The notes under the pieces: model-generated
The model's input: only the letters and a program-made list of their open reading frames with translations
What the model was told of the DNA's origin: nothing
Database searches by the model: none
Position numbers and translations under genes: made by a program
In this document: piece after piece, positions 1-64,000 of the stretch
Position numbering within the stretch: position 1 is the first letter of the stretch
Layout: each line of letters starts with the position of its first letter
Source of the DNA: Bdellovibrionales bacterium
GTDB lineage: Bacteria > Pseudomonadota > Alphaproteobacteria > UBA9219
Length of the DNA: 64,000 nt
Assembly (NCBI GenBank): GCA_041649025.1
Contig: JBAZNY010000004.1
Coordinates: 26,705-90,704 of the forward strand
Direction of reading: 5' to 3'

Positions 1-246
1 GTCGGTAACGATTCAGGATTGATGCATCTGGCGGCGGCGCTTGGCGTGCCGACCGTGGGATTGTTCGGCGTCGGCTATCCGTACATTTACGGGCCGTGGG
101 GCGAGCACTGCGAGTTTGTCACGACGCCCGAAAACCGCGAAGAGCTTTGGGCGCGGCTTGCGCGATCAAATCCCCCGCCCAAGACGCTGATGGACAACCT
201 TTCCGTCGAGCGCGTCGTCGCGGCGGCGAGGAAATTGCTGACGTAA
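1..246 (+). CDS. ADP-heptose:LPS heptosyltransferase family protein (GT9), C-terminal fragment; 5' end lies outside the window
   Basis: Frame 1 from nt 1 reads ...GNDSGLMHLAAALGVPTVGLFG..., the GT9 C-terminal signature; stop at 244-246. Confidence 0.75.
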   Translation, partial: VGNDSGLMHLAAALGVPTVGLFGVGYPYIYGPWGEHCEFVTTPENREELWARLARSNPPPKTLMDNLSVERVVAAARKLLT

Positions 247-582
247 TTTTCGAATAATCTCAGCGTCGGTTGCGTTGCAGCAAGGAATAATCCCATAATT
301 TCAAGATGATAGGACTCGTCCCAATTATTCCACAAATATTGTGATATATCCCTTGACATTCGATTTGACGCGCATTATATGGATGTCGCACCCTTAAGAA
401 AGGTGCTTTTGGTCGGACTTCGGACCCGCTCAGCCGGCGGTTACGGGATTAACTCCGAAGAAAAGCCAAAAAGGTATGCAAATGCTACCGTCTTGCGTGT
501 ATCTCACGCAGGAAGGCGGCGCGCGCCACCTCTTTTTTTAGGATTTTATTTTTGGAGATTTTGAGAATGCAGACTTAAAAAA

Positions 583-2352
583 CTAACGACGCTCAAAGAG
601 CTTATCCAAATCCGCTTTTTTCAGTTCGACGTAGGTCGGACGACCGTGATTGCACTGCCCGCTGTTGGGCGTGTCCTCCATCTGGCGCAAAAGCGCGTTC
701 ATCTCGTCAATCGTCAAAGCGCGCCCCGCCCTTACCGAGCCGTGGCAGGCCATTGTCGCGCAAATATGATCAAGACGGTCTGAGAGCGCATGGCTATCGT
801 CGACTTCCGCCACTTCATCGGCCATATCCCGCAACAACGCGCCTATATCCGTATCTTTCAGTAAAGCCGGAACCTCGCGCACAAGCACGGCGCCGCCGCC
901 GAACATCTCAACAATCAACCCTATTTGTGCCAAGGACTCGGCATTCGACAAAATACGCTCAGCCGAAGGTTCGTCCATTTCCACGACTTCGGGCACAAGC
1001 AGAATTTGTCGTTTGATTGCGTGTTCGCTGAGCGCTTGTTTCATTTTTTCGAAAACGATGCGTTCATGCGCGGCGTGCTGATCGACAATGACGATCCCGT
1101 CTTCCGTTTGCGCAACAATATAGGCGCTGTGAATTTGCGCGACAGCCGCCCCTAAACGTCCAACTGACGATACTTTTGACTCGGCCATAGATGCCGCATT
1201 ACGCCCATGCGGCGGAAAAGAAGCAAACATGGGGCTGTATCCGCGCGGCGCGCTACCATGCGAAGGAAATCCTTGCGTCCGGGCGATGGCAGGATCGGCA
1301 AAGCCCTCGCCTCCCTGCGGCTCCAGCATCTGCATTGCCTGGGGCGTCAACGTGCTGGTCGTCAACTGCGCCGCGCCTTCCAACGCGCGACGAATGCCGG
1401 AAATCATCAAACCGCGCACATGCGCCGCGTCGCGAAAACGCACTTCCGTTTTGGCCGGATGAACATTCACATCAACATCCTGCGGCGGCACGTCGATAAA
1501 CAAAACAGCCAAAGGATACCTGCCGGAAGGCAACAAGTTGCCATAGGCGGCGCGCAAGGCCGACAAAAGAACTTTATCGCGCACGGGCCTTCCGTTGACG
1601 AACAGGTGCTGCCCGCGAGCCGTCGCCCCGTGAAAAGTCGGCAACGACGCATACCCCGCAATTTTTATCCCCTCGCGTCCGATATCGACGACAACAGCGT
1701 TATCGATAAATTCCGCGCCCATCACGTCGCCGACACGCTGCTTGGGATCGGGGCTGCGCGGAAAATGCAAAGGCTTTTTGTTTTCGTCCTGAAACGTGAA
1801 GTCGACAGAAGGATTAGCAAGAGCAAGGCGTTCAATAACCTCTCGCGCGTAATCGCTTTCTGTTCTCGGCGTTTTAAGAAATTTCAGACGCGCGGGAGTC
1901 GCAAAAAACAAATCCCGCACCTCAACCCGCGTGCCGTGAGCCAAAGCGGCAGGATGAGGGGCTTTAGCCGTTCCCCCCTCGACATCGACTTGCCATGCGC
2001 TCTCCGCGCCCTTTGCCCGGCTCGTCAAAGACAAGCGGGACACGGACGCAATCGAGGGCAATGCTTCGCCCCTGAAGCCAAAACTGTGGATGTTCCAAAG
2101 ATCTTCATCGGGCAATTTGGACGTCGCGTGGCGTTCGAGCGCCAAAGAAAGATCGTCACGCGCCATGCCGCAGCCGTCGTCCGTTACGGCGATAAGGGCC
2201 TGCCCGCCTTCGCGTAAAACAACGTCGATTTTCGTAGCGCCGGCATCGAGTGCGTTTTCAACAAGCTCTTTCACGGCAGCGGCAGGACGTTCGACGACCT
2301 CGCCGGCGGCGATGCGGTTGACAAGGGACTCTGGCAGGCGACGGATGGGCAT
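583..2352 (-). CDS. mutL: DNA mismatch repair protein MutL
   Basis: 589 aa; N-terminus MPIRRLPESLVNRIAAGEVVERPAAAVKELVENALDAG is the GHKL ATPase MutL signature; C-terminal dimerisation region present. Confidence 0.95.
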   Translation of the reverse strand: MPIRRLPESLVNRIAAGEVVERPAAAVKELVENALDAGATKIDVVLREGGQALIAVTDDGCGMARDDLSLALERHATSKLPDEDLWNIHSFGFRGEALPSIASVSRLSLTSRAKGAESAWQVDVEGGTAKAPHPAALAHGTRVEVRDLFFATPARLKFLKTPRTESDYAREVIERLALANPSVDFTFQDENKKPLHFPRSPDPKQRVGDVMGAEFIDNAVVVDIGREGIKIAGYASLPTFHGATARGQHLFVNGRPVRDKVLLSALRAAYGNLLPSGRYPLAVLFIDVPPQDVDVNVHPAKTEVRFRDAAHVRGLMISGIRRALEGAAQLTTSTLTPQAMQMLEPQGGEGFADPAIARTQGFPSHGSAPRGYSPMFASFPPHGRNAASMAESKVSSVGRLGAAVAQIHSAYIVAQTEDGIVIVDQHAAHERIVFEKMKQALSEHAIKRQILLVPEVVEMDEPSAERILSNAESLAQIGLIVEMFGGGAVLVREVPALLKDTDIGALLRDMADEVAEVDDSHALSDRLDHICATMACHGSVRAGRALTIDEMNALLRQMEDTPNSGQCNHGRPTYVELKKADLDKLFERR

Positions 2353-2409
2353 ACGCAGAAGATAGCCGTGAATGCGGCTTAATTACACAAAAATATGCGA
2401 AAATGACCC

Positions 2410-3696
2410 CTAATCCTTCAGCATTTCGGCAATCATTATCTTCTGTTCAGCATCAAAGCGAGTGCCTTCTATAATGGTGAAAGTTAAATCGCTATCCGTT
2501 AAATCCGCTCCCTCAAGATTGGCATAAGACAGGTCGGTATTGTTAAGATTAACCTGACGAAGCCGCGCGCCTGAAAGATTGGCGTACCGTAAATTGGCAT
2601 TTGTCAGATTGGACGTGATTGTCCTGCCTTGCGGAGAAATAAGGGGTTCGAAATGCGCGTCGCGCAAATCCGCGTTGGTAAGGCGCGTCCCGACCATATC
2701 GACGCCGCGAAAATCCGCCTTAAAAGCGGAAACATGGCGCATATCCGAGTTGCTGAGAAAAGCAGCCTGCATCTGGGATTCCGTCAAGTCCAGGCCGTAT
2801 AGAATGGCTCCTTCGGCATTGACCAGCGCAAGATGCGCATAAGCAAAAATTTTGGTTCCGCGCATGTCGTGGTTGCTAATATCGAGCTGTTTGCCCAGCG
2901 TTCCGTCCGAAGAAACCCACGCCGTATGTTTGCGTAAAAGATCCTCGAGCGACTCCGATAAATCCTTTGCCGTCGGCCCTAAAGGCAAATTGGTCATCGC
3001 ATTAAGCAAGTTCGCCTGTTGCAGACTCGCAATGTTGAGCGCTGCGTTCACAAGAACGGCGCCGCGCATGTTGACTCTTGTCAGATCGCACTGGCTAAGG
3101 TCGGCGCCTTCAAGATTGGCTCCGGAAAAATCCGATCCTTCGAGGCGCGCGCGAACGATTTTGCAGCCGCACATGGTCGTGTCGCTAAACTTCGTGCCGA
3201 CGGCAACGGCGCCGGACAAACGCGCATCGGTCAAATTCGCGCCGCTGAAATCCGCGCCACCGGCCTCCGATGCAGGCCAATCTTTGTGCAAGGGAACAAT
3301 ATCCCCGTCAGCCTCCGTTCCAGCCAACATTCCCTCGCGCAGGTCGGCTCCGGCCAAATCCGCGGCAATCAGATTAGCGCCGCGCAAACAAGCCCCTCGC
3401 AAATCGGCGCGCATCAGATGAGCGCCCTGTAAATTACAAAAGCGCATATCCGCGCCAAAGAAATTGCAATAATCAAGCATAGCCCCGGATGCGTTGGCGC
3501 GGTTCAGAGAAACGCCCGTCATATCGGCATATGAAAGATCCAAACCCGAAATATTGAGGCCGGATAAATTGTGGCGAGACAATACGGCCCGCGCCCCGCC
3601 CACGCGCGCAGATAGAAACATCGAATGCTTGCGCACAATGGCGTCCAGTTCATCCTGCGTGGTTTCAATGAGTCGTGAATTTTCTTCGTGATCCAT
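2410..3696 (-). CDS. Pentapeptide-repeat protein (428 aa, dozens of A(D/N)LxG-type repeats)
   Basis: Long run of tandem pentapeptides (ANLSGANLEGADLSQCDLTRVNMRGAVL...); no signal peptide. Confidence 0.85.
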   Translation of the reverse strand: MDHEENSRLIETTQDELDAIVRKHSMFLSARVGGARAVLSRHNLSGLNISGLDLSYADMTGVSLNRANASGAMLDYCNFFGADMRFCNLQGAHLMRADLRGACLRGANLIAADLAGADLREGMLAGTEADGDIVPLHKDWPASEAGGADFSGANLTDARLSGAVAVGTKFSDTTMCGCKIVRARLEGSDFSGANLEGADLSQCDLTRVNMRGAVLVNAALNIASLQQANLLNAMTNLPLGPTAKDLSESLEDLLRKHTAWVSSDGTLGKQLDISNHDMRGTKIFAYAHLALVNAEGAILYGLDLTESQMQAAFLSNSDMRHVSAFKADFRGVDMVGTRLTNADLRDAHFEPLISPQGRTITSNLTNANLRYANLSGARLRQVNLNNTDLSYANLEGADLTDSDLTFTIIEGTRFDAEQKIMIAEMLKD

Positions 3697-3802
3697 TATT
3701 TCCCAAAGGGCCTTCCTGAGAATTTTAATTTTCTCAACTAACCTTTAAGGAAAGCTTACTCTTCGTGGAAAAAACAACGCGATAACCGCGCTTAGTTATC
3801 TA

Positions 3803-5359
3803 TTATTGCAGAAGAATCTTAAAAAGCCGGCTCACACACTCGGTTTTCCCGTCTGTGGATCCGCCTTTTTCCAGGTCTTTGGCCATACGCTTGCCAAGCT
3901 CAACACCGGGTTGATCAAACGAATTGATATCCCAAACAACCCCCTGAACAAACGTTTTGTGTTCGTACAAAGCCAGCAACAAGCCCAGATGGTAGGGATC
4001 AAGTTTTTCAAGGCTTATGAGGTTCGACGGACGACACCCGGGATATACATCTTCCGGCTTTGCGGCGCTTGCTTGGCCGAAAGCAAGGGCCCCCATCTGT
4101 GCCGCCAGATTTGACAGTACCGCTTGATGATGATCGGGCTTGTTCAGGTCATCGTGCGTCACCGCTATAAAATCGGCAGGAATGACGTCACTGCCCTGAT
4201 GCAGGCATTGATGAAAACTATGCTGACCAACAGTTCCGCATTCGCCGAAAATGACGGGGCTTGTCGCGTAATCGACGGCTTCCCCCGCCCAGGTTACTGA
4301 TTTTCCGTTACTTTCCATTTCGAGTTGCTGCAAATAGCGCGGCAAGTCCCGCAATCTTTCGCAATAAGGCAAAACGGCCTCTGCGGAACATCCTCTAAAA
4401 TTGCGGTTCCAGACACTGAGCATGGCGAGAATAACCGGCATATTGACAGCCAGCGGCGCGGTTTTGAAGTGCGCGTCCATAGCAGCCGCCCCTTTCAACA
4501 AATCGCGGAAGTTCTTGTTGCCGATGGAGAGGGCAACGCTCAGGCCGACGGCAGACCATAGGCTATAGCGCCCGCCCACCCAATCCCACATCGGAAATAA
4601 GTTGTCGGAATGAATGCCGAATTTTTCGACTTCTTTCGCATTCGCGGAAACGGCGACAAAATGATGGGAAACAGCTTTTTCGCCAAGCTTATCGACGATC
4701 CATTTTCGCGCCGTACGTGCGTTAAGCAGCGTTTCCTGCGTCGTAAATGTTTTTGACACAATGATAAAAAGAGTCTCATCAGGATCGGCTTTTTGCAAAA
4801 CGCTCTCGATATCGAAAGCATCAGCATTGGCGACATAATGCGTTTCAAAATTTGATGTGTAGGGTTTAAGAGCCTGTGCCGCCAAACGCGGCCCCAAATC
4901 GGAACCCCCGATGCCGATATTCACGATCGTGCGAAACGGTTTGCCGGTAGCGCCCTTTCCTTTTCCGTTTCGCACATCGTCGACAAAAGCAGCGATGCGT
5001 TTTTGCGTCGCGCGCACTTCCGGCATAACGTCAAGCCCATCAACCAAAACAGAGACATCGTCCGAGCGGCGCAGGGCGGTGTGCAAAACGGCGCGATCTT
5101 CGGTCGCATTGATTTTTTCTCCCGAAAACATGCGTTCGCGATACCCTTCGATGGTCTGAAAGGCAGCAAGCGCAAGCAGAAAGGACATCGTTTCTTCCGT
5201 CACATTTTGAAAAGCATACGTAAGACGCAAGCCTTCATGAGCAATACTGAAGTTTTCAATTCTTTCGGGATCACTCAGGATTTTCTTCATGTCCTTAACG
5301 CGAAGCTCGTCGCGATGCCAAACAAGGTTCTTCCAAGCCGGTGATGAAGTTATGCTCAT
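3803..5359 (-). CDS. pgi: Glucose-6-phosphate isomerase
   Basis: 518 aa with conserved PGI motifs (GGRYSLWSAVG, sugar-isomerase signatures); start ATG overlaps the upstream stop as ATGA. Confidence 0.93.
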   Translation of the reverse strand: MSITSSPAWKNLVWHRDELRVKDMKKILSDPERIENFSIAHEGLRLTYAFQNVTEETMSFLLALAAFQTIEGYRERMFSGEKINATEDRAVLHTALRRSDDVSVLVDGLDVMPEVRATQKRIAAFVDDVRNGKGKGATGKPFRTIVNIGIGGSDLGPRLAAQALKPYTSNFETHYVANADAFDIESVLQKADPDETLFIIVSKTFTTQETLLNARTARKWIVDKLGEKAVSHHFVAVSANAKEVEKFGIHSDNLFPMWDWVGGRYSLWSAVGLSVALSIGNKNFRDLLKGAAAMDAHFKTAPLAVNMPVILAMLSVWNRNFRGCSAEAVLPYCERLRDLPRYLQQLEMESNGKSVTWAGEAVDYATSPVIFGECGTVGQHSFHQCLHQGSDVIPADFIAVTHDDLNKPDHHQAVLSNLAAQMGALAFGQASAAKPEDVYPGCRPSNLISLEKLDPYHLGLLLALYEHKTFVQGVVWDINSFDQPGVELGKRMAKDLEKGGSTDGKTECVSRLFKILLQ

Positions 5360-6735
5360 TGTTTTACGGTGTCCTTTGTTTGCGCAGGAACAATGCTTTT
5401 TGGCTTTCCCACCATGACGAGCGTCATCTTATCGGGATTAAAAAAACGTTCAAGGACGCGTTCGATATCCCCCTTTGAAACGCTACGAATAAGCCGATTA
5501 TAGCGATCAAGATAATCGCGTCCCAGCTTCTCTCTTTGCATCGAAACGAGAAGGCCGGCGATTTTATCCGTGGACGTCAGCGCCAAGGGCATTGCGCCCG
5601 TCAGATAATCTTTGGCGGCTTCAAGTTCTTTTTCCGTAAGTCCTTCGTCATGAAAACGGCGGAGCGCGTCAAGAATTGTGTTCAGAGCCTCGGCTGCCTT
5701 CGGATTATCGACGGCCGCCCCTCCGACAATCAATCCTCCATGTTGCGCCGGAGACAGGTATGTCGAAATTCCATAGGTCAGTCCTTTTTTGTCGCGCACT
5801 TCCTGCATGAGGCGCGAGGCAAATCCTCCGCCGCCAATGACATAATTGGCAACTTCGGCAGCATAATAATCGGGATCGCTTCGCTTCGGCCCCGGCATGG
5901 CGAAGAGTAATTCGGTTTGCGTTCCATCGCGCCGCACAAGAACCGTCGGCGTCTTTTTTATTTCCGGACTATCGGCAATAGGAGTCAACTGCGCGCGCGC
6001 AGGCAAATCGACAAATGTTTTATCAAGCGCAGCCGAAAGTTCGTCGGGCGTCATGTCTCCGGCGACGGCTACCGTCAACGTCGCGCGCGCCAAATGCTTT
6101 GCCGCAAATTCCTGAATATCGTCGCGCGTAATGGATTCAAGCGTTTTCAGGGTTCCAAGCCGCCTCTGGCTGTAGGGATGGCGCGCATAAATCTGCGATA
6201 CCAGAGCGTTTCGCGCCTGCCAGTTCGGATCGGAAAACTGGCGGCGGATGCCCGACAAATGCTGCGCGCGCTGACGTTCAATGTCAGCCGCGTTAAAGCG
6301 CGGCTCTGTTATGGCAAGACGTAAAAGATCAAACGCCGTATCCTTATCCACGCTGAGACATTTCAAACCGCCGCTGATCTTGTCTCTTTCGGCGCTAAAT
6401 CCGATGGAAATTGACCGATCCGCCAACTGTTGTTGAAAGGCCGCCGCATCATAGGGCCCCGCCCCTTGGGTCAACAGTCCAGTCGTCAACGCCGCAAGTC
6501 CTTGCTTGTCGGCAGGATCTTGCTCGTTTCCGCCCTGAAAGGCAAAATGCATCGCGACGACAGGCAATTTGTGATTTTCGACGAGCCAGGCCTTAACCCC
6601 GGATTTTTTGCCGACGACTTCCTGGATGTTGATGGCGTAAGCAGGCAACGAGATGAGCAAGAGAATGGCAAAAAATAACAAAAAGAAAATGGGATCCCCG
6701 CCTTCGCGGGGATGACGGGATTTGTGCTGCGTCAT
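5356..6735 (-). CDS. M16 family zinc peptidase, non-catalytic-type subunit (insulinase/PqqL-like), secreted
   Basis: M16 C-terminal domains. N-terminus MTQHKSRHPREGGDPIFFLLFFAILLLISLPAYA is a signal peptide. Start set at the ATG (6733-6735) that overlaps the upstream stop as ATGA; the ORF-track extension to 6903 is rejected. Confidence 0.8.
   Translation of the reverse strand: MTQHKSRHPREGGDPIFFLLFFAILLLISLPAYAINIQEVVGKKSGVKAWLVENHKLPVVAMHFAFQGGNEQDPADKQGLAALTTGLLTQGAGPYDAAAFQQQLADRSISIGFSAERDKISGGLKCLSVDKDTAFDLLRLAITEPRFNAADIERQRAQHLSGIRRQFSDPNWQARNALVSQIYARHPYSQRRLGTLKTLESITRDDIQEFAAKHLARATLTVAVAGDMTPDELSAALDKTFVDLPARAQLTPIADSPEIKKTPTVLVRRDGTQTELLFAMPGPKRSDPDYYAAEVANYVIGGGGFASRLMQEVRDKKGLTYGISTYLSPAQHGGLIVGGAAVDNPKAAEALNTILDALRRFHDEGLTEKELEAAKDYLTGAMPLALTSTDKIAGLLVSMQREKLGRDYLDRYNRLIRSVSKGDIERVLERFFNPDKMTLVMVGKPKSIVPAQTKDTVKQ
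6683..6720 (+). repeat. REP-like hairpin repeat copy A (AAAAAGAAAATGGGATCCCCGCCTTCGCGGGGATGACGG), lying inside the first codons of the M16 peptidase gene
   Basis: 8-bp perfect stem ATCCCCGC/GCGGGGAT; same unit recurs at 8699-8750 and 45551-45656 with compensatory stem changes. Confidence 0.7.
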
Positions 6736-8123
6736 CGTTTGCCCGCTCCTTTTTCGGAAACGGGTTGAACCGTCTTTGGCTTTTTTGCCTCCTTGCGCGG
6801 CGCAGGCAAAAAAGCGCCCATGATCTGGCGTTTTGAAGAAACAAGTTCGCGCAGCGCCGCATTGACTTGATCGACACTGACGGTATTGATACGATCCGGC
6901 CATGCTTCAGCATCGGCAACGCTGTGTCCGGTAGTCAACGCCATGCCAAAGACATATCCGGGCATCATTAGCCCCTCACGAGCGAAAATAGCTGCGCGTT
7001 GGAAGCGTTGCTTAGCCTTTTCGACATCCGTCGCGTTTAGCCCTTTTTTTGCGGCCTCGTTTAGCGTTGAACGCAGAGCTTCTTTAAGTTTTTCATGAGA
7101 CTGCCCGGCGCGTAAAGATGCCGTTAGTGCAAACGTTGTTTCACCGCGCGCATCGGGGTCGTAACTTGCGTTAACCCCGCTGGCGATGTCCAATTCCTTC
7201 ACCAGTTTTTTGTACAAAATGCCGACTTCGCCGCCGTCCAAAACTTCGGTCAGGACTTCATACGCGTAAGCGGGGATATCCTTTTGCGTGGCATAGGACG
7301 GCGCTACAAAACGCCAAACAATTTCCGGTTGTTCAACACGCGCGTCCGTATACGTAAATTCCTTCTCTTGCGGTTGCGGCGCAGCCCCGAAGTCACGCGG
7401 AGGCAAAACATTGCGTTGGGGCACGCGGCCATAGGTGGCGGCCGCAAGGCTGATGACGTCTTCGACTTTCACATCCCCGGAAATGACGACGATGGCGTTG
7501 TTCGGCGCATAAGCAGCGTCGTAAAATTTGCGCACGTCCGACACGGAAAGCTTTTCGACATCCTTCATCAAGCCGACGATAGGCCGTCCATAAGGATAGT
7601 GCGGCATAAACTTGTGCTGAAGTTTTTCCATAAATATTCCTTCGGGACTGTTATCGGTGCGCTGCTGGCGTTCGCGAAGAATGACGCGCAGCTCCGGCTC
7701 TGCCGTTTCTTTTATCAGGCGCAGATTCTGCATCCTGTCCGCTTCCATCTGCATAATCATCGGCAGACGATCAACGGCGACTTTTTCATAATAGACGGTG
7801 TAATCGTAGGACGTAAAAGCGTTATCATCTCCGCCCTGCCCCGCAATGATTTTGCTGAATTCTCCCGGCGCGACGTTTTCCGTTCCGCGAAACATCAGGT
7901 GTTCGAGATAATGCGCAAGGCCCGTTTTGCCCGCGATTTCATCGGCAGCGCCGACTTTGTACCAGACCATCTGGCTGACGGCGGGCGCGAGGCTGTTGGG
8001 GACGACAACGACCTGCAAACCGTTCGAAAGCGTAAAATGAGAGGGATAAAATACGGCGGCACGTGCAGTCCCCATCATCGCAGCCATGAGCCAGATGATG
8101 AGAAGGGTTGTCCGTGCGAACAT
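6732..8123 (-). CDS. M16 family zinc peptidase, catalytic-type subunit (HxxEH)
   Basis: Signal peptide MFARTTLLIIWLMAAMMGTARA; inverted zinc motif GLAHYLEHLMFRGT; 463 aa. Confidence 0.88.
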   Translation of the reverse strand: MFARTTLLIIWLMAAMMGTARAAVFYPSHFTLSNGLQVVVVPNSLAPAVSQMVWYKVGAADEIAGKTGLAHYLEHLMFRGTENVAPGEFSKIIAGQGGDDNAFTSYDYTVYYEKVAVDRLPMIMQMEADRMQNLRLIKETAEPELRVILRERQQRTDNSPEGIFMEKLQHKFMPHYPYGRPIVGLMKDVEKLSVSDVRKFYDAAYAPNNAIVVISGDVKVEDVISLAAATYGRVPQRNVLPPRDFGAAPQPQEKEFTYTDARVEQPEIVWRFVAPSYATQKDIPAYAYEVLTEVLDGGEVGILYKKLVKELDIASGVNASYDPDARGETTFALTASLRAGQSHEKLKEALRSTLNEAAKKGLNATDVEKAKQRFQRAAIFAREGLMMPGYVFGMALTTGHSVADAEAWPDRINTVSVDQVNAALRELVSSKRQIMGAFLPAPRKEAKKPKTVQPVSEKGAGKR

Positions 8124-8665
8124 TATAGTCCCAGCCAGCCGCTCTTTTGCTTTTCGATAACGGGCGTGGCGCCGGATGTTACGGATTGATTGCCTTCTTT
8201 GGCTTTCTTGAGGCGCTCGGCCTCGGCAGCGGCATCGACGATTGTGCCACGCTCTTTATCGCCGTTCCAATTTATAAGCCGTTGAACAAGATGCGATGAG
8301 GCAACAACTTTTTGCGAGGATTCACGATCGACGATCTCGCGGATATTGGGATCGACCTTGGTCGCGCCCGAAGCTTCGAGAAGGGCCGTTTCCCCCTTTG
8401 AAGGAGCTTGAGCCTTTTTCGGAACTTTGGCGCCGAATAAAGCCTCGCTGGCCTGTTGATCGGTCTCGATGGCTTGGGGCCGCGCCACGCCCGGACGCGG
8501 AGGATGCAAGCCGTAATCCGGCGGCATCGACAAGGGCGGGCGTTCGACAACGGCAAATTCATCAGGAGGATTGCGCCCGAAACCTAAATCTTCGCGCAAT
8601 TCGCTGCACGCCGCCATGGAAATCGCGGCGACGCCAAGAAGAAAAAAGGAACGTGAGTGAGACAT
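8123..8665 (-). CDS. Lipoprotein of unknown function (DUF3035-like)
   Basis: MSHSRSFFLLGVAAISMAAC: lipobox with Cys; Pro/Ala-rich low-complexity body; stop overlaps the downstream M16 start (TAATG). Confidence 0.6.
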   Translation of the reverse strand: MSHSRSFFLLGVAAISMAACSELREDLGFGRNPPDEFAVVERPPLSMPPDYGLHPPRPGVARPQAIETDQQASEALFGAKVPKKAQAPSKGETALLEASGATKVDPNIREIVDRESSQKVVASSHLVQRLINWNGDKERGTIVDAAAEAERLKKAKEGNQSVTSGATPVIEKQKSGWLGL

Positions 8666-8698
8666 GGATTTCTCGTAGGCCAAAGAGTAATTTACCAA

Positions 8699-8750
8699 GA
8701 TGGATCCCCGCTTTCGCGGGGATGATGGCTTTCGCCATCATTTTCCCCTT
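8699..8750 (+). repeat. REP-like hairpin repeat copy B plus a second overlapping hairpin (ATGATGGC TTTC GCCATCAT) at the lspA 3' end
   Basis: GGATCCCCGC TTTC GCGGGGATGATGGCTTTCGCCATCAT: two overlapping perfect 8-bp stems with TTTC loops, between lspA and the lipoprotein gene. Confidence 0.7.
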
Positions 8751-9214
8751 ACCATACCATCGATTAGGAGAAGCGCAACGCCCGTAACGATAGCCGCGTC
8801 GGCAACATTAAAGGCGTACCAGTGAAGATTACCGTAATAAAAATCGAGGAAATCGACGACAGCGCCATAACGCACACGGTCGATAACGTTGCCGATAGCC
8901 CCGCCCATAATCGCGCCGAGAGCCAAGGCAACGGTGGTCGAGCTTGTCCTCATTAGCCAGCGCCCAAGAAGAAAGAGTATAACGACGGCGACGGCGATGA
9001 GGACATAAGGGAGAACGCGCTCCCTGCCGTGGTTTAAAAAGCCGAAGGTAACGCCCTTATTCCAGACGAGAACAAAATTGAGAAAGGACGTGATCGGAAG
9101 CGTGCGATGCACGTCGTCAAGGCGGTCGAGAATCAGCCATTTAGTTAGCTGATCGACAAGCCCCACAAAGGCCATAGCGTAAAAACCGATAATCGCGCGA
9201 CGTCGTGCGGCCAT
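8738..9214 (-). CDS. lspA: Lipoprotein signal peptidase (signal peptidase II)
   Basis: 158 aa, four TM segments, conserved LspA blocks (VDQLTKWLI, NKGVTFGFL, NVADAAIVTG). Confidence 0.92.
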   Translation of the reverse strand: MAARRRAIIGFYAMAFVGLVDQLTKWLILDRLDDVHRTLPITSFLNFVLVWNKGVTFGFLNHGRERVLPYVLIAVAVVILFLLGRWLMRTSSTTVALALGAIMGGAIGNVIDRVRYGAVVDFLDFYYGNLHWYAFNVADAAIVTGVALLLIDGMVRGK

Positions 9215-9306
9215 GACTCTCCCAAGGAAAAAGGACTAGCGGAAAGAAGCTAGACGAAAGGCAGAAAGGGGGCAATGGGGAAAGAAGGCGCGCCTCTAAA
9301 AGTCGG

Positions 9307-10035
9307 TTACGCAGCGCATTTTTCCATCTTTATTGATTTGTCGCTTTGTCGTGTGCTAGGTTCGATGTCGAACGTTTTCACTGCAATTCTAAGATTGTCT
9401 TTAAAACAAAATCCGCCAACGCCGTTTGACAGCAATTCCATAGCCTTCATTCGCATTCCCGGATGAATGTCCGCCGCCCCAGAGTCCTGATAAAGCGGCA
9501 CGTAGCCAGAAATTTCTTCTAACAAAAAGTTCCGTGATAATGATAGCCGCGCGGATCCAAATTCTTCGCCCCTCTTGAGACAACGCTGAGCAAACTCATT
9601 TAAATCATGGTCAACCGCTTCAGAAAACTCTTTGTTATTTTCATAAAGGGCACAAACTCGCTGAAAGACCTCCGGATAGCGCGGATGAGACAGCAGACTA
9701 TCCCATCGAACAACATCGATAAAAACATCAGAAGAGAAAACGTTAGCCTTCAACCATAAATCCCCGTCGTTTAGCGCCTTTTTATAAGCATCTTCTGGAG
9801 ACAGCCCAATAGACATTAAATTGTAACGCTGTATTGTATCGTGCAAACAAAGCGTAACATCGTTGAAATTCTGCATTACCCAATTAAGGATGCTTCTTGT
9901 GCGCGGATCAAAGGTTGGATTAGAGGGCACACTGATTTGCAGGCGCGCAGACGCATATCTCTGCCAGCCCATAGCATGACGCAAAATAATCTTATAATTC
10001 CCACGAGCAACAACTTGATTATTCGTATTTTTCAT
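9307..10035 (-). CDS. Uncharacterised 242-aa protein in AT-rich islet; downstream partner of the HTH protein
   Basis: AT-rich codon usage unlike flanking genes; start overlaps the upstream gene's 3' end by 17 nt (translational coupling); no recognisable catalytic motif. Weak Rx6H (RWDSLLSH) and weak CDPS-like IS..N..F and Y178 patterns were noted but are not convincing. Confidence 0.6.
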   Translation of the reverse strand: MKNTNNQVVARGNYKIILRHAMGWQRYASARLQISVPSNPTFDPRTRSILNWVMQNFNDVTLCLHDTIQRYNLMSIGLSPEDAYKKALNDGDLWLKANVFSSDVFIDVVRWDSLLSHPRYPEVFQRVCALYENNKEFSEAVDHDLNEFAQRCLKRGEEFGSARLSLSRNFLLEEISGYVPLYQDSGAADIHPGMRMKAMELLSNGVGGFCFKDNLRIAVKTFDIEPSTRQSDKSIKMEKCAA

Positions 10036-10657
10036 TTGTGTTAGATCCCTTTGGACTTTTCGCTTGTGACCAAACTAAATCAAAAAAATTCTTATTTGCT
10101 TGTGCAATAGCCTTGTCATGAACAACTATAACTTTCTGAAAATCTTCAGTCAGGTATGCGCATATATCATCAAAAAAAACCGAAGCTGCGTTTTGGTAAT
10201 AACGTGACGGGATTTGACGATACCAATCTAGCGGACCTCGAATATGGTTGTTGCCCTCTTTGATTAGCTTTTTATATTTTATGCCTTTCCTTACAATTCG
10301 CTTAAAAGCTTCATGTACTTCCTGAGGAGAAAGGGACTCATCTGCCATACAGACAAAAAATTCTTCTCCTTTTTGCAACTGATAATAGATTTCATCTAGC
10401 AATAGCGCATAGCAATTTGGGCCATCTATTTCTCGAACTTTATGGTCATAAAGACGAACACCTTGGTTTTCTGTAAATTCAATTCCCTTCTCTCTAAAAA
10501 CTTTCATAATATCCGCAATCGTTCCTTCCCTCGGTTGGACGGAGCCGTCTTCGATTTTGCTGATGCCTTGTTTGGTAAGACCCGCTGCATTGGCCAGATC
10601 GTCCTGGCTCATGTCCAGAAGGGCGCGCGCGGCGCGTATTTGTCTGCCTGTAATCAT
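10019..10657 (-). CDS. XRE-family helix-turn-helix protein with about 145-aa C-terminal domain of unknown function
   Basis: MITGRQIRAARALLDMSQDDLANAAGLTKQGISKIEDGSVQP...GIEF is a canonical XRE HTH; start set at the ATG at 10655-10657 with GGTGG upstream. The ORF-track N-terminal extension is rejected. Confidence 0.7.
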   Translation of the reverse strand: MITGRQIRAARALLDMSQDDLANAAGLTKQGISKIEDGSVQPREGTIADIMKVFREKGIEFTENQGVRLYDHKVREIDGPNCYALLLDEIYYQLQKGEEFFVCMADESLSPQEVHEAFKRIVRKGIKYKKLIKEGNNHIRGPLDWYRQIPSRYYQNAASVFFDDICAYLTEDFQKVIVVHDKAIAQANKNFFDLVWSQAKSPKGSNTNEKYE

Positions 10658-10854
10658 CCTAACCACCAAATCCAAAAAGTGTGCACTGCACCAAAAGCGT
10701 ATTAGGGATACTATATATATATGAAAGTAAATCAATGTCAATTTATAGTAGACAAAAGTCTCTTTTTCGGGTATAACTCATATATAGATAGGGCAATTAT
10801 ATTCAGGTTATTGATTTTAAAGGATTTTTTCGAATCTATTTTGGAGAAGACGGA

Positions 10855-11028
10855 ATGCCTGATTTTTATAAATATATGATGCGCTACGGCGAACACGGCG
10901 TTCAAGCTATTGTTGAAAACGTTGAGCGTAGCCAAGGCATCCGTCACGAAACACCGGTTCCGTTGGAACACCGTTGGAACCACGTCATGCAGGACACCCG
11001 ATCAGAACAATCCAGCATGGCGGCGTAA
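10855..11028 (+). CDS. Small hypothetical protein (57 aa), divergent from the HTH gene
   Basis: ATG preceded by GGAGAAGACGGA; divergent AT-rich promoter region 10658-10854; no homolog recognised. Confidence 0.3.
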   Translation: MPDFYKYMMRYGEHGVQAIVENVERSQGIRHETPVPLEHRWNHVMQDTRSEQSSMAA

Positions 11029-11115
11029 ATAGACTGCAAAAATAGGGGCAAGTTGAAGCCCCTTTTTGTTAACCGGAATTAAATTATTAAAACAAATTAA
11101 GCAACGCGAGACACT

Positions 11116-11355
11116 ATGGCAACGAAAACACCGCAATCAAACATCGACAGCACGGCTCCGATCAACAACCTTGAGCTCGCGTCGATTAAATCTCTTTTAG
11201 CCTATACCGCTTATGACAAGCATGTCAGCGAAGCCGTCGTCCGCGACGTGTTTTCTTCCCGCTTTGGCGTTAATGAAGTCGAAAAGCTGCCGCGTAAGTC
11301 ATTTGAAGATGCCATCCGCTTCTTGGTCGATATTCAGATCGAGATGATTCACTAA
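11116..11355 (+). CDS. Small hypothetical protein (79 aa)
   Basis: ORF with plausible helical sequence, follows the 57-aa ORF on the same strand; weak SD. Confidence 0.35.
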   Translation: MATKTPQSNIDSTAPINNLELASIKSLLAYTAYDKHVSEAVVRDVFSSRFGVNEVEKLPRKSFEDAIRFLVDIQIEMIH

Positions 11356-11414
11356 TAAAAAACACTTGCGTGGTGACCCCGTTTCGTCCATTTTGCGCGC
11401 CTTACGACCATTGT

Positions 11415-11490
11415 GGGCCTGTAGCTCAGTTGGGAGAGCGCAACAATGGCATTGTTGAGGTCGTCAGTTCGATCCTGATCAGGTCCACCA
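11415..11490 (+). tRNA. tRNA-Ala (anticodon GGC)
   Basis: Cloverleaf GGGCCUG..; G3:U70 alanine identity pair; anticodon loop AUGGCAU; TUCGAUC T-loop; encoded CCA. Confidence 0.93.
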
Positions 11491-11770
11491 CTTCTTTATT
11501 TCTGCGTTTTTCATGTTTGCGCGCTTGCGCCGCTTCGCGGCTCAGCGACGCGGGGGCATTGTTGAGGTCGTCAGTTCGATCCTGATCAGGTCCACCACTT
11601 CTTTATTTCTGCGTTTTTCATGTTTGCGCGCTTGCGCCGCTTCGCGGCTCAGCGACGCGGGGGCATTGTTGAGGTCGTCAGTTCGATCCTGATCAGGTCC
11701 ACCACTTCTTTATTTCTGCGTTTTTCATGTTTGCGCGCTTGCGCCGCTTCGCGGCTCAGCGACGCGGGGG
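11450..11770 (+). repeat. Tandem array, 3 x 107 bp: each unit is tRNA-Ala nt 36-76 (41 nt) plus 66 nt of downstream flank, with a truncated fourth start
   Basis: Units at 11450-11556, 11557-11663 and 11664-11770 are essentially identical; the first unit is the 3' part of the intact tRNA. Confidence 0.9.
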
Positions 11771-11967
11771 ATCGATCCTGTTCATATCGATTATTGCCCT
11801 TGGCCTCAAAAAGGGCTTCTTATCTCAATAAATCCAACAATCTTGTAGAGCGTCTTTGTTTCGGCTAACGTCCCCGCTTCCGTTTTCGGCAGAAAATGCC
11901 GGAAAACGGGTAAATAGGGCGTGATTGCCCTCGCGGCCTCTGATAAAAGGGCTGCGGTCAGGCTTTA

Positions 11968-12053
11968 GCGGGCGTGGCGGAACTGGTAGACGCGCTGGGT
12001 TTAGGTCCCAGTGACCAAAAGTCGTATGGGTTCAAGTCCCTTCGCCCGCACCA
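11968..12053 (+). tRNA. tRNA-Leu (anticodon UAG)
   Basis: Acceptor GCGGGCG/CGCCCGC; anticodon loop UUUAGGU; long variable arm; GTTCAAGTC T-loop; CCA. Confidence 0.9.
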
Positions 12054-12213
12054 GTTTACGCAAACGCATAGCGTGTGCGTAGACTGTCCGGCATAGCTTT
12101 AGCGAAGCAGGGCATGTAAATTAGAGTGTTTACTGTTTAGATAGAATAGGATTGCAAGCTACAGAAAGACACGGCTAGTTCAGGTTGAGCCTAACCGCTA
12201 CCCCGCCCCTAGC

Positions 12214-12234
12214 CCCTCCCTCAAGGGGAGGGGA
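12214..12234 (+). repeat. Hairpin repeat CCCCTCCC TCAA GGGGAGGGG (family 2), upstream of tig
   Basis: Perfect dyad; a second copy with covarying stem lies at 13743-13764. Confidence 0.6.
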
Positions 12235-12322
12235 ATTCGTGCGGGATCGCTCCAGCTTGATTCTACCCGATCGAGGAATGCTCTAGGAACAGATACTTAA
12301 ACGAACAAGGAAAAAACGGATC

Positions 12323-13651
12323 ATGACTAAAGTTAAAGTACTGAAAGAAGAAGGTTTGAAACACGAATTCTCGATCATCGTCCCGAAGAAATCGGTCGAC
12401 GAGCAAAAAGATCTGCGCCTCGCCGAAATTGCCAAAACGGCAAAAATGCAAGGCTTCCGCCCAGGCAAAGTGCCCCTGAATGTCGTCAAGAAACGTTATG
12501 GCGCCGAAGCGCACGCCGATGCTTTGGATAAAACCGTCTCCGCCGCCGTTGAAAAAGTTCTTACCGATCACAAGTTGCGCCCCGCGACGCAACCGAAGAT
12601 CGAATGGGTCAGCACCGAAGAGGACAAGGACGTCGAGCTTAAGCTGACGGTTGAATCTTTACCCAGCATCAAGGTCGGCGATTTCAGCACCATCGCTCTT
12701 GAACGCCCCATCGCCGATGTCGAGGCGGCAAAGGTTGATGACACCATTTCCAAATTTGCAAAAAGAATGCGTCAGCCCGAAAAAGTAACCGACGCGCGCG
12801 CGGCAAAAATGGGCGACATTCTTGTTATTGATTTTGACGGCAGCGTCGGCGGCGAAAAGAAGCCCGGCATGAACGGCAAGGATCATTCTTTGGAACTCGG
12901 CTCCAAGTCCTTTATCGATACGTTCGAAGAGCAGCTGGTCGGGAGCAAAGTCGGCGATAAGAAAAAGATTTCCGTCACGTTTCCCGATGCCTATCACGCC
13001 GCCGATTTGGCAGGAAAGAAGGCCTCTTTCGACGTCGAAATCAAGGAGTTACGCCAACACAAGCCCGTCGAGTTCAACGACGCCCTCGGCAAGGAAATGG
13101 GCTTTCCCTCAATCGAAAAACTGCGCGAGCGCGTACGCGACGATATCGGCGTCGATTACAAACGCATCAGCCGCGCCGTTGTCAAACGCGCCTTGATGGA
13201 CAAACTGGCGGCAGCGTACTCTTTCGAGGTTCCAGGCGGTCTGTTGGAATCGGAATTCGGCAATATCTGGAAACAAGTCGAAGAGGCTAAAACCAAAGGC
13301 GAACTTCCCGAAGACGATAAAAAGAAAAGCGACAAGGCCTTGCGCGAGGAATATCACGGCATTGCCGAACGTCGCATTCGTCTGGGTCTTTTGCTGGCCG
13401 AAGTCGCCACACAGAATAAGATCGAAGTGACAAGCAACGAATTGCGCAACGCTTTGATGGCCGAAGCGAAGCGTTTCCCCGGTCAAGAGAAAGCCGTATT
13501 TGAATACTACACAAAAACGCAGGGCGCTTTAGAGCGCATTCGCGCGCCTCTTCTGGAAGAGAAGGTTGTTGACTTCATTCTCGGCAAGGCCAAAATATCG
13601 GAAAAGAAAATGTCCGCCGATGAATTGTTGAATTTACCTGAGGAAGACTAG
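12323..13651 (+). CDS. tig: Trigger factor (ribosome-associated PPIase chaperone)
   Basis: 442 aa; N-terminal ribosome-binding region GFRPGKVP; FKBP-type middle domain; typical length. Confidence 0.93.
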   Translation: MTKVKVLKEEGLKHEFSIIVPKKSVDEQKDLRLAEIAKTAKMQGFRPGKVPLNVVKKRYGAEAHADALDKTVSAAVEKVLTDHKLRPATQPKIEWVSTEEDKDVELKLTVESLPSIKVGDFSTIALERPIADVEAAKVDDTISKFAKRMRQPEKVTDARAAKMGDILVIDFDGSVGGEKKPGMNGKDHSLELGSKSFIDTFEEQLVGSKVGDKKKISVTFPDAYHAADLAGKKASFDVEIKELRQHKPVEFNDALGKEMGFPSIEKLRERVRDDIGVDYKRISRAVVKRALMDKLAAAYSFEVPGGLLESEFGNIWKQVEEAKTKGELPEDDKKKSDKALREEYHGIAERRIRLGLLLAEVATQNKIEVTSNELRNALMAEAKRFPGQEKAVFEYYTKTQGALERIRAPLLEEKVVDFILGKAKISEKKMSADELLNLPEED

Positions 13652-13742
13652 GGCTTTTCGAATTAGATAAAACAACGGCCGAAGGAGACCCCTCACCTGC
13701 AAAATCTAGGGGCTTACTGATCGCAAGCCCAAGATTTTGCTT

Positions 13743-13764
13743 CCTCTCCCTCAAGGGGAGAGGG
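13743..13764 (+). repeat. Hairpin repeat CCTCTCCC TCAA GGGGAGAGG (family 2 copy), downstream of tig; preceded by a dyad AAAATCTAGGGGCTT..AAGCCCAAGATTTT
   Basis: Same loop TCAA and stem geometry as 12214-12234, with compensatory C/T and G/A changes. Confidence 0.6.
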
Positions 13765-13793
13765 AAAATAGAGAGAGCAGTTCTTGATTCTAT

Positions 13794-14345
13794 ATGATTG
13801 GAAAAGGCTCTAACTTGTTTGCCATGCACCCGCTGATCAAAAAAAGCCTGCCTTTGATTGAAAAAAGTTTGTCTATGCCTATGGCCGCAAGGCTTTTGCT
13901 TCTTGTGAACGTCGGCGCGTTGCTTTCTGCCTTCGTCCTGCAGTTCGGGTTTGACGTTAAGCCTTGTTACTTGTGTCTATGGGCGCGCATTCCCTATGCT
14001 TCTGTCGCAGCTTTATCTTTTCTGGCATTGGTTTGGAAACCCTACGGGCGGCATACGTCTGCGCTGCTCGGCTTGTGCGCCGTTGTCTATCTTGCCGGCA
14101 TGGGCATTGCCATTTTCCAAACGGGCGTCGAGCAGCATTGGTGGCAAAGCGTTTCCGGTTGCGAGGGACAAGATTTCAAAAATTTATCTCCAGAAGAAAT
14201 ACGTCAGGCTCTGCTTCGAACGGAAGACGTGCCTTGTGATATAGTTTCATGGTCGATATTCGGGTTTTCGCTGGCCAATATGAATATCCCTCTCTCGTTT
14301 GTTCTGGCCTTTTTTGCCGCGATGGCAGCTAAGCGAAACAAGTGA
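13794..14345 (+). CDS. dsbB: Disulfide bond formation protein B-like membrane protein (DsbB family)
   Basis: Cys pairs PCYLCLWAR and SGCEG..x23..PCD in predicted periplasmic loops between TM helices; true start may be an internal Met (13824 or 13875). Confidence 0.65.
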   Translation: MIGKGSNLFAMHPLIKKSLPLIEKSLSMPMAARLLLLVNVGALLSAFVLQFGFDVKPCYLCLWARIPYASVAALSFLALVWKPYGRHTSALLGLCAVVYLAGMGIAIFQTGVEQHWWQSVSGCEGQDFKNLSPEEIRQALLRTEDVPCDIVSWSIFGFSLANMNIPLSFVLAFFAAMAAKRNK

Positions 14346-14440
14346 AAATCTTTCCACGTTTTTTGCCCCAAGGGCAAGAAATGCCGATAAAACAAAAGAC
14401 CGGCTAAGGAAGAGTCAACAGAATCAGTCCAATGCCGCTT

Positions 14441-14456
14441 TGGCATAAAGCTTGCT
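14441..14456 (+). promoter_or_regulatory. Sigma54-type promoter (TGGCAT-N5-TTGCT) upstream of flgE
   Basis: Matches -24/-12 consensus TGGCAC-N5-TTGCW; lies about 60 nt upstream of flgE start. Confidence 0.55.
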
Positions 14457-14518
14457 GATACCCGTCTGAGATTATTCACCCTGCCCTTTTGGGGCGGAAT
14501 CAACAGACGAGGTATACA

Positions 14519-15904
14519 ATGTCTCTTTTCGGAGCTCTTAACGTCGCCGTTTCCGGTCTTAACGCGCAATCGCAATGTATCGGCAATATCGCAGACAATT
14601 TGTCAAACGCCCAAACGACCGGCTTTAAATGTATTGGCACGACGTTTTCGGACTTGGTGACCGCATCAAGCGCGACGTCCAACAGCCCTGGCGGCGTAAG
14701 AGCGACGCCTAGCTATCAAAACGACGTTCAAGGCAACATCGGGTCAACGGCAACGACAACCAATCTGGCCATTTCCGGCACCGGATATTTTACCGTTACG
14801 ACAGCAACGCAGGATGCCACGGGACAAACCATCTTCACGGGGTCGAATTATTACAGCCGTGCAGGCGATTTTACGCTCAATAAAGAAGGTTATATGGTGA
14901 ATAGCTCCGGTTACTTTTTGCAGGGTTATACCATTACAGGCTCTGCTGTTGATACGTCAGGCGTATCTCCGATTCTCATATCTTCGCTGCTCGACAACCC
15001 AGAAGCGTCAACGACCATCACCTATGTCGGCAATTTGCCCGCCGGCGTGACGGACTATACATCAGCAGCATCGACCGTCGATGTGTATGACGCTTTAGGA
15101 AGCACGCATCAAACCAGCATCACGTGGGAAACAACGGCGACAACGAACGTTTGGTTGGCAACAGTCACCGTCGATGCCGGCGGTGATATTATCGCGCCGG
15201 ATACTTATAACTACATCGCCACCTTTGAAGTGGCTTTTAACAGCTCCTCACCTGCTGGTACTATTCAGACAATTACGGGCATTTCTTCCGGTTATTATGT
15301 ATCTACAGATGATACCCATGCCCTTACGACGGATCTTGGCGTTCCTGAAGTCAGCACCGATACAGCAGGCCAGCCGGCCATAGTCTATCTTGGCGGCGCG
15401 GCAGGCGACCTGCATTTTCCAGGCGCCGGAACTCAAACGATCAACTTCAATCTCGGAAATTACAGCGTAGCAACCGGACTGACGCAGTACGCAAATTCAA
15501 CGTCAACCGTCTCCGTGTCGTCGATTTCCCAAGATGGTCTAGGAGAAGGCTCTTTCAGCAGCATCAGTATCGACAAAGACGGCATCGTTTCGATTAACTA
15601 CACGAACGGCAGCGTTCGTAAAATCTATCAGATTCCGCTTGCGGCGTTCAATTCCCCGGACAATCTGCAACGCGGCTCCGGCGGCGTTTATAACGCAACC
15701 ATCGCTTCGGGCCCCGCGAACTTGCACTTGGCAGGAACCAATGGAACGGGAACCATCGCTAGCGGATCTCTTGAAGCGTCAACCGTCGATATCGCGAGCG
15801 AATTCACGACGATGATTCAGTCGCAGCAGGTTTACTCCGCAAACGCCAAGATGGTGTCGGCCGTCAACAGTATGTTGAGCACGATCATTCAGGCCGTTCA
15901 GTAA
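14519..15904 (+). CDS. flgE: Flagellar hook protein FlgE
   Basis: N-terminus MSLFGALNVAVSGLNAQSQ..NIADNLSNAQTTGFK (rod/hook N-domain); C-terminus STVDIASEFTTMIQSQQVYSANAKMVS (flagellar basal-body C-domain); GAGG SD before ATG 14519. Confidence 0.8.
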   Translation: MSLFGALNVAVSGLNAQSQCIGNIADNLSNAQTTGFKCIGTTFSDLVTASSATSNSPGGVRATPSYQNDVQGNIGSTATTTNLAISGTGYFTVTTATQDATGQTIFTGSNYYSRAGDFTLNKEGYMVNSSGYFLQGYTITGSAVDTSGVSPILISSLLDNPEASTTITYVGNLPAGVTDYTSAASTVDVYDALGSTHQTSITWETTATTNVWLATVTVDAGGDIIAPDTYNYIATFEVAFNSSSPAGTIQTITGISSGYYVSTDDTHALTTDLGVPEVSTDTAGQPAIVYLGGAAGDLHFPGAGTQTINFNLGNYSVATGLTQYANSTSTVSVSSISQDGLGEGSFSSISIDKDGIVSINYTNGSVRKIYQIPLAAFNSPDNLQRGSGGVYNATIASGPANLHLAGTNGTGTIASGSLEASTVDIASEFTTMIQSQQVYSANAKMVSAVNSMLSTIIQAVQ

Positions 15905-15962
15905 TCTATCATCGTTGCGAGGCCGTTTTAAACGGTCTCGCGGCGGAAATTAGGGGCTTTTT

Positions 15963-17423
15963 ATGTCAATAGCTGGCGCTCTTTCCGTCGCTCTCTCGGG
16001 GATGCAGGTAAGTTCCACGGCCGTGCAAACCATATCGGGAAACGTTGCCAACGCCCAAACGGCTAATTATACCCAAAAAAATATCAGCCTGGCACCCGTC
16101 ACTACGGGATCGTCGTTGGGTGGCGTCACGATCACAGGCTATACCCGCGTGACGAACGACGTCCTTTTTACGACGCTTAATAACGCGACATCGGACGCTT
16201 CTTATTACAGCACTCAGAGCAACTATCTTAGTCAAGTCCAGTCAATCCTTAATTCAATCGGCAATCCTCCCGCGCTTTCCGGAGACTTGGGCGATTTTCA
16301 GGCGGCTTGGACGCAGTATGCCGCCGACCCCAGCAACTCCACATTGGAAAAAAACGTCGTCTCCACAGGACAAGCGCTTGCGAACACGATCAGCAGCATC
16401 GCTGCGGATATTTCGACTTTGGAAACAAACACTAAAAACGATCTTTCAACGTCAATTTATTCGCTGAATTCCACTTTGAAGACAATTCAGGAGTTGAACA
16501 TTCAAATTACCTCGGCTCTTTCCAATAATCAGCCGACCGTCAATCTGGAAGATGAGCGTGACACCGCGATTAACATGATCGCTTCGTTCACGAATGTCGT
16601 CGTCATGCAGCGCGATAACGGGCAAATTGCGCTTTATACTCCCACCGGCACAGCCCTTCTCGACCATCAAGCGCAGACTTTCAACGTCGGCCCGGAAGGC
16701 AACACCGTTGTCAATTCCGCAGGATCCGATATCACAGATTCATTAGCGGGCGGGACATTACAGGCTCAAACCGATTTTCTTGCTTCGACAGCAACCGCTT
16801 CCAACGGCGTCGGGGTTATCGTAAAATTAAAATCCCAGTTGCAGAATTTCGCCAACATGTTCGTCGCAACAACGGCGGACGGAAACAGTTTCGCGGACGT
16901 CTATAACGCCGCCGCCACAGAAGCCGGCGAACAGGCATCGAGTTTCTTCACTGCAAATGTAGATTTTAACGGCTTGCCGAATCTGACAAGTTTTTCCGTC
17001 AATGCCGACCTTATCAGCGGAGCGACAACCGTTAAGTCGGCGGCTGCCGTTGATATCAACGACGCTTTTTCCGCAACGGATATTGCCATTACGACGACGG
17101 ATATGGGCGGCGGCGTTTTTACCTATAATACAAGCAGCACGTTTTCGTCGGATGGCCTGATAACTCAATCGCAAACTTATTCCGGCATTGTTACGGCAAT
17201 ATTGTCCGGATTCCAACAAGCGGCAAACACCGTTAAAGCCCAATATGAAACGGCTGCAACACAACAAGAATATTATCAAAGCTCTCTCTCCAGCCAAACG
17301 GGCGTTAATACGGACACCGAGCTGGTCAATCTGACCAATTGGGAAAATAGCTATGCCGCGTGCGCGCACTTAATTTCAACGATTAAAGAAATGATGAAAA
17401 TACTGGAAGGCATGGTGACCTAA
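15963..17423 (+). CDS. flgK: Flagellar hook-associated protein 1 FlgK
   Basis: N-terminus LSGMQVSSTAVQTISGNVANAQTANYTQK; C-terminus NLTNWENSYAACAHLISTIKEMMKILEG matches the FlgK terminal helices. Confidence 0.8.
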   Translation: MSIAGALSVALSGMQVSSTAVQTISGNVANAQTANYTQKNISLAPVTTGSSLGGVTITGYTRVTNDVLFTTLNNATSDASYYSTQSNYLSQVQSILNSIGNPPALSGDLGDFQAAWTQYAADPSNSTLEKNVVSTGQALANTISSIAADISTLETNTKNDLSTSIYSLNSTLKTIQELNIQITSALSNNQPTVNLEDERDTAINMIASFTNVVVMQRDNGQIALYTPTGTALLDHQAQTFNVGPEGNTVVNSAGSDITDSLAGGTLQAQTDFLASTATASNGVGVIVKLKSQLQNFANMFVATTADGNSFADVYNAAATEAGEQASSFFTANVDFNGLPNLTSFSVNADLISGATTVKSAAAVDINDAFSATDIAITTTDMGGGVFTYNTSSTFSSDGLITQSQTYSGIVTAILSGFQQAANTVKAQYETAATQQEYYQSSLSSQTGVNTDTELVNLTNWENSYAACAHLISTIKEMMKILEGMVT

Positions 17424-18400
17424 TGAGCATAACGTCCATCAGCAATTTAAGTATTGTAAGGAACTTGACGTCAGCGCTTCAAAATCAGCAGTTATCCTTG
17501 TCCGAGCTGTCCAGCCAGCTTGCGACCCAGAAAAAACATACCGATTTGACGGATTACAGCGCCAACGATGCCCGTAATTTGATCGATCTGCAAGCCGCTG
17601 GGACACAATGCGATGCGTATATCAGCGTCATTGCAACCGCAAGCACAAATCTGTCCATTTATGACACGATCATGACGGATTTGGAGGAAATCATTTCTCA
17701 AGCGCAAAGCCTTGCAAACAACAACCCGACCTACACCGAGGACATTGCCTCAAACGTCCTTATACAAACCAATAATTATTTGAAATCCGTTACCGTCGAT
17801 CTTAATCAAACGATCAACGGGCGCTATATTCTTTCAGGATCCCGCTACAACACACAGCCCGTTCAGGATTTGTCCGCGCTTCCTTTATCTACTCTCGACA
17901 CAACCATTTATACCGATAATTTGACTTTGCCGAGTTACGATACGGAATTCGTCGAGGGCGCAGGTTCGACAAGCGCTACCGCATACACCACGGATCGGGC
18001 GATGATTGACGATGGATATATCGTCGATTATGGCATTACCAGCAACGACCCCGCTATTCAGAAGGTTGTCATGGGGCTGCGTTATCTGCAGGCGGCAGGA
18101 AATTCCACCGACACCGCGACTTATAAAAGCAACATGACCCAGGCTTCCACATTGCTGGCTTCCGGGTTGGCTCAAATCCAGAATTTACACACGAACATAG
18201 CGAACAATGTTAACGTGATGGCTATGGAAAAAGAGGCTCAAAAAACAGAAATTTCAAATTTAACGGATCGAGTCTCAAATATTCAGCAGGTTGATACGAC
18301 GGAGATCGCGATCAAAATAACCTCGTTTCAGTCCGTTCTTCAAGCTTCCTACTCTGCGACGGGAAGCATATTAAAAATGTCGATTGTAAATTATCTCTAG
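17423..18400 (+). CDS. flgL: Flagellar hook-associated protein 3 FlgL
   Basis: Flagellin-like N- and C-terminal helices; 325 aa; immediately follows flgK with TAATG overlap. Confidence 0.75.
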   Translation: MSITSISNLSIVRNLTSALQNQQLSLSELSSQLATQKKHTDLTDYSANDARNLIDLQAAGTQCDAYISVIATASTNLSIYDTIMTDLEEIISQAQSLANNNPTYTEDIASNVLIQTNNYLKSVTVDLNQTINGRYILSGSRYNTQPVQDLSALPLSTLDTTIYTDNLTLPSYDTEFVEGAGSTSATAYTTDRAMIDDGYIVDYGITSNDPAIQKVVMGLRYLQAAGNSTDTATYKSNMTQASTLLASGLAQIQNLHTNIANNVNVMAMEKEAQKTEISNLTDRVSNIQQVDTTEIAIKITSFQSVLQASYSATGSILKMSIVNYL

Positions 18401-18424
18401 TCCAATCCTTAGAAGGAGTTTATC

Positions 18425-19960
18425 ATGGAGTCTCTTCCCGGATATCAATGTTCATGGGGTTCTGGTATGAAGCCACTTTCGACTTTTAGTCCTATTTCCT
18501 TACGTTATATCGCGGCCTTACGCGGCAACAGGCCTAAAAAGACAGGAGTCGAGTTTGCCTATGCCGACGTATCCTGTTCCTCGCCTGAAAATTTTATTTG
18601 CCTTGCGGCGAGCAATCCTGAGGGACGCTTTTATGGTTTTGTACCCGACGACACAGCGCGCCAAACGGCTGAAGAAGCCGCTGCGCAACGCGGCACTTTC
18701 AATGTTATCTTTTTGACGGGAACTCCTTCTGAAATTCTGGCGCGAATTGCCAATGGTTCATCCCTGCCGCCGATGCTTGATTATTTGTGTTGCGACGAAA
18801 GCGTCACTCCCCTTATAGCCTCCGAGCGTTCCGCGCTTTTCGACCTGGCGCAGAAACGCCTTAATCCCGGAGGATTGTTTGTTTCGTCCTATCGCGCCTA
18901 CGATCGCGAAGACGGAGCTTTGCGCTTTCTTGTGCAGGAATTGGCGCCGGAGATGGATTCCGAGCAAAAACAGGATTTTCTGACCGAGATAAAAACTTTG
19001 GGGTCTACTTATTTTGCCCGGCATTCCGACACGGCAAAGGCTTTGGATCAAGCCATCGCCAAAAACGCGCCGAGGGATTTTTTCTCCCTTTATGACGGCA
19101 CGGCTGCGACATCAAAGACGTTCGATACAATGGTCGCCGCAGGATCACATGGATTACTTTATGCCGGAGATGCAATCTTGGCATCAAACTATGTCGAATT
19201 GGCAATTCCGCATGAGGCTCAGGATTTGGTCGTTTCTTGCCGCAACAGCCCTCTCTATGAACCCATCAAGGACTTTACGCTTGACCGCGCGGTTCGTCAG
19301 GATATTTGGATTAAGGCTCCTTGCGAGCAATCGGTCAGCCCCGCAGAGCTTTTTGGCGGGTTTGCCTATGGCATCGTTCTGCCGCGCGAACAAATCCCTA
19401 CCGCTTATACTGCAAAAGGAAAAACGATTGATTTGTCGAGTCCGCTTTACGACAAGCTTCTCAATCTGATGGTTCTCATGCCCATTGGCGTAGGCGATGT
19501 TCTCGTATATCCCTCCTGTCGCGGCGAAGAACCGGAAAAAATTCTCGAAGCCTTTCAGCTTCTCGTTGCGTGCGGTTTTGCAAGCCCGATGCGCGGCGTC
19601 ATGACCTCAAATAACAATTCCGATGTTTCTCAATCGCGTCTTGTCGGTAATTATAATCGCTTTCTCGATAAAACAAGCCTGACGGATCAGGATGTTTTGT
19701 TCGCCTCGCAAGTTACAGGGTGCGGCGTCGTTTTGCCTGCGCGAGAAGCCTTTGTGATGCAGGCTATTAATCGCGTGGGCCTTAACGACTCGGTCGCGGC
19801 TCTTATGATGGAATTGCAACGCATCGCCCATACGCCTGCCGCGTTATCCATTATTGAAACCGAAGAGCCAACGGCAGAAATTGCGCATGCGATGATTATC
19901 GATATTGTCGGAAAATCGTTGCCCCAGTGGTACGCCTATGCCCTTTTGGAGGCCGCCTGA
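18425..19960 (+). CDS. Methyltransferase-like protein with C-terminal regulatory-type domain (511 aa); motif I appears degenerate
   Basis: AGGAG SD. Motif-III-like RLNPGGLFVSS is present but there is no GxGxG. Overall architecture recalls MTase plus MTase-regulatory-domain proteins. Position right after flgL suggests flagellar modification. Confidence 0.45.
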   Translation: MESLPGYQCSWGSGMKPLSTFSPISLRYIAALRGNRPKKTGVEFAYADVSCSSPENFICLAASNPEGRFYGFVPDDTARQTAEEAAAQRGTFNVIFLTGTPSEILARIANGSSLPPMLDYLCCDESVTPLIASERSALFDLAQKRLNPGGLFVSSYRAYDREDGALRFLVQELAPEMDSEQKQDFLTEIKTLGSTYFARHSDTAKALDQAIAKNAPRDFFSLYDGTAATSKTFDTMVAAGSHGLLYAGDAILASNYVELAIPHEAQDLVVSCRNSPLYEPIKDFTLDRAVRQDIWIKAPCEQSVSPAELFGGFAYGIVLPREQIPTAYTAKGKTIDLSSPLYDKLLNLMVLMPIGVGDVLVYPSCRGEEPEKILEAFQLLVACGFASPMRGVMTSNNNSDVSQSRLVGNYNRFLDKTSLTDQDVLFASQVTGCGVVLPAREAFVMQAINRVGLNDSVAALMMELQRIAHTPAALSIIETEEPTAEIAHAMIIDIVGKSLPQWYAYALLEAA

Positions 19961-21540
19961 GCCAGAACTTTCAGGAATTAGCAGGTAAAGCAGCACGAGC
20001 TCACGCTCAAGGAAAGCTCGATCTCGCGGCGGGGCTTTGCCGCGAGATTCTTTCGGGCGAGCCGCATGATCCTAACGCTCTCCATATGTTGGGCATCATC
20101 GCGCAACAAGAAGGAAAATCAGAACTCGCGTTGCAATGGATCGACGCCGCTCTGACGGCAAAACCTAATTTTCTTGAGGCGCGGTATAATCGCAGCGTCA
20201 TTTTGCGCGCCCTTCAACGCAATGCCGAAGCTCTCCAATCCATTCGCAAAATACTGGAAGCCGCGCCGGATTTTGCCGTAGCCTGGGATATGGCCGGACA
20301 AATTCTCAAAGATGACGGCGCTTTTGCCGAGGCTACCAAATGCTATACCCGCGCGGTGAATTTTCAGCCAAATAACGCCAATTTTCTTGGCAATTTCGGC
20401 TTATTGCTTTTCTCGCAGGGGGATTTGTCTGCCGCCTATAAAATGGCGCGTAAAGCTGAAACCCTTGATCCTTCCTATCCGCCCATGCTGTTAGGCAATA
20501 TTCTGAGGGCATGGGGTCATCCGGAAGAAGCTGCAGTTTGTTTTGCTCGCGTTCACACTTTGCTACCCCATTTTGCCGACGCCTATGCCAGCGAAGCCAT
20601 GGCACGTTTACAAATGGGAGATATTGAAGAAGGATTCGCCTTATGGGAAAAGCGCCCCGATCTTTCTTCGGATCCGAGCAAACTGCCCTTATGGCAGGGA
20701 CAGAAAGTTTCTGCTCTTATGCTCTACGAAGATCAGGGTCTGGGCGACGCCATTCAGTATCTTCGCTATATCCCCTTGCTTAAAAAACGCGCGGATTATT
20801 TAACTTTGCGTTTGAGAGAACCCCTTGTGGATTTATGCGAAATAAATTTTCCGGATGTCGGCGTTTTCCGGGAAAATGAGATGGAACCTTTGGCTGAAGC
20901 GCGGTGCCGCCTGTCAAGTCTGCCTTTCTTTTTTGAAACCCGTCTGCATAACATTCCTCCCGCACCTTATCTTACGGCACCTAAGGGAAATCCATGGCGC
21001 GATCGACTATACAAGATTCCTTCTCCGCGCATCGGCCTTGTCTGGGCAGGCAACGCGAAATTCGGCAACGACGCGACGCGTTCTATCGATTTTTCCACTT
21101 TGAATCCCCTGCTTTCCTGCGGGGCGGCACATTTTGTGTCTCTTCAAAAAGACCGTTCCGACAACCCTTCGGCACCCGGTATCTTTGACGCCGCCTCGCA
21201 ACTGGACAATTTTGCCGATACCGCCGCGCTCATCGATGAGCTTGATCTCGTCATTACCGTCGATACGGCAACCGCCCATTTGGCCGGTGCTTTGGGTAAA
21301 CCTGTTTTCGTTCTACTGCCCTTTAACGGCGATTGGCGCTGGCTTTTGGAACGCGAAGATAGTCCTTGGTACGGCACGGCACGATTGTTTCGCCAGAAAA
21401 AACTCGGCGATTGGGGCGATGTACTTGCCCGGGTATCCATTGAAGTTCAAAAGTTTATCGATGGAGACAGAAGCGTTCTGAAGGCTTCCCCCTGGAAAGG
21501 CAAAAATTTGCGTCAAAACCCGAACGCGGTGCCGATATAA
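19927..21540 (+). CDS. TPR-repeat protein fused to a GT9-family (heptosyltransferase-fold) glycosyltransferase domain; FlmG-like candidate flagellin glycosyltransferase
   Basis: N-terminal TPR repeats; C-terminal domain with GLGDAIQYLRYIPLL and VITVDTATAHLAGALGKPVFVLLPF, paralleling the GNDSGLMHLAAALGVP motif of the GT9 fragment at 1-246. Confidence 0.6.
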   Translation: MVRLCPFGGRLSQNFQELAGKAARAHAQGKLDLAAGLCREILSGEPHDPNALHMLGIIAQQEGKSELALQWIDAALTAKPNFLEARYNRSVILRALQRNAEALQSIRKILEAAPDFAVAWDMAGQILKDDGAFAEATKCYTRAVNFQPNNANFLGNFGLLLFSQGDLSAAYKMARKAETLDPSYPPMLLGNILRAWGHPEEAAVCFARVHTLLPHFADAYASEAMARLQMGDIEEGFALWEKRPDLSSDPSKLPLWQGQKVSALMLYEDQGLGDAIQYLRYIPLLKKRADYLTLRLREPLVDLCEINFPDVGVFRENEMEPLAEARCRLSSLPFFFETRLHNIPPAPYLTAPKGNPWRDRLYKIPSPRIGLVWAGNAKFGNDATRSIDFSTLNPLLSCGAAHFVSLQKDRSDNPSAPGIFDAASQLDNFADTAALIDELDLVITVDTATAHLAGALGKPVFVLLPFNGDWRWLLEREDSPWYGTARLFRQKKLGDWGDVLARVSIEVQKFIDGDRSVLKASPWKGKNLRQNPNAVPI

Positions 21541-21624
21541 TCTTCTTCCCTCTCTTGCGAAGGGCGTCATAAACGATGTATAAATTCGTAAGCTCTCTTT
21601 GCATCCACAATCGAGGATAGTTCC

Positions 21625-21948
21625 ATGTCTCATACATCGATGATTATTAGCGGCCTCATTCTCGTCGCTCTGGTACTCTTCGTTTCGCCCAGCATAATCG
21701 CGATCAATCGCGGCCGCATTTTGCGCAATGTTGCTTTGTGGCTTGCCCTCTTTCTCGGTTTGGCGCTGTTCTATCAAACTTTCGGGCCTGACAGTCCCCG
21801 TCCGTTGTTTCAGTTGCCTGACTCGATGGTGGGAATGGGCGAACAAGCCAAACCCTCCACGGATGTTCCCGACGCTGCGAATACCAAAGAAGACAACAAG
21901 AACAACGTCGATACCGGAGAGACCGGCTTTACGCCTCCGAAAGAGTAG
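21625..21948 (+). CDS. Small membrane protein (two predicted TM helices)
   Basis: GAGGA SD; hydrophobic segments IISGLILVALVLFV and VALWLALFLGLALF; the antisense ORF 21313-21957 is considered a shadow. Confidence 0.45.
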   Translation: MSHTSMIISGLILVALVLFVSPSIIAINRGRILRNVALWLALFLGLALFYQTFGPDSPRPLFQLPDSMVGMGEQAKPSTDVPDAANTKEDNKNNVDTGETGFTPPKE

Positions 21949-22681
21949 CGTTCGCATCTCTTGTTTTCATAAGACCGAAAAGCTCATCGGCAGCTTTACG
22001 CACGGCCACGCTGTCCGTTCCGCGCGCGACAAGAGCCGTGCCGAACTTCTCCTTCCGCATCCAAGGATAGGATCCTATGTCGATATTGGAATAGCGCGCC
22101 GCAAGAGCGCGAAGGTCGTCAGCAATATCGCTCTCGGCAACAAATCCGGAAACGGTTACGCTGTACATCGCAGGACCATGGCGCAAGCTTGATGTTACGC
22201 TGTCCATCATGCTTTGCATGATTTCGGGAACGCCCGCCAACATATAAACGTTATCGATTTTCATCCCCGGCACCGAACTAATGGGATTCTCAATCAACGT
22301 CGCCCCCTCGGGCACGCGCGCCATGCGTAAACGCGCGGGCGTTAAATTATTCTCTCCAAAATGAGCCGCAAGAAGAACCCGCGCCCCCGGATGTTCAATA
22401 ACCGAAACGCCAAAGGCAGCAGCGACGGCATCAACCGAAATATCATCATGCGTCGATCCTATGCCTCCCGTCGTAAACACGTAAGTATAGCATTTCCGAA
22501 GCGGATTTAAGGCGCTGACAATATCCGCCTCAATGTCGGAAACGACGCGAACTTCTTTAAGGGGAATGCCTACCCCACCTAGTTTTTTCGCAATATAGTT
22601 TAAATTGGCGTCTTGCGTACGTCCCGACAATATTTCATTGCCGATAATAAGAAGCGCAGCCGTGGGATTGGGGGGCGTCAT
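21929..22681 (-). CDS. CinA-like molybdopterin-binding (MoCF-biosynthesis fold) domain protein
   Basis: ALLIIGNEILSGRTQDANLNYIAKKL..FTTGGIGSTHDDI is the CinA N-terminal domain signature. Confidence 0.85.
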   Translation of the reverse strand: MTPPNPTAALLIIGNEILSGRTQDANLNYIAKKLGGVGIPLKEVRVVSDIEADIVSALNPLRKCYTYVFTTGGIGSTHDDISVDAVAAAFGVSVIEHPGARVLLAAHFGENNLTPARLRMARVPEGATLIENPISSVPGMKIDNVYMLAGVPEIMQSMMDSVTSSLRHGPAMYSVTVSGFVAESDIADDLRALAARYSNIDIGSYPWMRKEKFGTALVARGTDSVAVRKAADELFGLMKTRDANATLSEA

Positions 22682-23262
22682 TTTTCAGGTTTTTCTTTTG
22701 GCGGCGCAACATTGATTTTGGGCATTTTTTGGTCGAGCCGCTTCAAAACCTCGTCGGTAATATCCAACGGCTGATCCGTCCATAAAGCCTGTTGTTTAAC
22801 AATGACCAGGTTTGCCCCCCGTTCATGCGCGACCTCGCTGACAACGTCCAAGAGAGCGTTTTTCACGGCGCTCATGGCGTCAGCATAGGACTGATCCAAA
22901 ACTTTACGGCGGGCCGATACGTGTTTTTCAACGGTCGAAAAACGCTGGCGCAATTGTTGTTCGCGCTCCGAATAGGCTTGGGCTGTAAGTTGGTTGCGCT
23001 GACTGGAAAGCTCCTGCTCGGCTTGCCGCAGGCTGTTTTCTTCTTTTCCAATTTCATTCTGAAATTTTGAACGTTGTGTCTCCAGCTGTTTCTGAACGCT
23101 TTTCGACGCCGCAGATTCCTGCAGTATTCTCTGCACATCGACAATGGCAATCACGGGCGAAGGCATCTTGGCGGCCGTATCCGCATAGGCCGTCATTGCC
23201 AAAACAAAAAAACACCCAAGAGATAGGGCTAAAAATCCAAAAAGCCGTCCGCGTTTCATCAT
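22678..23262 (-). CDS. skp: OmpH/Skp-family periplasmic chaperone
   Basis: Signal peptide, IAIVDVQRIL start of mature protein, long coiled-coil; 194 aa. Confidence 0.75.
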   Translation of the reverse strand: MMKRGRLFGFLALSLGCFFVLAMTAYADTAAKMPSPVIAIVDVQRILQESAASKSVQKQLETQRSKFQNEIGKEENSLRQAEQELSSQRNQLTAQAYSEREQQLRQRFSTVEKHVSARRKVLDQSYADAMSAVKNALLDVVSEVAHERGANLVIVKQQALWTDQPLDITDEVLKRLDQKMPKINVAPPKEKPEK

Positions 23263-24581
23263 TCTTCATCCTCCATCGGTATGAGGCAGGGATACTCCGT
23301 CACTGTCGGCACTTCGGCGATTTTCATCGCTGCGCGGCGCGCAGCTTCTGCATCACCCGCATGAATCGTTATGACAACCGGCACCGAATCCATCTGCGAT
23401 CTGCCGCGCTGAATCAACGATTCAAAAGAAAGGGCCTCGTCACGCATAATACCTGCGATGTCTGCTACAACGCCAGGCTTGTCTTGAACCAAAAGGCGCA
23501 TATAATAACGCATCGGCGGCGGTTTACCCGATTTAAGAACACGCAATTGTGCCGCAGGCATAGAGAAGGCGTAGACCTTCGCTCCCCGGGCAATATCAAT
23601 AATGTCCGCCGTCACGGCATTAGCCGTCGGCTCGCCTCCCGCCCCCTTTCCCACAAGCATCACGGGGCCTACGCGACGTCCATACAAAAAAACGCCATTA
23701 AGCGTTCCATTCACGCTCGCAAGGGGGGATTTTTTGGAAACAAGCATCGGCCCAACATTCTGCTCAACCCCTTCTTGTGTCCGCTTTGCCGTACCCAAAA
23801 GCTTGATGCGATAACCAAGCTCTTCCGCATATTGAAGGTCGGATAACAAAATTTTCCGTATTCCTTCCACGCGTATGGAAGAGGTATCCGGCTTTACGCC
23901 AAAAGCCAGTGACGTCAGGATAGCCAGCTTGTTTGCCGTGTCAAAGCCATCAATGTCGGCGGCAGGATCGGCTTCGGCATATCCTTGTTTTTGCGCATCG
24001 GACAGAACCGCAGCAAAGGAAAGCTTTTCCGCCTGCATTCGCGTCAGGATGTAATTGCACGTTCCATTCAAAATGCCGGATACCCTATCGATCTCGTCGC
24101 CCGCAAAACCTTCGCGCAGCGTCTTGATAACGGGAATTCCGCCAGCTACTGCTGCTTCGAAAGATAATTGAACGTTGTTTTTTTCCGACAGCGCCGCAAG
24201 CGCAGGGCCGTGTTTGGCTATCAACGCCTTGTTTGCCGTTACAAAATGCTTGCCGCTCGAAAGGGAAGCTTCGGCCAGATCACGAGCCGCGCCTTCGGCT
24301 CCGCCCATAAGTTCGACAACAACATCGACGCCGGAAAGAGAGGCAAGCCCGCGCGGATTGTCAATCCATTCGATACCCGATAAATCGCACTCGCGTTTGC
24401 GCGATTTATCTCGTGCGCTGACAGCCTTGATCACAACAGGCATCCCCGTCCGGGATGTTATCAAATCGGCATTTTGTCGCAATTGGCGCACCAACGCGGT
24501 ACCGACATTTCCCAACCCTGCAATCGCAATTTTCAGCATTTCAGCCCCAATTCCATTACTTAACTTAGGACCTATTTTCAA
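23259..24581 (-). CDS. hom: Homoserine dehydrogenase
   Basis: IAIAGLGNVG NAD(P)-binding motif, NGTCNYIL catalytic region, C-terminal ACT domain; alternative start ATG at 24539. Confidence 0.9.
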   Translation of the reverse strand: MKIGPKLSNGIGAEMLKIAIAGLGNVGTALVRQLRQNADLITSRTGMPVVIKAVSARDKSRKRECDLSGIEWIDNPRGLASLSGVDVVVELMGGAEGAARDLAEASLSSGKHFVTANKALIAKHGPALAALSEKNNVQLSFEAAVAGGIPVIKTLREGFAGDEIDRVSGILNGTCNYILTRMQAEKLSFAAVLSDAQKQGYAEADPAADIDGFDTANKLAILTSLAFGVKPDTSSIRVEGIRKILLSDLQYAEELGYRIKLLGTAKRTQEGVEQNVGPMLVSKKSPLASVNGTLNGVFLYGRRVGPVMLVGKGAGGEPTANAVTADIIDIARGAKVYAFSMPAAQLRVLKSGKPPPMRYYMRLLVQDKPGVVADIAGIMRDEALSFESLIQRGRSQMDSVPVVITIHAGDAEAARRAAMKIAEVPTVTEYPCLIPMEDEE

Positions 24582-24603
24582 TTAAGCAAGCTTGGGAATA
24601 CGC

Positions 24604-26910
24604 TTAAAATTTTGTGCCAAAGCTGAAGTGTATGTTTTGGAGCTTATCATAGGATTTATATAAAACAGGCTTGGCGTAATCCAAACGAATGGGACCAAAG
24701 GGCGAGTCCCACGTCAAGCCGACGCCGATGCTCAAGTGCAGGCTCTCGTCGTTGGTAATTGTGCTTCCCGCAATTTGAGTCTGGTCGGATTTTCCCAATA
24801 TGCCTGCATCGGAAAATATATGCGCTTTGAAACCAAATTCCGGAGATACCGGCACCGGCATCGACAAATCTACCGAACCGCGAACAAACCGCGTACCGCC
24901 CAAAGAATCCTGATAAACACTTGTCATGTCGCGAGAACCGATGCCCGCATATTCAAAACCACGCAGGTTGTCGCCGCCTAAATTGAAGCGTTCGTTAATC
25001 TTCGTCTCGCCGGTAAGCGCCCAAATTTGTCCTACTTCTGCCGTTCCGCTCAGAATCCAGTTATCGGTTATAGGATAGTATTGCGTGCCCCCAAGCTTTG
25101 CGCGCACCCACTTGCGTGACCCCCCAAGCCCCGCCACGTCGGTATCAAAGTGGGTTAGAAAACCCAAAGTCGGATTGAGCTTGCTGTCGCGCGTATCGTA
25201 AACGAGCGATTGGCCTATTGATGACGTTGTTGCCGTTCCCTCCTGATCTTTAACATAGAGCGACGCTGACGAAGGGACATTGGTAATTTCATCGGCATGG
25301 AAACTGTAATTCAGTTTCTGGCGTATTTCCTCGGATAACGGATAGCTCATACGCAACGTCGTTCCGGCGCTGTTAATGTCGTAAGAACTTAAATCCTGAT
25401 TATCGGTCCGCGTCGCAAATAAATCGACGCCTGCCGACAAGTTACGATCAAGAAAATAGGGTTCCGTAAAGCTGGTATCGATTTGCTTCGTGCGTCCGGA
25501 AACGGTAGCCCCCAAACGCAAATCCTGTCCCCGCCCCATGAAGTTATGCTGGCTGATGCTAAAGCTTCCCAAGGGGCCATCGGTCGATGAATAGCCCGCG
25601 CCGATCATAGCCTCGCCTGTCGATTTTTCCTTTAGATCAACTTTTATATTAGCGCGATCCGGTTGAGCCCCATCGACGGGGGTTACCTTAACCTCCGAGA
25701 AGAAACCTAGATCCTTTAACTTCTGTTCCGATTTGTGTACCGCCGAGCTGTTGTATGGGTCGTTTTCGGCCAACTGCATTTCTCGGCGAACAACTTTATC
25801 GATTGTGCTTGTATTGCCATTGATATCGATACGTCCGACATAAACTCGTTGACCTTGTTTAACGATATAGTTCAGGTCAACAACCCGCGTTTCTTTGCGG
25901 CGGTCTGCGTTAGGCATGACAGAAGCAAAGGCGTATTGGCGATCGCCCAAGGCCGCCATCAATTTCGTAACCGATTTTTCGATTCCGTCCGCGTTATAGC
26001 GTTGCCCTTCTTTTGTAAACAAATACTGGCTCAGTGTTTTGCTGTCCAACCCTTTGATTTCGCTTGTAACGGCAACTTTTCCGAATTTGTATCGAGGGCC
26101 TTCTTCAACCGAAAAGGTAACAAAGAAATCATCGTGACCCGGCGTTAACTCCGCAACGGCCGACAAAACACGAAAATCAACATATCCTTCGTTAAGATAA
26201 AATTTTCTCAATAACTCCTTATCGTAACCCATGCGGTCCGGATCGTAGTAATCGGACGAAGAGAAAACCCGCCACCACGCGCTTTCGCGCGTACTGATGG
26301 CATCGCGCAATTCACCCTCGGAGAAATGCTCGTTCCCGACAAACCTAATATTTCGGATGCCCGTGCGCACACCTTCGATGATTTCAAAAACAAGATCGAC
26401 GCGATTTTGTTCAAGCTTCACAATTTTGGGCTCGACAGTCGCGGCAAAACGTCCCGAGCGGCGATAGAGATCGAGAATTCTCTGAACATCGCGTTCAACG
26501 CGCGGAAGAGTATAAACCATGCGCGATTTAAGCTGGACTTCCTTTTCCAAATCCTCTTTAGAAATCGCGTCGTTGCCTTCGAAAGCCACGCGATTAAGAA
26601 TGGCGTTCTCTTCAACCTCGACGACCAACGTATTGGCCTGCATCGCAAGAGACACATCGGCAAAAAGCCCCGTCGCATAAAGCGCCTTTAAGGCAGCATC
26701 GAGCTTTTCGGGAGTCGCTTCGTCGCCTTTGGCAAGGCTCAGGTAAGAAATAACCGTTTCGGGCTCGAGGCGCTGAATACCCTCGACGCGGATGTCACCG
26801 ATTTTTGGAAACGACGGGGGCATAAAAGCTGCGGCTTGCCCCGCGCAAAGGCAAAACAAAACCCCGCATCCGAGAACCACCCGCAAATAACGCGCTAAAC
26901 GTCCGACCAT
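24604..26910 (-). CDS. bamA: Outer membrane protein assembly factor BamA
   Basis: 768 aa; signal peptide, POTRA repeats, C-terminal beta-barrel ending ...SFGTKF. Confidence 0.92.
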   Translation of the reverse strand: MVGRLARYLRVVLGCGVLFCLCAGQAAAFMPPSFPKIGDIRVEGIQRLEPETVISYLSLAKGDEATPEKLDAALKALYATGLFADVSLAMQANTLVVEVEENAILNRVAFEGNDAISKEDLEKEVQLKSRMVYTLPRVERDVQRILDLYRRSGRFAATVEPKIVKLEQNRVDLVFEIIEGVRTGIRNIRFVGNEHFSEGELRDAISTRESAWWRVFSSSDYYDPDRMGYDKELLRKFYLNEGYVDFRVLSAVAELTPGHDDFFVTFSVEEGPRYKFGKVAVTSEIKGLDSKTLSQYLFTKEGQRYNADGIEKSVTKLMAALGDRQYAFASVMPNADRRKETRVVDLNYIVKQGQRVYVGRIDINGNTSTIDKVVRREMQLAENDPYNSSAVHKSEQKLKDLGFFSEVKVTPVDGAQPDRANIKVDLKEKSTGEAMIGAGYSSTDGPLGSFSISQHNFMGRGQDLRLGATVSGRTKQIDTSFTEPYFLDRNLSAGVDLFATRTDNQDLSSYDINSAGTTLRMSYPLSEEIRQKLNYSFHADEITNVPSSASLYVKDQEGTATTSSIGQSLVYDTRDSKLNPTLGFLTHFDTDVAGLGGSRKWVRAKLGGTQYYPITDNWILSGTAEVGQIWALTGETKINERFNLGGDNLRGFEYAGIGSRDMTSVYQDSLGGTRFVRGSVDLSMPVPVSPEFGFKAHIFSDAGILGKSDQTQIAGSTITNDESLHLSIGVGLTWDSPFGPIRLDYAKPVLYKSYDKLQNIHFSFGTKF

Positions 26911-27040
26911 TAATAAGAAATCCCGAGTTGAATCAATCCGGCGGACAGGTTAAGAGATAAGAGAATGCTGTACAAGATATTTTAGTTGGCTTTTGGGGAA
27001 GCCTTTCTCCTTATTCCCTTGAATGTTTTGGTGCCTTCCC

Positions 27041-28018
27041 ATGTCCTCTCGTCCCCTTGAAATTGCCGCCTTCCTTGAGCAGCACCAATGGAACCGTGCA
27101 CAAACGCAAGCTTTGTGCAGCGACTTTTCGACGCGGCGTTATGCGCGCCTTACAAACGATTCGGGTAAAACGGCATTTTTGATGGATGCCGAAGAGGATC
27201 AAAAAACGCCGCAATTTGTCGAGTTGGCAAAGGTCTTGCGCCAAATGGGAATCAATGCCCCAGAAATTTATGCCGCCGACGGCGCGCAGGGGTTGGTTTT
27301 GATGCAGGATTTTGGTTCACGCAATATTGGGGCCTTGCTGGATGCCGGAGAAAAACCTTTGCCTTATTTTTTACGCGCGACGGATGTTCTGGCAAAGCTG
27401 CATCGGGAATTCGATCCGAAGCTAACGGAAAATCTGGGGCTTCCGCTTTTTGATACCGCGCTTTTCACATCGCAATCCGAACTTTTTCTCGACGCCTATT
27501 TTCCCGTCGTTATAGGGCGCGAGGCGTCGGATGAAGAGCGTAAGGATTTCTGCGCCGCATGGAAAGCCGTCTTGCGGCCTCTCGAAACAATGCCCAAAAG
27601 CCTTATGTTGCGGGATGTTATGCCTGACAATTTGATGGATCTGCCGGACGGAGAATTAGGCGTTCTTGATTTTCAGGATGCAGGTATCGGCCCCATAGCT
27701 TATGACCTCGCTTCGCTTTGCGAAGAAGTGCGGCGCGACGGCGGCTTTGCTTTGTTACCGGACGTCATCGCTCATTATCGCGAGGGGGCTCAAAATCCGG
27801 TTTCCGAATCCGATTTGCTTCGGGCTTGCACGATTTTGTCGGCGCAACGCCACATGCGCATTCTTGGAATCATCGCGCGGTTGTCCTTTAAAACGGGGCA
27901 ATGCGAGAAATTCGCTTTTTTCCCGCGAATCCGGCATCATTTGCAACGTGTTTTGAAAGAGCCCGCTCTGCTTCCGGTAAGAGAGTGGGTAGAAACCTTT
28001 GACCGAATTTTGCAATGA
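27041..28018 (+). CDS. amgK: Aminoglycoside-phosphotransferase-fold kinase, probable N-acetylmuramate/N-acetylglucosamine kinase (AmgK-like)
   Basis: APH/choline-kinase fold (HRDL-like catalytic region MLRDVMPDNLM, DFQDAG); conserved pairing with the downstream nucleotidyltransferase and addBA. Confidence 0.6.
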   Translation: MSSRPLEIAAFLEQHQWNRAQTQALCSDFSTRRYARLTNDSGKTAFLMDAEEDQKTPQFVELAKVLRQMGINAPEIYAADGAQGLVLMQDFGSRNIGALLDAGEKPLPYFLRATDVLAKLHREFDPKLTENLGLPLFDTALFTSQSELFLDAYFPVVIGREASDEERKDFCAAWKAVLRPLETMPKSLMLRDVMPDNLMDLPDGELGVLDFQDAGIGPIAYDLASLCEEVRRDGGFALLPDVIAHYREGAQNPVSESDLLRACTILSAQRHMRILGIIARLSFKTGQCEKFAFFPRIRHHLQRVLKEPALLPVREWVETFDRILQ

Positions 28019-28746
28019 CGCAGGCTTTTTCTTCAACCGCCATGGTTCTCGCCGCAGGCTTTGGCATGCGCATGAGGCCTTTGACGTTGACGACGCCGAA
28101 GCCTCTGCAAATCATCGGCGGTCGCACGATGCTGGATCACGCGCTCGACAAGCTGATTAAGATCGGGGTTAAACGCGTTGTTATCAATACATTTTATTTG
28201 GCCGAGCAAATTGAAGCGCATGTCAAATCGCGCCGCGACATCGAGATTGTTATCTCGCGCGAGGAAGAATTGCTCGACACGGGCGGCGGAATAGCCAAAG
28301 CCTTGCCGTATTTTGAAGGCCTGCCGTTTTTCTGTCTCAACGCCGATCTGCCGTGGCTCGACGGAGACACGTCGAGCCTTACCCACATGCGTGAAGCTTG
28401 GAAGCCAGAAATTATGGATGCGCTCTTGCTTGTCATGCGCACGGAAAAAGCGCGAGGGTTTCCGTCAACCGGCGATTATGCGATGGAAAATGACGGAAGG
28501 CTGAAGCGCAAAAACGTGCCGACGCCACGACCTTTTGTTATGATTTCGGCGCAGATTTTGAAACCCGACCTTTTTGCAAGGCCTCCCGCCAAGGTCTTTT
28601 CAAACAACGTCATTTGGGATGCCGCCGAAGCCCGGCAACGCCTTTATGGAATTGAACATAACGGCACTTGCTATCACGTCGGGACGCCTGACGACTTGCG
28701 CATCGCCAACGAACTTTTAGCCTCGGGCAAAGGATGGGGCGTGTGA
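28015..28746 (+). CDS. murU: Sugar-1-phosphate nucleotidyltransferase, probable MurNAc-1-P uridylyltransferase (MurU-like)
   Basis: MVLAAGFGMRMRPLTLTTPKPL is the nucleotidyltransferase GxGxR motif; ATGA overlap with the upstream kinase. Confidence 0.6.
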   Translation: MTQAFSSTAMVLAAGFGMRMRPLTLTTPKPLQIIGGRTMLDHALDKLIKIGVKRVVINTFYLAEQIEAHVKSRRDIEIVISREEELLDTGGGIAKALPYFEGLPFFCLNADLPWLDGDTSSLTHMREAWKPEIMDALLLVMRTEKARGFPSTGDYAMENDGRLKRKNVPTPRPFVMISAQILKPDLFARPPAKVFSNNVIWDAAEARQRLYGIEHNGTCYHVGTPDDLRIANELLASGKGWGV

Positions 28747-31604
28747 AGAACGTCTTCACGATAGAACCCGATTTGCCGTTTCTCGACACGCTGGCGGCGG
28801 AGGTGTGGAAACGTACCGACGGCGATGGGTTTACCTTATCGCGGCATTTGATTTTTCTTCCCACCCGCCGTGCCTGCCGCGCACTGGGAATGGCGTTTGC
28901 CAAACTTGCGAACGGCAAACCCGTATTGCTTCCGCGCATGAGGCCTCTCGGCGACATCGACGAAGATGAATTGTCGTTCGCAGACGAGGAAAGCTTCAAC
29001 CAGCCTCCCGCTCTTGCGCCTCTCAAAAGGCAAATGCTGTTGGCGGAGCACGTTAAGCGCCGCGATCCTGCTTTATCGTGGGATCAGGCGGTGCTGGCGG
29101 CAGACGCCTTGGCGCGTTTTCTCGATCAGATACAAATCGAACAATGCGACATAAGTAAACTGCCGGAATTGGTCGAGGAACAAGAACTCGCCGAACACTG
29201 GCAGCAAACATTGCTGTTCCTAGAAATCGTTACGAAGAATTGGCCGCGTATTCTGGGCGAGCAAGAATGCCAAGACCCCGTTTTGCGCCGCAACGCCGTT
29301 GTCGCCGCGCAAATCGATGCGTGGCGCAAGAATCCCCCCAAATTTCCAATTATCGCGGCTGGATCGACGGGTTCCATTCCCTCGACGGCGAATTTGCTGG
29401 TCGTCCTGGCGGAAATGCCCGCGGGCGCGGTCATTTTACCGGGGCTTGATCGCACACTCGACAACGATGCATGGAGCCAAGTCGACGAAACGCATCCTCA
29501 GCACAGCATGAAAATGCTGCTTGAAAAAATGGGCGTCGAAAGAAGTACGGTCGCCGACTTTTCGGCTTCGACGCACAAAGCCTCTGCGCGCATCAAATTG
29601 CTCAGCGAGGCGATGCGTCCCGCAGGCCTTACCGACGCATGGCGCGAGTTGCAGGGAAAATTGGACAAAAACGCAACCGCAGGATTAACCCGTCTGACGC
29701 TCGGCCACCCGCAGGAGGAAGCGCAGGTCATCGCGCTGCGCTTGCGCGAGGCGCTTGAAACACCAAATAAAACGGCGGCCTTTGTTACGGCGGATCGCGC
29801 TCTGGCTGGGCGCGTGGCGGTTTTGCTGCGACGCTGGGGAATTAAGATAGACGATTCCGGCGGCGCACCGCTTGCAAGCTTACCGCCGGGGACTTTTCTT
29901 AATTTAGTCTTGGCGGCTGCGGCGCCTCATGCGGGAAATGTCGATATCCTGGCAATGCTCAAACATCCTTTGGCAGCTTGCGGTTTATCGCCCGCCGCTT
30001 GCCGCGCAGAGGCGCGTGAAGCGGAAGTCCGTGTGCGCAAACAGGAAGATGAAGACTTCGGTAAAGTCAAAAAGCTTCTAAGCCCGCTCATAAAAAAATG
30101 GAGCGGCTCTCTGCCTCTTGCAGAGCGGATCAAACTTCATATTCAAATTGCGGAAGACGTAGCAGCCTCCGATACCGAACCCGGCGAAGAGCGTTTATGG
30201 CTTGGCGAAAGCGGAAAAGACACGGTCGCATGGCTCGACGAATGGCGCGCGGGAACACAGGGGTTTCCGTCCCTTTCCGGAGATGATTATTTTGCCCTGT
30301 TCAGGTCGCTTGCCTCCTCGAAAATTCTACGCTCTTCGCGAACGACGCACCCGCGTCTTAGCATCCTCGGCCCTCTTGAAGCGCGTTTGTGCGATGCCGA
30401 TCTTATTATTCTGGGCGGCATGAACGAAGGCGTCTGGCCGCCCGATGTCGGTTTCGATCCGTGGATGTCGCGCCCGATGCGCAAAAAGTTCAACCTGTCC
30501 TCGCCGGAATATCGCATCGGTTTGTCGGCACATGACTTTGTACAACTGTCCTGTGCCAAGGAAGTTATGCTCACGCGTTCCCAAAGGGTAGACGGACTGC
30601 CGACGGTTTCTTCTCGATTTTTGCTGCAAATCGACGCGGTTTTGCGCGCGGCGGGCCTGTCCGACGATAAACGGGACGCCTTGGCTCCATGCGACCCTTG
30701 GCGCGAATGGGCGCATGCGCTGGACGAGCCCGCGCCGGAGGAAAGAAAATCTTGCGCGCGCCCGCAACCCTGCCCTCCTGTCTCTTTGCGCCCGAAAAAG
30801 CTTAGGGTCACGGAGATTTCGACGTGGATGCGCAACCCTTACGCCATATACGCCAAGCATATTTTAAACTTGAATAAATTGGATGAGCTTGACGCGGAAC
30901 TCGACGTCTCCGACCGCGGGATGATGATTCACGTGGCGTTGGAAAAATTTATCCGCGACTTTCCTTCAAGCCTGCCCCCCGACGCAGAAATGCGCCTTCT
31001 CACGATAGGCCGTAAGATTTTTTCCGAAGACAAGGGCAATCCGCGCGTCCGGGCTTTCTGGGAAGCGGGCTTTGCCAACATCGCGGCATGGTTTTTAGAG
31101 CAAGAACGCGAACGCAGACAAAACGGAATCCTTTCGGTCACGGCGGAGATCGAAGGCCGACTTCAAATCGATGACTTTACGCTTACGGGCCGCGCCGACC
31201 GTATCGAGATTATGAAAAACGGCAGCGTACGCATCATCGATTACAAAACCGGCGTCGTGCCGGAAAAGAAGGAAGTCCGCTTGGGCATCGAGCCCCAATT
31301 GCAATTGCTGGCCTTGATCGCCGCTTCGGGCGGATTCAAGGACCTTCCACCAAGGACATCTTCCGCGTGCGAATACTGGGGACTTAAAGGCGGCGAACAG
31401 GGCTGCAAAACCCGTATCTTCGATAAGGAACTTCCCGACCTGACCGCGCGCGCCGAAAAGGGCCTCAAAAACCTGATCAAAATATTCGCCGATCCCAAGA
31501 CGCCCTACGACGCCGCACCAAGACAGCGCTTGCAGCCACGCCATAACGACTACGCGCATCTTTCGCGTCTTCAGGAGTGGGGCAGAACGGGAGACGATTC
31601 ATGA
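28734..31604 (+). CDS. addB: Double-strand break repair protein AddB (alphaproteobacterial type)
   Basis: 956 aa; C-terminal PD-(D/E)xK nuclease region; precedes addA with ATGA overlap. Confidence 0.8.
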   Translation: MGRVKNVFTIEPDLPFLDTLAAEVWKRTDGDGFTLSRHLIFLPTRRACRALGMAFAKLANGKPVLLPRMRPLGDIDEDELSFADEESFNQPPALAPLKRQMLLAEHVKRRDPALSWDQAVLAADALARFLDQIQIEQCDISKLPELVEEQELAEHWQQTLLFLEIVTKNWPRILGEQECQDPVLRRNAVVAAQIDAWRKNPPKFPIIAAGSTGSIPSTANLLVVLAEMPAGAVILPGLDRTLDNDAWSQVDETHPQHSMKMLLEKMGVERSTVADFSASTHKASARIKLLSEAMRPAGLTDAWRELQGKLDKNATAGLTRLTLGHPQEEAQVIALRLREALETPNKTAAFVTADRALAGRVAVLLRRWGIKIDDSGGAPLASLPPGTFLNLVLAAAAPHAGNVDILAMLKHPLAACGLSPAACRAEAREAEVRVRKQEDEDFGKVKKLLSPLIKKWSGSLPLAERIKLHIQIAEDVAASDTEPGEERLWLGESGKDTVAWLDEWRAGTQGFPSLSGDDYFALFRSLASSKILRSSRTTHPRLSILGPLEARLCDADLIILGGMNEGVWPPDVGFDPWMSRPMRKKFNLSSPEYRIGLSAHDFVQLSCAKEVMLTRSQRVDGLPTVSSRFLLQIDAVLRAAGLSDDKRDALAPCDPWREWAHALDEPAPEERKSCARPQPCPPVSLRPKKLRVTEISTWMRNPYAIYAKHILNLNKLDELDAELDVSDRGMMIHVALEKFIRDFPSSLPPDAEMRLLTIGRKIFSEDKGNPRVRAFWEAGFANIAAWFLEQERERRQNGILSVTAEIEGRLQIDDFTLTGRADRIEIMKNGSVRIIDYKTGVVPEKKEVRLGIEPQLQLLALIAASGGFKDLPPRTSSACEYWGLKGGEQGCKTRIFDKELPDLTARAEKGLKNLIKIFADPKTPYDAAPRQRLQPRHNDYAHLSRLQEWGRTGDDS

Positions 31605-34600
31605 TAACTCCCGTCCCCCAATATTCCCTTCCCGACCCTAACGCCGGACAGCGCACGGCATCCGATCCAGCGCTTTCGGCATGGGTCAACGCCTCGGCGG
31701 GATCCGGCAAGACCAAAGTCTTGACCGATCGCGTCACGCGCCTGTTGTTGGCGGGGGTTAGACCCGAAAAAATCCTGTGCCTGACGTATACCCGCGCAGG
31801 CGCCGCCGAAATGGCGAACCGCGTGACAAGCATTTTGAGCAAATGGGCGGTTTGCGATGATATGGAATTGGATGGCGATCTCGACAAACTTCAAAACGCT
31901 CCGTCTTCGCCAAAACAAAGGATCGAGGCGCGGCGATTGTTTGCGCGCGTGTTGTCTTGCCCCGGGGGGCTGCGCATCCGCACAATTCATTCCTTCTGTC
32001 AGGAAATTCTGTCGCGGTTTCCCATCGAAGCCGGTCTGCCACCCTATTTTACCCTGATCGAAGAACAAGAACTTGAGATTCTGAAAAACGAGGTTCTCGA
32101 CGACCTGCTACGCGAAGCCGCCGATCATCCTGAAAAAGAGCTTGGGCAAGCCCTTTCGGCGCTTGTTGCCTCGCAGGGCGAAACCGGTTTTTCCAAAATG
32201 CTTGAGGAATCGACGCGCGCGTGGCGAAAACTCGCAAACGCTTCAAACAAGCCCGATCAAGCGCTAAAATTGATCGCTCAAACCCGCAAATTTTTGGACC
32301 TGGAACCGGACGATACGGCGGAAAAATTTCGCCGCGAGGCCATGAAACAAGCGCCCGAAGCAGAATTACGGCAACTGGCGGCATGGGTCGCTGATGAAAC
32401 GAGTCATAAGGAAGAAAGACGGAGGCTTGCCGAAATTCTGGCTACGCCAAATAAAGAATGGGCTTCAAAATTCGACGTTTACTGCCTGTTGTTTTTGACG
32501 AAGGAAAACAAGCAACGCGAAGCCATTGCCGGCAAAAAAATGCGGGGTGACCACCCCGAAATCGATGCTCTTTGTTCGCGCGAAACCTCACGCCTTCAAT
32601 CCTCGATTGAGCGCATCGGCGCCGCAGAAATTGCGGAAACGACGAAGAGCGTTTTGTCCTTCGGGCTCGCGTTTTCATCGAGACTTGCCAAACGCAAGGC
32701 CTCGCGGGCTGCGTTGGATTACGATGACCTTGTATTGTTCACGGAAAATCTGCTGCGCAAAAAAGGAATTGCGCCGTGGATATTGTATAAACTCGACAAG
32801 GGTCTCGATCACATTCTGCTTGACGAAGCGCAAGACACCAGCCTTGCACAATGGAATATTTTGCGCTCTCTGACCGAAGAATTTTATGCAGGTGAAGGTG
32901 CGCACGGATATTTGAACCGCACATTGTTCGTCGTCGGCGACGAAAAACAATCGATCTTCAGTTTTCAAAACGCCAACCCCAAAGCTTTTCTTGATTATCG
33001 CACTTTCTTTTCGACCCATTTGGAGAATGCCGGAAAACGATTGGAAAAAATTCCGTTACGAACGTCGTTCCGCTCTGCGCCGGCGATTTTGAAAGCCGTC
33101 GATGCCGTGTTCGCGTCAGAGGCCGCACGCCAAGGCGTTTCGGAAGAGCCGGTTCAACATATTTCCTGTCCCAATAATGATGGCAGCGAAAAAATCGGGC
33201 GCGTCGAGGTTTGGCCTCTTTTGAAAAAAGCAGAAGAGGAAGCGAATGATGACGACTGGCTGTTGCCTACAACCTATGAAGAAGAGCGCGATCCTCAAGC
33301 TGAGCTTGCCCAGAAAATAGCGTTAAAAATCAAGCAAATGCTAGATCGCTCCGCGTTTCTGCCCGGCGAAAATCGCCCTATTGCGGCGGGAGACATTATG
33401 ATCCTGCTCCGCCGGAGGGGACGTTTTGCCGACCTTATGGTGCGGGCGCTGAAAAAACAAAATATTCCGGTCACCGGCGTTGATCGCATGCATCTTGCCA
33501 ATCAACTGCCGGTCTTGGATTTGTTAGCGTTAGTGCGCTTCGTTCTTCTGCCTGAAGACGACCTTAACCTTGCCTCTCTTTTACGAAGCCCTCTTTTGGG
33601 ATTGAGCGAAGAGCAATTGATGAAACTCGCGATAGGCCGCAAAGAGTCTTTATGGAACAGCATCAAAACATCGCCGTCTTTTGCTGCGGTGCGCGATTAT
33701 CTTTCGGATAAACTGAACGAAGCGGATTTCTCGACGCCTTTTGCTTTTCTTTCGCACACGCTCAATGCTCCCTGTCCCGCGAATGCCGAAAGCGGCCGCA
33801 AGGCGTTGTGGGCGCGGCTCGGCAACGAGGCGCTAGACCCCATCGAAGAGCTTTTGAACAAAGCTCAGAGTTTCGGACAAAACCACCCTCCTTCTCTGCA
33901 AAACTTTTTGCATTGGCTGACGCAGTCGGATGTCGAAATCAAGCGCGAGCTTGATCGCGGCGAAGGACAAGTGCGCATCATGACCGTGCACGCCTCCAAA
34001 GGTCTTGAGGCTCCTATCGTCTTTCTGCCCGATACGACCAAAACGCCGCGATCGGTAGATAAATTCCAATGGAGCGACGACGGCGCGCCTTTATTCCTGA
34101 TGCGCGAACCAAAATTCGGCAAAGCAAAAGACGTGTGGCAAGCGGCGCGCGACACGCAAATGGAGGAATATCGCCGTTTGTTTTACGTCGCGCTGACGCG
34201 CGCCTCGCGAAGGCTTTATATATGCGGCTGGCAAGGTGCCAAAAACGAAGGCGACATTAGCAAAACGTGGTATGGGCTTGCCTCTTCCGCTCTGCGCCCG
34301 TTGCATCGGGAACGCGCGCTTGCTCCAAACGATGATTTTGCGCCGGAAATCTCTTTTGCCGATGCGGCGACATCCCCTCTCGCGCCGACGCATACAAAAT
34401 CCCCTGAGCCGCAAAAAACACCGCTGCCTGTTTGGACCGCTATGTGCGTCGAAGAAGAACCCTCCGTTATTTTCTCAGCTCCCGCATATAGCGCAACTCT
34501 ATCCGCCGCTACGCCCGATGCGGCCTTCGCTCGCGGGCGCATTATCCATCGTCTGTTGCAAAGCCTGCCCGATGTTCCGCCGGATAAACGCGGCGGGGCC

Positions 34601-34993
34601 GTCGATCGTTTTCTTTCCCATCCGCGCCACGGATTGACGCAGGGCGAACAAGATGAGATTGCAAAAGAGGTTCATCGGCTTTTGGAAAACAAAAAATTCG
34701 CGGCGCTTTTTGCCGAAGGCAGTCTTGCCGAAGCGCCTCTGGCCGGCCGCATCAAGGATATGAATGTTTTCCGTCAAGTCGATAGGTTGTGTCTTAACGG
34801 CGATGAGGTTTGGGTTGTTGACTACAAAACCAACCGCCCACCGCCTCCAAACGAAAAAGACGTTCCCGCCCCCTATCGTCAGCAGCTTGAAGAATACCGC
34901 ACGCTTCTTCGCGGCATTTATCCGGACAAAAAAGTGCGGTGTTTTCTGCTTTGGACGTATGCGCCGGATTTGATGGAGATCTCTTTTGCTTAA
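31601..34993 (+). CDS. addA: Double-strand break repair helicase/nuclease AddA (UvrD-like)
   Basis: Walker A ASAGSGKT, UvrD helicase motifs, C-terminal nuclease domain; 1130 aa. Confidence 0.9.
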   Translation: MITPVPQYSLPDPNAGQRTASDPALSAWVNASAGSGKTKVLTDRVTRLLLAGVRPEKILCLTYTRAGAAEMANRVTSILSKWAVCDDMELDGDLDKLQNAPSSPKQRIEARRLFARVLSCPGGLRIRTIHSFCQEILSRFPIEAGLPPYFTLIEEQELEILKNEVLDDLLREAADHPEKELGQALSALVASQGETGFSKMLEESTRAWRKLANASNKPDQALKLIAQTRKFLDLEPDDTAEKFRREAMKQAPEAELRQLAAWVADETSHKEERRRLAEILATPNKEWASKFDVYCLLFLTKENKQREAIAGKKMRGDHPEIDALCSRETSRLQSSIERIGAAEIAETTKSVLSFGLAFSSRLAKRKASRAALDYDDLVLFTENLLRKKGIAPWILYKLDKGLDHILLDEAQDTSLAQWNILRSLTEEFYAGEGAHGYLNRTLFVVGDEKQSIFSFQNANPKAFLDYRTFFSTHLENAGKRLEKIPLRTSFRSAPAILKAVDAVFASEAARQGVSEEPVQHISCPNNDGSEKIGRVEVWPLLKKAEEEANDDDWLLPTTYEEERDPQAELAQKIALKIKQMLDRSAFLPGENRPIAAGDIMILLRRRGRFADLMVRALKKQNIPVTGVDRMHLANQLPVLDLLALVRFVLLPEDDLNLASLLRSPLLGLSEEQLMKLAIGRKESLWNSIKTSPSFAAVRDYLSDKLNEADFSTPFAFLSHTLNAPCPANAESGRKALWARLGNEALDPIEELLNKAQSFGQNHPPSLQNFLHWLTQSDVEIKRELDRGEGQVRIMTVHASKGLEAPIVFLPDTTKTPRSVDKFQWSDDGAPLFLMREPKFGKAKDVWQAARDTQMEEYRRLFYVALTRASRRLYICGWQGAKNEGDISKTWYGLASSALRPLHRERALAPNDDFAPEISFADAATSPLAPTHTKSPEPQKTPLPVWTAMCVEEEPSVIFSAPAYSATLSAATPDAAFARGRIIHRLLQSLPDVPPDKRGGAVDRFLSHPRHGLTQGEQDEIAKEVHRLLENKKFAALFAEGSLAEAPLAGRIKDMNVFRQVDRLCLNGDEVWVVDYKTNRPPPPNEKDVPAPYRQQLEEYRTLLRGIYPDKKVRCFLLWTYAPDLMEISFA

Positions 34994-34998
34994 TAAAG

Positions 34999-35700
34999 CT
35001 AGTTAATAATCAGTCTCTCCGCCAAAAAATCCTTTGTGCGCGTTTCAGCTAGCGCTGAGATCTCCGCGTTATAATTTTTTCCGCCCTCAAAAGCAAAAGC
35101 GTGGCCGACTTTTTCATAAACACGCGCCATGATGACGGGATTCCGCGCAAGGCTGTGCAGAATTTTTATGCACTTATCGACTGGCATCCTTTCGTCAAGC
35201 GCGGCAAAATGCAGCAACAAGGGCATTCTGATGTCGTGGTATTCATCGAGGTTCTTGTTCAAATCTGTCGGGTAGTAACTGACTGAAGCATCGACGTCGC
35301 TTCGCGTCGCCATTAAATAAGCCAGACGCCCGCCCAATCCAAAGCCCATCGCGCCGACTTTGCCGTTGCATCCGCCCATCTTGCGAATATGGCCGAGCGT
35401 CGCAAGCAAATCGCGCACCGTTGCCTCGATATCAAGGCCTTTGGACAATTCGAAAGCGCGCGCCACTTCCTCCGACGTTTGATCGGTAAGCTGCACGTTC
35501 GGCTGCTGCCGCCAAAAAATATCGGGACACACGGCAAGATAGCCCTGCGCGGCGTAACCGTCGCATAGCTTACGCATCGCCGCATTGACGCCAAAGCAAT
35601 CCGAAATAACTATTAGCCCGGGACCCCGCCCCGTGGACGGCTCGGCGAAATAGGCGTTGAACTCTGATCCCTCAAGAGAGGAAATTTTGACGTCAGGCAT
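34999..35700 (-). CDS. Dienelactone hydrolase family protein
   Basis: 233 aa alpha/beta hydrolase with DLH-type core (GFGLGG nucleophile elbow region). Confidence 0.75.
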   Translation of the reverse strand: MPDVKISSLEGSEFNAYFAEPSTGRGPGLIVISDCFGVNAAMRKLCDGYAAQGYLAVCPDIFWRQQPNVQLTDQTSEEVARAFELSKGLDIEATVRDLLATLGHIRKMGGCNGKVGAMGFGLGGRLAYLMATRSDVDASVSYYPTDLNKNLDEYHDIRMPLLLHFAALDERMPVDKCIKILHSLARNPVIMARVYEKVGHAFAFEGGKNYNAEISALAETRTKDFLAERLIIN

Positions 35701-35847
35701 AAAAAGTACTGGAAATTGTGAGGATGGAAACTTTTCAGAACTCTATAAGAACTCTACAAATTTGGGGCTAAAATATTATTAATTTGGATTTCCCCTTTTA
35801 AAATGTTAATCTTTGGTTAACCTTTAACAACCGACCCCAAAAGCCCC

Positions 35848-36144
35848 ATGAAAGTCACCGTCAATGTTGAATGTTCCCCCGAGGAAGCACGCGCCTTTCT
35901 AGGCCTTCCCGACGTCGCCCCCATGCAGCAAGCCCTTATGAAAGAGCTTGAAGAGAGGCTGCGTTCCAATATTCAGGCGATGACCCCGGATGCCATGCTT
36001 AAGACGTGGCTTCCCGCAAGCTTACAAAATGTCGAGCAGGCTCAAAAGATTTTTTGGTCGCAAATTCAGCAAACCATGAACGGTCTTGCCGCTACGACCT
36101 CCAACGCCATGATGTCCTTTGCCGACCGCGCGGAGAAGAGATAA
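35848..36144 (+). CDS. Hypothetical small protein (98 aa)
   Basis: ORF with a good coding pattern (codon usage consistent with neighbours, helical-looking sequence); no motif recognised. Confidence 0.45.
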   Translation: MKVTVNVECSPEEARAFLGLPDVAPMQQALMKELEERLRSNIQAMTPDAMLKTWLPASLQNVEQAQKIFWSQIQQTMNGLAATTSNAMMSFADRAEKR

Positions 36145-36147
36145 CCC

Positions 36148-36714
36148 TTGCCCACGATTTATGCCAAAACCGATCGTTTGGTGTTGCGCGGAATCGAAAA
36201 GAGCGAGCTCCCCCGTCTTGTCACGCTCTTGAATGTCTGGGATATCGCGCAATGGCTTGTCGTTCTTCCCTATCCTTATACGATGCAGCATGCCGAAGAG
36301 TTTTACGCCGATATGGATTTGGCGGAAGCAAGCGGCGAACCCCAGTTTTACGGAATATCGTTGAAGTCAAACAGCCTTTTGATGGGAGGGGTCGGATTGC
36401 ATCCCCCTCGCGGCACTTCGGCAATCAAAGGCGATGTTGAAGTCGGCTATTGGTTGGGCAGGGATTTCTGGGGGCACGGATTCATGAATGAAGCCGTGCA
36501 AAAGGTTGCGGCTATCGGATTTTCCCGCCCGGCAACCAATGCTCTTATTGCAACGACCTCGCCAGAAAATGTCGCATCACAGAACGTTCTGCAAAAGCTC
36601 GGCATGAAAAATTTGGGCGTCATGCTTCGCGATTATTCTGCTTTGCGCGGCGATGAGAAGGTTGTTAAATGGCAGGTGACCCGACAGGAGTGGAAGGCTC
36701 CTCGCGATCTTTAA
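36148..36714 (+). CDS. GNAT family N-acetyltransferase (RimJ/RimL-like)
   Basis: 188 aa with acetyl-CoA binding core VGYWLGRDFWGHGFMNEAV. Confidence 0.8.
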   Translation: MPTIYAKTDRLVLRGIEKSELPRLVTLLNVWDIAQWLVVLPYPYTMQHAEEFYADMDLAEASGEPQFYGISLKSNSLLMGGVGLHPPRGTSAIKGDVEVGYWLGRDFWGHGFMNEAVQKVAAIGFSRPATNALIATTSPENVASQNVLQKLGMKNLGVMLRDYSALRGDEKVVKWQVTRQEWKAPRDL

Positions 36715-36751
36715 GTTATAGTAAAACCACAAACCCCAACGGATTGTTTTT

Positions 36752-37216
36752 ATGGCAAACCCAAAACCACTTCCTTCGTGCTATGCTGACGACGCTCTCG
36801 TGCCACTCAGCCCCACCAGACCGCTGGTGTTGGTTACGGCTGCCGTTCTCATCGATAACGAAAATCATATTTTGCTCACGCAAAGACCCGATGGAAAACC
36901 GATGGCCGGCCTGTGGGAATTTCCGGGCGGCAAAGTTCGCGAAAACGAGCTCCCCGAAGAAGCCTTAGTCCGCGAATTGCGCGAAGAGCTTGGAATAAAG
37001 ACAGCTCCCGGATGTTTGTTTCCTTTAACTTTTGCTTCATATCCTTATCCGGAATTTCACTTGCTCATGCCCATCTATGCCTGTCACGTCTGGCAAGGAA
37101 AGCCACGCCCTCACGAAGGGCAAGGTCTTGCGTGGGTAAAGAAAGAAGACGTTCACAAGTATGCGATGCCCCCTGCGGATAGCCGCGTTCTTCCCGTCCT
37201 TCTGGGATTAATTTAG
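36752..37216 (+). CDS. NUDIX hydrolase (MutT-like nucleoside triphosphate pyrophosphohydrolase)
   Basis: NUDIX box GLWEFPGGKVRENELPEEALVRELREELGI. Confidence 0.85.
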   Translation: MANPKPLPSCYADDALVPLSPTRPLVLVTAAVLIDNENHILLTQRPDGKPMAGLWEFPGGKVRENELPEEALVRELREELGIKTAPGCLFPLTFASYPYPEFHLLMPIYACHVWQGKPRPHEGQGLAWVKKEDVHKYAMPPADSRVLPVLLGLI

Positions 37217-38304
37217 CCTTCTTCCATATGAAGCAGCGCCGCATTACCAAGCGCAAAGGCAACAACAGGGATTGCCCATGCCGCCAACACAACGGGCAAA
37301 GTCTGGTTTATCCCCAACGCGCCAACAACATTGTTCAGCGTATAAACGAAGCTGCCCAGCAGAACACCCGCAAGTATCATGATTGTGACACCACCCCGCC
37401 TATTCATGCGCAGAGCAAAGGCCGCCGCGAAAAAAACCATCGAACATAACGACAAGGGTTGGGCTAAAATGCTCTGAAAGGCGAGCTGATGTCGCGTCTG
37501 GGGCAAGCCAATGGTTTTAAGAGCGCGAATAAAACGGGGAAGTTCCCAGAATGATATTGTATTGGGCGCGGCCATGCTTTCTTGAATTTTACCGAGCGTC
37601 AGCGTTGTTGGTAGCGTCCAGTTATCGACGTGCTGCGTCGCAGTTTGATCCATATTGACCCACGCATCCCGAACATCCCAAACGCCCTCCTGCAAAACGG
37701 CCTGCGCGGCGTCTATACGACCAAGATATTTTTCGTTATTATCATAAATAAAAACAATAACCGGAGACAACGTCAGAGGAGACATCTCGACACGATCGGC
37801 ATGAAGGAGATATCGATTGGCATCGTCGCGTTGGCGAAGCCACAATCCCGCGCCAGTCAATTCAAGGGTTGGCGTGCGTTCAAGATAACGCCCTTCAAGA
37901 GCTTTGTATCTTGCGTTCATGTTCGCCCCGATTGGGTTAATGATAGCGATGTTCAAAAGAGCGAATACCAACGTTATCAACAGGGCGGGACGAACAAACT
38001 GCCACGCCGAAATGCCGACCGATCGAGCAACGATCAATTCCTGACTGCGCGTTAGCCTCCAAAAAGTGAATAGTCCGGAAAATAATACAACGAACGCTAA
38101 AATGCGTTCGATCGTTTCCGGCAATTTATAGATGCCCATTTTCAGGATTAAATTAAACCCAACGCCCTGATGCGTACTGGCACGGCGCATCAGTTCGGCG
38201 ATTTCAAACAAAAAGACAATGCCGGACAAGGCTCCCAGAAATACGAGAAACCACAGAAGATACTGCCTTCCTAAATAGCGTTGCAAAACCCATCTCTCCG
38301 TCAT
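37213..38304 (-). CDS. lptG: LPS export ABC transporter permease LptG
   Basis: 363 aa YjgP/YjgQ family; second gene of the lptFG pair with ATGA overlap. Confidence 0.85.
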   Translation of the reverse strand: MTERWVLQRYLGRQYLLWFLVFLGALSGIVFLFEIAELMRRASTHQGVGFNLILKMGIYKLPETIERILAFVVLFSGLFTFWRLTRSQELIVARSVGISAWQFVRPALLITLVFALLNIAIINPIGANMNARYKALEGRYLERTPTLELTGAGLWLRQRDDANRYLLHADRVEMSPLTLSPVIVFIYDNNEKYLGRIDAAQAVLQEGVWDVRDAWVNMDQTATQHVDNWTLPTTLTLGKIQESMAAPNTISFWELPRFIRALKTIGLPQTRHQLAFQSILAQPLSLCSMVFFAAAFALRMNRRGGVTIMILAGVLLGSFVYTLNNVVGALGINQTLPVVLAAWAIPVVAFALGNAALLHMEEG

Positions 38305-39431
38305 GGGAGCACTCCTCGCATAAAACGGGACAAAAAGCGCAGCCGCAGAGAATCAGCAAACATAAACGCTAAGCCGATGGGGATCGGCAGTATGGCTACA
38401 GCATAAAGAACATAGGCTAAGCGACTATCCCTCGCGATAATGCCGCTCAGCGTCATAAACACCGCTTGCGTCACAATAATTCCCACAGCGCCGATAAGGA
38501 TACGCCCCGTCATACCTCGCCTGTTAAAAGCGCCCGACAGAATAGCCGCAAAAGCAATGAAGGCGTAAGAGAATGACAAAAACGGCGTCGCAAGCCGCGC
38601 ATGCAGCTCAGCCTGAAAGCGCGACAACGGCCCGCGCGCGTGTATCAACTCCGCTGATGGATTCAATAATTCCCCCACAGTCAACTCTCGCGGATCCGGA
38701 AAACGACCGGACACCGAGTTACGCAACGCATTAAGATCCAGCACATACTGGTCAAAAAGAAGTTCGGATAATTTGCCTGTCGTGCGATCAAATTCCTGGC
38801 GCCGTCCATTAAAAATAATCATCCGCGCTTGGCCGTCGGTTTCAACAACTTGCCCCGTCGCCGCCATGGTTGTTACCGTTCTATCCGGTCGCCTTACATC
38901 TTGAATTAAAATGCCTTGCAGAGAGTTGTTCTGACCGCGTTTGTTGGCAAAAAAAGTCAGCCCCTCGGATAAATCGTTGAAGCTTCCGGGATGCGACAGA
39001 AAAACCGCGTAACTATCGCGCATCTTGTATTGCTGGGAAACCAAACTGCGATTAGCCGCAGGCGCGACCCATAGCGTCAAAATCGCGCATATAACGGTGA
39101 CTCCCGCCGCTAGAATCAGCGCCGGCTTAATAAGATTCAAGGGGCTTATGCCCGCCGAGCGCATGATGATCAGCTCGCTATCCGAAGCAAGTTTGTTATA
39201 AATAAAGACGATGGCAGTCCCAAGCCCAAGCGGCATAATAAGGGGCAGAAAAGTCAACGCCGAAAGCCCCAAAAGTTTAAAGAAAATCAGCATCGTGGAA
39301 GAATTTTCGATAACGAATGACAAAAGACGGAAAGATTGGGTAAACAAAACGACAAAAATTACGGCTCCCGTGGCAAAGACAAAGGCCGTTGCTAATTGGC
39401 GAAAAAGGTAAGCCGTAAGGATTCTATTCAT
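38301..39431 (-). CDS. lptF: LPS export ABC transporter permease LptF
   Basis: 376 aa YjgP/YjgQ family; divergent from pepA as in the classic pepA/lptFG arrangement. Confidence 0.85.
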   Translation of the reverse strand: MNRILTAYLFRQLATAFVFATGAVIFVVLFTQSFRLLSFVIENSSTMLIFFKLLGLSALTFLPLIMPLGLGTAIVFIYNKLASDSELIIMRSAGISPLNLIKPALILAAGVTVICAILTLWVAPAANRSLVSQQYKMRDSYAVFLSHPGSFNDLSEGLTFFANKRGQNNSLQGILIQDVRRPDRTVTTMAATGQVVETDGQARMIIFNGRRQEFDRTTGKLSELLFDQYVLDLNALRNSVSGRFPDPRELTVGELLNPSAELIHARGPLSRFQAELHARLATPFLSFSYAFIAFAAILSGAFNRRGMTGRILIGAVGIIVTQAVFMTLSGIIARDSRLAYVLYAVAILPIPIGLAFMFADSLRLRFLSRFMRGVLP

Positions 39432-39500
39432 GAGATAACATATAGCAATAATTGGACAAATACTCTAGGGTCTGGATTCTTTAAAATAGAGGAAAACATC

Positions 39501-41009
39501 ATGCTAAAAATTGCTTTTTCGTCCGACTCCCTTCCAAACCAGAATGCGCTGGTTTTAACGGTCGCGGCCAAGGGAAAACTGGGCGAACAAGGGGCAAGAT
39601 TCGATAAAAAACTTGGTGGCGCGATTTCCCGCGCGATAAAGGTTGGCTCTTTTTCCGGAGAAAAAGAAAAAACCCTTACCCTTCTTACTCCCGCCAAAAC
39701 GCGTTTGACGCGATTGGTTCTTGTCGGAATCGGCGATCCGGCTTCGGCGGACGCCATTCTTTTTGCCCGCGTCGGCGCGGCGGCAATAAAGGCTCTTACC
39801 GGCAAAGAATCTCAGGCTGTTTTGCTGATTGATCACTTTAAAGGTCTTGGGCTTAAGGAAAGCGAAGCAGCGGCTCAGGCGGCTTTGGGCGCAAGATTGC
39901 GTTCTTATCGTTTTGACAAATACCACACCAAGCAAAAACCGGATGAAAAACAAACGTTAAAAACCTTGATTGTTGCGTGCAAAAAAGCGGCGGACGCTAA
40001 AACGCTTTATGCGCCTCTTGATAAAGTTGCGGATGGCGTTTTCACGGCTCGCGATCTTGTCAGCGAACCGGGCAATGTTATTTATCCAGAAACATTGGCG
40101 CAACATGCGTTTGCCCTAAAAGAACTTGGCGTTAAGGTCGATATTCTCGACGAAATCCAGATGAAAAAGCTCGGCATGGGCGCGTTGCTCGGCGTGGCTC
40201 AAGGTAGCGTTAACCCGCCGCGCCTTGTGACGATGCAATGGATCGGCGAAGCAAAAGCAAAGACCAAGGCTCCGATATGTTTTGTCGGTAAAGGCGTTAC
40301 GTTCGACTCCGGAGGCATTACTCTCAAGCCGGGAGCCGGTATGGAAGACTCAAAATACGACATGTCAGGCGCGGCAGCCGTCATCGGCACCATGAAAGCA
40401 TTGGCCGGGCGCAAAGCTAAAGTGAACGTCGTCGGTATTATTGGCCTTGTTGAAAACATGCTTTCAGGAAGCGCCCAAAGGCCGGGGGACATTGTCACTT
40501 CTGCATCAAAACAAACTGTCGAGGTTATCAATACCGACGCAGAAGGTCGTTTGGTTCTTGCCGATGTTTTGTGGTACGCGCAGGAGAAATTCAGTCCACG
40601 CTGCATTGTTGATTTGGCGACACTGACCGGCGCCATGATTATTTCGTTGGGGCGCGAATATGCCGGCCTTTTCAGCAACGACGACAAACTTTCCGAACAA
40701 CTGATAAAAGCGGGCAAGAGCGTCGAAGAAGCGTTGTGGCGTTTTCCGATGAATGAAGCCTTCGAAAAGATGATCGATAGTCAAATCGCCGATATGCGTA
40801 ATTCCACAAACTCGCGCGAAGCCGGAAGCATTACCGCCGCGCATTTTATACAGCGTTTTATCAAGAAGGGTACCCCATGGGCGCATCTTGATATTGCGGG
40901 AGTTTCCTTATTACAAGAAAAGGGCAAACCCTTATCCGCCAAGGGCGCGACGGCATTCGGCGTACGTCTTCTGGATCGGTTTGTCGCAGAAAATTTTGAA
41001 GAAAAATGA
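39501..41009 (+). CDS. pepA: Leucyl aminopeptidase (M17)
   Basis: NTDAEGRL motif and M17 catalytic domain; AGAGGA SD before ATG 39501; the ORF-track upstream extension is rejected. Confidence 0.92.
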   Translation: MLKIAFSSDSLPNQNALVLTVAAKGKLGEQGARFDKKLGGAISRAIKVGSFSGEKEKTLTLLTPAKTRLTRLVLVGIGDPASADAILFARVGAAAIKALTGKESQAVLLIDHFKGLGLKESEAAAQAALGARLRSYRFDKYHTKQKPDEKQTLKTLIVACKKAADAKTLYAPLDKVADGVFTARDLVSEPGNVIYPETLAQHAFALKELGVKVDILDEIQMKKLGMGALLGVAQGSVNPPRLVTMQWIGEAKAKTKAPICFVGKGVTFDSGGITLKPGAGMEDSKYDMSGAAAVIGTMKALAGRKAKVNVVGIIGLVENMLSGSAQRPGDIVTSASKQTVEVINTDAEGRLVLADVLWYAQEKFSPRCIVDLATLTGAMIISLGREYAGLFSNDDKLSEQLIKAGKSVEEALWRFPMNEAFEKMIDSQIADMRNSTNSREAGSITAAHFIQRFIKKGTPWAHLDIAGVSLLQEKGKPLSAKGATAFGVRLLDRFVAENFEEK

Positions 41010-41461
41010 CCGAAATTCGCTTTTATCATCTGACGCGAAAAACACTCGAACAAGCTCTGCCGGAGTTGCTTGAGAAAACATTGGCGCGCGAAGTCAAAGC
41101 TGTTGTTATGACAGGTTCCCCCGAGCGTGCCGAAGCCTTAACGCAACTTTTATGGACATACAACCCCGATCGTTTTCTTCCCCACGGCAATGCCAAAGAC
41201 GGCAACGCAGAGATGCAACCCGTGTGGTTGACGCCTGACGATGAGAGTCCAAACAATGCCGACTATTTGTTTTTAACTGACGGCGCTACAAGCACACGCC
41301 TTAAAGAGTATGTTCGCGTCTGCGATATCTTCGACGGCGGCGATCCGGAAGCCCTCGCCGCCGCACGTCGCCGTTGGGCTGAGGATAAGAAAATGGGGCA
41401 TCAGCTTTCCTATTGGCAACAAACCGATAAAGGATGGATCGACGCCACCCCCAAGGAATAA
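41006..41461 (+). CDS. holC: DNA polymerase III chi subunit
   Basis: 151 aa, MTEIRFYHL... chi-subunit N-terminus; ATGA overlap with pepA. Confidence 0.85.
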   Translation: MTEIRFYHLTRKTLEQALPELLEKTLAREVKAVVMTGSPERAEALTQLLWTYNPDRFLPHGNAKDGNAEMQPVWLTPDDESPNNADYLFLTDGATSTRLKEYVRVCDIFDGGDPEALAAARRRWAEDKKMGHQLSYWQQTDKGWIDATPKE

Positions 41462-41493
41462 GGGGTCGTTTTTTCATTATTATTGAAATTACA

Positions 41494-42810
41494 ATGTCCG
41501 ACACTTCGCAAGCCATTATTGAACGTTTTCGCGCCGCTTACGGTAAAGATATCGATTTATCTTTGCGTCCCGCCTACCGCGATCTTTTGGAAAAATTCGG
41601 CAATCCTCAAGACCGCCTGCCTCCCGTTTTTCACGTCGCAGGCACAAACGGCAAGGGGTCAACCTGCGCCTTCCTGCGCGCGATGTTGGAATCGGCAGGA
41701 TACAAAACTCACGTCTACACGTCGCCGCACCTTGTCACTTTTCACGAACGCATCCGCCTTGCAGGACAATTGATCTCCGAAGAAGAACTTGTGGAACTTC
41801 TGACACAAGCCGAAAAGCTAGCGGCTCCGGGCAGCGTCAGTTATTTTGAGGCATGGACTGCCGTCGCCTTTGCCGCTTTTGCGCGGCATTCTGCCGACTT
41901 TACAATTCTCGAAACAGGGCTCGGCGGCAGATTGGATGCGACGAACGTCGTTGAAAACCCTTTAGCGACAATCATCACACGCCTGTCTTACGATCATCGC
42001 GAATATCTGGGCGACACAATGGATCAAATCGCGCGGGAGAAAGCCGGCATCATGCGCGCATCCGTGCCTTGCTTTTCAGCGCACCAACCGGACGCTTTAG
42101 CCTTGCGAACTTTGCTCGAAGAGGCCGCGAAACTTGGCGTCCCTCTTTCCGTCGGGGGCAAAGATTGGAAGGTTGAGGAACGACATGAGGGCTTATTCTA
42201 TGCCGACGCCGTGCACACCTATGACTTGCCCAAGCCTGCATTGCTTGGACAACATCAGTATCAAAACGCCGGTTTGGCAATTGCGGCTTTATCGGTATTG
42301 CCCGATCCCCTGCCTTTTCAAGCTCTCGCACAAGGCCTGCGTAAGGTTGAATGGCAAGCACGATTGCAACGCCTGACTACAGGCTCCTTGGTTTCCCTTG
42401 CCCCGCCAGGCGCCGAAGTCTGGCTTGACGGCGGACACAACGATTCAGCCGGCGAAGTTCTGGCAGAACAAATCGAACGTTGGCAAAAAGAAGATGGAGA
42501 AAGGCCAAAACCGCTTTACGTCGTTCTTGGCATGCTGACAACAAAAGTCCCGACAGAATTTTTATCCCCATTCGCTAAAAACATCGTTCAGTTGCGAACG
42601 GTTCCGCTTTCTCATGAAACTTTGGGATACGCGGCAAAGGCTCTGGCCCTTGAGGCGCGTAAAACGGGCCTTCTTTGCGTGGAAGCAGCGGAAAGCCCAG
42701 GTGACGCCTTCCGTAATCTGGCCAAACTAAAAACCGCTACGCCGCCACGTATTCTAATTTGCGGGTCTTTGTATCTTGCGGGGGCTGTTCTTGCCCAACT
42801 AGCGGGATAG
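41494..42810 (+). CDS. folC: Bifunctional folylpolyglutamate synthase/dihydrofolate synthase
   Basis: P-loop HVAGTNGKGST, Mur-ligase family domains. Confidence 0.9.
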   Translation: MSDTSQAIIERFRAAYGKDIDLSLRPAYRDLLEKFGNPQDRLPPVFHVAGTNGKGSTCAFLRAMLESAGYKTHVYTSPHLVTFHERIRLAGQLISEEELVELLTQAEKLAAPGSVSYFEAWTAVAFAAFARHSADFTILETGLGGRLDATNVVENPLATIITRLSYDHREYLGDTMDQIAREKAGIMRASVPCFSAHQPDALALRTLLEEAAKLGVPLSVGGKDWKVEERHEGLFYADAVHTYDLPKPALLGQHQYQNAGLAIAALSVLPDPLPFQALAQGLRKVEWQARLQRLTTGSLVSLAPPGAEVWLDGGHNDSAGEVLAEQIERWQKEDGERPKPLYVVLGMLTTKVPTEFLSPFAKNIVQLRTVPLSHETLGYAAKALALEARKTGLLCVEAAESPGDAFRNLAKLKTATPPRILICGSLYLAGAVLAQLAG

Positions 42811-43027
42811 GCATGCTCTGCACAATGGTGCTTTCATCCTTCTTGTCTGCTTTTTCTTGTTCAGGAACAGGAGTTGCTTTTTCATCAAGAATCAGAAGCA
42901 AGACATCCCGCGCTTTAACAACCTTTTCGTAGGGCTCAACCAATCCGTTTTTGTGCAGTTTGACAGCTATGTCGGCTAGTTCGTAAGCAATACTTTCTTC
43001 CATGCTTAGTCCGTATACTAGGTCCAT
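42737..43027 (-). CDS. Small hypothetical protein (96 aa), 3' end antisense-overlaps the folC 3' end by 74 nt
   Basis: Helical-looking ORF; the overlap makes it uncertain. Confidence 0.25.
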   Translation of the reverse strand: MDLVYGLSMEESIAYELADIAVKLHKNGLVEPYEKVVKARDVLLLILDEKATPVPEQEKADKKDESTIVQSMPIPLVGQEQPPQDTKTRKLEYVAA

Positions 43028-43400
43028 GGCGTTTCTCCTGAGACCAGACCGCGTTGACCGGTCGTGCGCATCTTACAATTAATTACGAACATGATTAAGC
43101 CGGATATTCGCCTTTTGCGTTCACAGAACATCTTTCATGCATAGAAATGCAAGCCTTTGCCTACAACCATAGGCAGTGTTTCCCAAAACACCCCTTGCAC
43201 AGCAATTGGCTTGTCGGACAACCAAATGAAATGACAAGAATTTTTCTTTTTATAAGCAGAGTCATTCTGACTACGTTCAGGGCTATATCTTGAGCTCACA
43301 GATTTTGCGCTAAAATTGAATCTTTCATGCACCGAGATGCAATCCATGCTAGGGTGCGCCGGACTCGTTTGGTTGAAGCTAGAATCAGAGTGAGCGTTTT

Positions 43401-44378
43401 ATGCCTGTTCCAAAAATTTCTTTTTCAACAACAGGTCTTCCCCATGATAAAATTGCCCCCCTTTGGTCCCGCGTGCTTGATCACGTCAAAGTCGGGGGAC
43501 AGGCTGCGCCAGAGCGCGAAAACGATATTTTCGGATCCGTCGATGGTTGTATTTTTGGAACGACGCCTCTAAATTTTTGGATCGTAGACGGTATACAATA
43601 CAACAGGACGCGCCAAGACTGCGCAAGAAATCCCAACACCGATTACAGTTTTTTCTACATCCGCAGCGGCAGCGCAGAGATTCGTCAGCGCAACCGAATA
43701 ACCAAGGTTCATTCAGGAGATTGTCTGTTCGTAGATTTGGCGGAGCCTTGTTTTCTAACCAGCACCTCTCTTCTTCGTTTTACATCGCTGCATATTGCGT
43801 CCGAATTGATCAAAAGCTTGATTCCGTCGCCCCAGAATATGACGGCGACCGTTCTTCCCAAACAATCGGCTTGGGTGTCGGCGTTGACGGCAACTATGCA
43901 CGCCCTTACGCCCGAGGTCGTTAAACTGCCTTTCTATACGCAGAAGGATCTCTTTGCACACATCTGCTGTTTGCTCTCGCTTTCCGTCCAACGGGATGAA
44001 CCTATCATTAAAAACGATAAAGCCCTGATGCTTAATCTTTTTCGTCAATCTATTCATGAACGTTTTTATAAATCGGGGCTTTCCCCTCGGGATGTAGCAG
44101 AAGAACACAAGGTTTCAACGCGAACGCTTCACTCTGTCTTTGCAAACACCAAGAGCAGCTTTGGGCGCGAGTTATTATCCATACGCATGAATCGGGCTTG
44201 TCATATTTTAAGAGATCCCCGATTTGACAATAAAACCATTGCCGAAGTCGGATTTTTGGTCGGATTTCCAAACCCCAGCCATTTTACGACGCGTTTTACC
44301 AAGGCCCACGGCGTAACGCCCTCGGCTTATCGCGCTCAGCAGCAAACAAATTATCGAAAAGACTATATTGTTAAGTGA
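43401..44378 (+). CDS. AraC-family transcriptional regulator
   Basis: C-terminal AraC HTH (KTIAEVGFLVGFPNPSHFTTRFTKAHGVTPSAYR). Confidence 0.88.
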   Translation: MPVPKISFSTTGLPHDKIAPLWSRVLDHVKVGGQAAPERENDIFGSVDGCIFGTTPLNFWIVDGIQYNRTRQDCARNPNTDYSFFYIRSGSAEIRQRNRITKVHSGDCLFVDLAEPCFLTSTSLLRFTSLHIASELIKSLIPSPQNMTATVLPKQSAWVSALTATMHALTPEVVKLPFYTQKDLFAHICCLLSLSVQRDEPIIKNDKALMLNLFRQSIHERFYKSGLSPRDVAEEHKVSTRTLHSVFANTKSSFGRELLSIRMNRACHILRDPRFDNKTIAEVGFLVGFPNPSHFTTRFTKAHGVTPSAYRAQQQTNYRKDYIVK

Positions 44379-44412
44379 TGACAAACGCGCCCGACTCTGT
44401 TTAAGTGCGCCC

Positions 44413-44497
44413 GTAACTAACCCGGGGTGCCCCCTTGACTGGGGGCTGAGATTATACCCGTAGAACCTGATCTGGGTCATGCCAGCGAAGGGAGAGG
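44413..44497 (+). ncRNA. TPP riboswitch (THI-box)
   Basis: ACUAACCCGGGGUGCCC..GGCUGAGAUUAUACCCGUAGAACCUGAUCUGGGUCAUGCCAGCGAAGGGAGAGG matches the conserved GGGGUGCC, CUGAGA, ACCUGAUCUGG(A/G)U(A/C)AUGCCAGCG and AGGGA blocks; the SD GGGAGAGG sits in the 3' pairing region. Confidence 0.9.
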
Positions 44498-44499
44498 TC

Positions 44500-45525
44500 A
44501 TGAGCGGCGATGCGCGCCTGTGTTCGCGTACAAATTCTACATCTTTTTGCCGAAGTTTCTTCGATTCCCCGCAACCTGCGGGGCGCAAAATTACGGCGGG
44601 ATTTACGTACCTGCAGCGCATCGGAAAAGCGGCGACTTATGACGTCTGGTTTCCGGAAGATTTGCGGCAAGAGCTTGATGCGCGATTGGCTCGCGGACAG
44701 CAAATCGGCGCGGAACATTTTGCCTCGCAATGGGCGGCAGTGCGCCAATTCGAGCTGTTGCATGAGTCCGGCAATCATAAAATTTACGATCTCGATCCCG
44801 AGTTGTTACAACGGGCGATGCTGGATCTCTCTCGCAGCATGCGCGCGGGAGGATACCGCATTACAGTAGCCACATTGGGCCGTTATGAAGAAACGAGTTC
44901 CGGCGATGAGCTTGAAATTCTTGACCATCATTTGCAGGAAGGCATCGCGCAGATGATTCATATGCTTTACCTCGAGGAAGAGAGCGCGAAGGCGAACGCC
45001 GAAAATGACGCGCACCTCTATACCAGCCAGTGGGATTATTGTCAGGACTTGCCGCACATAGGGATGGTTTTAGGAGCCGGAGACGTATTCCAAAGGTATT
45101 CTGACAACACGGAAGAATACATTCTGCCTAAGCGCAGGAAAAAAGGCGAAAAAAAAGGCGGCACAGGCACAATCTCGCCTGCCGCCAAACGGCATAAACT
45201 GGCGCGGCAGTTTTTCGATATTCTCAATAAGCTGCCCCAAAACCATATCGTTCACGACACAGCCGTGGGTTTGCAATTGCCGGAATTGAACGGCGAAAAC
45301 CAATGGAACTATATTGCCGATTCCGAAGAGACGCTGCTTTCTTTCAATCGTGTGCTGAGCAACATATTCGACAAATTCGACGGCGTTAATTTGGCGCGCC
45401 TGAACGGGGATGAAAACGCACGCGATGAAATTAAGGCATCCACCCTTCATATGCGCGGATATGGAGACCGCATGAACGAAAGCAGCGAAGGATTTTATCG
45501 CCGCGCGTCGTTGGCGTTAAACTGA
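44500..45525 (+). CDS. Uncharacterised 341-aa soluble protein under TPP-riboswitch control
   Basis: ATG at 44500 is 2 nt after the SD GGGAGAGG. The upstream ATG at 44479 lies inside the riboswitch conserved block, so it is rejected as the start. Lys-rich linker PKRRKKGEKKGGTG; no recognisable Thi-enzyme motif. Confidence 0.6.
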   Translation: MSGDARLCSRTNSTSFCRSFFDSPQPAGRKITAGFTYLQRIGKAATYDVWFPEDLRQELDARLARGQQIGAEHFASQWAAVRQFELLHESGNHKIYDLDPELLQRAMLDLSRSMRAGGYRITVATLGRYEETSSGDELEILDHHLQEGIAQMIHMLYLEEESAKANAENDAHLYTSQWDYCQDLPHIGMVLGAGDVFQRYSDNTEEYILPKRRKKGEKKGGTGTISPAAKRHKLARQFFDILNKLPQNHIVHDTAVGLQLPELNGENQWNYIADSEETLLSFNRVLSNIFDKFDGVNLARLNGDENARDEIKASTLHMRGYGDRMNESSEGFYRRASLALN

Positions 45526-45550
45526 TCGCTCTTTTTCGACCATCCAAAAA

Positions 45551-45656
45551 AAGAAAATGGGATGCCCGCCTGCGCGGGCATGACGGTAGTTATTGTTGAA
45601 CCTTTTTCCAAAATACGCCGTCACACCCGCGAAGGCGGGTGTCCCATTTGGTTTTT
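45551..45656 (+). repeat. Inverted pair of REP-like hairpin repeats (copy C 45551-45588 forward; copy D 45626-45656 reverse)
   Basis: C: AAAAAGAAAATGGGATGCCCGCCTGCGCGGGCATGACGG. D on the reverse strand: AAATGGGACACCCGCCTTCGCGGGTGT. In both, the stems differ from copy A by paired compensatory substitutions. Confidence 0.7.
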
Positions 45657-45673
45657 CGCGGGTATGTAAAGGG

Positions 45674-46288
45674 TTATGTTTTAGTTGTTTTTGTCATCGC
45701 CTGCGCGGCCTCTTTAAGCCCGACAGCCAAATCTTCATTGTCGCGGAAGGTATACGCGCCATAGCTGATGGTAATATTCAGCTCGCAGTCATGGACTTTT
45801 GCCAGAGCTTGCTGAAGGCTGGCAGAGAGCGTTTCGGCCTTGCGCCACGCAAAGGTATTATCGCATCGCATCAACAATACGCCAAACTCATCCGGAGCAA
45901 GACGCCCTGTGATGTCCGATGTGCGTACGCCGCGCGTCAAAACGTTTGCAATCTCCCGCAAGGCGGCATTTGAAACGGCGCGGCCAAAACGCTGGGTCAC
46001 TTCGTCGATGCCTTCGAAATCAAAATACAAAATGCTCGACATGCCACCATAGCGCTCATCAAACGCCAACATGCGGGCAACTTCGCGGTTGAAGTCGATG
46101 CGATTGAGGACGGTGGACTCTTTCTCGCCATCCTGTTTTTCATATAGCCGGAGTTTTTCCAGAAGCTCCTGATTTTTGGCTTGCGTCGAAGCCAGTTCGC
46201 CGCGCAGCAGATTCCATACGCGCCGCTGATCGCCGGTCAACGCCGCATCGGCCAATGGGTCGACCGAAAAATCAAAGGATTCTGCCAT
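45674..46288 (-). CDS. Stand-alone degenerate GGDEF-domain protein (RLAPDEF in place of GGDEF) with N-terminal coiled coil
   Basis: Block FDERYGGMSSILYFDFEGIDEVTQRFGRAVSNAALREIANVL..TGRLAPDEFGVLL aligns to the GGDEF domain core with the active-site GG replaced. Confidence 0.6.
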   Translation of the reverse strand: MAESFDFSVDPLADAALTGDQRRVWNLLRGELASTQAKNQELLEKLRLYEKQDGEKESTVLNRIDFNREVARMLAFDERYGGMSSILYFDFEGIDEVTQRFGRAVSNAALREIANVLTRGVRTSDITGRLAPDEFGVLLMRCDNTFAWRKAETLSASLQQALAKVHDCELNITISYGAYTFRDNEDLAVGLKEAAQAMTKTTKT

Positions 46289-46405
46289 TTAGGTATCCCC
46301 GAAAGTCGCCGGAAAAACACTTCTTCGGAACCGTAATAGGTATATCATTTTAATGAAAAACAGGTTAAGAAATGGGCGTCTTTTTTCAAATAGGAATGCG
46401 CAATT

Positions 46406-46930
46406 ATGGCTCAAATTAAAGCAAAAACATCTCAAAAACCCGTTGTCGGCGTCATTATGGGAAGCCAGTCGGACTGGGAAACGATGCAAAACGCAACAAA
46501 GATTTTGGCCGACTTTGGCGTGCCTTTCGAAGCCAAGATCATGTCGGCGCACCGCACCCTGCCCCGCGTTACGGAATACGGAAGTTCGGCCAGCGCGCGC
46601 GGCCTTAAAGTCATCATCGCAGGCGCAGGCGGCGCAGCCGCGTTGCCGGGAGTTCTTGCCGCCTTGACGATAGTGCCGGTCTTGGGCGTGCCGATGCAAA
46701 GCAAACTCCGCGACGGCCTTGACAGTTTGCTGTCGATGGTTCAAATGCCCGGAGGAATTCCGGTCGGGACACTCGCGGTAGGCAATGCGGGCGCAAAGAA
46801 CGCCGCCTTGTTGGCCGTATCCATTCTTGCGTTAAGCGACGCCAAATTGGCGGCAAAGCTTAACAAGTGGCGCACGGCACAGGCAAAGGCCGTTGTCGAA
46901 AAACCGTCCAACGCCAAAAAGAAAAAGTAA
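46406..46930 (+). CDS. purE: N5-carboxyaminoimidazole ribonucleotide mutase
   Basis: [15 protein letters not shown] and SAHRTP PurE signatures; 174 aa. Confidence 0.92.
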
Positions 46931-47066
46931 AAACGCGCAATAAACCGTATAAAACGGGCGGAATTAAGCGGTCTTGGCTTGACGGGCGCAGGCTAAAAAT
47001 CTATTGTCGCCCGTCTTTTAAGATGTCTTTTTTGTTGGTTTCTAGAATATAGATAAAGCCCCGTGT

Positions 47067-47140
47067 GGCGCGGTGGCAGAATGGCTATGCAGAGGACTGC
47101 AAATCCTTGTATGCCGGTTCGATTCCGGCCCGTGCCTCCA
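47067..47140 (+). tRNA. tRNA-Cys (anticodon GCA)
   Basis: Acceptor GGCGCGG/CCGUGCC; anticodon loop CUGCAAA; T-loop GGTTCGATTCC; encoded CCA. Confidence 0.88.
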
Positions 47141-47173
47141 TTAGATTTTCTTGGCGCTCTTGCGCCTTAGATC

Positions 47174-47220
47174 GGGGACACAATAGTTATTGTGTCCCCT
47201 GACGTATGTCCCCTGACGTA
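47174..47220 (+). repeat. Perfect 12-bp-arm palindrome GGGGACACAATA GT TATTGTGTCCCC, followed by tandem 14-bp direct repeat TGTCCCCTGACGTA x2
   Basis: Read directly from the sequence between tRNA-Cys and the 3' end of the mscS-family gene. Confidence 0.8.
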
Positions 47221-47277
47221 AACTTTCTTTTTTTCGATTGAGGGCTGTCTGCCACAGCACTCCGCTTCAGGCCTTAT

Positions 47278-48945
47278 TCAAGGCGTTATTTTTTCACTTA
47301 TGTCCTTGGCAAAATAAATGGACTGGGACGGAAGGGCGAATTTTACGCCACATTCATCAATGATGTTTATGATGCGTAATAATAGGTCTTCCCGGGCTTT
47401 ATTAAAAACATCGATGCTATCGGTGGCAACATAAGAAAAAATTTCTACCCTGATTGAATCTTTGCCAAGCCCCGCAAGCCAAACGCGGGGGGATTCTTTT
47501 TCAATATGGGGGGATTTTTTTAAAAGATCGCGTAATTTTGTCAATAATTGCTGCAGTTGATCTGGTGTCGTTTCATGGCGTAGTTCGAGCGTGGGGTGAA
47601 ACAAAAAATGTTCGCGCAACGCAAAGTTTTCTATCGTTGTCGTGGAAAGCGTTCCGTTGGGGATGGTGACCCTTGTCCCGTCAAGCGTTACCATGCGGGT
47701 TGAACGCATGCCGATATCTTCGACCGTTCCCTTAATCTCTCCGATTTTGCAAAAATCACCGACGCGCAAAGGCTGATCGATGATCAATGTCAGGCCCACG
47801 ACAAAATTTTCAAGGGTCTTTTGCGCGCCAAAAACGAGCGCCAAACCGCCGATGCCCAAAGCAGCGAACCACCCCGTCACGTTCCAGCCTATACGATCCA
47901 AGGCAAGCGCAATCGCTATCCCCGCCAAAACCAATCGGGCGCTACGGCGAAAAAATATTACGGAGGACAAGCCGCTACGTTTGTTTTCGCGGATCATGTG
48001 ATCTTGCACGGAATGCGCAACAATATCGATGATGCGCCATAGAAACCACCACAGGGAAAGCCATGCGGCTATTTCCGCAAGCAACGTAAAGTTTTGCCGC
48101 GCCACAATCGATATGCCCGAAGCGCCCGCCAATACGACAAAAATTCCCAGAGAGATGTATATTCTTATCGGCACAACAAAAGCATCGAGCACACGGCTAA
48201 CATATCCACTGCGTGACGCCGGCCATACACGGCGAATAAGATATATAACGCCGAACGTCAGAAGCCCCGCCGTTACCAACGCCACGGCTGCAATTAAGAA
48301 TATGGCAGCCCAATGGCCTACAGGAACGCCTTGCCATTTAGTGTTGACCAGAATCGGGGGCAGAAGCCTGTCCAAATAACCGGTGTTCATTTCTTCGATC
48401 AGGGCAGGAATGAAGGAAACGGTTTCCCTGGAAATCTGCCAGATCGGGCCGTCGATTGGGTCATCATGCCTTTCGGCAAGCAGGTCGATGGATTTTTCTC
48501 CCACACGTACAGTTCCAACGAGATCGACTTTGGCGGGCAACCCGTCCTCCTGATTGCCTTCCTGGCTATCGCTAAGTTTCGAAGTTGTTTCGATCCGGCC
48601 GCCTTGATCAAGCAATGTTTGCAAAGCTTTTGCCAACTCAGGGCCTTGGGTTTTTCTACGGGACACTGAAAGACTTCTCAGATCAAGATAGGACTCTGCC
48701 TGTTTGTAGTTCTGGCTTCCTACTGCCTTCAAAAAGCCCCGCATCATACTTTTGGGCGTTTCTCGCCCAAGAGAGATGCTTGGCAGGCTTGCCGTAGCGG
48801 GAGCCCCCGTTGTTGCGGGGGCCAAAATCGATTCAGCAGGAGCTTGGGCAAAGGCTGCTTGGCTCAAAAAGCTCGCTATAAGCAGAACCAAAAAAAGAAT
48901 TGCTGTTTTGAGACGTTGGGACAAGGGCTCACATCCTTTAATCAA
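47278..48945 (-). CDS. Mechanosensitive ion channel (MscS family) with N-terminal periplasmic domain
   Basis: Signal peptide; multiple TM helices; MscS beta-domain LRVGDFCKIGEIKGTVEDIGMRSTRMVTLDGTRVTIPNG. Confidence 0.85.
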   Translation of the reverse strand: MIKGCEPLSQRLKTAILFLVLLIASFLSQAAFAQAPAESILAPATTGAPATASLPSISLGRETPKSMMRGFLKAVGSQNYKQAESYLDLRSLSVSRRKTQGPELAKALQTLLDQGGRIETTSKLSDSQEGNQEDGLPAKVDLVGTVRVGEKSIDLLAERHDDPIDGPIWQISRETVSFIPALIEEMNTGYLDRLLPPILVNTKWQGVPVGHWAAIFLIAAVALVTAGLLTFGVIYLIRRVWPASRSGYVSRVLDAFVVPIRIYISLGIFVVLAGASGISIVARQNFTLLAEIAAWLSLWWFLWRIIDIVAHSVQDHMIRENKRSGLSSVIFFRRSARLVLAGIAIALALDRIGWNVTGWFAALGIGGLALVFGAQKTLENFVVGLTLIIDQPLRVGDFCKIGEIKGTVEDIGMRSTRMVTLDGTRVTIPNGTLSTTTIENFALREHFLFHPTLELRHETTPDQLQQLLTKLRDLLKKSPHIEKESPRVWLAGLGKDSIRVEIFSYVATDSIDVFNKAREDLLLRIINIIDECGVKFALPSQSIYFAKDISEKITP

Positions 48946-49203
48946 GAGGAAGGGGATTTGCGCCTAGCCACGAACTGCAACCGCTTCGCCTAATACGATT
49001 ACAAGGCTCTATAAAGTTATAGTCGGTGTTAAAGCTAAAGTAAAAACAATTCCATGAAATCTTTGCCCTCGATGTTTACGGCAAGGGAAATACGCAGCGC
49101 ATCAGCATGAAAAAGATCAACGTGACGCTGAATGAAGAAAATATCCACTCTGAGGTCAATGTCTTCTTCCAATCACTTAATAACCCTAAACGGCGTCCTC
49201 TGT

Positions 49204-50070
49204 TTAGTTTCCTTGCACCCGTCCCCTCGCATAAACGAGGAAACTCCCCCGACGTCCCAACAAAACGGAACACAAACAGAAGGCCGCGCAGATCAACACG
49301 ACCATGGGGCCGGAGGGCGTGTTGGTGTGATACGAAAGAAGCAGCCCGACATAAGACGAAACAATAGCAATCACGATGCTGAGGATAATTGCCGCGTTAA
49401 CTTGCCGCGTCCAGAAGTTCGACGCGATGGCGGGCAATAATATAAGTCCGAGCGCCATGAGCGTCCCCAATGCCTGAAATGCCGCGACAAGATTAACGAC
49501 GAAAAGCACAAAGAAAACTGGTCGCGTCAATTTCCCCCGCCCCGATGCGCTGAGAAAATCGGGATCGAAGCAGTCCAGCACAAGCCCGCGATAAATACAC
49601 GCCAGAGAAAACAGCGTCACAACAGCCACGGATGCAATGAAAATCAGGGCATCGTTGTCGATAGCTAAAATGTCCCCGAACAGCATATGCATCAGGTCGA
49701 TGTTGCTGCCTTTCAGCGACAACAACACGATGCCCGACGTTAAAGACAACAGAAAAAGAAGCGTAAAAACGGCGTCTTCTTTAATTTCCGTGTAGCGGAT
49801 TAGAAAAACGGAAAACAAAGCGATCAAAATACCTGCGGCAAGCCCGCCTATGGTCAACGACCAAACGCTAAGGCCGGATATCAAAAAGGCAATTGCAACG
49901 CCGGGCAAAATGGCGTGAGACATCGCGTCGGAGACAAGCGCCATGCGCCGCTGGTTCATAAAAAAGCCGATCGGCGCGCCGCCCACGGAAAGGATGATGC
50001 ACGCAACAAGAGCGCGCCGCAAAAACGCGAATTGCTCAAATGGCTCGATGAAAAGGGCTTCAAGCGTCAT
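49204..50070 (-). CDS. znuB: Zinc/manganese ABC transporter permease (ABC-3 family)
   Basis: Eight-TM ABC-3 permease; start at ATG 50068-50070 (MTLEALFIEP...); the ORF-track extension into znuC is rejected. Confidence 0.85.
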   Translation of the reverse strand: MTLEALFIEPFEQFAFLRRALVACIILSVGGAPIGFFMNQRRMALVSDAMSHAILPGVAIAFLISGLSVWSLTIGGLAAGILIALFSVFLIRYTEIKEDAVFTLLFLLSLTSGIVLLSLKGSNIDLMHMLFGDILAIDNDALIFIASVAVVTLFSLACIYRGLVLDCFDPDFLSASGRGKLTRPVFFVLFVVNLVAAFQALGTLMALGLILLPAIASNFWTRQVNAAIILSIVIAIVSSYVGLLLSYHTNTPSGPMVVLICAAFCLCSVLLGRRGSFLVYARGRVQGN

Positions 50071-50818
50071 GACTGTGCTCGTGCTTATGGTTCGACGCTT
50101 CGCGTGCGGATTGCAATTCGGCCATGTCAAGATCGAAGGAAAGAAGTTTTTGCTCAAACAAATTATGCGTATGGCCGATGCCGAGGCATTTTCCCTGCAA
50201 CACCATCGATTCAGGAAAATATTTTTTGATCATCAATAAATCATGCAGCACACAAATGACGGTTCTGCCTCCGTTATGCCATTTCAGAAGCAACCGAATA
50301 AGCCGCGACGTCGTTTCCGCATCCACGGCGGTAAATGGCTCATCAAGAAGAATGATCGGCGCGTCCTGCACAATCACGCGCGCAAAGAGCGCCCGCTGAA
50401 ACTCGCCGCCGGAAAGCTCGCCGATGGAACGCTTTTCATACCCGGACAAACCAACTTCGTGTAACGCCTTGCTCACCAGAAGCCGACGTTTATTTCCAAC
50501 GCCCGCGCTTTCCCCAATAATCGGATAAAAGCCGGTCATTGCCATCTCCTCGACGGAGATGGGAAAATCGCGCTGCATATGGGAAACTTGGGGCAAATAA
50601 GCTACCGCACGCTTGCCTTTGCGGGTGAAAACGACTTTTCCCGACGTCGGACGGATGACTCCGGCAAGCGTTTTTAAAAGCGTGCTTTTTCCCGACCCGT
50701 TCGGCCCCGCGATAGCCGTCAGCGACCCTTCGTGAAAAATGCCGGAGACGTTTTGCAGCGCATGACGCGCGCCATAATCGACGGAAAGGTTTTCAAGCGT
50801 TATAAGCGGATCCGCCAT
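50060..50818 (-). CDS. znuC: Zinc/manganese ABC transporter ATP-binding protein
   Basis: Walker A GPNGSGKST, signature LSGGEFQR, Walker B ILLDEP; start ATG 50816-50818. Confidence 0.88.
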   Translation of the reverse strand: MADPLITLENLSVDYGARHALQNVSGIFHEGSLTAIAGPNGSGKSTLLKTLAGVIRPTSGKVVFTRKGKRAVAYLPQVSHMQRDFPISVEEMAMTGFYPIIGESAGVGNKRRLLVSKALHEVGLSGYEKRSIGELSGGEFQRALFARVIVQDAPIILLDEPFTAVDAETTSRLIRLLLKWHNGGRTVICVLHDLLMIKKYFPESMVLQGKCLGIGHTHNLFEQKLLSFDLDMAELQSAREASNHKHEHSHDA

Positions 50819-50980
50819 ACGTCTAACCCACAACACAATAAACAAGCGCAACAAGGAGGGACGATATTCCCGCCGCCATTAAAAGACGCTTTGCTAAAGA
50901 AAAATTGAACACCGAAGAACCTTTATTCTTAGACCCCAAAAACACGGACAGCGTGCTTATTGTTATGTTGACTTCCTTAT

Positions 50981-50995
50981 TGTTATATTATAACA
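50981..50995 (+). promoter_or_regulatory. Zur box (perfect palindrome TGTTATATTATAACA) in the znuCB/znuA divergent intergenic region; a second imperfect copy lies about 20 nt upstream (TTATTGTTATGTTGAC)
   Basis: Matches the Fur-family/Zur operator architecture; flanked by zinc-uptake genes and zur. Confidence 0.6.
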
Positions 50996-51028
50996 CTTCG
51001 CCGAACGCAACCCCTCCGGTAAAGCCTT

Positions 51029-51928
51029 ATGAAAAAAAATATCCTCCTTTGTTTGTTTTTTTTCTCCTCCTTTGTTTTGGCTCCTGTTTTTGCCGAAGCT
51101 AAGCCTCTTTCCGTTGTCGCGACGTTCAGCATTCTTGGCGATCTTGTGAAGCAAGTCGGCGGCGATGACGTCGATGTCAAAACGCTTGTCGGCCCCGACG
51201 GCGACGCGCATGCGTACAAACCAACGCCGAAGGATTCAAAAGCGTTGGCAGAGGCCGATCTCGTCATCGAAAACGGCCTTGGGTTCGAAGGATGGGTTTC
51301 GCGTTTAGTTTCAGCATCCGGATTCAAAGGCTCTGTCATCATCGCAAGCAAAGGCGTTGTGCCGCGCCAAATGGATGAAGAAGGAAAACAGATTATTGAT
51401 CCTCACGCATGGCAGGATGTCTCAAACACCCGTATATATATAAAAAACATCGCTTCCGCCCTTGGCAAAGCTCTTCCGGAAAAGGCGGGCGCTTTTAATG
51501 CAAGAGCCAAGGCTTATGACGCTGAATTAGAAAAACTGGACGCATGGGTCAAATCCGAAATTGGCCAAATTCCGGAAGGGCATCGAAAAATTATCACAAG
51601 CCATGACGCCTTCGGTTATTTTGCGGCAGCTTACGGCGTCGCCTTCATCTCACCCCAAGGTATCAGCACCGAGGTCGAGCCAACGGCACGTCAAGTTGCA
51701 AAACTCATCGGGCAAATGAAAGCCGAAAAAATCAAACGCGTTTTCTTTGAAAGCATGGCAAGCCCAAAACTCATCTCGCAACTCGCAAAAGACGCAGGAG
51801 CCAGCGTCGGCAAGCCTGTTTATTCAGACGCCCTGTCGGATGCCGATGGTTCTGCGGAAACGTACATCGATATGTTCCGCACGAATGTGGAGCAATTCAA
51901 AGAAGCCATGCTGTTGAACGGGAAATAA
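51029..51928 (+). CDS. znuA: Zinc ABC transporter periplasmic substrate-binding protein (TroA/ZnuA family)
   Basis: Signal peptide, DAHAYKPTP and ITSHDAFGYF cluster-9 SBP motifs. Confidence 0.88.
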   Translation: MKKNILLCLFFFSSFVLAPVFAEAKPLSVVATFSILGDLVKQVGGDDVDVKTLVGPDGDAHAYKPTPKDSKALAEADLVIENGLGFEGWVSRLVSASGFKGSVIIASKGVVPRQMDEEGKQIIDPHAWQDVSNTRIYIKNIASALGKALPEKAGAFNARAKAYDAELEKLDAWVKSEIGQIPEGHRKIITSHDAFGYFAAAYGVAFISPQGISTEVEPTARQVAKLIGQMKAEKIKRVFFESMASPKLISQLAKDAGASVGKPVYSDALSDADGSAETYIDMFRTNVEQFKEAMLLNGK

Positions 51929-51930
51929 TT

Positions 51931-52803
51931 ATGCTTTTTTCAAAAACCCCCTCAAAATATGCCGCGCTTCTTTGCTTTGGCCTGTTGTTCCAGTGTCCAG
52001 GCGCGCGCGCCGAAGAAGCAACGCCGGAACACGGAAAAATTAATTCTCCGGATGCGTCTCCCGTCGATCCCGGACAGTATGAGGTTGAGACAACATATTC
52101 TTACACGTTCGCCAAACGGCTTTGGGATAGCAACGGAGATACGCGAACGCGGGGCTTTACATACGAGCACGCCGCGGGGCTTTCGGCGACGGCTGGAATT
52201 CTGGAAAATTTCGATGTTACTCTAAACAGCGCATATAACTGGCTAAAAGATAAAGAAAACGATTTCGACAACGACGGCAATCTTGGCCCCGAAACCGGCC
52301 ATGGCATCGGAGACCTCGGCGTTCATGGACGGTATCGCTTTTTCCAAAGCGCAGAACATAGCCTCGACGTCGCCACCATCGTCGGGTTTACGATTCCAAC
52401 GGGACGGCACTCAAATGCAAACGAGATCGGCACGAGTCAGGAGTACTGGAGCTTCGACCAAACTCTCGTCGCCAGCCATGATTGGGGAAAAGGAACCGCG
52501 AACGCGGACATCGGTTACGCCCTGCCCTTCGGCGACAAACGCGGGGACGCGCGCGGCACGCTTAACGCCGATCTGGCTGGCGGTTATCAGCTTTTGCCGT
52601 GGCTACAGCCGGAGATGGAGCTTAACTACACCCACGCATTTATCGCGGATACGGACGATTCAGAGAGTCTCGCCCTAACCGCCGGTTTTGTTATGCCGAT
52701 TAATGATCGTTGGCGCATCAACACGGGCGTTCAACAAGGCCTGTGGGGCACTAACGTGGATAAAGCAACATCGTTTTCCGTAGCCGTAAAAGTCGCTTTT
52801 TAA
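51931..52803 (+). CDS. Outer-membrane beta-barrel protein (MetA-pathway/transporter-like family), probably zinc-regulated
   Basis: Signal peptide, alternating amphipathic strands, C-terminal Phe (AVKVAF); sits between znuA and zur. Confidence 0.55.
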   Translation: MLFSKTPSKYAALLCFGLLFQCPGARAEEATPEHGKINSPDASPVDPGQYEVETTYSYTFAKRLWDSNGDTRTRGFTYEHAAGLSATAGILENFDVTLNSAYNWLKDKENDFDNDGNLGPETGHGIGDLGVHGRYRFFQSAEHSLDVATIVGFTIPTGRHSNANEIGTSQEYWSFDQTLVASHDWGKGTANADIGYALPFGDKRGDARGTLNADLAGGYQLLPWLQPEMELNYTHAFIADTDDSESLALTAGFVMPINDRWRINTGVQQGLWGTNVDKATSFSVAVKVAF

Positions 52804-52830
52804 TTTAAACAAGGAACGTGGAGTTACACC

Positions 52831-53283
52831 TTGGCAATCCATCCCCATCATCCGTCCGTCGACAGCGTTCTTGAGAAAATCGAAAACTTTCTTGCCCGGC
52901 AAGGCGGAAGAATGACAAGCGTCCGCCGCGAAATAGCGGCCCAGCTGGTCGAGCTTAAAGAACCCAAGACGGCCTATCAAATTCTTGGTGCGGTAAATAA
53001 GAAAAGAAAGACGAAACTATCGGCTATCAGCATCTACCGCACGCTCGATTTTTTGATTGAGGCTGGCGTTGTTCTTAAACTCGAAAGTAAAAACGCCTTC
53101 GAGCTTTGCCTTGGCGGAAAATCCGAACATAGTCATTTAATGATGGTCTGCGACAAATGCGGAAACGTTCAGGAAATCGAGGACGACGCCCTTTCGAAAA
53201 CTTTGGTCAAAACGGCAAAAAAGCACGGGCACAAGCTCAAACATAACGTCCTTGAACTGCATGGCGTCTGTCGTAGTTGCTGA
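52831..53283 (+). CDS. zur: Fur-family zinc uptake regulator
   Basis: Fur fold with HSHLMMVCDKCG..x..HGVCRSC metal sites; genomic context with znuABC. Confidence 0.8.
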   Translation: MAIHPHHPSVDSVLEKIENFLARQGGRMTSVRREIAAQLVELKEPKTAYQILGAVNKKRKTKLSAISIYRTLDFLIEAGVVLKLESKNAFELCLGGKSEHSHLMMVCDKCGNVQEIEDDALSKTLVKTAKKHGHKLKHNVLELHGVCRSC

Positions 53284-53285
53284 CC

Positions 53286-55010
53286 TCAGGCGCCCGCAGC
53301 GCCCTTGCGCCGCAAATCCCCGCGCATAATGTACCATTGCTGCAAAATGCCCAAGAGGTTGCTCCACGTCCAGTAAATCACCAGTCCCGCCGGCATGTGC
53401 ACCAGCATGTAGGTGAAGATTATCGGCATGAACATGAACATGCGCGCCTGCGTTTTGTCGGGAGGCTGGGGCGACAGCCTTTGCTGCAAGAACATGCTGA
53501 GCCCCATCAAAATCGGCCACACACCGATTTGCAAAGCGTAAGGAAGCGTAATGGGGATCAAACCGAACAGGGTAAGTACGGAAGTCGGATCGGCAGCCGA
53601 CATATCTTGAATCCAGCCATAGAAAGGCGCCTGGCGCATTTCGATATTGACGTAGAGCACTTTATACAAGGCAAAGAAAATCGGGATCTGGATCAATGTC
53701 GGCATGCAGCCCGACATCGGGTTGACTTTCTCGCGCTTGTAAAGCTCCATCATCTCCTGGCTCTGGCGCACTTTATCTTCGGGAAAACGTTCCTGAATGC
53801 GCTTCATTTCCGGCTGTATCGCTTTCATTCTAGACATTGAATGATAGGATTTCTGCGACAACGGCAATGTCACGAGCTTTAGCAAAATGGTGAACAGCAG
53901 TATCGCAAGCCCCATGCTTCCAACGGCATGATCCAGCGCCGTCAGCAAATATAAAAATGGCCGCGTCAGGAAATAAAACCAGCCAAAGTCGATCGCTTTA
54001 TCAAAATGCGGGAGATTGTATTGATCGGCATAACGATCAAGCAAACCGACCTTCTTCGCGCCGGCAAAAAGCCGGGATACATGTTCAGCGCTGCCGCCGA
54101 CTGGAACGGTGACGGGACTGCCGCGAAAATCAGCTTGAAAAAAGCCCATTTCTTTTGTTGCCGCGCCCGCGCGGTTATAAATAAATTCCCCCACCAGCGT
54201 TTCGTCCTGCGGCGGAATCATCGCAACCAACCAGTATTTATCGGTAATACCGAGCCACCCGCCCCTACCGTCTTGCGTAATTTTTTTTTCGTCCATCAAC
54301 TTGCTGTATTTGTATTCTTCCAGCGTGTTTTTAAAGACACCCAACCCGCCCTCATGGACAACCGCGCTGCTCTCGATTTGTGAAAAGCCCTGACGCGCGA
54401 CAATTCCGAACGGATATAGGGCAACAGGTTCCGACCCCTTGTTGATCACCCTATCCGTAATCGTAAACATTGCCTCGGCATCAACCGATATCGTTCTGTT
54501 AAAAATCAGGTTTTTCCCGTTGCTCCATGTCAGATTGATGGGGTGATCGGGAGTTAGTTTTTTGCTGTCGGCCTTCCACTCCGTTTCGGCGGAAGGCACT
54601 TCTGTTGCTGTCGAATCCGCTAACCAGCTAAATTCGGCATAATACGCAGCGTGTGGGGGCGTTGATCCAGAGGGCGCCAAAAGCGTAATCGAAGGAGATG
54701 TTTTGTCGGCGCTCTCTTTATAGGATTTCAACAACAAGTCGTCAAAACGCGCCCCTTTCAGATTAATCGATCCAGACAATTCAGGCGTGTCAATCGCAAG
54801 ACGCGGGCTGTCTTTAAGAACAAGATTCCGATCGCGTAGGGTACGTGTCGTGGGAACAACAGCAGGCGCAGGTGTTCCTGTTTTAGGGGTGACTTGTTGT
54901 GTTACGCGCTGGCTGTGCAAAGCCTCCTGATGCGGTTTGACATAGAGGTACTGAAAGCCAAACAGAATGCCAAAAGAAAGGATGACGGCGAGAAAAACGT
55001 TATTGTTCAT
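53286..55010 (-). CDS. yidC: Membrane protein insertase YidC
   Basis: N-terminal TM, large periplasmic domain, conserved C-terminal 5-TM core; start ATG 55008-55010. Confidence 0.9.
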   Translation of the reverse strand: MNNNVFLAVILSFGILFGFQYLYVKPHQEALHSQRVTQQVTPKTGTPAPAVVPTTRTLRDRNLVLKDSPRLAIDTPELSGSINLKGARFDDLLLKSYKESADKTSPSITLLAPSGSTPPHAAYYAEFSWLADSTATEVPSAETEWKADSKKLTPDHPINLTWSNGKNLIFNRTISVDAEAMFTITDRVINKGSEPVALYPFGIVARQGFSQIESSAVVHEGGLGVFKNTLEEYKYSKLMDEKKITQDGRGGWLGITDKYWLVAMIPPQDETLVGEFIYNRAGAATKEMGFFQADFRGSPVTVPVGGSAEHVSRLFAGAKKVGLLDRYADQYNLPHFDKAIDFGWFYFLTRPFLYLLTALDHAVGSMGLAILLFTILLKLVTLPLSQKSYHSMSRMKAIQPEMKRIQERFPEDKVRQSQEMMELYKREKVNPMSGCMPTLIQIPIFFALYKVLYVNIEMRQAPFYGWIQDMSAADPTSVLTLFGLIPITLPYALQIGVWPILMGLSMFLQQRLSPQPPDKTQARMFMFMPIIFTYMLVHMPAGLVIYWTWSNLLGILQQWYIMRGDLRRKGAAGA

Positions 55011-55081
55011 TTCACACGAGCTTGAAAAAGGAATAGTGTCGGGGTTGAGTATCAGGAAATCTAGACTGGGAAAAGCCATAA

Positions 55082-55327
55082 ATGGAGAGAAAAATCAATA
55101 TACCGATTCTTGTAACTCGCTTTTTGCGCGGCGGGATATGGGTTTATCGGCACAGCCTTTCCAGATTTACCGGAGGGTTTTGCCGGTTTTCGCCTACTTG
55201 TTCGGTATATGCCGACGAAGCCTTGCGCATCCACGGCCCCATTAAAGGCTCAAAATTAGCCATTAAACGTCTTTGCCGATGCCATCCCTGGGGCGGGCAT
55301 GGATTCGATCCGGTTCCGCGGGATTGA
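55082..55327 (+). CDS. yidD: Membrane protein insertion efficiency factor YidD
   Basis: CRFSPTCSVYADEAL...KRLCRCHPWGGHGFDPVP is the YidD signature; divergent from yidC. Confidence 0.85.
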   Translation: MERKINIPILVTRFLRGGIWVYRHSLSRFTGGFCRFSPTCSVYADEALRIHGPIKGSKLAIKRLCRCHPWGGHGFDPVPRD

Positions 55328-55429
55328 AAAACAAGGTTAAAAGGGAAAAGCACTCATAGACAGCTTCTCTTACGTAAGATAAAAATATAATCGGCGTTTT
55401 GGAAATTCTGAATATTTCGGGAATTTATA

Positions 55430-57238
55430 ATGGAAATAAATTTCAAAAATAAGAAACTCGATTCTTGGGTACGCGAAGCCGTCGATCTATGTCAGCCCGA
55501 TTCCATTTATTGCTGCAACGGAAGCCCAGAAGAATATTCCACCCTTTTGAATGGATTGGTGGATTCCGGCATAGCCATTCCTTTGAAAAAACGTCCGGGA
55601 AGTTATCTTTTCCGCTCCGATCCCAGCGATGTCGCCCGCGTTGAAGACCGTACGTTTATCAGCACTCTCTCCCAAACCGACGCCGGCCCTACGAATAACT
55701 GGAGGGCGCCTGACGAGTTAAAAAAAACCATGCTCACTCTTTACAAGGGATCTATGAAGGGCAGGACGATGTATGTCATCCCCTTTTCCATGGGGCCTTT
55801 GGATTCTCCGTTATCGATCATTGGGGTTGAAATCACCGACAGCGCCTATGTCGCCGTCAACATGCACATCATGACGCGTGTCGGCACGGCGGTATTGAAT
55901 AAATTATCGACGAACGGTGCGTTCATTCCTTGTTTGCATTCTATCGGGTCTGGAGCTGGAAACGGCCATTGGGTTTGCGCGCCAATCGAAAAAAAATACA
56001 TCGGTCATTTTCTGGAAGATGATCTTCTCTGGTTATACGGTATTTGGTCTTACGGCTCCGGATACGGCGGAAACGCTTTGCTTGGAAAGAAAGGACTGGC
56101 TTTGCGCGTTGCTTCTTTTCTCGCGTGGCGGAAAGGATGGATGGCCGAACATATGCTGATTCTCCGCCTGACTGATCCAGAAGGAAAACAATATAATATC
56201 TGTGCGGCTTTTCCTTCTTCCTGCGGTAAGACCAATTTATCCATGATCACCCCCTCTCTTCCGGGGTGGAAAGCCGAATGCATCGGCGACGATATCGCGT
56301 GGATGCATCAAGGCGCCGATGGACGGCTTTACGCCATTAATCCCGAAAACGGTTTCTTCGGCGTTGCCCCCGGTACATCTTGCGCGACCAATCCCAACGC
56401 AATGAAAACTCTTAAAGGAAACGCTATTTTCACCAACTGCGCTTTGACCGATGATGGCGACGTCTGGTGGGAAGGAATGGATGGAAAAACGCCCGAGCAC
56501 CTTATCGATTGGACGGGCAAAGACTGGACTCCCGCCAGCCCTACCCCCGCCGCACACCCGAATGCGCGTTATACGGCACGTGCCGTGGATTGCCCCATTA
56601 TATGCAAAGATTGGGAAAAACCGGAAGGCGTGCCTATTGACGCTATCCTTTTTGGCGGCCGCCGCGCGCGCGATGTTCCTTTGGTGATGCAGGCATTCAA
56701 TTGGGATCACGGCGTTTTTCTCGGCGCAACGCTATCCTCGGAAACGACGGCTGCAAATATTGGCGTCGTCGGGAATCTGCGCCATGACCCCATGGCAATG
56801 ACCCCTTTCTGCGGATACCACATGGGCGATTATTTTCAGCATTGGCTCGACATGGGCGACAAGCTCGGCGACAAGGCGCCTGCCGTTTTCTACGTCAACT
56901 GGTTCAGAAAGGGCGACGACGGTAATTTCCTGTGGCCGGGATTTGGCGAAAACGTCCGCGTGCTCAAATGGATTTGCGCGCGCGTAAGCCATAAAGTCGA
57001 GGCCGAAAAAACGCCGATCGGTCTATTGCCGAAAGCCGAAGATCTTGATCTTAATGGTCTCAATTTGCCCGATGCCGCTGTCAAAGAGCTTCTGAGTCCG
57101 AGAGTTCAGGAGCGGAGTTCGGAAGCCGTCTCTATCGGTTCTTATTTTTCCACATTCGAAAAACGCCTGCCATCAAGACTACGGGATCAACATCGTATTT
57201 TTTCTCAGTGCGTCCTCGGCAAATTAGCGCGGTCTTAG
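55430..57238 (+). CDS. pckG: Phosphoenolpyruvate carboxykinase (GTP)
   Basis: 602 aa; kinase-1a/P-loop AFPSSCGKTNLSM, GTP-PEPCK signature CIGDDIAWM. Confidence 0.92.
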   Translation: MEINFKNKKLDSWVREAVDLCQPDSIYCCNGSPEEYSTLLNGLVDSGIAIPLKKRPGSYLFRSDPSDVARVEDRTFISTLSQTDAGPTNNWRAPDELKKTMLTLYKGSMKGRTMYVIPFSMGPLDSPLSIIGVEITDSAYVAVNMHIMTRVGTAVLNKLSTNGAFIPCLHSIGSGAGNGHWVCAPIEKKYIGHFLEDDLLWLYGIWSYGSGYGGNALLGKKGLALRVASFLAWRKGWMAEHMLILRLTDPEGKQYNICAAFPSSCGKTNLSMITPSLPGWKAECIGDDIAWMHQGADGRLYAINPENGFFGVAPGTSCATNPNAMKTLKGNAIFTNCALTDDGDVWWEGMDGKTPEHLIDWTGKDWTPASPTPAAHPNARYTARAVDCPIICKDWEKPEGVPIDAILFGGRRARDVPLVMQAFNWDHGVFLGATLSSETTAANIGVVGNLRHDPMAMTPFCGYHMGDYFQHWLDMGDKLGDKAPAVFYVNWFRKGDDGNFLWPGFGENVRVLKWICARVSHKVEAEKTPIGLLPKAEDLDLNGLNLPDAAVKELLSPRVQERSSEAVSIGSYFSTFEKRLPSRLRDQHRIFSQCVLGKLARS

Positions 57239-57291
57239 CCTTTTCCTTTTTTAATTTGACGTCTTGTCCTCCGAGTGCGATTTCTTAACCC

Positions 57292-58854
57292 ATGAAAGCA
57301 TCTCTCTCCCGTCTCTCGGTTTTAATAGCCTATCTAAGACAGGCCTCCGGTTGGAAAAGGCTGCTGTCGGCCTTTGTGTTCGGCAGCGTCATGGCGTTCT
57401 CCATGCCGCCATTCACTATTTTCCCCTTGTTGTGGGTTTGCCTTCCTGCCCTTATTTTTTTACTGCAAGGAACACAAAACTGGAAACAAGCTTTCGCGAT
57501 CGGCTGGTGTTTTGCCTTCGGGTTTTTTGTGTTCGGTCTTTACTGGATCGCTTCCGCAATGTTCGTCGATATCAGGCGTTTTTGGTGGGCGGTTCCGATT
57601 TCCGTCGCCGGATTGCCCGCGTTTCTTGCGCTGTATTACGGTATCGCGGCGGCTCTTGCCCGAAAAATTGGGCTTCAGGGACTTTCCGGCACCGTTGTTT
57701 TCGGACTGCTGTGGTTTTTAGCCGAATATGCGCGTGGGTTTATGTTCACGGGTTTTCCTTGGATTTTGCTCGGTTATACGTGGTCAGATGCTTTACCTGT
57801 CCTGCAAATTACAAGCGTTATTGGCATCTATGGACTAACGTTGATAACGGTTATTGCGGCTTGTTTGCCCGCTTGCCTTCAAGATAAGACCGCTTTTGGG
57901 CGAAACGTTTTTGTCGCTAGCCTTGTTCTTTTTGCCGCCTTGGCCGGATGGGGGGAATTTCGCCTCCATACGACGGCCCTACAAACAGTACCCAATGTAC
58001 ATCTACGTTTAGTGCAACCTAACGTCGACCAAAAGAAGAAGTGGCTGGTTAGTGAACGCAAACGCCACTTCAAAGAACTTATCGATCTTTCGGCAAGCGA
58101 AAGCGAGACGCCTGTTACGCACATTTTTTGGCCGGAGACGGCATCGACTTATTATCTAAGCGAAGACTCCGAACGCCGGAAAGAAATTGCGGCACATATT
58201 CCGGCGACAACACACGTAATTACAGGCGTCATCCGCCGCGATCTGGATAAAGAAGGCAACACGCATTTTTACAATTCCTTGGTCGTGCTTAATGGCTTGG
58301 GACGTCTGGTTGCTGGATATGATAAAGCTCACCTTGTTCCGGGCGGCGAATTCATGCCCTTGCGCAAATTCATTCCCCTTCAAGCTCTCGCAACAAGCGG
58401 CGCAGATTTTACCCCAGGCCCAGGCATTCGCAGCCTGCGTGTTCTTGGTCTTCCCTTGTTTAGCCCTTTGATTTGCTATGAATCTATTTTTTCCGGAGAC
58501 GTTGTCGACCCCGACGACCGCCCCGAATTTATGGTCAACCTGACTAACGATGGCTGGTACGGACGCACAACGGGCCCTTATCAGCACTTTGCTATCGCTC
58601 GCGTACGCGCCATCGAGGAGGGAATGCCCCTTCTTCGCATTGCCAACACAGGCATTTCGGGCGTTGTCGATCCGTTAGGGCGCGTTGAAAAAAAGCTAGG
58701 CATTAACGAACAGGGCATTATCGACAGCCCCCTTCCAAAAGCGTTGCCCTTAACTCTTTTCGCAAAATGGAAAGAAACTTTTGTTTGGACTATCTTTTTT
58801 CTGTTTTTTGCCTTTAGCGCGCTAAGACTAAGAAATTGCCGTATAAAAATTTGA
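57292..58854 (+). CDS. lnt: Apolipoprotein N-acyltransferase
   Basis: N-terminal polytopic region plus CN-hydrolase domain with catalytic Cys (ICYESIF); 520 aa. Confidence 0.88.
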   Translation: MKASLSRLSVLIAYLRQASGWKRLLSAFVFGSVMAFSMPPFTIFPLLWVCLPALIFLLQGTQNWKQAFAIGWCFAFGFFVFGLYWIASAMFVDIRRFWWAVPISVAGLPAFLALYYGIAAALARKIGLQGLSGTVVFGLLWFLAEYARGFMFTGFPWILLGYTWSDALPVLQITSVIGIYGLTLITVIAACLPACLQDKTAFGRNVFVASLVLFAALAGWGEFRLHTTALQTVPNVHLRLVQPNVDQKKKWLVSERKRHFKELIDLSASESETPVTHIFWPETASTYYLSEDSERRKEIAAHIPATTHVITGVIRRDLDKEGNTHFYNSLVVLNGLGRLVAGYDKAHLVPGGEFMPLRKFIPLQALATSGADFTPGPGIRSLRVLGLPLFSPLICYESIFSGDVVDPDDRPEFMVNLTNDGWYGRTTGPYQHFAIARVRAIEEGMPLLRIANTGISGVVDPLGRVEKKLGINEQGIIDSPLPKALPLTLFAKWKETFVWTIFFLFFAFSALRLRNCRIKI

Positions 58855-58989
58855 ATAATGAAAATATTAACTACTTAGAATTGTCTTTTCTTGATTAAGA
58901 AAATCAAATACTCTACCTAAATTAGCAACAACCGAAAAAATACAACCCGATTCGGAACGTTGTGATGTTTTTCATACGTGGATATTCTT

Positions 58990-59466
58990 ATGACGACTAC
59001 AGATAAAAAGAAGATCAAAAAAACTCAGCTTCGTTCCGAGAATCCCGACCCCATCGATATTCATGTTGGGTCGCGTTTGCGGATGCGCAGAAATCTTATC
59101 GGCCTTAGCCAAGAACAACTGGGCAAATCCCTCGGACTCACTTTCCAACAAATTCAAAAATATGAACGCGGTATCAACAGGATGGGGTCAAGCCGCCTGT
59201 TTCAAATTGCGAAAACGCTTGCCGTACCCGTGGCATATTTCTTTGAAGAAATTCCCGTATCGTTTTCATTGCCGACACAGTCTGGTTTTGCCGACAACGG
59301 ACAGGCCTCACTGGAAAACGCGCCTTCGGCGGAACGAAAAAACGATTACGATATTTTACGTCGCCGCGAAACCCTGGAACTCATTCGCGCCTATTATCGT
59401 ATTCAAGACGATAAGCAACGCCGCAAAGTGTATGAGCTTATCCGTTCGATGTCAGACGAAGAATAA
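58990..59466 (+). CDS. XRE-family transcriptional regulator
   Basis: HTH LRMRRNLIGLSQEQLGKSLGLTFQQIQKYERGIN; ATG 58990 preferred over GTG 58978. Confidence 0.75.
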   Translation: MTTTDKKKIKKTQLRSENPDPIDIHVGSRLRMRRNLIGLSQEQLGKSLGLTFQQIQKYERGINRMGSSRLFQIAKTLAVPVAYFFEEIPVSFSLPTQSGFADNGQASLENAPSAERKNDYDILRRRETLELIRAYYRIQDDKQRRKVYELIRSMSDEE

Positions 59467-59478
59467 ACGTTCCGGTTG

Positions 59479-59847
59479 TCAGTGTTTTTTTTCGCTTAGC
59501 AAAGGTCCTAAATCACGGCCTGCGAGTATGTGGATGTGATAGTGCGGCACTTCCTGATGCGAGTCAGGCCCCGCATTCGAGATAAACCTATATCCGCCGG
59601 AAACAATGCCTGCCGCGCCAATGACCTTGGCAACGGCGCGCTCAAAACCGACAATCTCGGCATCGTCCGCTGAGGATGCAAAATCATCGTAGGTCGCATA
59701 AGGCCCTTTCGGAATCACAAGAATATGAACGGGCGCTTTTGGATTAATGTCGTTGAACGCAAGAGCAAAATCATCCTCGTATATTTTCTTGCAAGGAATT
59801 TCGCCGCGAAGAATTTTTGCGAAAACATTTCCGGAATCATAACTCAT
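59479..59847 (-). CDS. HIT-family (histidine triad) nucleotide hydrolase
   Basis: HVLVIPKG and HxHxHxx (VPHYHIHIL) motifs; 122 aa. Confidence 0.88.
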   Translation of the reverse strand: MSYDSGNVFAKILRGEIPCKKIYEDDFALAFNDINPKAPVHILVIPKGPYATYDDFASSADDAEIVGFERAVAKVIGAAGIVSGGYRFISNAGPDSHQEVPHYHIHILAGRDLGPLLSEKKH

Positions 59848-59992
59848 GGGTGTTCTCCCAACTGTAAATTATGCGGAAAGGATACAAGACCCCGCCCCCC
59901 TGCACAAGCCGGGCTAACTCTCTTGCTTTATATATACAAAAAGGCGGAAGGGACGTCCCTTCCGCCTTCTAATGCCTCCGGCAGCTTGCCGG

Positions 59993-60607
59993 TTAGCGTG
60001 AATAGAATTCGATGACGAGGTTCGGTTCCATCTGCACGGGATATGGAACATCGCTCAGTGAAGGTGTGCGAACAAAGGTTCCCTTCATTTCCTTATGATC
60101 GACGGAAATGTAATCGGGAACGTCACGCTCGGCTAATTCTGCCGCAGCTAGGACAGTAGCAAATTGCTTGGCCTTGCCACGCAGTTCAATCGTATCGCCG
60201 TCCTTAACCCGATATGACGCGATATTTACTTTCTTGCCGTTGACCAAAACGTGCCCGTGGTTAACAAGCTGGCGCGCCGCAAAAACCGTGGCGACAAATT
60301 TCATGCGATAGACGACGGCGTCCAAACGGCGTTCCAGCAATTGAATAAGGATTTCGCCGTTGTTACCCTTGCGGCGCATGGCTTCTTGGTAGTAGCGGCG
60401 GAACTGGCGTTCGCCGATGTTGCCATAGTAGCCGCGCAGCTTCTGCTTCGCATGCAACTGAACACCATAGTCGGAAAGTTTGGTGCGGCGCTGACCGTGT
60501 TGGCCCGGGCGATAATCGCGTTTATTAAGAGGGCTCTTGGGGCGACCCCAAATGTTGACGCTCAAACGGCGATCAATTTTATGTTTTGACTGAAGACGCT
60601 TTGTCAT
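59993..60607 (-). CDS. rpsD: 30S ribosomal protein S4
   Basis: 204 aa; classic S4 N-terminus and S4 RNA-binding domain ([31 protein letters not shown]). Confidence 0.95.
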
Positions 60608-60796
60608 TTGTTATCCTTTTTATTTTCGGTTGGTCACGACTGCTTTGCGCACCCGTGACTTTCCTTTGTTTGTCCCGATAGTTTTCTTGTACATACAAGA
60701 AACGGGTTAAAGCCTTAACGCTTTAACCGCTTTCTCGGGATGAGGCGCCGCTTATAAGCGAAAAAGAGGGGATAAGTCAAATAGATGCGATTTCGG

Positions 60797-61588
60797 CTAC
60801 GTTTTTGCCGAATTTTGCGGAAAATTGCTTGTTAACCAACCCAAAATCTCCCTCATAACCTCCGGCCAACAGGAATCAAGCATAACGCCATGCGAAACGC
60901 CGCGAAGGACTTTGCTGTCTCCCTTCCAAAATTGAGCTTCATATCTGTACTCAAATTCGGGCACAAAACAATCTTCGTCGCCACCCAGCGCAAGCGTGGG
61001 AACAAAAATCTTCGGCGTCCTGAAATCGGGCCAGCTCGCCTCCATCATGACACGCGACGATTCCTTTTGAAGAAGAGGAAGAAACGACTCCAACTTCTCG
61101 GCATCTTTCGAATTGCAGAACAAGGCGTCGCTGATCATGCGCAAATCGGCGTGCGCAGACCCCATCGTCATCAGTATTCCTAATTGCATAGCCAACATAG
61201 GTCTATGCGCAGCAACATGCTGCACCGATCCCTGTAGTCCCAGTAAAGACGGCGAGGAGAGAAGGACAAGTCCTTTGATGGAACGCTCCAACGCAAATTT
61301 TTGCGCGAGATATCCACCCAATGAATGCCCGATGATGATCGGTTCGGAATTAAAAAGCCGCGTTCCCGTCTCTATATCCTCAAGATAATCGGAAATGCCA
61401 TAGCTATCGATTTTCTCTCTGCCTTCGCTTTCGCCATGACCACGCAGGGAAATCGCCGCGCCGCGCCATCCTGCTTGCGTAAAAGCCGGAAGAAAAAACC
61501 GCTCCCAAATCCATGCCCCGCAATAGGAACCGTGAACAAATAAAAGCGGAGGATTATCGCTCTGAGAACCAAAATGGATAACTTCCAT
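60797..61588 (-). CDS. Alpha/beta-fold hydrolase
   Basis: GHSLGG nucleophile elbow; 263 aa. Confidence 0.75.
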   Translation of the reverse strand: MEVIHFGSQSDNPPLLFVHGSYCGAWIWERFFLPAFTQAGWRGAAISLRGHGESEGREKIDSYGISDYLEDIETGTRLFNSEPIIIGHSLGGYLAQKFALERSIKGLVLLSSPSLLGLQGSVQHVAAHRPMLAMQLGILMTMGSAHADLRMISDALFCNSKDAEKLESFLPLLQKESSRVMMEASWPDFRTPKIFVPTLALGGDEDCFVPEFEYRYEAQFWKGDSKVLRGVSHGVMLDSCWPEVMREILGWLTSNFPQNSAKT

Positions 61589-61694
61589 TTCTGGGACCTT
61601 TCAGGGGGAGAGGGAATAAAACGCGGGGGGAACTTCGATTTTGTGCAGAGAAACGCTGGTCATAGTGTCCCATTTGCGCAAAAGAGGCAAGAGC

Positions 61695-63890
61695 CTATTC
61701 CCTCTCTTGCTCCGCGTTGAGACTCTCCTCGGCCACTTGCTTCGCGCGAACATAGTCCGTCTTGCCGGAACCAAGCAAAGGTATCTGCTCGACCCGCACA
61801 AGCTTGCGCGGCACGGAAAGCTCCGTAAGGCCGACCGCCCTGAACTTCTCCAACAAAACGCCGGTATCGACATTGTCGCATTCGGTCAGAAGAACAATCA
61901 TTTCTCCTTTGCGTTCGTGGGGAACGCTTACGGCCACATGGCGCACGCCAGGCCACGTAGAGCAAACGATAGCCTCGATAGCTCCCAGCGAGACCATTTC
62001 GCCCGCGACTTTGGCAAAGCGCTTCGTACGTCCGACGATGGTAATAAAGCCATCTTCGTCGATCGACACGACGTCGCCCGTGTTGTACCAGCCGTCATCC
62101 GGCGGCTGAATAACGCCGGGTTGGTCGGCCTTGACGTAACCCAACATCACATTGAGCCCACGCACGACCAGTTCAGCGCCGTTTTTGATTCCTTCGACCG
62201 ACTGCAGTTTAACATCGAGGCACGCAAGAGCACGCCCGATGGATCCCGCTTTATAATACATGGGCGAATTGACGCCGATGACAGGCGAAGCTTCGGTCGT
62301 TCCATAGCCCTCGAAAAGGCGCACACCAAATTTTTCGGCCCACGCGCGCCGCGTTTCCGGCTTGATCTTTTCGGCACCGCCGATGACAAAGCGCATGAAA
62401 TAAAAGTCGTGCGGCGCGGCGTTCTTTTCATAGTTAGCAAGAAACGTATCCGTTCCGAGCAGAAGCGTCGAGCGCGTATCGTACACCAATTCAGGAATAT
62501 CGTGATACCGGAGAGGCGATGGGAACAGGAACGCCCGCGTTCCGTAAAACAAAGGCATAAAGAAGCCAAGCGTCAGCCCGAAGGAATGAAACATCGGCAA
62601 ACAGGCAAACGCGCTGTCGCTTGACGTAAACCCAAGCCGAATTCCTGTCTGGAAAGCGTTGGAGACAATGTTCTGGTGGCTCAACATGACGCCCTTGGGC
62701 TTTCCTTCCGTGCCGGAAGTAAAAAGCATCAACGCGGGCCGTTTGGCGTCTTTCGAAAGACAACAGGCGGCAATGGAAGCAGGGAGATACGCCTTAGCAA
62801 AACCGATAAAGCGGTCGATGCCCTTAACAGAAGCTATCAGGTCTTCAAGATAAACAACCTTGATCTTTTCTTTTTCTAAAGCGCTGACGATGGGCGCGAG
62901 ATTCATAGCGTCAACGAAAGCCCGCAAACTGATGACCGTTTGTATTTCCGCCATCTGGCAAGCTTGCACGATGCGCAAGGGCCCTGCGGTAAAATTGATC
63001 ATCGCGGTAACGCGATCCACTGCCTGCAGGGCAAAAATCGTCGTCCCATTTGGAATGCCGTTCGGCATCATGACGCCTGTAATTTTTTCCTTTCCCGTTG
63101 CGCGAGCGATTGCGCGGGCCACCGTGAAAAACTTCGCGACAAACGCGTCGTGAGTTACCGGCGCGCGACGAACGTCTTCCAAAACAACACCCCGCCCACC
63201 GCGTATGGGTCGTGTTTCAAGCAAGTGACGTAACATTGTCGTATAGGGAATGCCTTCGACAAGCGCGCGCTCCAGTTGGTCATAAATCGCGGTTCCGGCG
63301 ACACGGCGACGCTCATGACCCTTGACTTCCTCGGGCAGCTCCAGACGAGCCGACGGAAGAATGGTCAACGTAACCTTCGGAAAAAGTCGGCGCCTGACCA
63401 CGCCCTTCAAGGCTGAAAACAAACTGTACTGCAACCCATCGATGCGTATCGGCAGAACTACGGCTCCGGCTACATCCGCGATCATGCCGGGGCTTTCGTA
63501 AATCTTCATCAAAGCCCCTGTCGTCGTCACGCGGCCTTCGGGGAAGATCATGCATTTCTGCCCACGTTTCAAAGCATCAACCATTTTCTTGGCCGTCATC
63601 GGGTCTGCCTGATCGAGCGAAAAATCCTCGCCGACATGCCAATAGGGCTTCAACCACCAGCGATGCGCCATCTCCGCCTGCGTTGCGAACAAAACGCGCC
63701 CCGGCAGAAAAGCCGACAGAACAACAGCGTCAATTTTTGAAACATGATTTGCGATGATGAGAACGCGCTCACCCGCTTTTATATAATTCTCAAATCCCCG
63801 CACCTCGACCCGGAAACAAAGACGAAGCAGAAAGCGTACGATAAAAAAAGGAAGCGCTTTATGGAGGAAATCGGAGATTCTGACGCTCAT
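61695..63890 (-). CDS. aas: Bifunctional lysophospholipid acyltransferase / acyl-ACP synthetase (Aas-like)
   Basis: N-terminal LPLAT domain (IIANHVSKIDAVVL, HxxxxD); C-terminal AMP-binding domain (LMLFTSGTEGKPKGVMLSHQN). Confidence 0.75.
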   Translation of the reverse strand: MSVRISDFLHKALPFFIVRFLLRLCFRVEVRGFENYIKAGERVLIIANHVSKIDAVVLSAFLPGRVLFATQAEMAHRWWLKPYWHVGEDFSLDQADPMTAKKMVDALKRGQKCMIFPEGRVTTTGALMKIYESPGMIADVAGAVVLPIRIDGLQYSLFSALKGVVRRRLFPKVTLTILPSARLELPEEVKGHERRRVAGTAIYDQLERALVEGIPYTTMLRHLLETRPIRGGRGVVLEDVRRAPVTHDAFVAKFFTVARAIARATGKEKITGVMMPNGIPNGTTIFALQAVDRVTAMINFTAGPLRIVQACQMAEIQTVISLRAFVDAMNLAPIVSALEKEKIKVVYLEDLIASVKGIDRFIGFAKAYLPASIAACCLSKDAKRPALMLFTSGTEGKPKGVMLSHQNIVSNAFQTGIRLGFTSSDSAFACLPMFHSFGLTLGFFMPLFYGTRAFLFPSPLRYHDIPELVYDTRSTLLLGTDTFLANYEKNAAPHDFYFMRFVIGGAEKIKPETRRAWAEKFGVRLFEGYGTTEASPVIGVNSPMYYKAGSIGRALACLDVKLQSVEGIKNGAELVVRGLNVMLGYVKADQPGVIQPPDDGWYNTGDVVSIDEDGFITIVGRTKRFAKVAGEMVSLGAIEAIVCSTWPGVRHVAVSVPHERKGEMIVLLTECDNVDTGVLLEKFRAVGLTELSVPRKLVRVEQIPLLGSGKTDYVRAKQVAEESLNAEQERE

Positions 63891-64000
63891 TGTGACCCCT
63901 CAATGATGGAATAACAGAAGGGAGACAGTCTGGCCTTTTGGAACGATTCGATAAAGGGCTATTCTCAAGGGTCGATTCCGGTCGTTTTCGCGGCAACCAA

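Follow-up and report, generated by a model that had tools for sequence, protein, structure and literature searches.

A tandem array of tRNA-Ala 3' halves in an alphaproteobacterial genome: attachment sites or minisatellite?

How does a bacterial genome come to carry the 3' half of a tRNA gene three times over, head to tail, when the first copy alone belongs to a complete gene? The question is raised by a locus within a stretch of alphaproteobacterial DNA 64 kb in length, the whole of which is called here the window. A preliminary description of the sequence recognised a tRNA-Ala gene whose 3' half, beginning in the anticodon loop, is triplicated together with a short flank and followed by a degenerate fourth start. 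It took the array for the signature of att sites and suggested either serial integration and excision or slippage at a recombination hotspot, right next to an AT-rich islet. Duplications of tRNA 3' parts at att sites are reportedly the subject of Reiter 1989 and Williams 2002. Islands and prophages with tyrosine integrases produce them (Islander, PMC4383910; tRNA gene fragments, PMC9897764). The array shares with such duplications an intact tRNA gene, 3' fragments of the same orientation whose first nucleotides lie in the anticodon loop, and a site that is hypervariable among relatives. It is unlike them in lacking both integrase and island, in a spacing of 64 nt rather than kilobases, and in flanks that are all identical. 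What follows weighs these likenesses against these differences.

The array and its copies in other assemblies

Tandem Repeats Finder reports a perfect tandem array at 11448-11770, with a period of 107, 3.0 copies, 100% matches, no indels and a score of 646; its length amounts to 3.02 perfect copies of a 107-bp unit. A second repeat search returned three 109-nt copies, spaced 107 nt apart and all 100% identical. Each unit (Table 1) is made of nt 34-76 of tRNA-Ala(GGC), which is 43 nt with the CCA included, and of a 64-nt 3' flank, the trailer, referred to here as F. Unit 1 completes the functional gene, the anticodon of which begins at nt 34, position 11448, according to both ARAGORN and Rfam. 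Tandem Repeats Finder, the second search and the two tRNA finders thus bear out the anatomy given in the preliminary description, a tandem triplication of the tRNA-Ala 3' half in 107-bp units. Its phasing, nt 36 plus 66 nt of flank, is equivalent to nt 34 plus 64 nt, because a GG is shared at the boundary. Neighbouring units meet at ...GACGCGGG|GGCATTG..., and when the left edge of the array (AAT|GGCATT) is set against the right edge (GCGGG|GGATCG), that GG is the sole microhomology at the junction.

Units 2 and 3 both lack nt 1-33, and neither is called as a tRNA by ARAGORN or Rfam, both of which call the full-length gene alone. The extra units are 5'-truncated pseudo-copies that need have no function, and the tRNA gene is undamaged because unit 1 supplies its complete 3' half. 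Additional copies of the flank, suggested earlier as possible partners in recombination, were looked for across the 64-kb window, and neither the 64-nt flank nor the 43-nt tRNA part has a further copy there.

Table 1. Features of the tRNA-Ala locus, in window coordinates
Feature	Position	Strand	Support
CDPS-like gene	9307-10035	-	Pfam CDPS, 31.7 bits against a cut-off of 27
HTH_3 regulator	10019-10741	-	
79-aa ORF directly upstream of tRNA-Ala; anchor for finding relatives	11116-11355	+	ORF list; homologues of 59-85% identity
Functional tRNA-Ala(GGC); its nt 34-76 open unit 1	11415-11490	+	ARAGORN; Rfam tRNA, 59.8 bits; conserved in relatives, both in position and in sequence
Unit 1: tRNA nt 34-76 (11448-11490) and trailer F (11491-11554)	11448-11554	+	Repeat searches
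Unit 2: 5'-truncated tRNA copy (11555-11597) and trailer copy (11598-11661)	11555-11661	+	100% identical to unit 1
Unit 3: 5'-truncated tRNA copy (11662-11704) and trailer copy (11705-11768)	11662-11768	+	100% identical; absent from L002
GG shared with unit start, then weak T-arm/acceptor-like remnant (TCGATCCTGTTCA...), 18 nt out of register	11769-11793	+	
First terminator-like hairpin after the tRNA: GCCCTT-loop-AAGGGC, then TTCTTATCTC	11796-11826	+	Weak consensus match and direct reading; putative function
Conserved tRNA-Leu(TAG) upstream region and gene	11815-12053	+	Homology with L005 resumes at 11815

Other assemblies of the same organism were found by exact-protein look-ups with the 79-aa ORF and with trigger factor; a look-up with a 57-aa ORF from the same locus returned no additional strains. 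L002 (JGI 3300037067) is 99.6% identical to the window over 1.9 kb and has 2.0 units, the second of which differs by two substitutions that turn GTCAG into GACGG (T50A, A52G). In ENA assembly ERZ27247363, made by megahit with k=141, two contigs are 100% identical to the window. One of them stops after exactly the first 141 nt of the array, and the other opens with exactly its last 141 nt, so that the contig ends correspond to array positions 141 and 183. Within an array of 107-nt period, 141-mers recur only if there are at least three units. Breaks at 141-mers are therefore the de Bruijn pattern expected of at least three copies, a pattern absent with two, and ERZ27247363 must have at least three. 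The repeat is genuine, and near-identical populations carry different numbers of units, while the exact count of three in the window rests on a short-read assembly. That the array is an artefact, a repeat collapsed or inflated by the short-read metagenome assembly from which all these data come, is next to impossible, given at least two units in three independent datasets, a copy in L002 marked by SNPs beyond what a k-mer chimera can produce, and k141 contigs that end exactly where a repeat of at least three copies predicts.

The locus in relatives

On the 5' side of the array the window runs from M16 peptidases, DUF3035 and lspA (minus strand) through the CDPS-like gene, the HTH_3 regulator and ORFs of 57 and 79 aa (plus strand) to tRNA-Ala. 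On the 3' side the array is followed by tRNA-Leu(TAG) at 11968-12053, tig, dsbB, flgE and flgK. The genomes nearest by Tig are those of uncultured Rhodospirillaceae/Alphaproteobacteria MAGs, with Tig identities of 71-85%. All of them keep the pair tRNA-Leu(TAG)-tig, and what lies upstream of it differs (an adhesin-like ORF, tRNA-Ser and tRNA-His among others). In the closest genome, L005, nucleotide homology with the window starts at 11815, which is 45 nt past the array.

Seen from the other side, homologues of the 79-aa ORF (59-85% identity) are followed by tRNA-Ala(GGC) wherever the relative's contig reaches that far. The contigs L174, L176 and L179-L181 all present the same block: M16, DUF3035, lspA, a variable gene or none, HTH_3, the 57-aa ORF, the 79-aa ORF and tRNA-Ala(GGC). 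On shorter contigs, L182 and L184 hold the part with the 57- and 79-aa ORFs and the tRNA, and L186 holds just the 79-aa ORF and the tRNA. Within the block, the gene between lspA and the HTH gene is the only one that varies. Since the block is conserved in relatives, tRNA-Ala and most of the AT-rich islet are native. The islet, about 9400-11200, has a G+C content of 0.37-0.45 vs 0.50-0.57 in most of the flanking DNA. It sits 5' of tRNA-Ala, whereas an island integrated at the 3' end of a tRNA gene would lie on the opposite side, and the window repeat search found no direct repeats bracketing it. The connection that had been drawn between array and islet is thus lost.

The DNA 3' of tRNA-Ala differs in every relative lineage. 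L174 is the same MAG as L005 (GCA_964594935.1), from a sister species. It has the tRNA and its trailer in single copy with no tandem repeat. The homology of this trailer to F extends as far as GCCGCTTCGCGG.AGCGA, with an alignment score attained by 0 of 500 shuffles. Next comes an FhaC-like ORF. Because L005 has an FHA-like ORF before tRNA-Leu and L174 an FhaC-like ORF after tRNA-Ala, a two-partner-secretion operon probably lies between the two tRNA genes in this species.

In L182/L183 (the lineage of JGI 3300010352) the tRNA is identical to the window's. The tRNA gene of L182 is followed by a 412-nt insert with an 80-aa GIY-YIG ORF, then by the last ~28 nt of F, and then by GGCATTGTTGAGGTCGTCAG, which is nt 34-53 of the tRNA; this fragment continues with a 31-nt insertion in place of the 7-nt T-loop and then with CTGATCAGGT at the end of the contig. 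L176/L178 have a homologous GIY-YIG ORF (47.5% identity) about 200 nt downstream of the tRNA, and neither F nor a tRNA fragment is found 3' of their tRNA-Ala. In L179/L181 unrelated genes lie past the tRNA-Ala, and L179 has two extra tRNA 3' fragments, 2.4 and 3.5 kb downstream. The first of these (7345-7389) is a near-exact match to nt 29-71 of its own tRNA; the second (8389-8419) is a degenerate copy of nt 34-57, preceded by a G-rich end, GCGGCGGG|ATTG. The flanks of L184/L185 and L186 are unrelated and without tRNA fragments.

Comparison of the locus with relatives, which the preliminary description had recommended, accordingly gives a single copy in L174 and no 107-bp tandem conserved across the relatives. 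With different DNA in every relative and the kilobase-spaced fragments of L179, the 3' side of tRNA-Ala(GGC) is a recombination hotspot, and a long-lived variable one in this uncultured alphaproteobacterial clade.

A probable tandem duplication and the age of its founding junction

I propose, with a probability of roughly 0.7, that the array is a copy-number-variable tandem duplication (a minisatellite, or VNTR) of the 3' 43 nt of tRNA-Ala(GGC) together with its own 64-nt trailer. Bacterial VNTRs grow and shrink through slipped-strand mispairing or unequal recombination and are used for typing strains (MLVA). The array resembles them in its head-to-tail, near-identical, non-coding units of ~100 bp, in a number of units that varies with the strain, and in a sister with a single copy. 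It meets every mark of a VNTR that could be tested: copies head to tail without spacer and of high identity (period 107, 3.0 copies, 100%), a copy number that varies among close genomes (2 in L002, at least 3 in ERZ27247363, 3 in the window), and a unit that is local sequence present once in a relative (L174). F is the native trailer, and the unit local sequence, to judge from the homologous single-copy trailer of L174. The array differs from the usual VNTR in that its unit overlaps a live tRNA gene from the anticodon loop onwards, the extra units being tRNA 3' pseudo-halves, and in that its founding junction appears to be older than the species. It adds one more to a familiar class of features; the long survival of that junction is the loose end.

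Two steps would suffice. First, one old event would have fused the trailer's end with G34 in the anticodon loop. Then the resulting 107-bp direct repeats would misalign during replication or sister-chromatid recombination, so that whole units are gained or lost, with gene conversion or exchange keeping the units identical to the live gene. I infer the gain, loss and homogenisation of units from the general behaviour of tandem repeats. Such a step fits the difference between 2 and at least 3 copies in near-identical strains, the single copy in the sister, and the 100% identity of the units despite an old junction. Of the two origins offered in the preliminary description, it is thus slippage at a recombination hotspot that is favoured, the 3' DNA differing in every relative and L179 having its displaced fragments. 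As for the first junction, it could be an illegitimate duplication of native sequence at a 2-nt microhomology (GG). On this account the locus illustrates how a short direct repeat beside a tRNA gene can turn into a minisatellite without harm to the gene. Strains could be told apart by the copy number of the array, and the repeat explains why short-read assemblies of this organism are interrupted there.

How old is the junction? L182 shares with the window's internal junction an exact match of 27 nt, ACGCGGG|GGCATTGTTGAGGTCGTCAG. An independent illegitimate event would not recreate the same junction. The founding junction between the end of F and G34 appears to be old, common to the base with a lineage that is about 16% diverged (L182). 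It is missing or decayed in L174. The kinship of the three lineages reads differently according to what is compared: upstream nucleotide identity is 84.0% between the window and L182, 81.6% between the window and L174, and 86.3% between L174 and L182, and these values disagree with the T-stem states of the tRNAs, which are GACGG/CCGTT in L174, GTCGG/CCGAT in L176 and GTCAG/CTGAT in both the window and L182. That the units are identical in spite of so old a junction would point to repeated exchange or conversion.

Both the age of the junction and the exchange between units find support in the two substitutions in copy 2 of L002. T50A and A52G fall at precisely the two positions in the 5' strand of the T-stem that vary among the relatives' tRNAs, a coincidence whose chance I estimate at about 1e-4. 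G52 in this copy faces T62, a wobble intermediate between the G-C and A-T states. A chimera of k-mer assembly is ruled out as the source of the changes, because only a few bases separate them from each other and from a 3' strand of the window type. The substitutions would fit an old copy, partly homogenised, which does not account for them fully.

Two points count against a simple tandem duplication. The left edge lies in the 7-nt anticodon loop, and a random duplication that starts inside the tRNA would do so about 1 time in 10. Moreover, a neutral 107-bp repeat should collapse quickly, yet the junction appears to have outlasted ~16% divergence. So long a life could mean that the junction is under selection or is regenerated site-specifically, or else that the locus has passed from one lineage to another.

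A second possibility is that the array was seeded by an old att-like event. The first junction would then descend from an old integrase-type duplication of the tRNA 3' end, made by an element at the anticodon loop that has since decayed to the 64 nt between the copies, unless these 64 nt are the residue of a small GIY-YIG cassette; unequal exchange would again have expanded the array. Stated thus, it differs from tandem duplication only in what made the first junction. I regard it as unlikely, if a good deal more than fanciful. The boundary at nt 34 is as it should be, the cassette of L182 lies exactly between tRNA gene and fragment, and the fragments of L179, which begin at nt 29 and nt 34, mark the site as a hotspot; the degenerate one of these follows a G-rich end similar to that of F. 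F (GCGTTTTTCATG) also bears a weak resemblance to the 3' end of the GIY-YIG ORF. To this is opposed the fact that F stands directly 3' of the tRNA in L174 too, where no intact repeat lies downstream. In addition, the loci retrieved from this clade yielded no integrase, and the element would have to have been deleted almost completely.

The weak tRNA 3' remnant past the array bears on the same matter. A degenerate fourth start does exist, as the preliminary description had it: TCGATCCTGTTCA at 11772-11784 matches the T-loop region at 12 of 13 positions. It is out of register, lying 89 nt and not 107 nt past the previous copy, and in local alignments its significance is marginal, with p about 0.02 whether shuffles or real windows serve as the background. 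Taken as an ungapped 28-mer (11766-11793) it matches at 18 of 28 positions, a level equalled by one other non-tRNA site in 128 kb, and its counterpart in L174 has p 0.12. A terminator-like hairpin begins 2 nt beyond it, which is the usual layout after tRNA-Ala genes in other taxa and counts in favour of an att-seeded array; the marginal similarity in both genomes (about 0.02 in the window, 0.12 in L174) and the 18-nt shift in register speak against such a reading. The sequence may be an old decayed fragment or may be there by chance. A separate origin for the repeat, slippage between the 9-mer TCGATCCTG in the T-loop and its second occurrence past the array, was considered and rejected, for it predicts a period of 89 nt, not 107.

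Growth of an array from a pair of terminal repeats has parallels. The accretion of att-flanked remnants (CIMEs) in streptococci is a comparable case. In eukaryotes, LTR and TRIM elements form tandem arrays by unequal exchange between their terminal direct repeats (PMC6947457, PMC3648361). As in those arrays, a repeat-spacer-repeat can expand with a period equal to repeat plus spacer, here 43 + 64 = 107. The scale is far smaller here, and a mobile-element origin of the founding pair is only a possibility.

Small elements, islands and function

If chance tandem duplication and decayed islands are both set aside, the junction might have been made or maintained site-specifically by a small element, other than an integrase, that targets the loops of tRNA-Ala(GGC) time and again and duplicates the 3' part of the gene, or selection might preserve the array, whether for processing or as a decoy landing pad. 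I find this improbable. A candidate for the element would be the GIY-YIG cassette of ~430 nt, which separates tRNA from fragment in L182 and follows the tRNA directly in L176. Were the site-specific reading true, the array would be a string of empty or decayed target sites. Compatible with it are the occurrence of the same junction in two lineages that have diverged, the exact exchange of the T-loop for other sequence in the fragment of L182, and the similar G-rich end before the fragment of L179.

It is highly improbable that the array records serial site-specific integration and excision, each half-tRNA being the scar of a separate tyrosine-recombinase event. What recommends the idea is that the fragments begin in the anticodon loop, a standard crossover subsite: Islander lists 2083 islands with an anticodon-centred site (PMC4383910). 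Here too an intact tRNA gene is accompanied by 3' fragments of the same orientation, exact copies of nt 34-76 at 11555 and 11662 and all on the plus strand, and identity starts from G34 in the 7-nt anticodon loop, at the crossover subsite; in metagenomes, truncated copies of tRNA-Ala(CGC) begin at nt 32/33. The hotspot in relatives and the kilobase-spaced fragments of L179 also lean this way.

Islander, however, calls an island when there are a tRNA gene, a correctly oriented displaced fragment, an integrase and an interval of island size, and it calls tandem arrays only where each island has its own fragment and integrase (PMC4383910). No tyrosine integrase (PF00589) lies between tRNA gene and fragment here, the interval being 64 nt, and in place of kilobases of foreign DNA with differing flanks there are three flanks of one and the same 64-mer, homologous to the native trailer of L174. 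Separate events should have left different flanks, and between the copies there is neither an element nor room for one. The identical flanks largely refute serial integration. The att signature of the preliminary description holds as far as the left edge in the anticodon loop, a common crossover site of tyrosine integrases, and fails for want of an integrase and of differing flanks. Because integrase, interval size and differing flanks all fall short, the window's array is not an att array.

The cognate integrase proposed earlier was sought in several ways. Pfam marks on two loci of the same organism show no Phage_integrase within 6 kb on either side, and there is none among the 20 window ORFs scanned, a set that takes in every ORF of ~290-460 aa without a prior Pfam assignment. 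Nor was an attP partner found in viral contigs, phages or plasmids: IMG/VR gave 0 exact matches to the tRNA 3' end and to the junction, though the collection may lack the elements of this uncultured clade, and BLAST of the unit against phages and plasmids gave nothing but an unrelated phage tRNA-Phe, in collections that may be deficient in the same respect. A metagenome scan with a 25-nt flank pattern gave 0 matches, the collection evidently being without this species despite the JGI origin of L002. The AT-rich islet, lying 5' of the tRNA and mostly native, offers no island either.

What a true att pair looks like at such a gene is seen in L130, which came from a metagenome scan with the 28-nt tRNA 3' end. 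That scan returned mostly tRNA-Ala(CGC) of other taxa and serves as a positive control. In L130 a full tRNA-Ala with the same 28-nt 3' end is separated by 5.2 kb from a truncated copy that starts in the anticodon loop; the interval encodes a 402-aa Phage_integrase protein (53 bits) and a resolvase, and the flanks of the two copies differ. That a real att pair with its integrase exists for a tRNA-Ala of this 3' end is a point in favour of integration. Truncated tRNA-Ala copies occur on about 19 other metagenomic contigs. Head-to-tail tRNA 3' fragments by themselves are no evidence of islands, and software that finds islands or annotates tRNAs from such fragments should also demand differing flanks and an integrase.

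Even more improbable is that the array is a selected functional module, whether for 3' processing or termination of tRNA-Ala, as decoy landing sites by which the live gene is spared, or as a source of RNAs resembling tRNA halves. One might be tempted by a junction kept in two lineages about 16% diverged, by perfectly identical units, and by the position of the array, which is probably inside the 3' trailer transcript of tRNA-Ala if the terminator-like hairpin is used, since the first such hairpin comes only past the array. But the repeat is absent from L174, L176, L184 and L186, its copy number varies between near-identical strains, the T-stem is broken in copy 2 of L002, and the T-loop is replaced in the copy of L182. 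Nothing sets the predicted RNA fold apart, whether of the unit or of the whole array (z -1.4 and -1.9), and tRNAs are the only Rfam matches in the sequence scanned. Short ORFs that run through the array were considered as coding sequence and rejected: with 107 = 3 x 35 + 2, the frame shifts at each unit.

A last feature of the unit concerns DNA rather than RNA. A 10-nt palindrome, CCTGATCAGG, lies in each unit, and DNA spanning two units, when single-stranded, gives a better fold than shuffled sequences do (z -2.9). Palindrome and single-strand folding together could favour misalignment of the units.

GIY-YIG cassettes and tRNA fragments among relatives

Then there is the matter of what lies 3' of tRNA-Ala(GGC) in related genomes. 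Two lineages, represented by contigs L182 and L176, carry at this place a small GIY-YIG ORF that starts about 150-200 nt downstream of the tRNA, and the two ORFs are homologous (47.5% identity, E 6e-24). The ORF is absent 3' of tRNA-Ala(GGC) in the window, in the sister-species contig L174, and in the relatives' contigs L179, L184 and L186. In L182 the order is a full tRNA, the cassette, and a fragment running from tRNA nt 34 onward, with the cassette exactly between the two tRNA sequences. This cassette may be mobile, a small unit with tRNA-Ala(GGC) as its target.

In the downstream fragment of L182, a stretch of 31 nt (AAAAAAGTTTTGCTCGCATTCGCTCGCGGGC) stands precisely in place of the 7-nt T-loop (TTCGATC), and both strands of the T-stem are retained. 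The motif TTCGCTCGCGG of this insert also occurs in L179, just 5' of the degenerate fragment found there, and a shorter form of it, CCTTCGCTCGC, is present at the start of the L182 cassette.

L179 has two 3' fragments of tRNA-Ala(GGC). The genes between are unrelated: two encode proteins that have no Pfam match (479 aa and 73 aa) and another is 2-phosphosulfolactate-phosphatase-like. No integrase was seen. The pair looks like old island accretion. A comparison case is provided by L130, a metagenome contig of another taxon, in which a 5.2-kb element is integrated in tRNA-Ala(CGC). On one side it borders the tRNA gene and on the other a copy beginning in the anticodon loop, and it encodes two recombinases (a tyrosine integrase and a serine resolvase) as well as an additional lspA-like signal peptidase II. 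Several contigs from freshwater metagenomes have truncated copies of a related kind (see also L090, L106, L115, L149 and L161).

The array in close relatives

In the closest genome, GCA_964594935.1 of the sister species, the ORF after tRNA-Ala is FhaC/ShlB-like, and a large FHA-like repeat protein is encoded ahead of tRNA-Leu-tig. The gap where the window has the array is thus probably occupied there by a two-partner-secretion operon. In the strain with two units (L002), copy 2 carries T50A and A52G, the states of the sister-species tRNA at the same T-stem positions (L174: GACGG/CCGTT); the 3' strand of its T-stem remains window-type. This combination suggests a fossil or partly converted allele.

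Each unit of the array contains a perfect 10-nt palindrome, CCTGATCAGG, composed of the T-stem 3' strand and the first part of the acceptor 3' strand. When the DNA is single-stranded, the palindromes of adjacent units can pair with each other (fold z -2.9).

Neighbouring genes and small repeats

The gene for a cyclodipeptide-synthase-like (CDPS-like) protein fills the sole variable slot from lspA to the HTH gene. In relatives this slot is empty or codes either for one protein of 266 aa or for two, a His_Phos_1 protein and another of 275 aa. CDPS enzymes use aminoacyl-tRNAs.

The GC-rich palindrome CCCCTCCCTCAAGGGGAGGGG is probably a REP-like element. Its first copy, a weak, sub-threshold match to Rfam 'CRISPR-DR57', lies between tRNA-Leu and tig, within approximately 165 nt that are missing from L005 (the sister genome's tRNA-Leu-tig contig). 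The repeat of CCGTTGGAACA is conserved in L002, L174 and L182, and therefore belongs to the coding sequence of the 57-aa ORF and is not of the variable kind.

Locations of the features discussed
Feature	Location	Remarks
CDPS-like protein	window 9307-10035	minus strand; Pfam CDPS 31.7 bits (cut-off 27)
CCGTTGGAACA, 11-nt unit	window 10960-10980	1.9 copies; inside 57-aa ORF
CCTGATCAGG	window 11475-11484, 11582-11591, 11689-11698	one per unit
CCCCTCCCTCAAGGGGAGGGG	window 12213-12233, 13743-13763	either side of tig; second copy 2 mismatches
Copy 2, two-unit strain	L002:1759-1801	
FhaC/ShlB-like ORF	L174:5545-5913	
FHA-like repeat protein	L005:62-2095	
Cassette with GIY-YIG ORF	L182:793-1222	ORF of 80 aa
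Fragment with T-loop swap	L182:1223-1283	
Region with GIY-YIG ORF	L176:5384-5830	ORF of about 80 aa
tRNA-Ala(GGC) nt 29-71	L179:7345-7389	nearly exact; 2.4 kb downstream of gene
TTCGCTCGCGG	L179:8375-8392	
tRNA-Ala(GGC) nt 34-57	L179:8389-8419	degenerate; 3.5 kb downstream of gene
Integrated element	L130:169-5515

Follow-up and report, generated by a model that had tools for sequence, protein, structure and literature searches.

What do two genes that directly follow flgE, flgK and flgL, one for a methyltransferase-like protein (ORF-A) and one for a TPR-containing glycosyltransferase (ORF-B), contribute to the flagellum? Two classes of flagellin glycosyltransferases are described in the literature, Maf (GT-A) and FlmG (TPR + GT-B). 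Lysine methylation is catalyzed by PKMT1 and PKMT2 on OmpB, by KmtA on AtaA and by FliB on Salmonella flagellin, and, to our knowledge, OmpB and AtaA are the only known targets of bacterial PKMT-type lysine methyltransferases. The initial annotation proposed that ORF-A and ORF-B are a flagellin or hook modification pair. Here, the locus was analyzed in its window (the whole 64-kb stretch of DNA) and across its relatives.

ORF-A and ORF-B Lie in a Compact Flagellar Gene Block

The genes flgE, flgK, flgL, ORF-A and ORF-B form a single compact block on the + strand downstream of a sigma54-type element (Table 1), which fits the consensus of late flagellar genes of Alphaproteobacteria (TGGCAC-N5-TTGCW). 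As initially annotated, ORF-A and ORF-B are found directly 3′ of flgE-flgK-flgL, with a Shine-Dalgarno sequence and a 34-nt overlap. The start of flgE is likely the ATG at 14519, and the public gene call on the same contig is 461 aa long. The flgL ATG and the flgK stop codon overlap by one base, 24 nt separate the flgL stop codon from the ORF-A ATG (18425), and the ORF-A/ORF-B overlap follows from the GTG start at 19927. The junctions from flgK to ORF-B are overlaps or gaps of ≤24 nt, and a search for terminators inside the block returned none that was convincing. The GTG is the sole canonical start codon 5′ of the first TPR helix of ORF-B. An in-frame CTG at 19957, after a GGAGG, is an alternative start that would shorten the overlap to 4 nt.

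As read from the sequence, ORF-A and ORF-B carry neither a signal peptide nor a membrane segment. FlgE, FlgK and FlgL are rich in Ser+Thr (23–27%) and contain only 1–3% Lys. The 64-kb window contains no flagellin gene, no sugar-nucleotide pathway and no nonulosonic-acid gene; in particular, pseudaminic or legionaminic acid pathway genes linked to ORF-B were not found in it. Both the substrate and the donor of ORF-B are therefore guesses. A truncated LPS-type heptosyltransferase at window positions 1–246 suggests that the organism makes ADP-heptose.

Table 1. Features of the flagellar block, in window positions.
Feature	Position	Strand	Basis
sigma54-type -24/-12 element, TGGCAT-N5-TTGCT (predicted promoter)	14441..14457	+	Read from sequence; 5′ of flgE
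flgE, flagellar hook protein	14489..15904	+	NCBIfam FlgE, E 1.8e-105; Pfam FlgE_D2, Flg_bbr_C, Flg_bb_rod
flgK, hook-associated protein 1	15963..17423	+	TIGR02492 flgK_ends, E 9.5e-64; Pfam FlgK_D1
flgL, hook-associated protein 3	17423..18400	+	TIGR02550 flagell_flgL, E 3.3e-23; weak Flagellin_C match
Shine-Dalgarno AAGGAG of ORF-A	18413..18418	+	Read from sequence; ATG 6 nt further on
ORF-A, 511 aa, PKMT-fold protein with degenerate AdoMet site	18425..19960	+	AF2 model, Foldseek, profile, synteny
AdoMet motif I position, ORF-A aa 46–56, YADVSCSSPEN	18560..18592	+	Aligned to PKMT1 LELGCAAGGN; no glycine
ORF-A V73, equivalent of PKMT1 Asp102	18641..18643	+	Alignment; acidic in 0/53 members
ORF-A D124 (in LCCDES), equivalent of PKMT1 His146	18794..18796	+	Alignment; His in 0/53, Asp in 47/53
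MethyTransf_Reg domain PF10119, ORF-A aa 235–297	19127..19315	+	Pfam, 38.9 bits (cutoff 25.5)
ORF-B, 537 aa, TPR superhelix + GT9-fold glycosyltransferase	19927..21540	+	Pfam TPR families + PF01075; AF2 pLDDT 92.1
Seven TPR-type repeats from 14 helices, ORF-B aa 15–240	19969..20646	+	
GT-B catalytic domain, GT9 type, ORF-B aa ~255–520	20689..21486	+	
EDQGLGD, ORF-B aa 268–274, beta1-loop-helix 'GD'	20728..20748	+	Conservation; strand-then-helix placement from model
VITVDTATAHLAGALGKPV, ORF-B aa 442–460, GT9 sugar-nucleotide motif	21250..21306	+	hhalign vs. E. coli WaaC/WaaF

The Block Is Conserved and ORF-A Is the Tighter Flagellar Partner

Synteny was counted in species-representative genomes, all from uncultured Micavibrio-like Alphaproteobacteria, and every family member stems from a MAG. 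At 47 of 49 loci flgL was directly followed by ORF-A, and ORF-A was followed by ORF-B at 23 of 43 loci, the deepest branches included. The flagellar-operon pairing initially read from the window is thus conserved, and its tighter flagellar partner is ORF-A, not the glycosyltransferase ORF-B. Since about half of the genomes have no ORF-B beside ORF-A (loci L004 and L005 otherwise match the window), the role of ORF-A must not need an adjacent ORF-B.

The same order of five genes was observed in the deep branches P0263 (locus L069, in which flaF and flbT adjoin the block) and P0270 (locus L071). ORF-A and ORF-B probably arrived together, because all of the deepest branches carry the pair. The block recurs in dozens of species with flanking genes that vary by locus; such an arrangement is far from chance, and the varied flanks mark the five-gene block itself as the conserved unit. 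Family members down to ~30% identity keep the position after flgL in many genomic contexts, so that neutral hitch-hiking fails as an explanation.

ORF-B Combines a TPR Superhelix With a GT9-Type Domain

ORF-B matched many Pfam TPR families (aa ~17–240), and the predicted GT-B fold of its C-terminal domain is nearest to solved GT9 structures, the protein heptosyltransferase TibC among them. PF01075 (Glyco_transf_9) was matched at 24.5–25.5 bits (cutoff 22) over 33 of the 247 profile positions (aa 428–460), and by 27 of 28 orthologous ORF-B domains. The GT9 class proposed initially is borne out by this above-cutoff match and by the nearest fold, but sequence homology to heptosyltransferases is confined to ~40 residues, and full-length homology to characterized heptosyltransferases was not found. 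hhalign gave 68% probability for WaaC (38 columns) and 39% for WaaF, with alignments that span only 38–42 columns, and the ORF-B profile had no match among PDB sequences. The architecture of the whole protein resembles that of SPINDLY/OGT. Family GT41 (OGT/SPINDLY) was considered and rejected: ORF-B has no Pfam GT41 match, its catalytic neighbors are GT9, and the resemblance sits in the TPR part.

The catalytic residues of WaaC are Asp13 and Asp261. D446 of ORF-B aligned with Asp261; ORF-B homologues show at least 90% conservation of D446 and T447 and an invariant H451. Across 53 ORF-B homologues Q270, G271, G273 and D274 do not vary, and as judged from topology, rather than from an alignment, D274 of the 'GD' may correspond to the Asp13 region of heptosyltransferase I (WaaC). 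When compared with VGNDSGLMHLAAALGVPTVGLFG of the heptosyltransferase at window positions 1–246, VITVDTATAHLAGALGKPV was identical at 9 of 19 positions. The initially reported resemblance between the two proteins is therefore seen within the motif, but nothing beyond it is shared.

ORF-A Has a PKMT Fold and a Degenerate Cofactor Site

The AF2 model of ORF-A (pLDDT 90.3) contains the four PKMT domains (AdoMet, dimerization, middle and C-terminal). Its top Foldseek matches were Rickettsia PKMT1/PKMT2 (5dnk/5dpl) over the full length (E 3e-17, TM 0.62–0.64, ~535 aligned columns), and the ORF-A family profile matched PKMT1 (E 1e-9) and PKMT2 (E 1.5e-7) in the PDB. Its modelled fold and its homology place ORF-A in the PKMT family, whose members are protein-lysine methyltransferases. 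A Pfam search of ORF-A returned PF10119 alone and no Methyltransf_* family; PF10119 is present in 53/53 family members. The mean column identity of the family (59%) indicates that ORF-A is under selection.

ORF-A lacks the class I AdoMet motif I (E/D-x-G-x-G-x-G). In the family, the first glycine column holds Gly in 6/53 members, the third in 0/53 (Pro in 39) and the next in 2/53. These loop columns are among the most variable of the family (maximal residue frequency 0.26–0.45 vs. a mean of 0.62). In RpPKMT1, Asp102 and His146 hydrogen-bond AdoMet (PMC11784438); the equivalent positions of ORF-A are occupied by V73 and D124 (Table 1). Weak Methyltransf_31 matches were found in 10/53 members, and a convincing Methyltransf_* match in none; by comparison, a canonical Pseudomonas peli relative matches nine such families. 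ELGCGxG, the Asp and the His are retained in every one of the nearest outgroup proteins, and the deep-branch homologues P0263 and L054 keep GCG-x-G/A and the Asp. The family tree thus shows a cofactor site that decays in a protein that is itself retained.

The initial term 'methyltransferase-like' holds for the fold and the PKMT family, but not for the cofactor site: the Gly-rich loop is missing, as are both residues that hydrogen-bond AdoMet. With the Gly loop and the Asp102 and His146 equivalents gone, and with both loop and Asp still present in deep-branch relatives at the same place in the operon, ORF-A has most likely become a pseudo-methyltransferase that is retained because it binds. 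That it is still an active methyltransferase is less likely. In databases ORF-A goes by 'Methyltransferase regulatory domain-containing protein', which masks both its PKMT kinship and a probable loss of activity. In the former AdoMet region C51 (85%), P54 (74%) and D124/E125 (89%) are conserved; these residues could form a remodelled site, and loss of the consensus does not prove loss of AdoMet binding.

Comparison With Known Systems

In FlmG flagellin is bound by the N-terminal TPR, whereas the choice of sugar lies with the C-terminal GT-B domain (PMC7591256; bioRxiv 10.1101/2022.03.25.485807). ORF-B, compared by description, is also a soluble protein of ~540–600 aa with N-terminal TPR and a C-terminal GT-B domain, encoded by an alphaproteobacterial flagellar gene, and the parallel with FlmG drawn in the initial annotation agrees with this architecture (PMC7591256). 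The likeness rests on the described architecture, the GT domain of ORF-B being GT9-like. Moreover, the sugar that FlmG transfers is pseudaminic or legionaminic acid, and FlmG is reportedly confined to Caulobacterales, whereas the ORF-B window has no genes for these sugars. TPR-mediated capture of flagellin has precedents in FlmG (PMC7591256) and Maf-1 (bioRxiv 10.1101/2023.12.03.569772). The putative role of ORF-B in flagellin or hook glycosylation is well motivated.

Unlike ORF-B, the bacterial autotransporter heptosyltransferases (BAHTs) TibC and Aah (PDB 4rap) have no TPR domain, and their sequence identity to ORF-B is ~13%; the window lacks an autotransporter gene near ORF-B. BAHTs are described as iron-containing dodecamers (Lu et al., 2014, as cited in PMC7591256). 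When compared with WaaC and WaaF (CAZy GT9, PF01075), ORF-B has a 240-aa TPR domain in addition, which points to an acceptor protein rather than lipid A-Kdo. We know of no LPS heptosyltransferase with TPR domains.

Rickettsia PKMT1 and PKMT2 (PDB 5dnk, 5dpl) and Acinetobacter KmtA share with ORF-A a four-domain fold over ~510 aa. Profile homology to PKMT1/2 spans the AdoMet and dimerization domains, and PF10119 is common to them. Like ORF-A, these enzymes are cytoplasmic and their genes adjoin those of large exported surface proteins. They differ in that their genes accompany autotransporter or adhesin substrates, whereas the ORF-A gene belongs to a flagellar operon, and the catalysis of ORF-A is doubtful. 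A further parallel is GlfM-Maf-2 of Shewanella, in which a non-catalytic, cis-encoded specificity factor bridges flagellin and its glycosyltransferase (bioRxiv 10.1101/2023.12.03.569772); a similar role might be played by ORF-A if it is a pseudo-methyltransferase clamp. However, ORF-A and ORF-B resemble neither the small four-helix bundle GlfM nor the GT-A enzyme Maf, and the TPR domain of ORF-B itself makes the need for an adaptor not obvious.

A Model for ORF-A and ORF-B, and Its Alternatives

Our preferred reading, with a probability of roughly 0.45, is that the locus is one late flagellar operon in which the TPR-GT9 protein ORF-B modifies, and a non-catalytic ORF-A binds, flagellar export substrates. 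The operon, probably sigma54-dependent, would operate in Micavibrio-like Alphaproteobacteria, and both ORFs would act as cytoplasmic accessory proteins that serve these substrates. The TPR superhelix of ORF-B most likely captures an axial protein prior to export, flagellin in the first place, with FlgK, FlgL or FlgE as alternatives. The GT9-fold domain would then O-glycosylate Ser/Thr residues from a nucleotide sugar, with ADP-heptose as the default guess. The ancestor of ORF-A was presumably an active PKMT-type protein-lysine methyltransferase, already placed after flgL beside a TPR-GT9 gene. The AdoMet residues would then have decayed in the crown group, to which the window belongs, while the remaining 500-aa, four-domain protein stayed strongly conserved, and for this reason we infer that ORF-A acts without catalysis. 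Its most plausible role is to bind, as an adaptor or holdase, the flagellar protein(s) that ORF-B captures, either together with ORF-B or on its own. A more specific version, in which the dead PKMT clamps unfolded flagellin or hook-associated proteins and passes them to ORF-B for heptosylation, or regulates export, is improbable as it stands.

An active ORF-A with a remodelled cofactor site, methylating lysines of flagellin or hook-associated proteins or the glycan added by ORF-B in a double-modification module, appears unlikely, although the complete PKMT fold, the significant homology, the weak Methyltransf_31 matches in 10/53 members and the conserved C51, P54, D124 and E125 would suit it. 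Deep-branch members in the same position retain the Gly loop and the Asp, and the flagellin glycosylation island of Dickeya zeae contains MethyTransf_Reg proteins (PMC9650423). In every crown-group member, however, the Gly-rich loop and the Asp102 and His146 equivalents are absent, the loop columns are highly variable in an otherwise conserved protein with a proline at the position of the third glycine, and the adjoining axial proteins are Lys-poor.

The tighter tie of ORF-A to flgL than to ORF-B (47/49 vs. 23/43) and the ORF-B-less loci L004 and L005 would also fit a glycosylation-independent export chaperone, FlgN-like for FlgK/FlgL, or a checkpoint regulator, with ORF-B as an optional gene with its own target; pseudoenzymes commonly retain substrate binding. 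We consider this quite unlikely: all the deepest branches carry the ORF-A–ORF-B pair, the flagellar chaperones known so far are small and helical, unlike the 500-aa, four-domain ORF-A, and L069 has separate flaF and flbT genes. Least probable, and very unlikely, is a pair unrelated to flagellar proteins, in which the target of ORF-B is a different protein or a glycolipid, ORF-A is an unrelated passenger and both are carried on the flgEKL transcript. The TPR-GT9 family is very large with most paralogues (as in Azospirillum and Burkholderia) not beside flagellar genes, and LPS core synthesis is the best-known setting of the GT9 fold; but the position after flgL is retained to ~30% identity in varied contexts, signal peptides and membrane segments are absent from both proteins, and the LPS heptosyltransferases known to us have no TPR domains.

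The locus ties a TPR-heptosyltransferase-type protein and a PKMT-fold protein to the flagellum across a whole Micavibrio-like lineage that is uncultured; those Micavibrio that are in culture are predatory. If the preferred reading is confirmed, the locus would offer a clear natural case of an enzyme turned into a binding protein in a well-defined assembly pathway, a glycosyltransferase fold that is new to flagellar modification and possibly a new flagellar sugar. If the more specific, improbable version with heptosylation is true, ORF-A would be the first pseudo-methyltransferase recruited to flagellar assembly, and ORF-B would found a third class of flagellar protein glycosyltransferases, based on GT9, besides Maf and FlmG.

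The ORF-B family comprises >7900 matches, and many paralogues lie away from flagellar genes. A Ralstonia homologue was found ~3.5 kb downstream of fliK, and a TPR-less homologue adjoins an autotransporter gene.

Gene organization downstream of flgL

Between 14.4 and 21.6 kb, flgE, flgK, flgL, ORF-A and ORF-B form a closely packed block of five genes on the + strand (Table). An AAGGAG sequence precedes the start of ORF-A, 24 nt after the flgL stop codon, and ORF-B overlaps ORF-A by 34 nt. The ORF-B start was assigned to GTG 19927, the sole canonical start codon ahead of its first TPR helix; CTG 19957, preceded by GGAGG, is an alternative. A consensus scan revealed no convincing terminator within the block. 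Gene calls and the identification of flgE, flgK and flgL bear out the coordinates and description of the two genes in the initial annotation. The remaining genes of the window are housekeeping genes (mutL, pgi, trigger factor, bamA, addAB, lptFG, yidC, pckG and others), and no further flagellar gene or sugar-nucleotide gene was found outside the block in the 64 kb.

Table. Coordinates of the features discussed (window positions)
Feature	Position	Strand	Remarks
LPS-type heptosyltransferase fragment	1-246
Pentapeptide-repeat protein	2410-3696		428 aa; PF00805, E = 6e-60
Low-GC stretch	9307-11355		GC 0.456 vs. ~0.51
Cyclodipeptide-synthase-like ORF	9307-10035	-	PF16715, E = 1.6e-7
HTH regulator	10019-10741	-
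tRNA-Ala(GGC)	11415-11490
Tandem repeat	11448-11770		three perfect copies of a 107-bp unit
Sigma54-type -24/-12 element	14441-14457		TGGCAT-N5-TTGCT; likely flgE start (ATG 14519) ~60 nt downstream
flgE	14489/14519-15904	+	NCBIfam FlgE, E = 1.8e-105
flgK	15963-17423	+	TIGR02492, E = 9.5e-64
flgL	17423-18400	+	TIGR02550, E = 3.3e-23
ORF-A	18425-19960	+	511 aa
ORF-B	19927-21540	+	537 aa
107-aa ORF	21625-21948		two hydrophobic segments; no Pfam match
TPP riboswitch	44413-44512		Rfam RF00059, 70 bits
348-aa ORF	44479-45525		no Pfam match

Distribution and synteny of the block

NCBI taxonomy places Micavibrio under Bdellovibrionales, and contigs with related loci are labelled Micavibrio, Rhodospirillaceae or Alphaproteobacteria. 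The window therefore comes from an uncultured Micavibrio-like alphaproteobacterium. When each species was represented by a single genome, family-level ORF-A homologues were found at 51 loci, every one in a MAG. A further family search, with a Micavibrio-labelled MAG protein as seed, matched MAG or metagenome proteins only, and found no cultured carrier.

When the neighbouring genes were annotated by local phmmer, flgL lay immediately 5′ of ORF-A in 47 of the 49 loci having upstream DNA, and a TPR-GT9 gene, sometimes in two copies, lay immediately 3′ in 23 of the 43 loci having enough downstream DNA. ORF-A is the more tightly tied of the two, and the glycosyltransferase was therefore rejected as the core flagellar partner. 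The genes flanking the block vary among loci, so that the conserved unit is the block itself. The close relative L004/L005 has exactly the neighbourhood of the window, but without ORF-B. Close relatives keep the 107-aa ORF 3′ of the block, both with and without ORF-B.

An exhaustive profile search revealed that the order flgE-flgK-flgL-A-B is kept in the deepest branches of the ORF-A family, represented by the homologues P0263 (locus L069) and P0270 (locus L071). The A-B pair is therefore ancestral at the position after flgL; within the crown group, to which the window belongs, some members subsequently lost ORF-B or have it elsewhere. In L069, flaF and flbT adjoin the pair on the opposite strand, and we therefore rejected the idea that ORF-A replaces the flaF/flbT genes usually found after flgL in alphaproteobacteria.

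ORF-A has the fold of a protein-lysine methyltransferase and lacks the canonical cofactor-site residues

The only Pfam match of ORF-A is PF10119 ("methyltransferase regulatory domain"). A confident AlphaFold2 model (pLDDT 90.3, pTM 0.88; 53-sequence alignment) gave as best full-length PDB matches PKMT1 and PKMT2, the Rickettsia enzymes that methylate OmpB (fold search, E = 3e-17, TM 0.62-0.64). The family profile also retrieved both from the PDB sequences (E = 1e-9 and 1.5e-7), and the single ORF-A sequence had no match there; the kinship is visible solely by family profile and fold search. In an exhaustive search the family is compact, with ~30 clusters at 50% identity scoring >320 bits and a mean column identity of 59%. 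Below it the scores fall to ~185 bits, where thousands of canonical PKMT-like proteins of ~515 aa start. The motif LAASNPEG was rejected as specific to the family, because a canonical Pseudomonas peli methyltransferase carries it too.

In RpPKMT1, Asp102 and His146 make critical hydrogen bonds with AdoMet, according to the study of the Acinetobacter relative KmtA (PMC11784438). We compared the cofactor site at three diagnostic positions between canonical proteins and 53 ORF-A family members. Motif I reads LELGCAAGGN in PKMT1 and ELGCGxG in P. peli and the nearest outgroup, vs. YADVSCSSPEN in the window ORF-A. Across the family its glycine positions hold Gly in 6/53, 0/53 and 2/53 members, with Pro at the third in 39/53, and few columns of the protein vary more than those of the loop. 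The position of Asp102 (V73 in the window) is acidic in none of the 53 members, and that of His146 (D124) is His in none. The canonical P. peli protein, used as positive control, matched nine Methyltransf_* Pfam families; Methyltransf_31 matches were obtained with 10 of the 53 members, all of them weak. Since the cofactor site is lost by these comparisons, ORF-A should not, on its sequence, be filed as a methyltransferase. The "methyltransferase-like" label of the initial annotation holds for PKMT fold and homology, but not for motif I and the equivalents of Asp102 and His146.

The deep branches P0263 and L054, which occupy the same place in the operon, retain G-C-G-x-G/A as well as the Asp, and the His is gone. 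In L069 (6001-10034), the AdoMet motif of P0263 is still recognisable and a Methyltransf_31 match was obtained, with flgL before it and a TPR-GT9 gene after it; judged by these motifs, P0263 makes a good candidate for an ancestral form with its activity preserved. In the simplest interpretation, an active PKMT-type enzyme first gained its place after flgL and subsequently lost its AdoMet site in the crown group, with selection maintaining the rest of the protein. This combination points to a pseudo-methyltransferase kept for binding, which we favour by roughly two to one over an enzyme that is still active with a remodelled cofactor site.

Two results are both solid and unusual: the flgL-A(-B) synteny, and the way in which the active site decays along the tree. 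Literature searches found nothing linking PF10119/PKMT-like or TPR-GT9 proteins to a flagellar hook operon, and no paper joining flagellin, GT9 and TPR; the sole near match was a MethyTransf_Reg gene within a Dickeya flagellin glycosylation island.

ORF-B combines TPR repeats with a distant GT9-like domain

In the ORF-B model (pLDDT 92.1), seven TPR-type repeats made of 14 helices span aa 15-240, and a two-lobed Rossmann-like domain comes after them. Searches with the whole protein retrieve SPINDLY and OGT, which share with ORF-B the architecture of a TPR superhelix joined to a GT-B protein glycosyltransferase. The structural matches of the GT domain were a Veillonella GT9 protein (3tov, score 17.4), E. 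coli WaaF (1psw, 17.4), the autotransporter heptosyltransferase TibC (4rap, 16.4) and WaaC (2h1f, 16.1). The PF01075 match, in 27 of 28 orthologous domains, is just over threshold and spans 33 residues. The GT-domain profile had no match among PDB sequences. The GT9 label of the initial annotation is upheld by the GT9-type structure and the PF01075 match, but homology to WaaC and WaaF (E. coli K-12 references) is limited to 38-42 hhalign columns, and does not extend over the full length.

Within this short aligned segment, D446 of ORF-B aligns with WaaC Asp261. The invariant D274, in the β1-loop "QGLGD", lies by topology at the place of the catalytic Asp13 of WaaC. From model and alignment, the domain looks GT9-like and apparently catalytically competent, as a very distant member.

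The ORF-B family has >7900 matches, including Azospirillum, Ralstonia and Burkholderia, and most copies are not beside flagellar genes. Azospirillum chromids (e.g., NZ_CP007794.1) carry up to ten separate ORF-B GT9-like matches per replicon (38-46% identity), which amounts to a large expansion of uncharacterised TPR-GT9 paralogues. The matching plasmid and chromid records are mostly unannotated, and we annotated two Ralstonia loci. In the R. solanacearum Po82 megaplasmid (L067, 2634-9906), fliK is followed ~3.5 kb downstream by a 556-aa TPR + GT homologue, which places the family near flagellar genes in Betaproteobacteria also. In the R. solanacearum T98 megaplasmid (L066, 3348-9810), genes for a 1013-aa autotransporter, a 700-aa TPR-sulfotransferase and a 387-aa TPR-less ORF-B GT9-like homologue are consecutive, a layout that recalls TibC/Aah and their autotransporter substrates, with a possible sulfation step in addition.

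A putative glycosylation pathway for flagellar export substrates

In the Caulobacter flagellin glycosyltransferase FlmG, experiments have shown that flagellin is bound by the TPR and that the choice of sugar lies with the GT-B domain (PMC7591256; bioRxiv 10.1101/2022.03.25.485807). Flagellin capture was likewise shown for the TPR of Maf-1, of another flagellin glycosyltransferase class (bioRxiv 10.1101/2023.12.03.569772). Three FlmG/Maf papers describe the FlmG C-terminal domain simply as "GT-B", and we liken FlmG to ORF-B by architecture alone. We infer the function of the pair as follows. ORF-B is most likely a soluble, TPR-guided protein O-glycosyltransferase that would modify a flagellar export substrate in the cytoplasm. 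The donor, judging from the fold, would be of the ADP-heptose type; the organism likely produces it, because the window carries an LPS-type heptosyltransferase fragment. FlgE, FlgK and FlgL contain 23-27% Ser + Thr and only 1-3% Lys, a composition that weakly favours glycosylation over lysine methylation. ORF-A, lacking a cofactor site, probably serves as a non-catalytic adaptor or holdase that binds the same substrate(s). Because ORF-A occurs without ORF-B in half of the genomes, part of its action may not depend on ORF-B.

Other features of the window

Each unit of the tandem repeat, which begins within tRNA-Ala(GGC), joins ~43 nt from the 3′ end of the tRNA to 64 nt of downstream sequence, so that the tRNA gene is followed by two further copies of its 3′ half. 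An integrative element could have produced this arrangement by att-site duplication. The low-GC stretch just upstream of the tRNA holds the cyclodipeptide-synthase-like ORF, the HTH regulator overlapping it and small ORFs, and may be a small genomic island. The TPP riboswitch stands directly ahead of the 348-aa ORF, which may encode an uncharacterised thiamine-related transporter or enzyme. Between mutL and pgi, the 428-aa protein consists almost entirely of pentapeptide repeats.

Follow-up and report, generated by a model that had tools for sequence, protein, structure and literature searches.

A TPP riboswitch precedes a solitary gene for a soluble protein of a new family in uncultured Alphaproteobacteria

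TPP riboswitches respond to TPP, and the thiM-type riboswitch of Escherichia coli, a member of RF00059, acts as a translational OFF switch. Other systems that bear on the family described below are PvcA-PvcB, IsnA-IsnB and DIT1-DIT2, which are pairs of an isonitrile or formamide synthase and an oxygenase. Among the genes linked to TPP riboswitches, OarX and FmnO are oxidoreductases of thiamin salvage whose role is unresolved (PMC11223231). Canonical thiamin synthesis is considered by Hanson, Rodionov and colleagues to be without missing enzymes, and uncharacterised genes linked to TPP riboswitches are thus most likely to act in salvage or detoxification, where dedicated reductases are expected (PMC11223231). 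Enzymes for the salvage and repair of many thiamin breakdown products are still missing (PMC11223231).

The gene described here (44500-45525, + strand, stop codon included) lies in a 64-kb stretch of DNA, the whole of which is referred to as the window. Its translation, homologues, and profile and fold searches define a soluble orphan protein of 341 aa. The leader has its aptamer family in common with the thiM-type riboswitch, helices P2-P5 covary, and by analogy TPP would be expected to hide the ribosome binding site here too. However, the leader has neither an anti-SD helix nor a separate expression platform, and the Shine-Dalgarno (SD) sequence and the A of the AUG lie within the 3′ strands of P4 and P1 of the aptamer itself. 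In logic, the nearest analogues are OarX and FmnO, where a conserved TPP riboswitch is likewise combined with a patchy distribution and with an enzyme suspected of redox chemistry in salvage or repair. OarX belongs to the SDRs and FmnO to the FMN monooxygenases, which are known folds, and both are encoded in clusters with thi genes, whereas the gene for the 341-aa protein is always solitary, and its family has no profile or fold match and is confined to uncultured Alphaproteobacteria. THI5/NMT1, ThiG, ThiD, TenA and the thiamin-binding protein YkoF are similar to the 341-aa protein in size, in TPP-riboswitch control and in cytoplasmic location, but share no sequence-profile or structural similarity with it.

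A search of the whole window with Infernal and Rfam detected a single TPP riboswitch, at 44413-44512 (+), where the score of 70.1 bits exceeds the gathering score of 54.3 (E 9.6e-12). The alignment covers the full RF00059 model (positions 1-105) at a score that places the RNA within the Rfam family, and the Rfam envelope overlaps the ORF by 12 nt. The conserved blocks are GGGGTGCC at 44424-44431, CTGAGA at 44447-44452 and ACCTGATCTGGGTCATGCCAGCGAAGGGA at 44465-44493. When aligned to the RF00059 consensus structure, the 5′ strand of P1 is UAACC (44418-44422, +) and the 3′ strand is GGUCA (44496-44500, +), made up of the last two bases of the SD, the spacer and the first base of the ATG (A at 44500), the last nucleotide of P1. 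P4 is closed by the AGG of the conserved GAAGGGA, which is the source of its 3′ strand, so part of the SD GGGAGAGG (44490-44497, +) falls in P4 and part in P1. A second in-frame ATG is found upstream, at 44479 inside a conserved loop of the aptamer; the homologues start elsewhere. Between the aptamer and the ORF there is no sign of a terminator and no space for one. The aptamer was not recovered when the leader was folded alone by MFE (z 0.24).

Judged from its sequence, this is a typical RF00059 RNA whose platform is unusually compact and in which TPP binding would block initiation; the geometry is that of the alignment, and the response to the ligand is the one expected of an RF00059 member. 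The preliminary description had recognised the blocks of a THI-box, placed the SD inside the 3′ pairing region and proposed translational control by TPP. The blocks are present and the RF00059 score is significant, and the SD and start codon were found in the 3′ strands of the aptamer at this and all of the homologous loci, a placement that fits the proposed mode of control.

The pairing of riboswitch and gene is conserved. A scan of one genome per species identified 26 loci of the family, and RF00059 is present directly 5′ of the gene, at 54.6-75.4 bits, in 24 of the 24 that have intact upstream DNA. The remaining two end at the 5′-end of the gene and fall outside this count. In the homologous leaders, GCGAAGGGAG is followed by a start codon after 5-10 nt (24/24), and because this spacing recurs in every leader, the compact layout, with aptamer 3′ strands that would double as the expression platform, is a trait of the family. 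Comparison of 26 homologous leaders revealed compensatory changes in P2-P5, including double changes at 7 of the 16 predicted pairs. One P5 pair is UA in 14 sequences and CG in 12, and the length of P3 differs, while the cores CUGAGA and ACCUGAUCUGG...GCGAAGGGA are invariant. The aptamers differ in sequence and are hence not copies of each other.

RF00059 was also found 5′ of the genes for the divergent relatives P0130 (36% identity) and P0170 (26% identity). A metagenome scan using divergent members as queries returned three loci only, and two metagenome loci likewise carry RF00059 before a family gene. Where two divergent paralogues are arranged in tandem (P0139 followed by P0155; L039/L040 4739-6993), there is one TPP riboswitch, located before P0139. 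The riboswitch had earlier been called a strong functional lead, and its presence at 24 of 24 genome loci and before divergent relatives, down to approximately 26% identity, reinforces that view. A riboswitch retained in front of one gene over such a range of protein identity is among the strongest functional labels that can be obtained by purely computational means. The leader also offers a clean natural case of a minimal riboswitch, in which the aptamer would serve as its own expression platform.

The gene is monocistronic and the riboswitch serves the 341-aa ORF alone, given that its neighbours differ from lineage to lineage and that the gene after it is convergent. This downstream gene (45674-46288) predicts a GGDEF protein. 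At 45624-45641 (+) the sequence can be read as a possible terminator hairpin, CACCCGC-GAAG-GCGGGTG, with a T-rich tract after it, which may end the transcript; a consensus terminator scan did not call it, the T-run beginning too far from the stem. Between the two convergent genes, at 45562-45581, a perfect GC-rich palindrome of 8 bp (ATGCCCGCGCAGGCGGGCAT on the - strand) is followed by a T-run and is terminator-like for the GGDEF gene.

In the lineage of the window, the gene is preceded by pepA, holC, folC and a gene for an AraC-family regulator, and followed by the convergent GGDEF gene, purE and a tRNA gene. In other lineages purA or a deaminase gene is found nearby. To look for an operon partner conserved within the TPP-controlled clade, the neighbours of the 26 loci were clustered. 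The recurrent neighbours were folC, holC, pepA, the AraC-family gene, the GGDEF gene, purE, purA and the deaminase gene, and they reflect lineage-specific synteny only. No thi gene adjoins the gene in any locus, and none is present in the 64-kb window. The purE gene (46406-46930, +; AIR carboxylase, PF00731, E 7.7e-60), two genes downstream here, is also found close by in about six related loci. ThiC, too, uses AIR as its substrate; the proximity of purE is probably mere lineage synteny.

The 341-aa protein has a pI of 5.8 and no membrane helix, the highest 19-residue Kyte-Doolittle mean being 0.47. Scans against Pfam and NCBIfam (E<=0.01) assigned it to no family, a PHROGs scan gave no match, and neither did a tblastn search of the PLSDB plasmids. 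A sequence-profile search of the PDB gave no significant match; the best, to FolD (E 0.098), was judged to be chance. Likewise, when the 59 aligned members were all scanned against Pfam at E<=10, the output was scattered noise only, with no thiamin family and nothing consistent, and the Frankia_peptide matches seen in 12 of the 59 members (best E 0.0011) were counted as noise. Residues conserved across the family include R29, Q39, R40, W50, W78, R82, E85, E89, N92, R115, R120, Y129, D136, D142, S162, W178, H186, H252, D253, H317 and R319. There is no conserved Cys in the family alignment, and no catalytic motif, metal site or cofactor site was recognised in the protein.

An AlphaFold model built with 36 close homologues was unusable (pLDDT 53.8), and the addition of distant members gave a confident model (pLDDT 80.8, pTM 0.73). 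It predicts an antiparallel sheet (strands 29-40, 45-50, 78-88, 117-129 and 250-259) packed with helices. The predicted sheet surface is conserved and rich in Arg and Trp, and is accompanied by three conserved His and several carboxylates. No significant structural neighbour of the model was found in the PDB, and the product, a soluble cytoplasmic protein, has a fold with no solved relative.

The protein had also been described as two halves joined by a Lys-rich linker. The stretch itself, PKRRKKGEKKGGTG (residues 210-223; 45127-45168, +), is real, but it is a variable segment of low confidence (pLDDT 53-59 over residues 201-220 of the model). In relatives, as the family alignment (A1) shows, it is deleted, short, Lys/Gly-rich or replaced by an insertion of approximately 90 aa. 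The halves are not repeats of each other, an internal duplication being ruled out by hhalign (probability 0.4%). Neither the linker nor the division into halves thus characterises the family. The insertion, at A1 columns ~268-352 (equivalent to 45115-45183 in the window), is itself conserved, occurs in a long form of the protein (400-430 aa; for example P0053, P0086 and P0097) and has no Pfam match.

Other statements made about the protein from its sequence held. That it is cytoplasmic and not membrane-bound agrees with the hydropathy maximum, and its exclusion from ThiC/D/E/G/M/O/S, TenA, THI4 and THI5 is borne out by Pfam, NCBIfam, PDB profile and fold comparisons, none of which gave a match. 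The wider set of known synthesis and salvage families (ThiC/D/E/F/G/H/L/M/N/O/S, TenA, TenI, YlmB, THI4, THI5 and YkoF) gave no profile match either, and the fold is not shared with any solved enzyme of thiamin synthesis or salvage. It is not a component of an ABC or ECF transporter, having neither a matching profile nor a membrane segment, and membrane, signal, ABC, ECF or SBP features of the thiamin transporters (ThiBPQ, ThiT/ECF, PnuT, ThiV, CytX and TonB receptors) were not found. An SDR of the OarX type or a monooxygenase of the FmnO type is contradicted by the lack of a profile match and of any Rossmann-type structural neighbour. The gene is a member of the TPP regulon that represents a new family and fold. 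A search of the literature for a published description of the family, or for a ThiC-independent route, returned nothing relevant.

Homologues at E<=1e-3 number 159, all of them from MAGs and every one annotated as hypothetical. The family is small, as an exhaustive HMM search covering 1.84 billion cluster representatives recovered only 60 clusters at 50% identity, and it was found only in uncultured Alphaproteobacteria. The source MAG carries the label 'Bdellovibrionales bacterium', as does one identical entry; the lptFG-pepA-holC-folC gene order and all of the relatives are alphaproteobacterial. The NCBI taxonomy places Micavibrio, an alphaproteobacterial predator, under Bdellovibrionales, which probably explains the label. 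Given this placement and the labels of the remaining sources (Alphaproteobacteria or Rhodospirillaceae), the hosts are probably Micavibrio-like Alphaproteobacteria.

A neighbour-joining tree placed eight members (P0156, P0165, P0169, P0180-P0182, P0148 and P0153) in a clade that is sister to all of the TPP-controlled members. Leader scans found no RF00059 upstream of the sister-clade members, and no TPP riboswitch was detected in the leader of a separate outlier, P0147, scanned permissively at E<=1. The sister-clade loci are L031 (4862-7171), L037 (153-2148), L044 (6889-8858), L047 (3745-5721), L036 (6001-7109), L030 (803-2000) and L038 (6001-7262). In L031/32, L037, L044-46 and L047, the family gene abuts, or begins no more than ~15 nt after, a gene for a protein of 365-379 aa. 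This protein has a marginal match to PvcA/DIT1 (26.6 bits against a cut-off of 26.4, over ~110 of 273 model positions) and belongs to a small divergent family, several of whose 19 known relatives carry PF05141. Downstream of the family gene, L031/32 and L036 encode a BFD-type [2Fe-2S] protein with a CxC...CxxC motif. In L030 and L038, a gene for a thioredoxin-like [2Fe-2S] ferredoxin (NF041613, E 2e-13 to 4e-16) overlaps the stop codon of the family gene. The stop and start codons of the sister-clade gene and its [2Fe-2S] partner overlap or abut, and the two are translationally coupled.

The promoter regions at these loci contain the best Fur-box matches of each locus, which by consensus matching only are 16/19 in L031, 15/19 at two sites in L037 and 13/19 in L036, and L044 and L047 carry AT-rich operators resembling Fur-box-like sites. 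The sister-clade gene set may form a module, regulated by iron, for a small molecule or for redox chemistry.

The arrangement recalls the Pvc, Isn and DIT pairs. A sister-clade member is translationally coupled to a PvcA/DIT1-like protein, occupies the position of the oxygenase and has a [2Fe-2S] carrier downstream. However, by profile and fold it is not an Fe/2-oxoglutarate dioxygenase or a P450, and the PvcA similarity is marginal. Furthermore, the TPP-controlled clade of the window has no PvcA-like neighbour; no such partner was found elsewhere in the window or at the main-clade loci. Since two unrelated types of ferredoxin are coupled to one family, its members can be argued to perform electron-transfer chemistry. 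The context of the sister clade points to redox chemistry rather than a thiamin-specific fold: with no TPP riboswitch there, and with ties to Fur-like boxes, a PvcA-like protein and ferredoxins, the chemistry of the fold is not intrinsically tied to thiamin.

The reading that we prefer, with a probability of about 0.5, is that the gene specifies a cytoplasmic protein, repressed by TPP at the level of translation and probably a redox enzyme linked to ferredoxin, and that this protein raises the supply of thiamin by salvage, by repair or by supporting its synthesis. If TPP is abundant, the aptamer would fold and hold both the SD and the A of the AUG within helices P4 and P1, preventing ribosome loading. 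When it is scarce, the 3′ strands would be free and the 341-aa protein would be made. We infer the thiamin-related function from the regulation. Regulation by TPP, taken with the precedent that uncharacterised genes of this kind belong to salvage or detoxification (PMC11223231), suggests a role on the supply side, which a ferredoxin-linked redox enzyme would fit. Its likeliest roles would be to salvage or repair thiamin moieties that are damaged or partial, or to support or replace an Fe-S-dependent step (ThiC/ThiH). Ferredoxin-linked chemistry is proposed because the sister-clade homologues are translationally coupled to [2Fe-2S] ferredoxins. However, the TPP-controlled clade has no ferredoxin next to the gene, which speaks against this part of the reading, and the only association with thiamin is the riboswitch, with no thi gene adjacent, which counts against a supply-side role. 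The sister clade, which lacks the riboswitch, and the failure to recognise a catalytic motif or cofactor site weigh against the reading too.

In a more specific and rather doubtful form of this proposal, the product would be a ferredoxin-dependent metalloenzyme with a new fold, responsible for the reductive salvage of an oxidised damage product of thiamin, thiazole or pyrimidine, or for an Fe-S-sparing replacement of ThiC or ThiH. Replacement or support of ThiC/ThiH would explain why one clade is controlled by a TPP riboswitch and its sister clades by Fur-type iron control. Identification of the reaction could bring a new enzyme and a new fold into vitamin B1 metabolism, could link thiamin regulation with iron regulation, and could show how widespread uncultured, possibly predatory (Micavibrio-like) Alphaproteobacteria handle scarcity of B1.

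Control by an OFF-type riboswitch, with expression only at low TPP, and the solitary position of the gene away from thi genes would also suit an enzyme that spares TPP, in which a TPP-independent, ferredoxin-linked protein replaces the reaction of a TPP-dependent enzyme when the cofactor is scarce. B12 riboswitches that control the B12-independent MetE or ribonucleotide reductases provide a parallel, and the [2Fe-2S] coupling in the sister clade suggests electron transfer, as in 2-oxoacid oxidation. However, we know of no TPP riboswitch that controls a bypass enzyme, and the literature searched held no precedent. A protein of 341 aa with no recognisable cofactor site is also an unlikely substitute for the large TPP enzymes, and the partner in the sister clade is a PvcA-like enzyme of secondary-metabolism type, not one of central metabolism. 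A bypass of this kind is accordingly considered unlikely.

Slightly less likely still is a protein of iron or redox homeostasis, from a family with a core role in iron or electron supply, whose tie to thiamin is indirect, with TPP control arising in this clade because its main clients are ThiC and ThiH. These are Fe-S radical-SAM enzymes and depend on Fe-S metabolism. The top-scoring Fur-box-like sites of L031, L037 and L036, the similar operators of L044 and L047, and the BFD-type and thioredoxin-like [2Fe-2S] partners are in its favour, but the assignment of the Fur boxes is by consensus, and the family has neither a conserved Cys nor a recognisable metal site. It partly overlaps the branch of the supply-side reading in which synthesis is supported. 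The least probable reading is a non-catalytic binder or regulator, with an anionic aromatic ligand (thiamin phosphate or a nucleotide) or nucleic acid, that would adapt the cell to thiamin starvation, whether by storage, by chaperoning or by controlling translation or transcription.

Three further regions of the window were noted. A 242-aa ORF with a weak match to cyclodipeptide synthases (PF16715, 31.7 bits against a cut-off of 27) is found beside a gene for an HTH_3 regulator, upstream of two tRNA genes (9307-10035 and 10019-10741, both on the - strand). The region 49204-53283 includes genes for a Znu-type metal ABC transporter (ABC-3 permease and ZnuA), followed by those for a putative MetA-pathway-like protein of the outer membrane and a regulator of the Fur family, probably Zur. 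In the flagellar hook cluster, which includes flgE at 14489 and flgK at 15963, an ORF of 325 aa (17423-18400, +) that matches nothing in Pfam at E<=1e-5 is located between flgK and a TPR/methyltransferase-regulatory pair, and is possibly a divergent FlgL.
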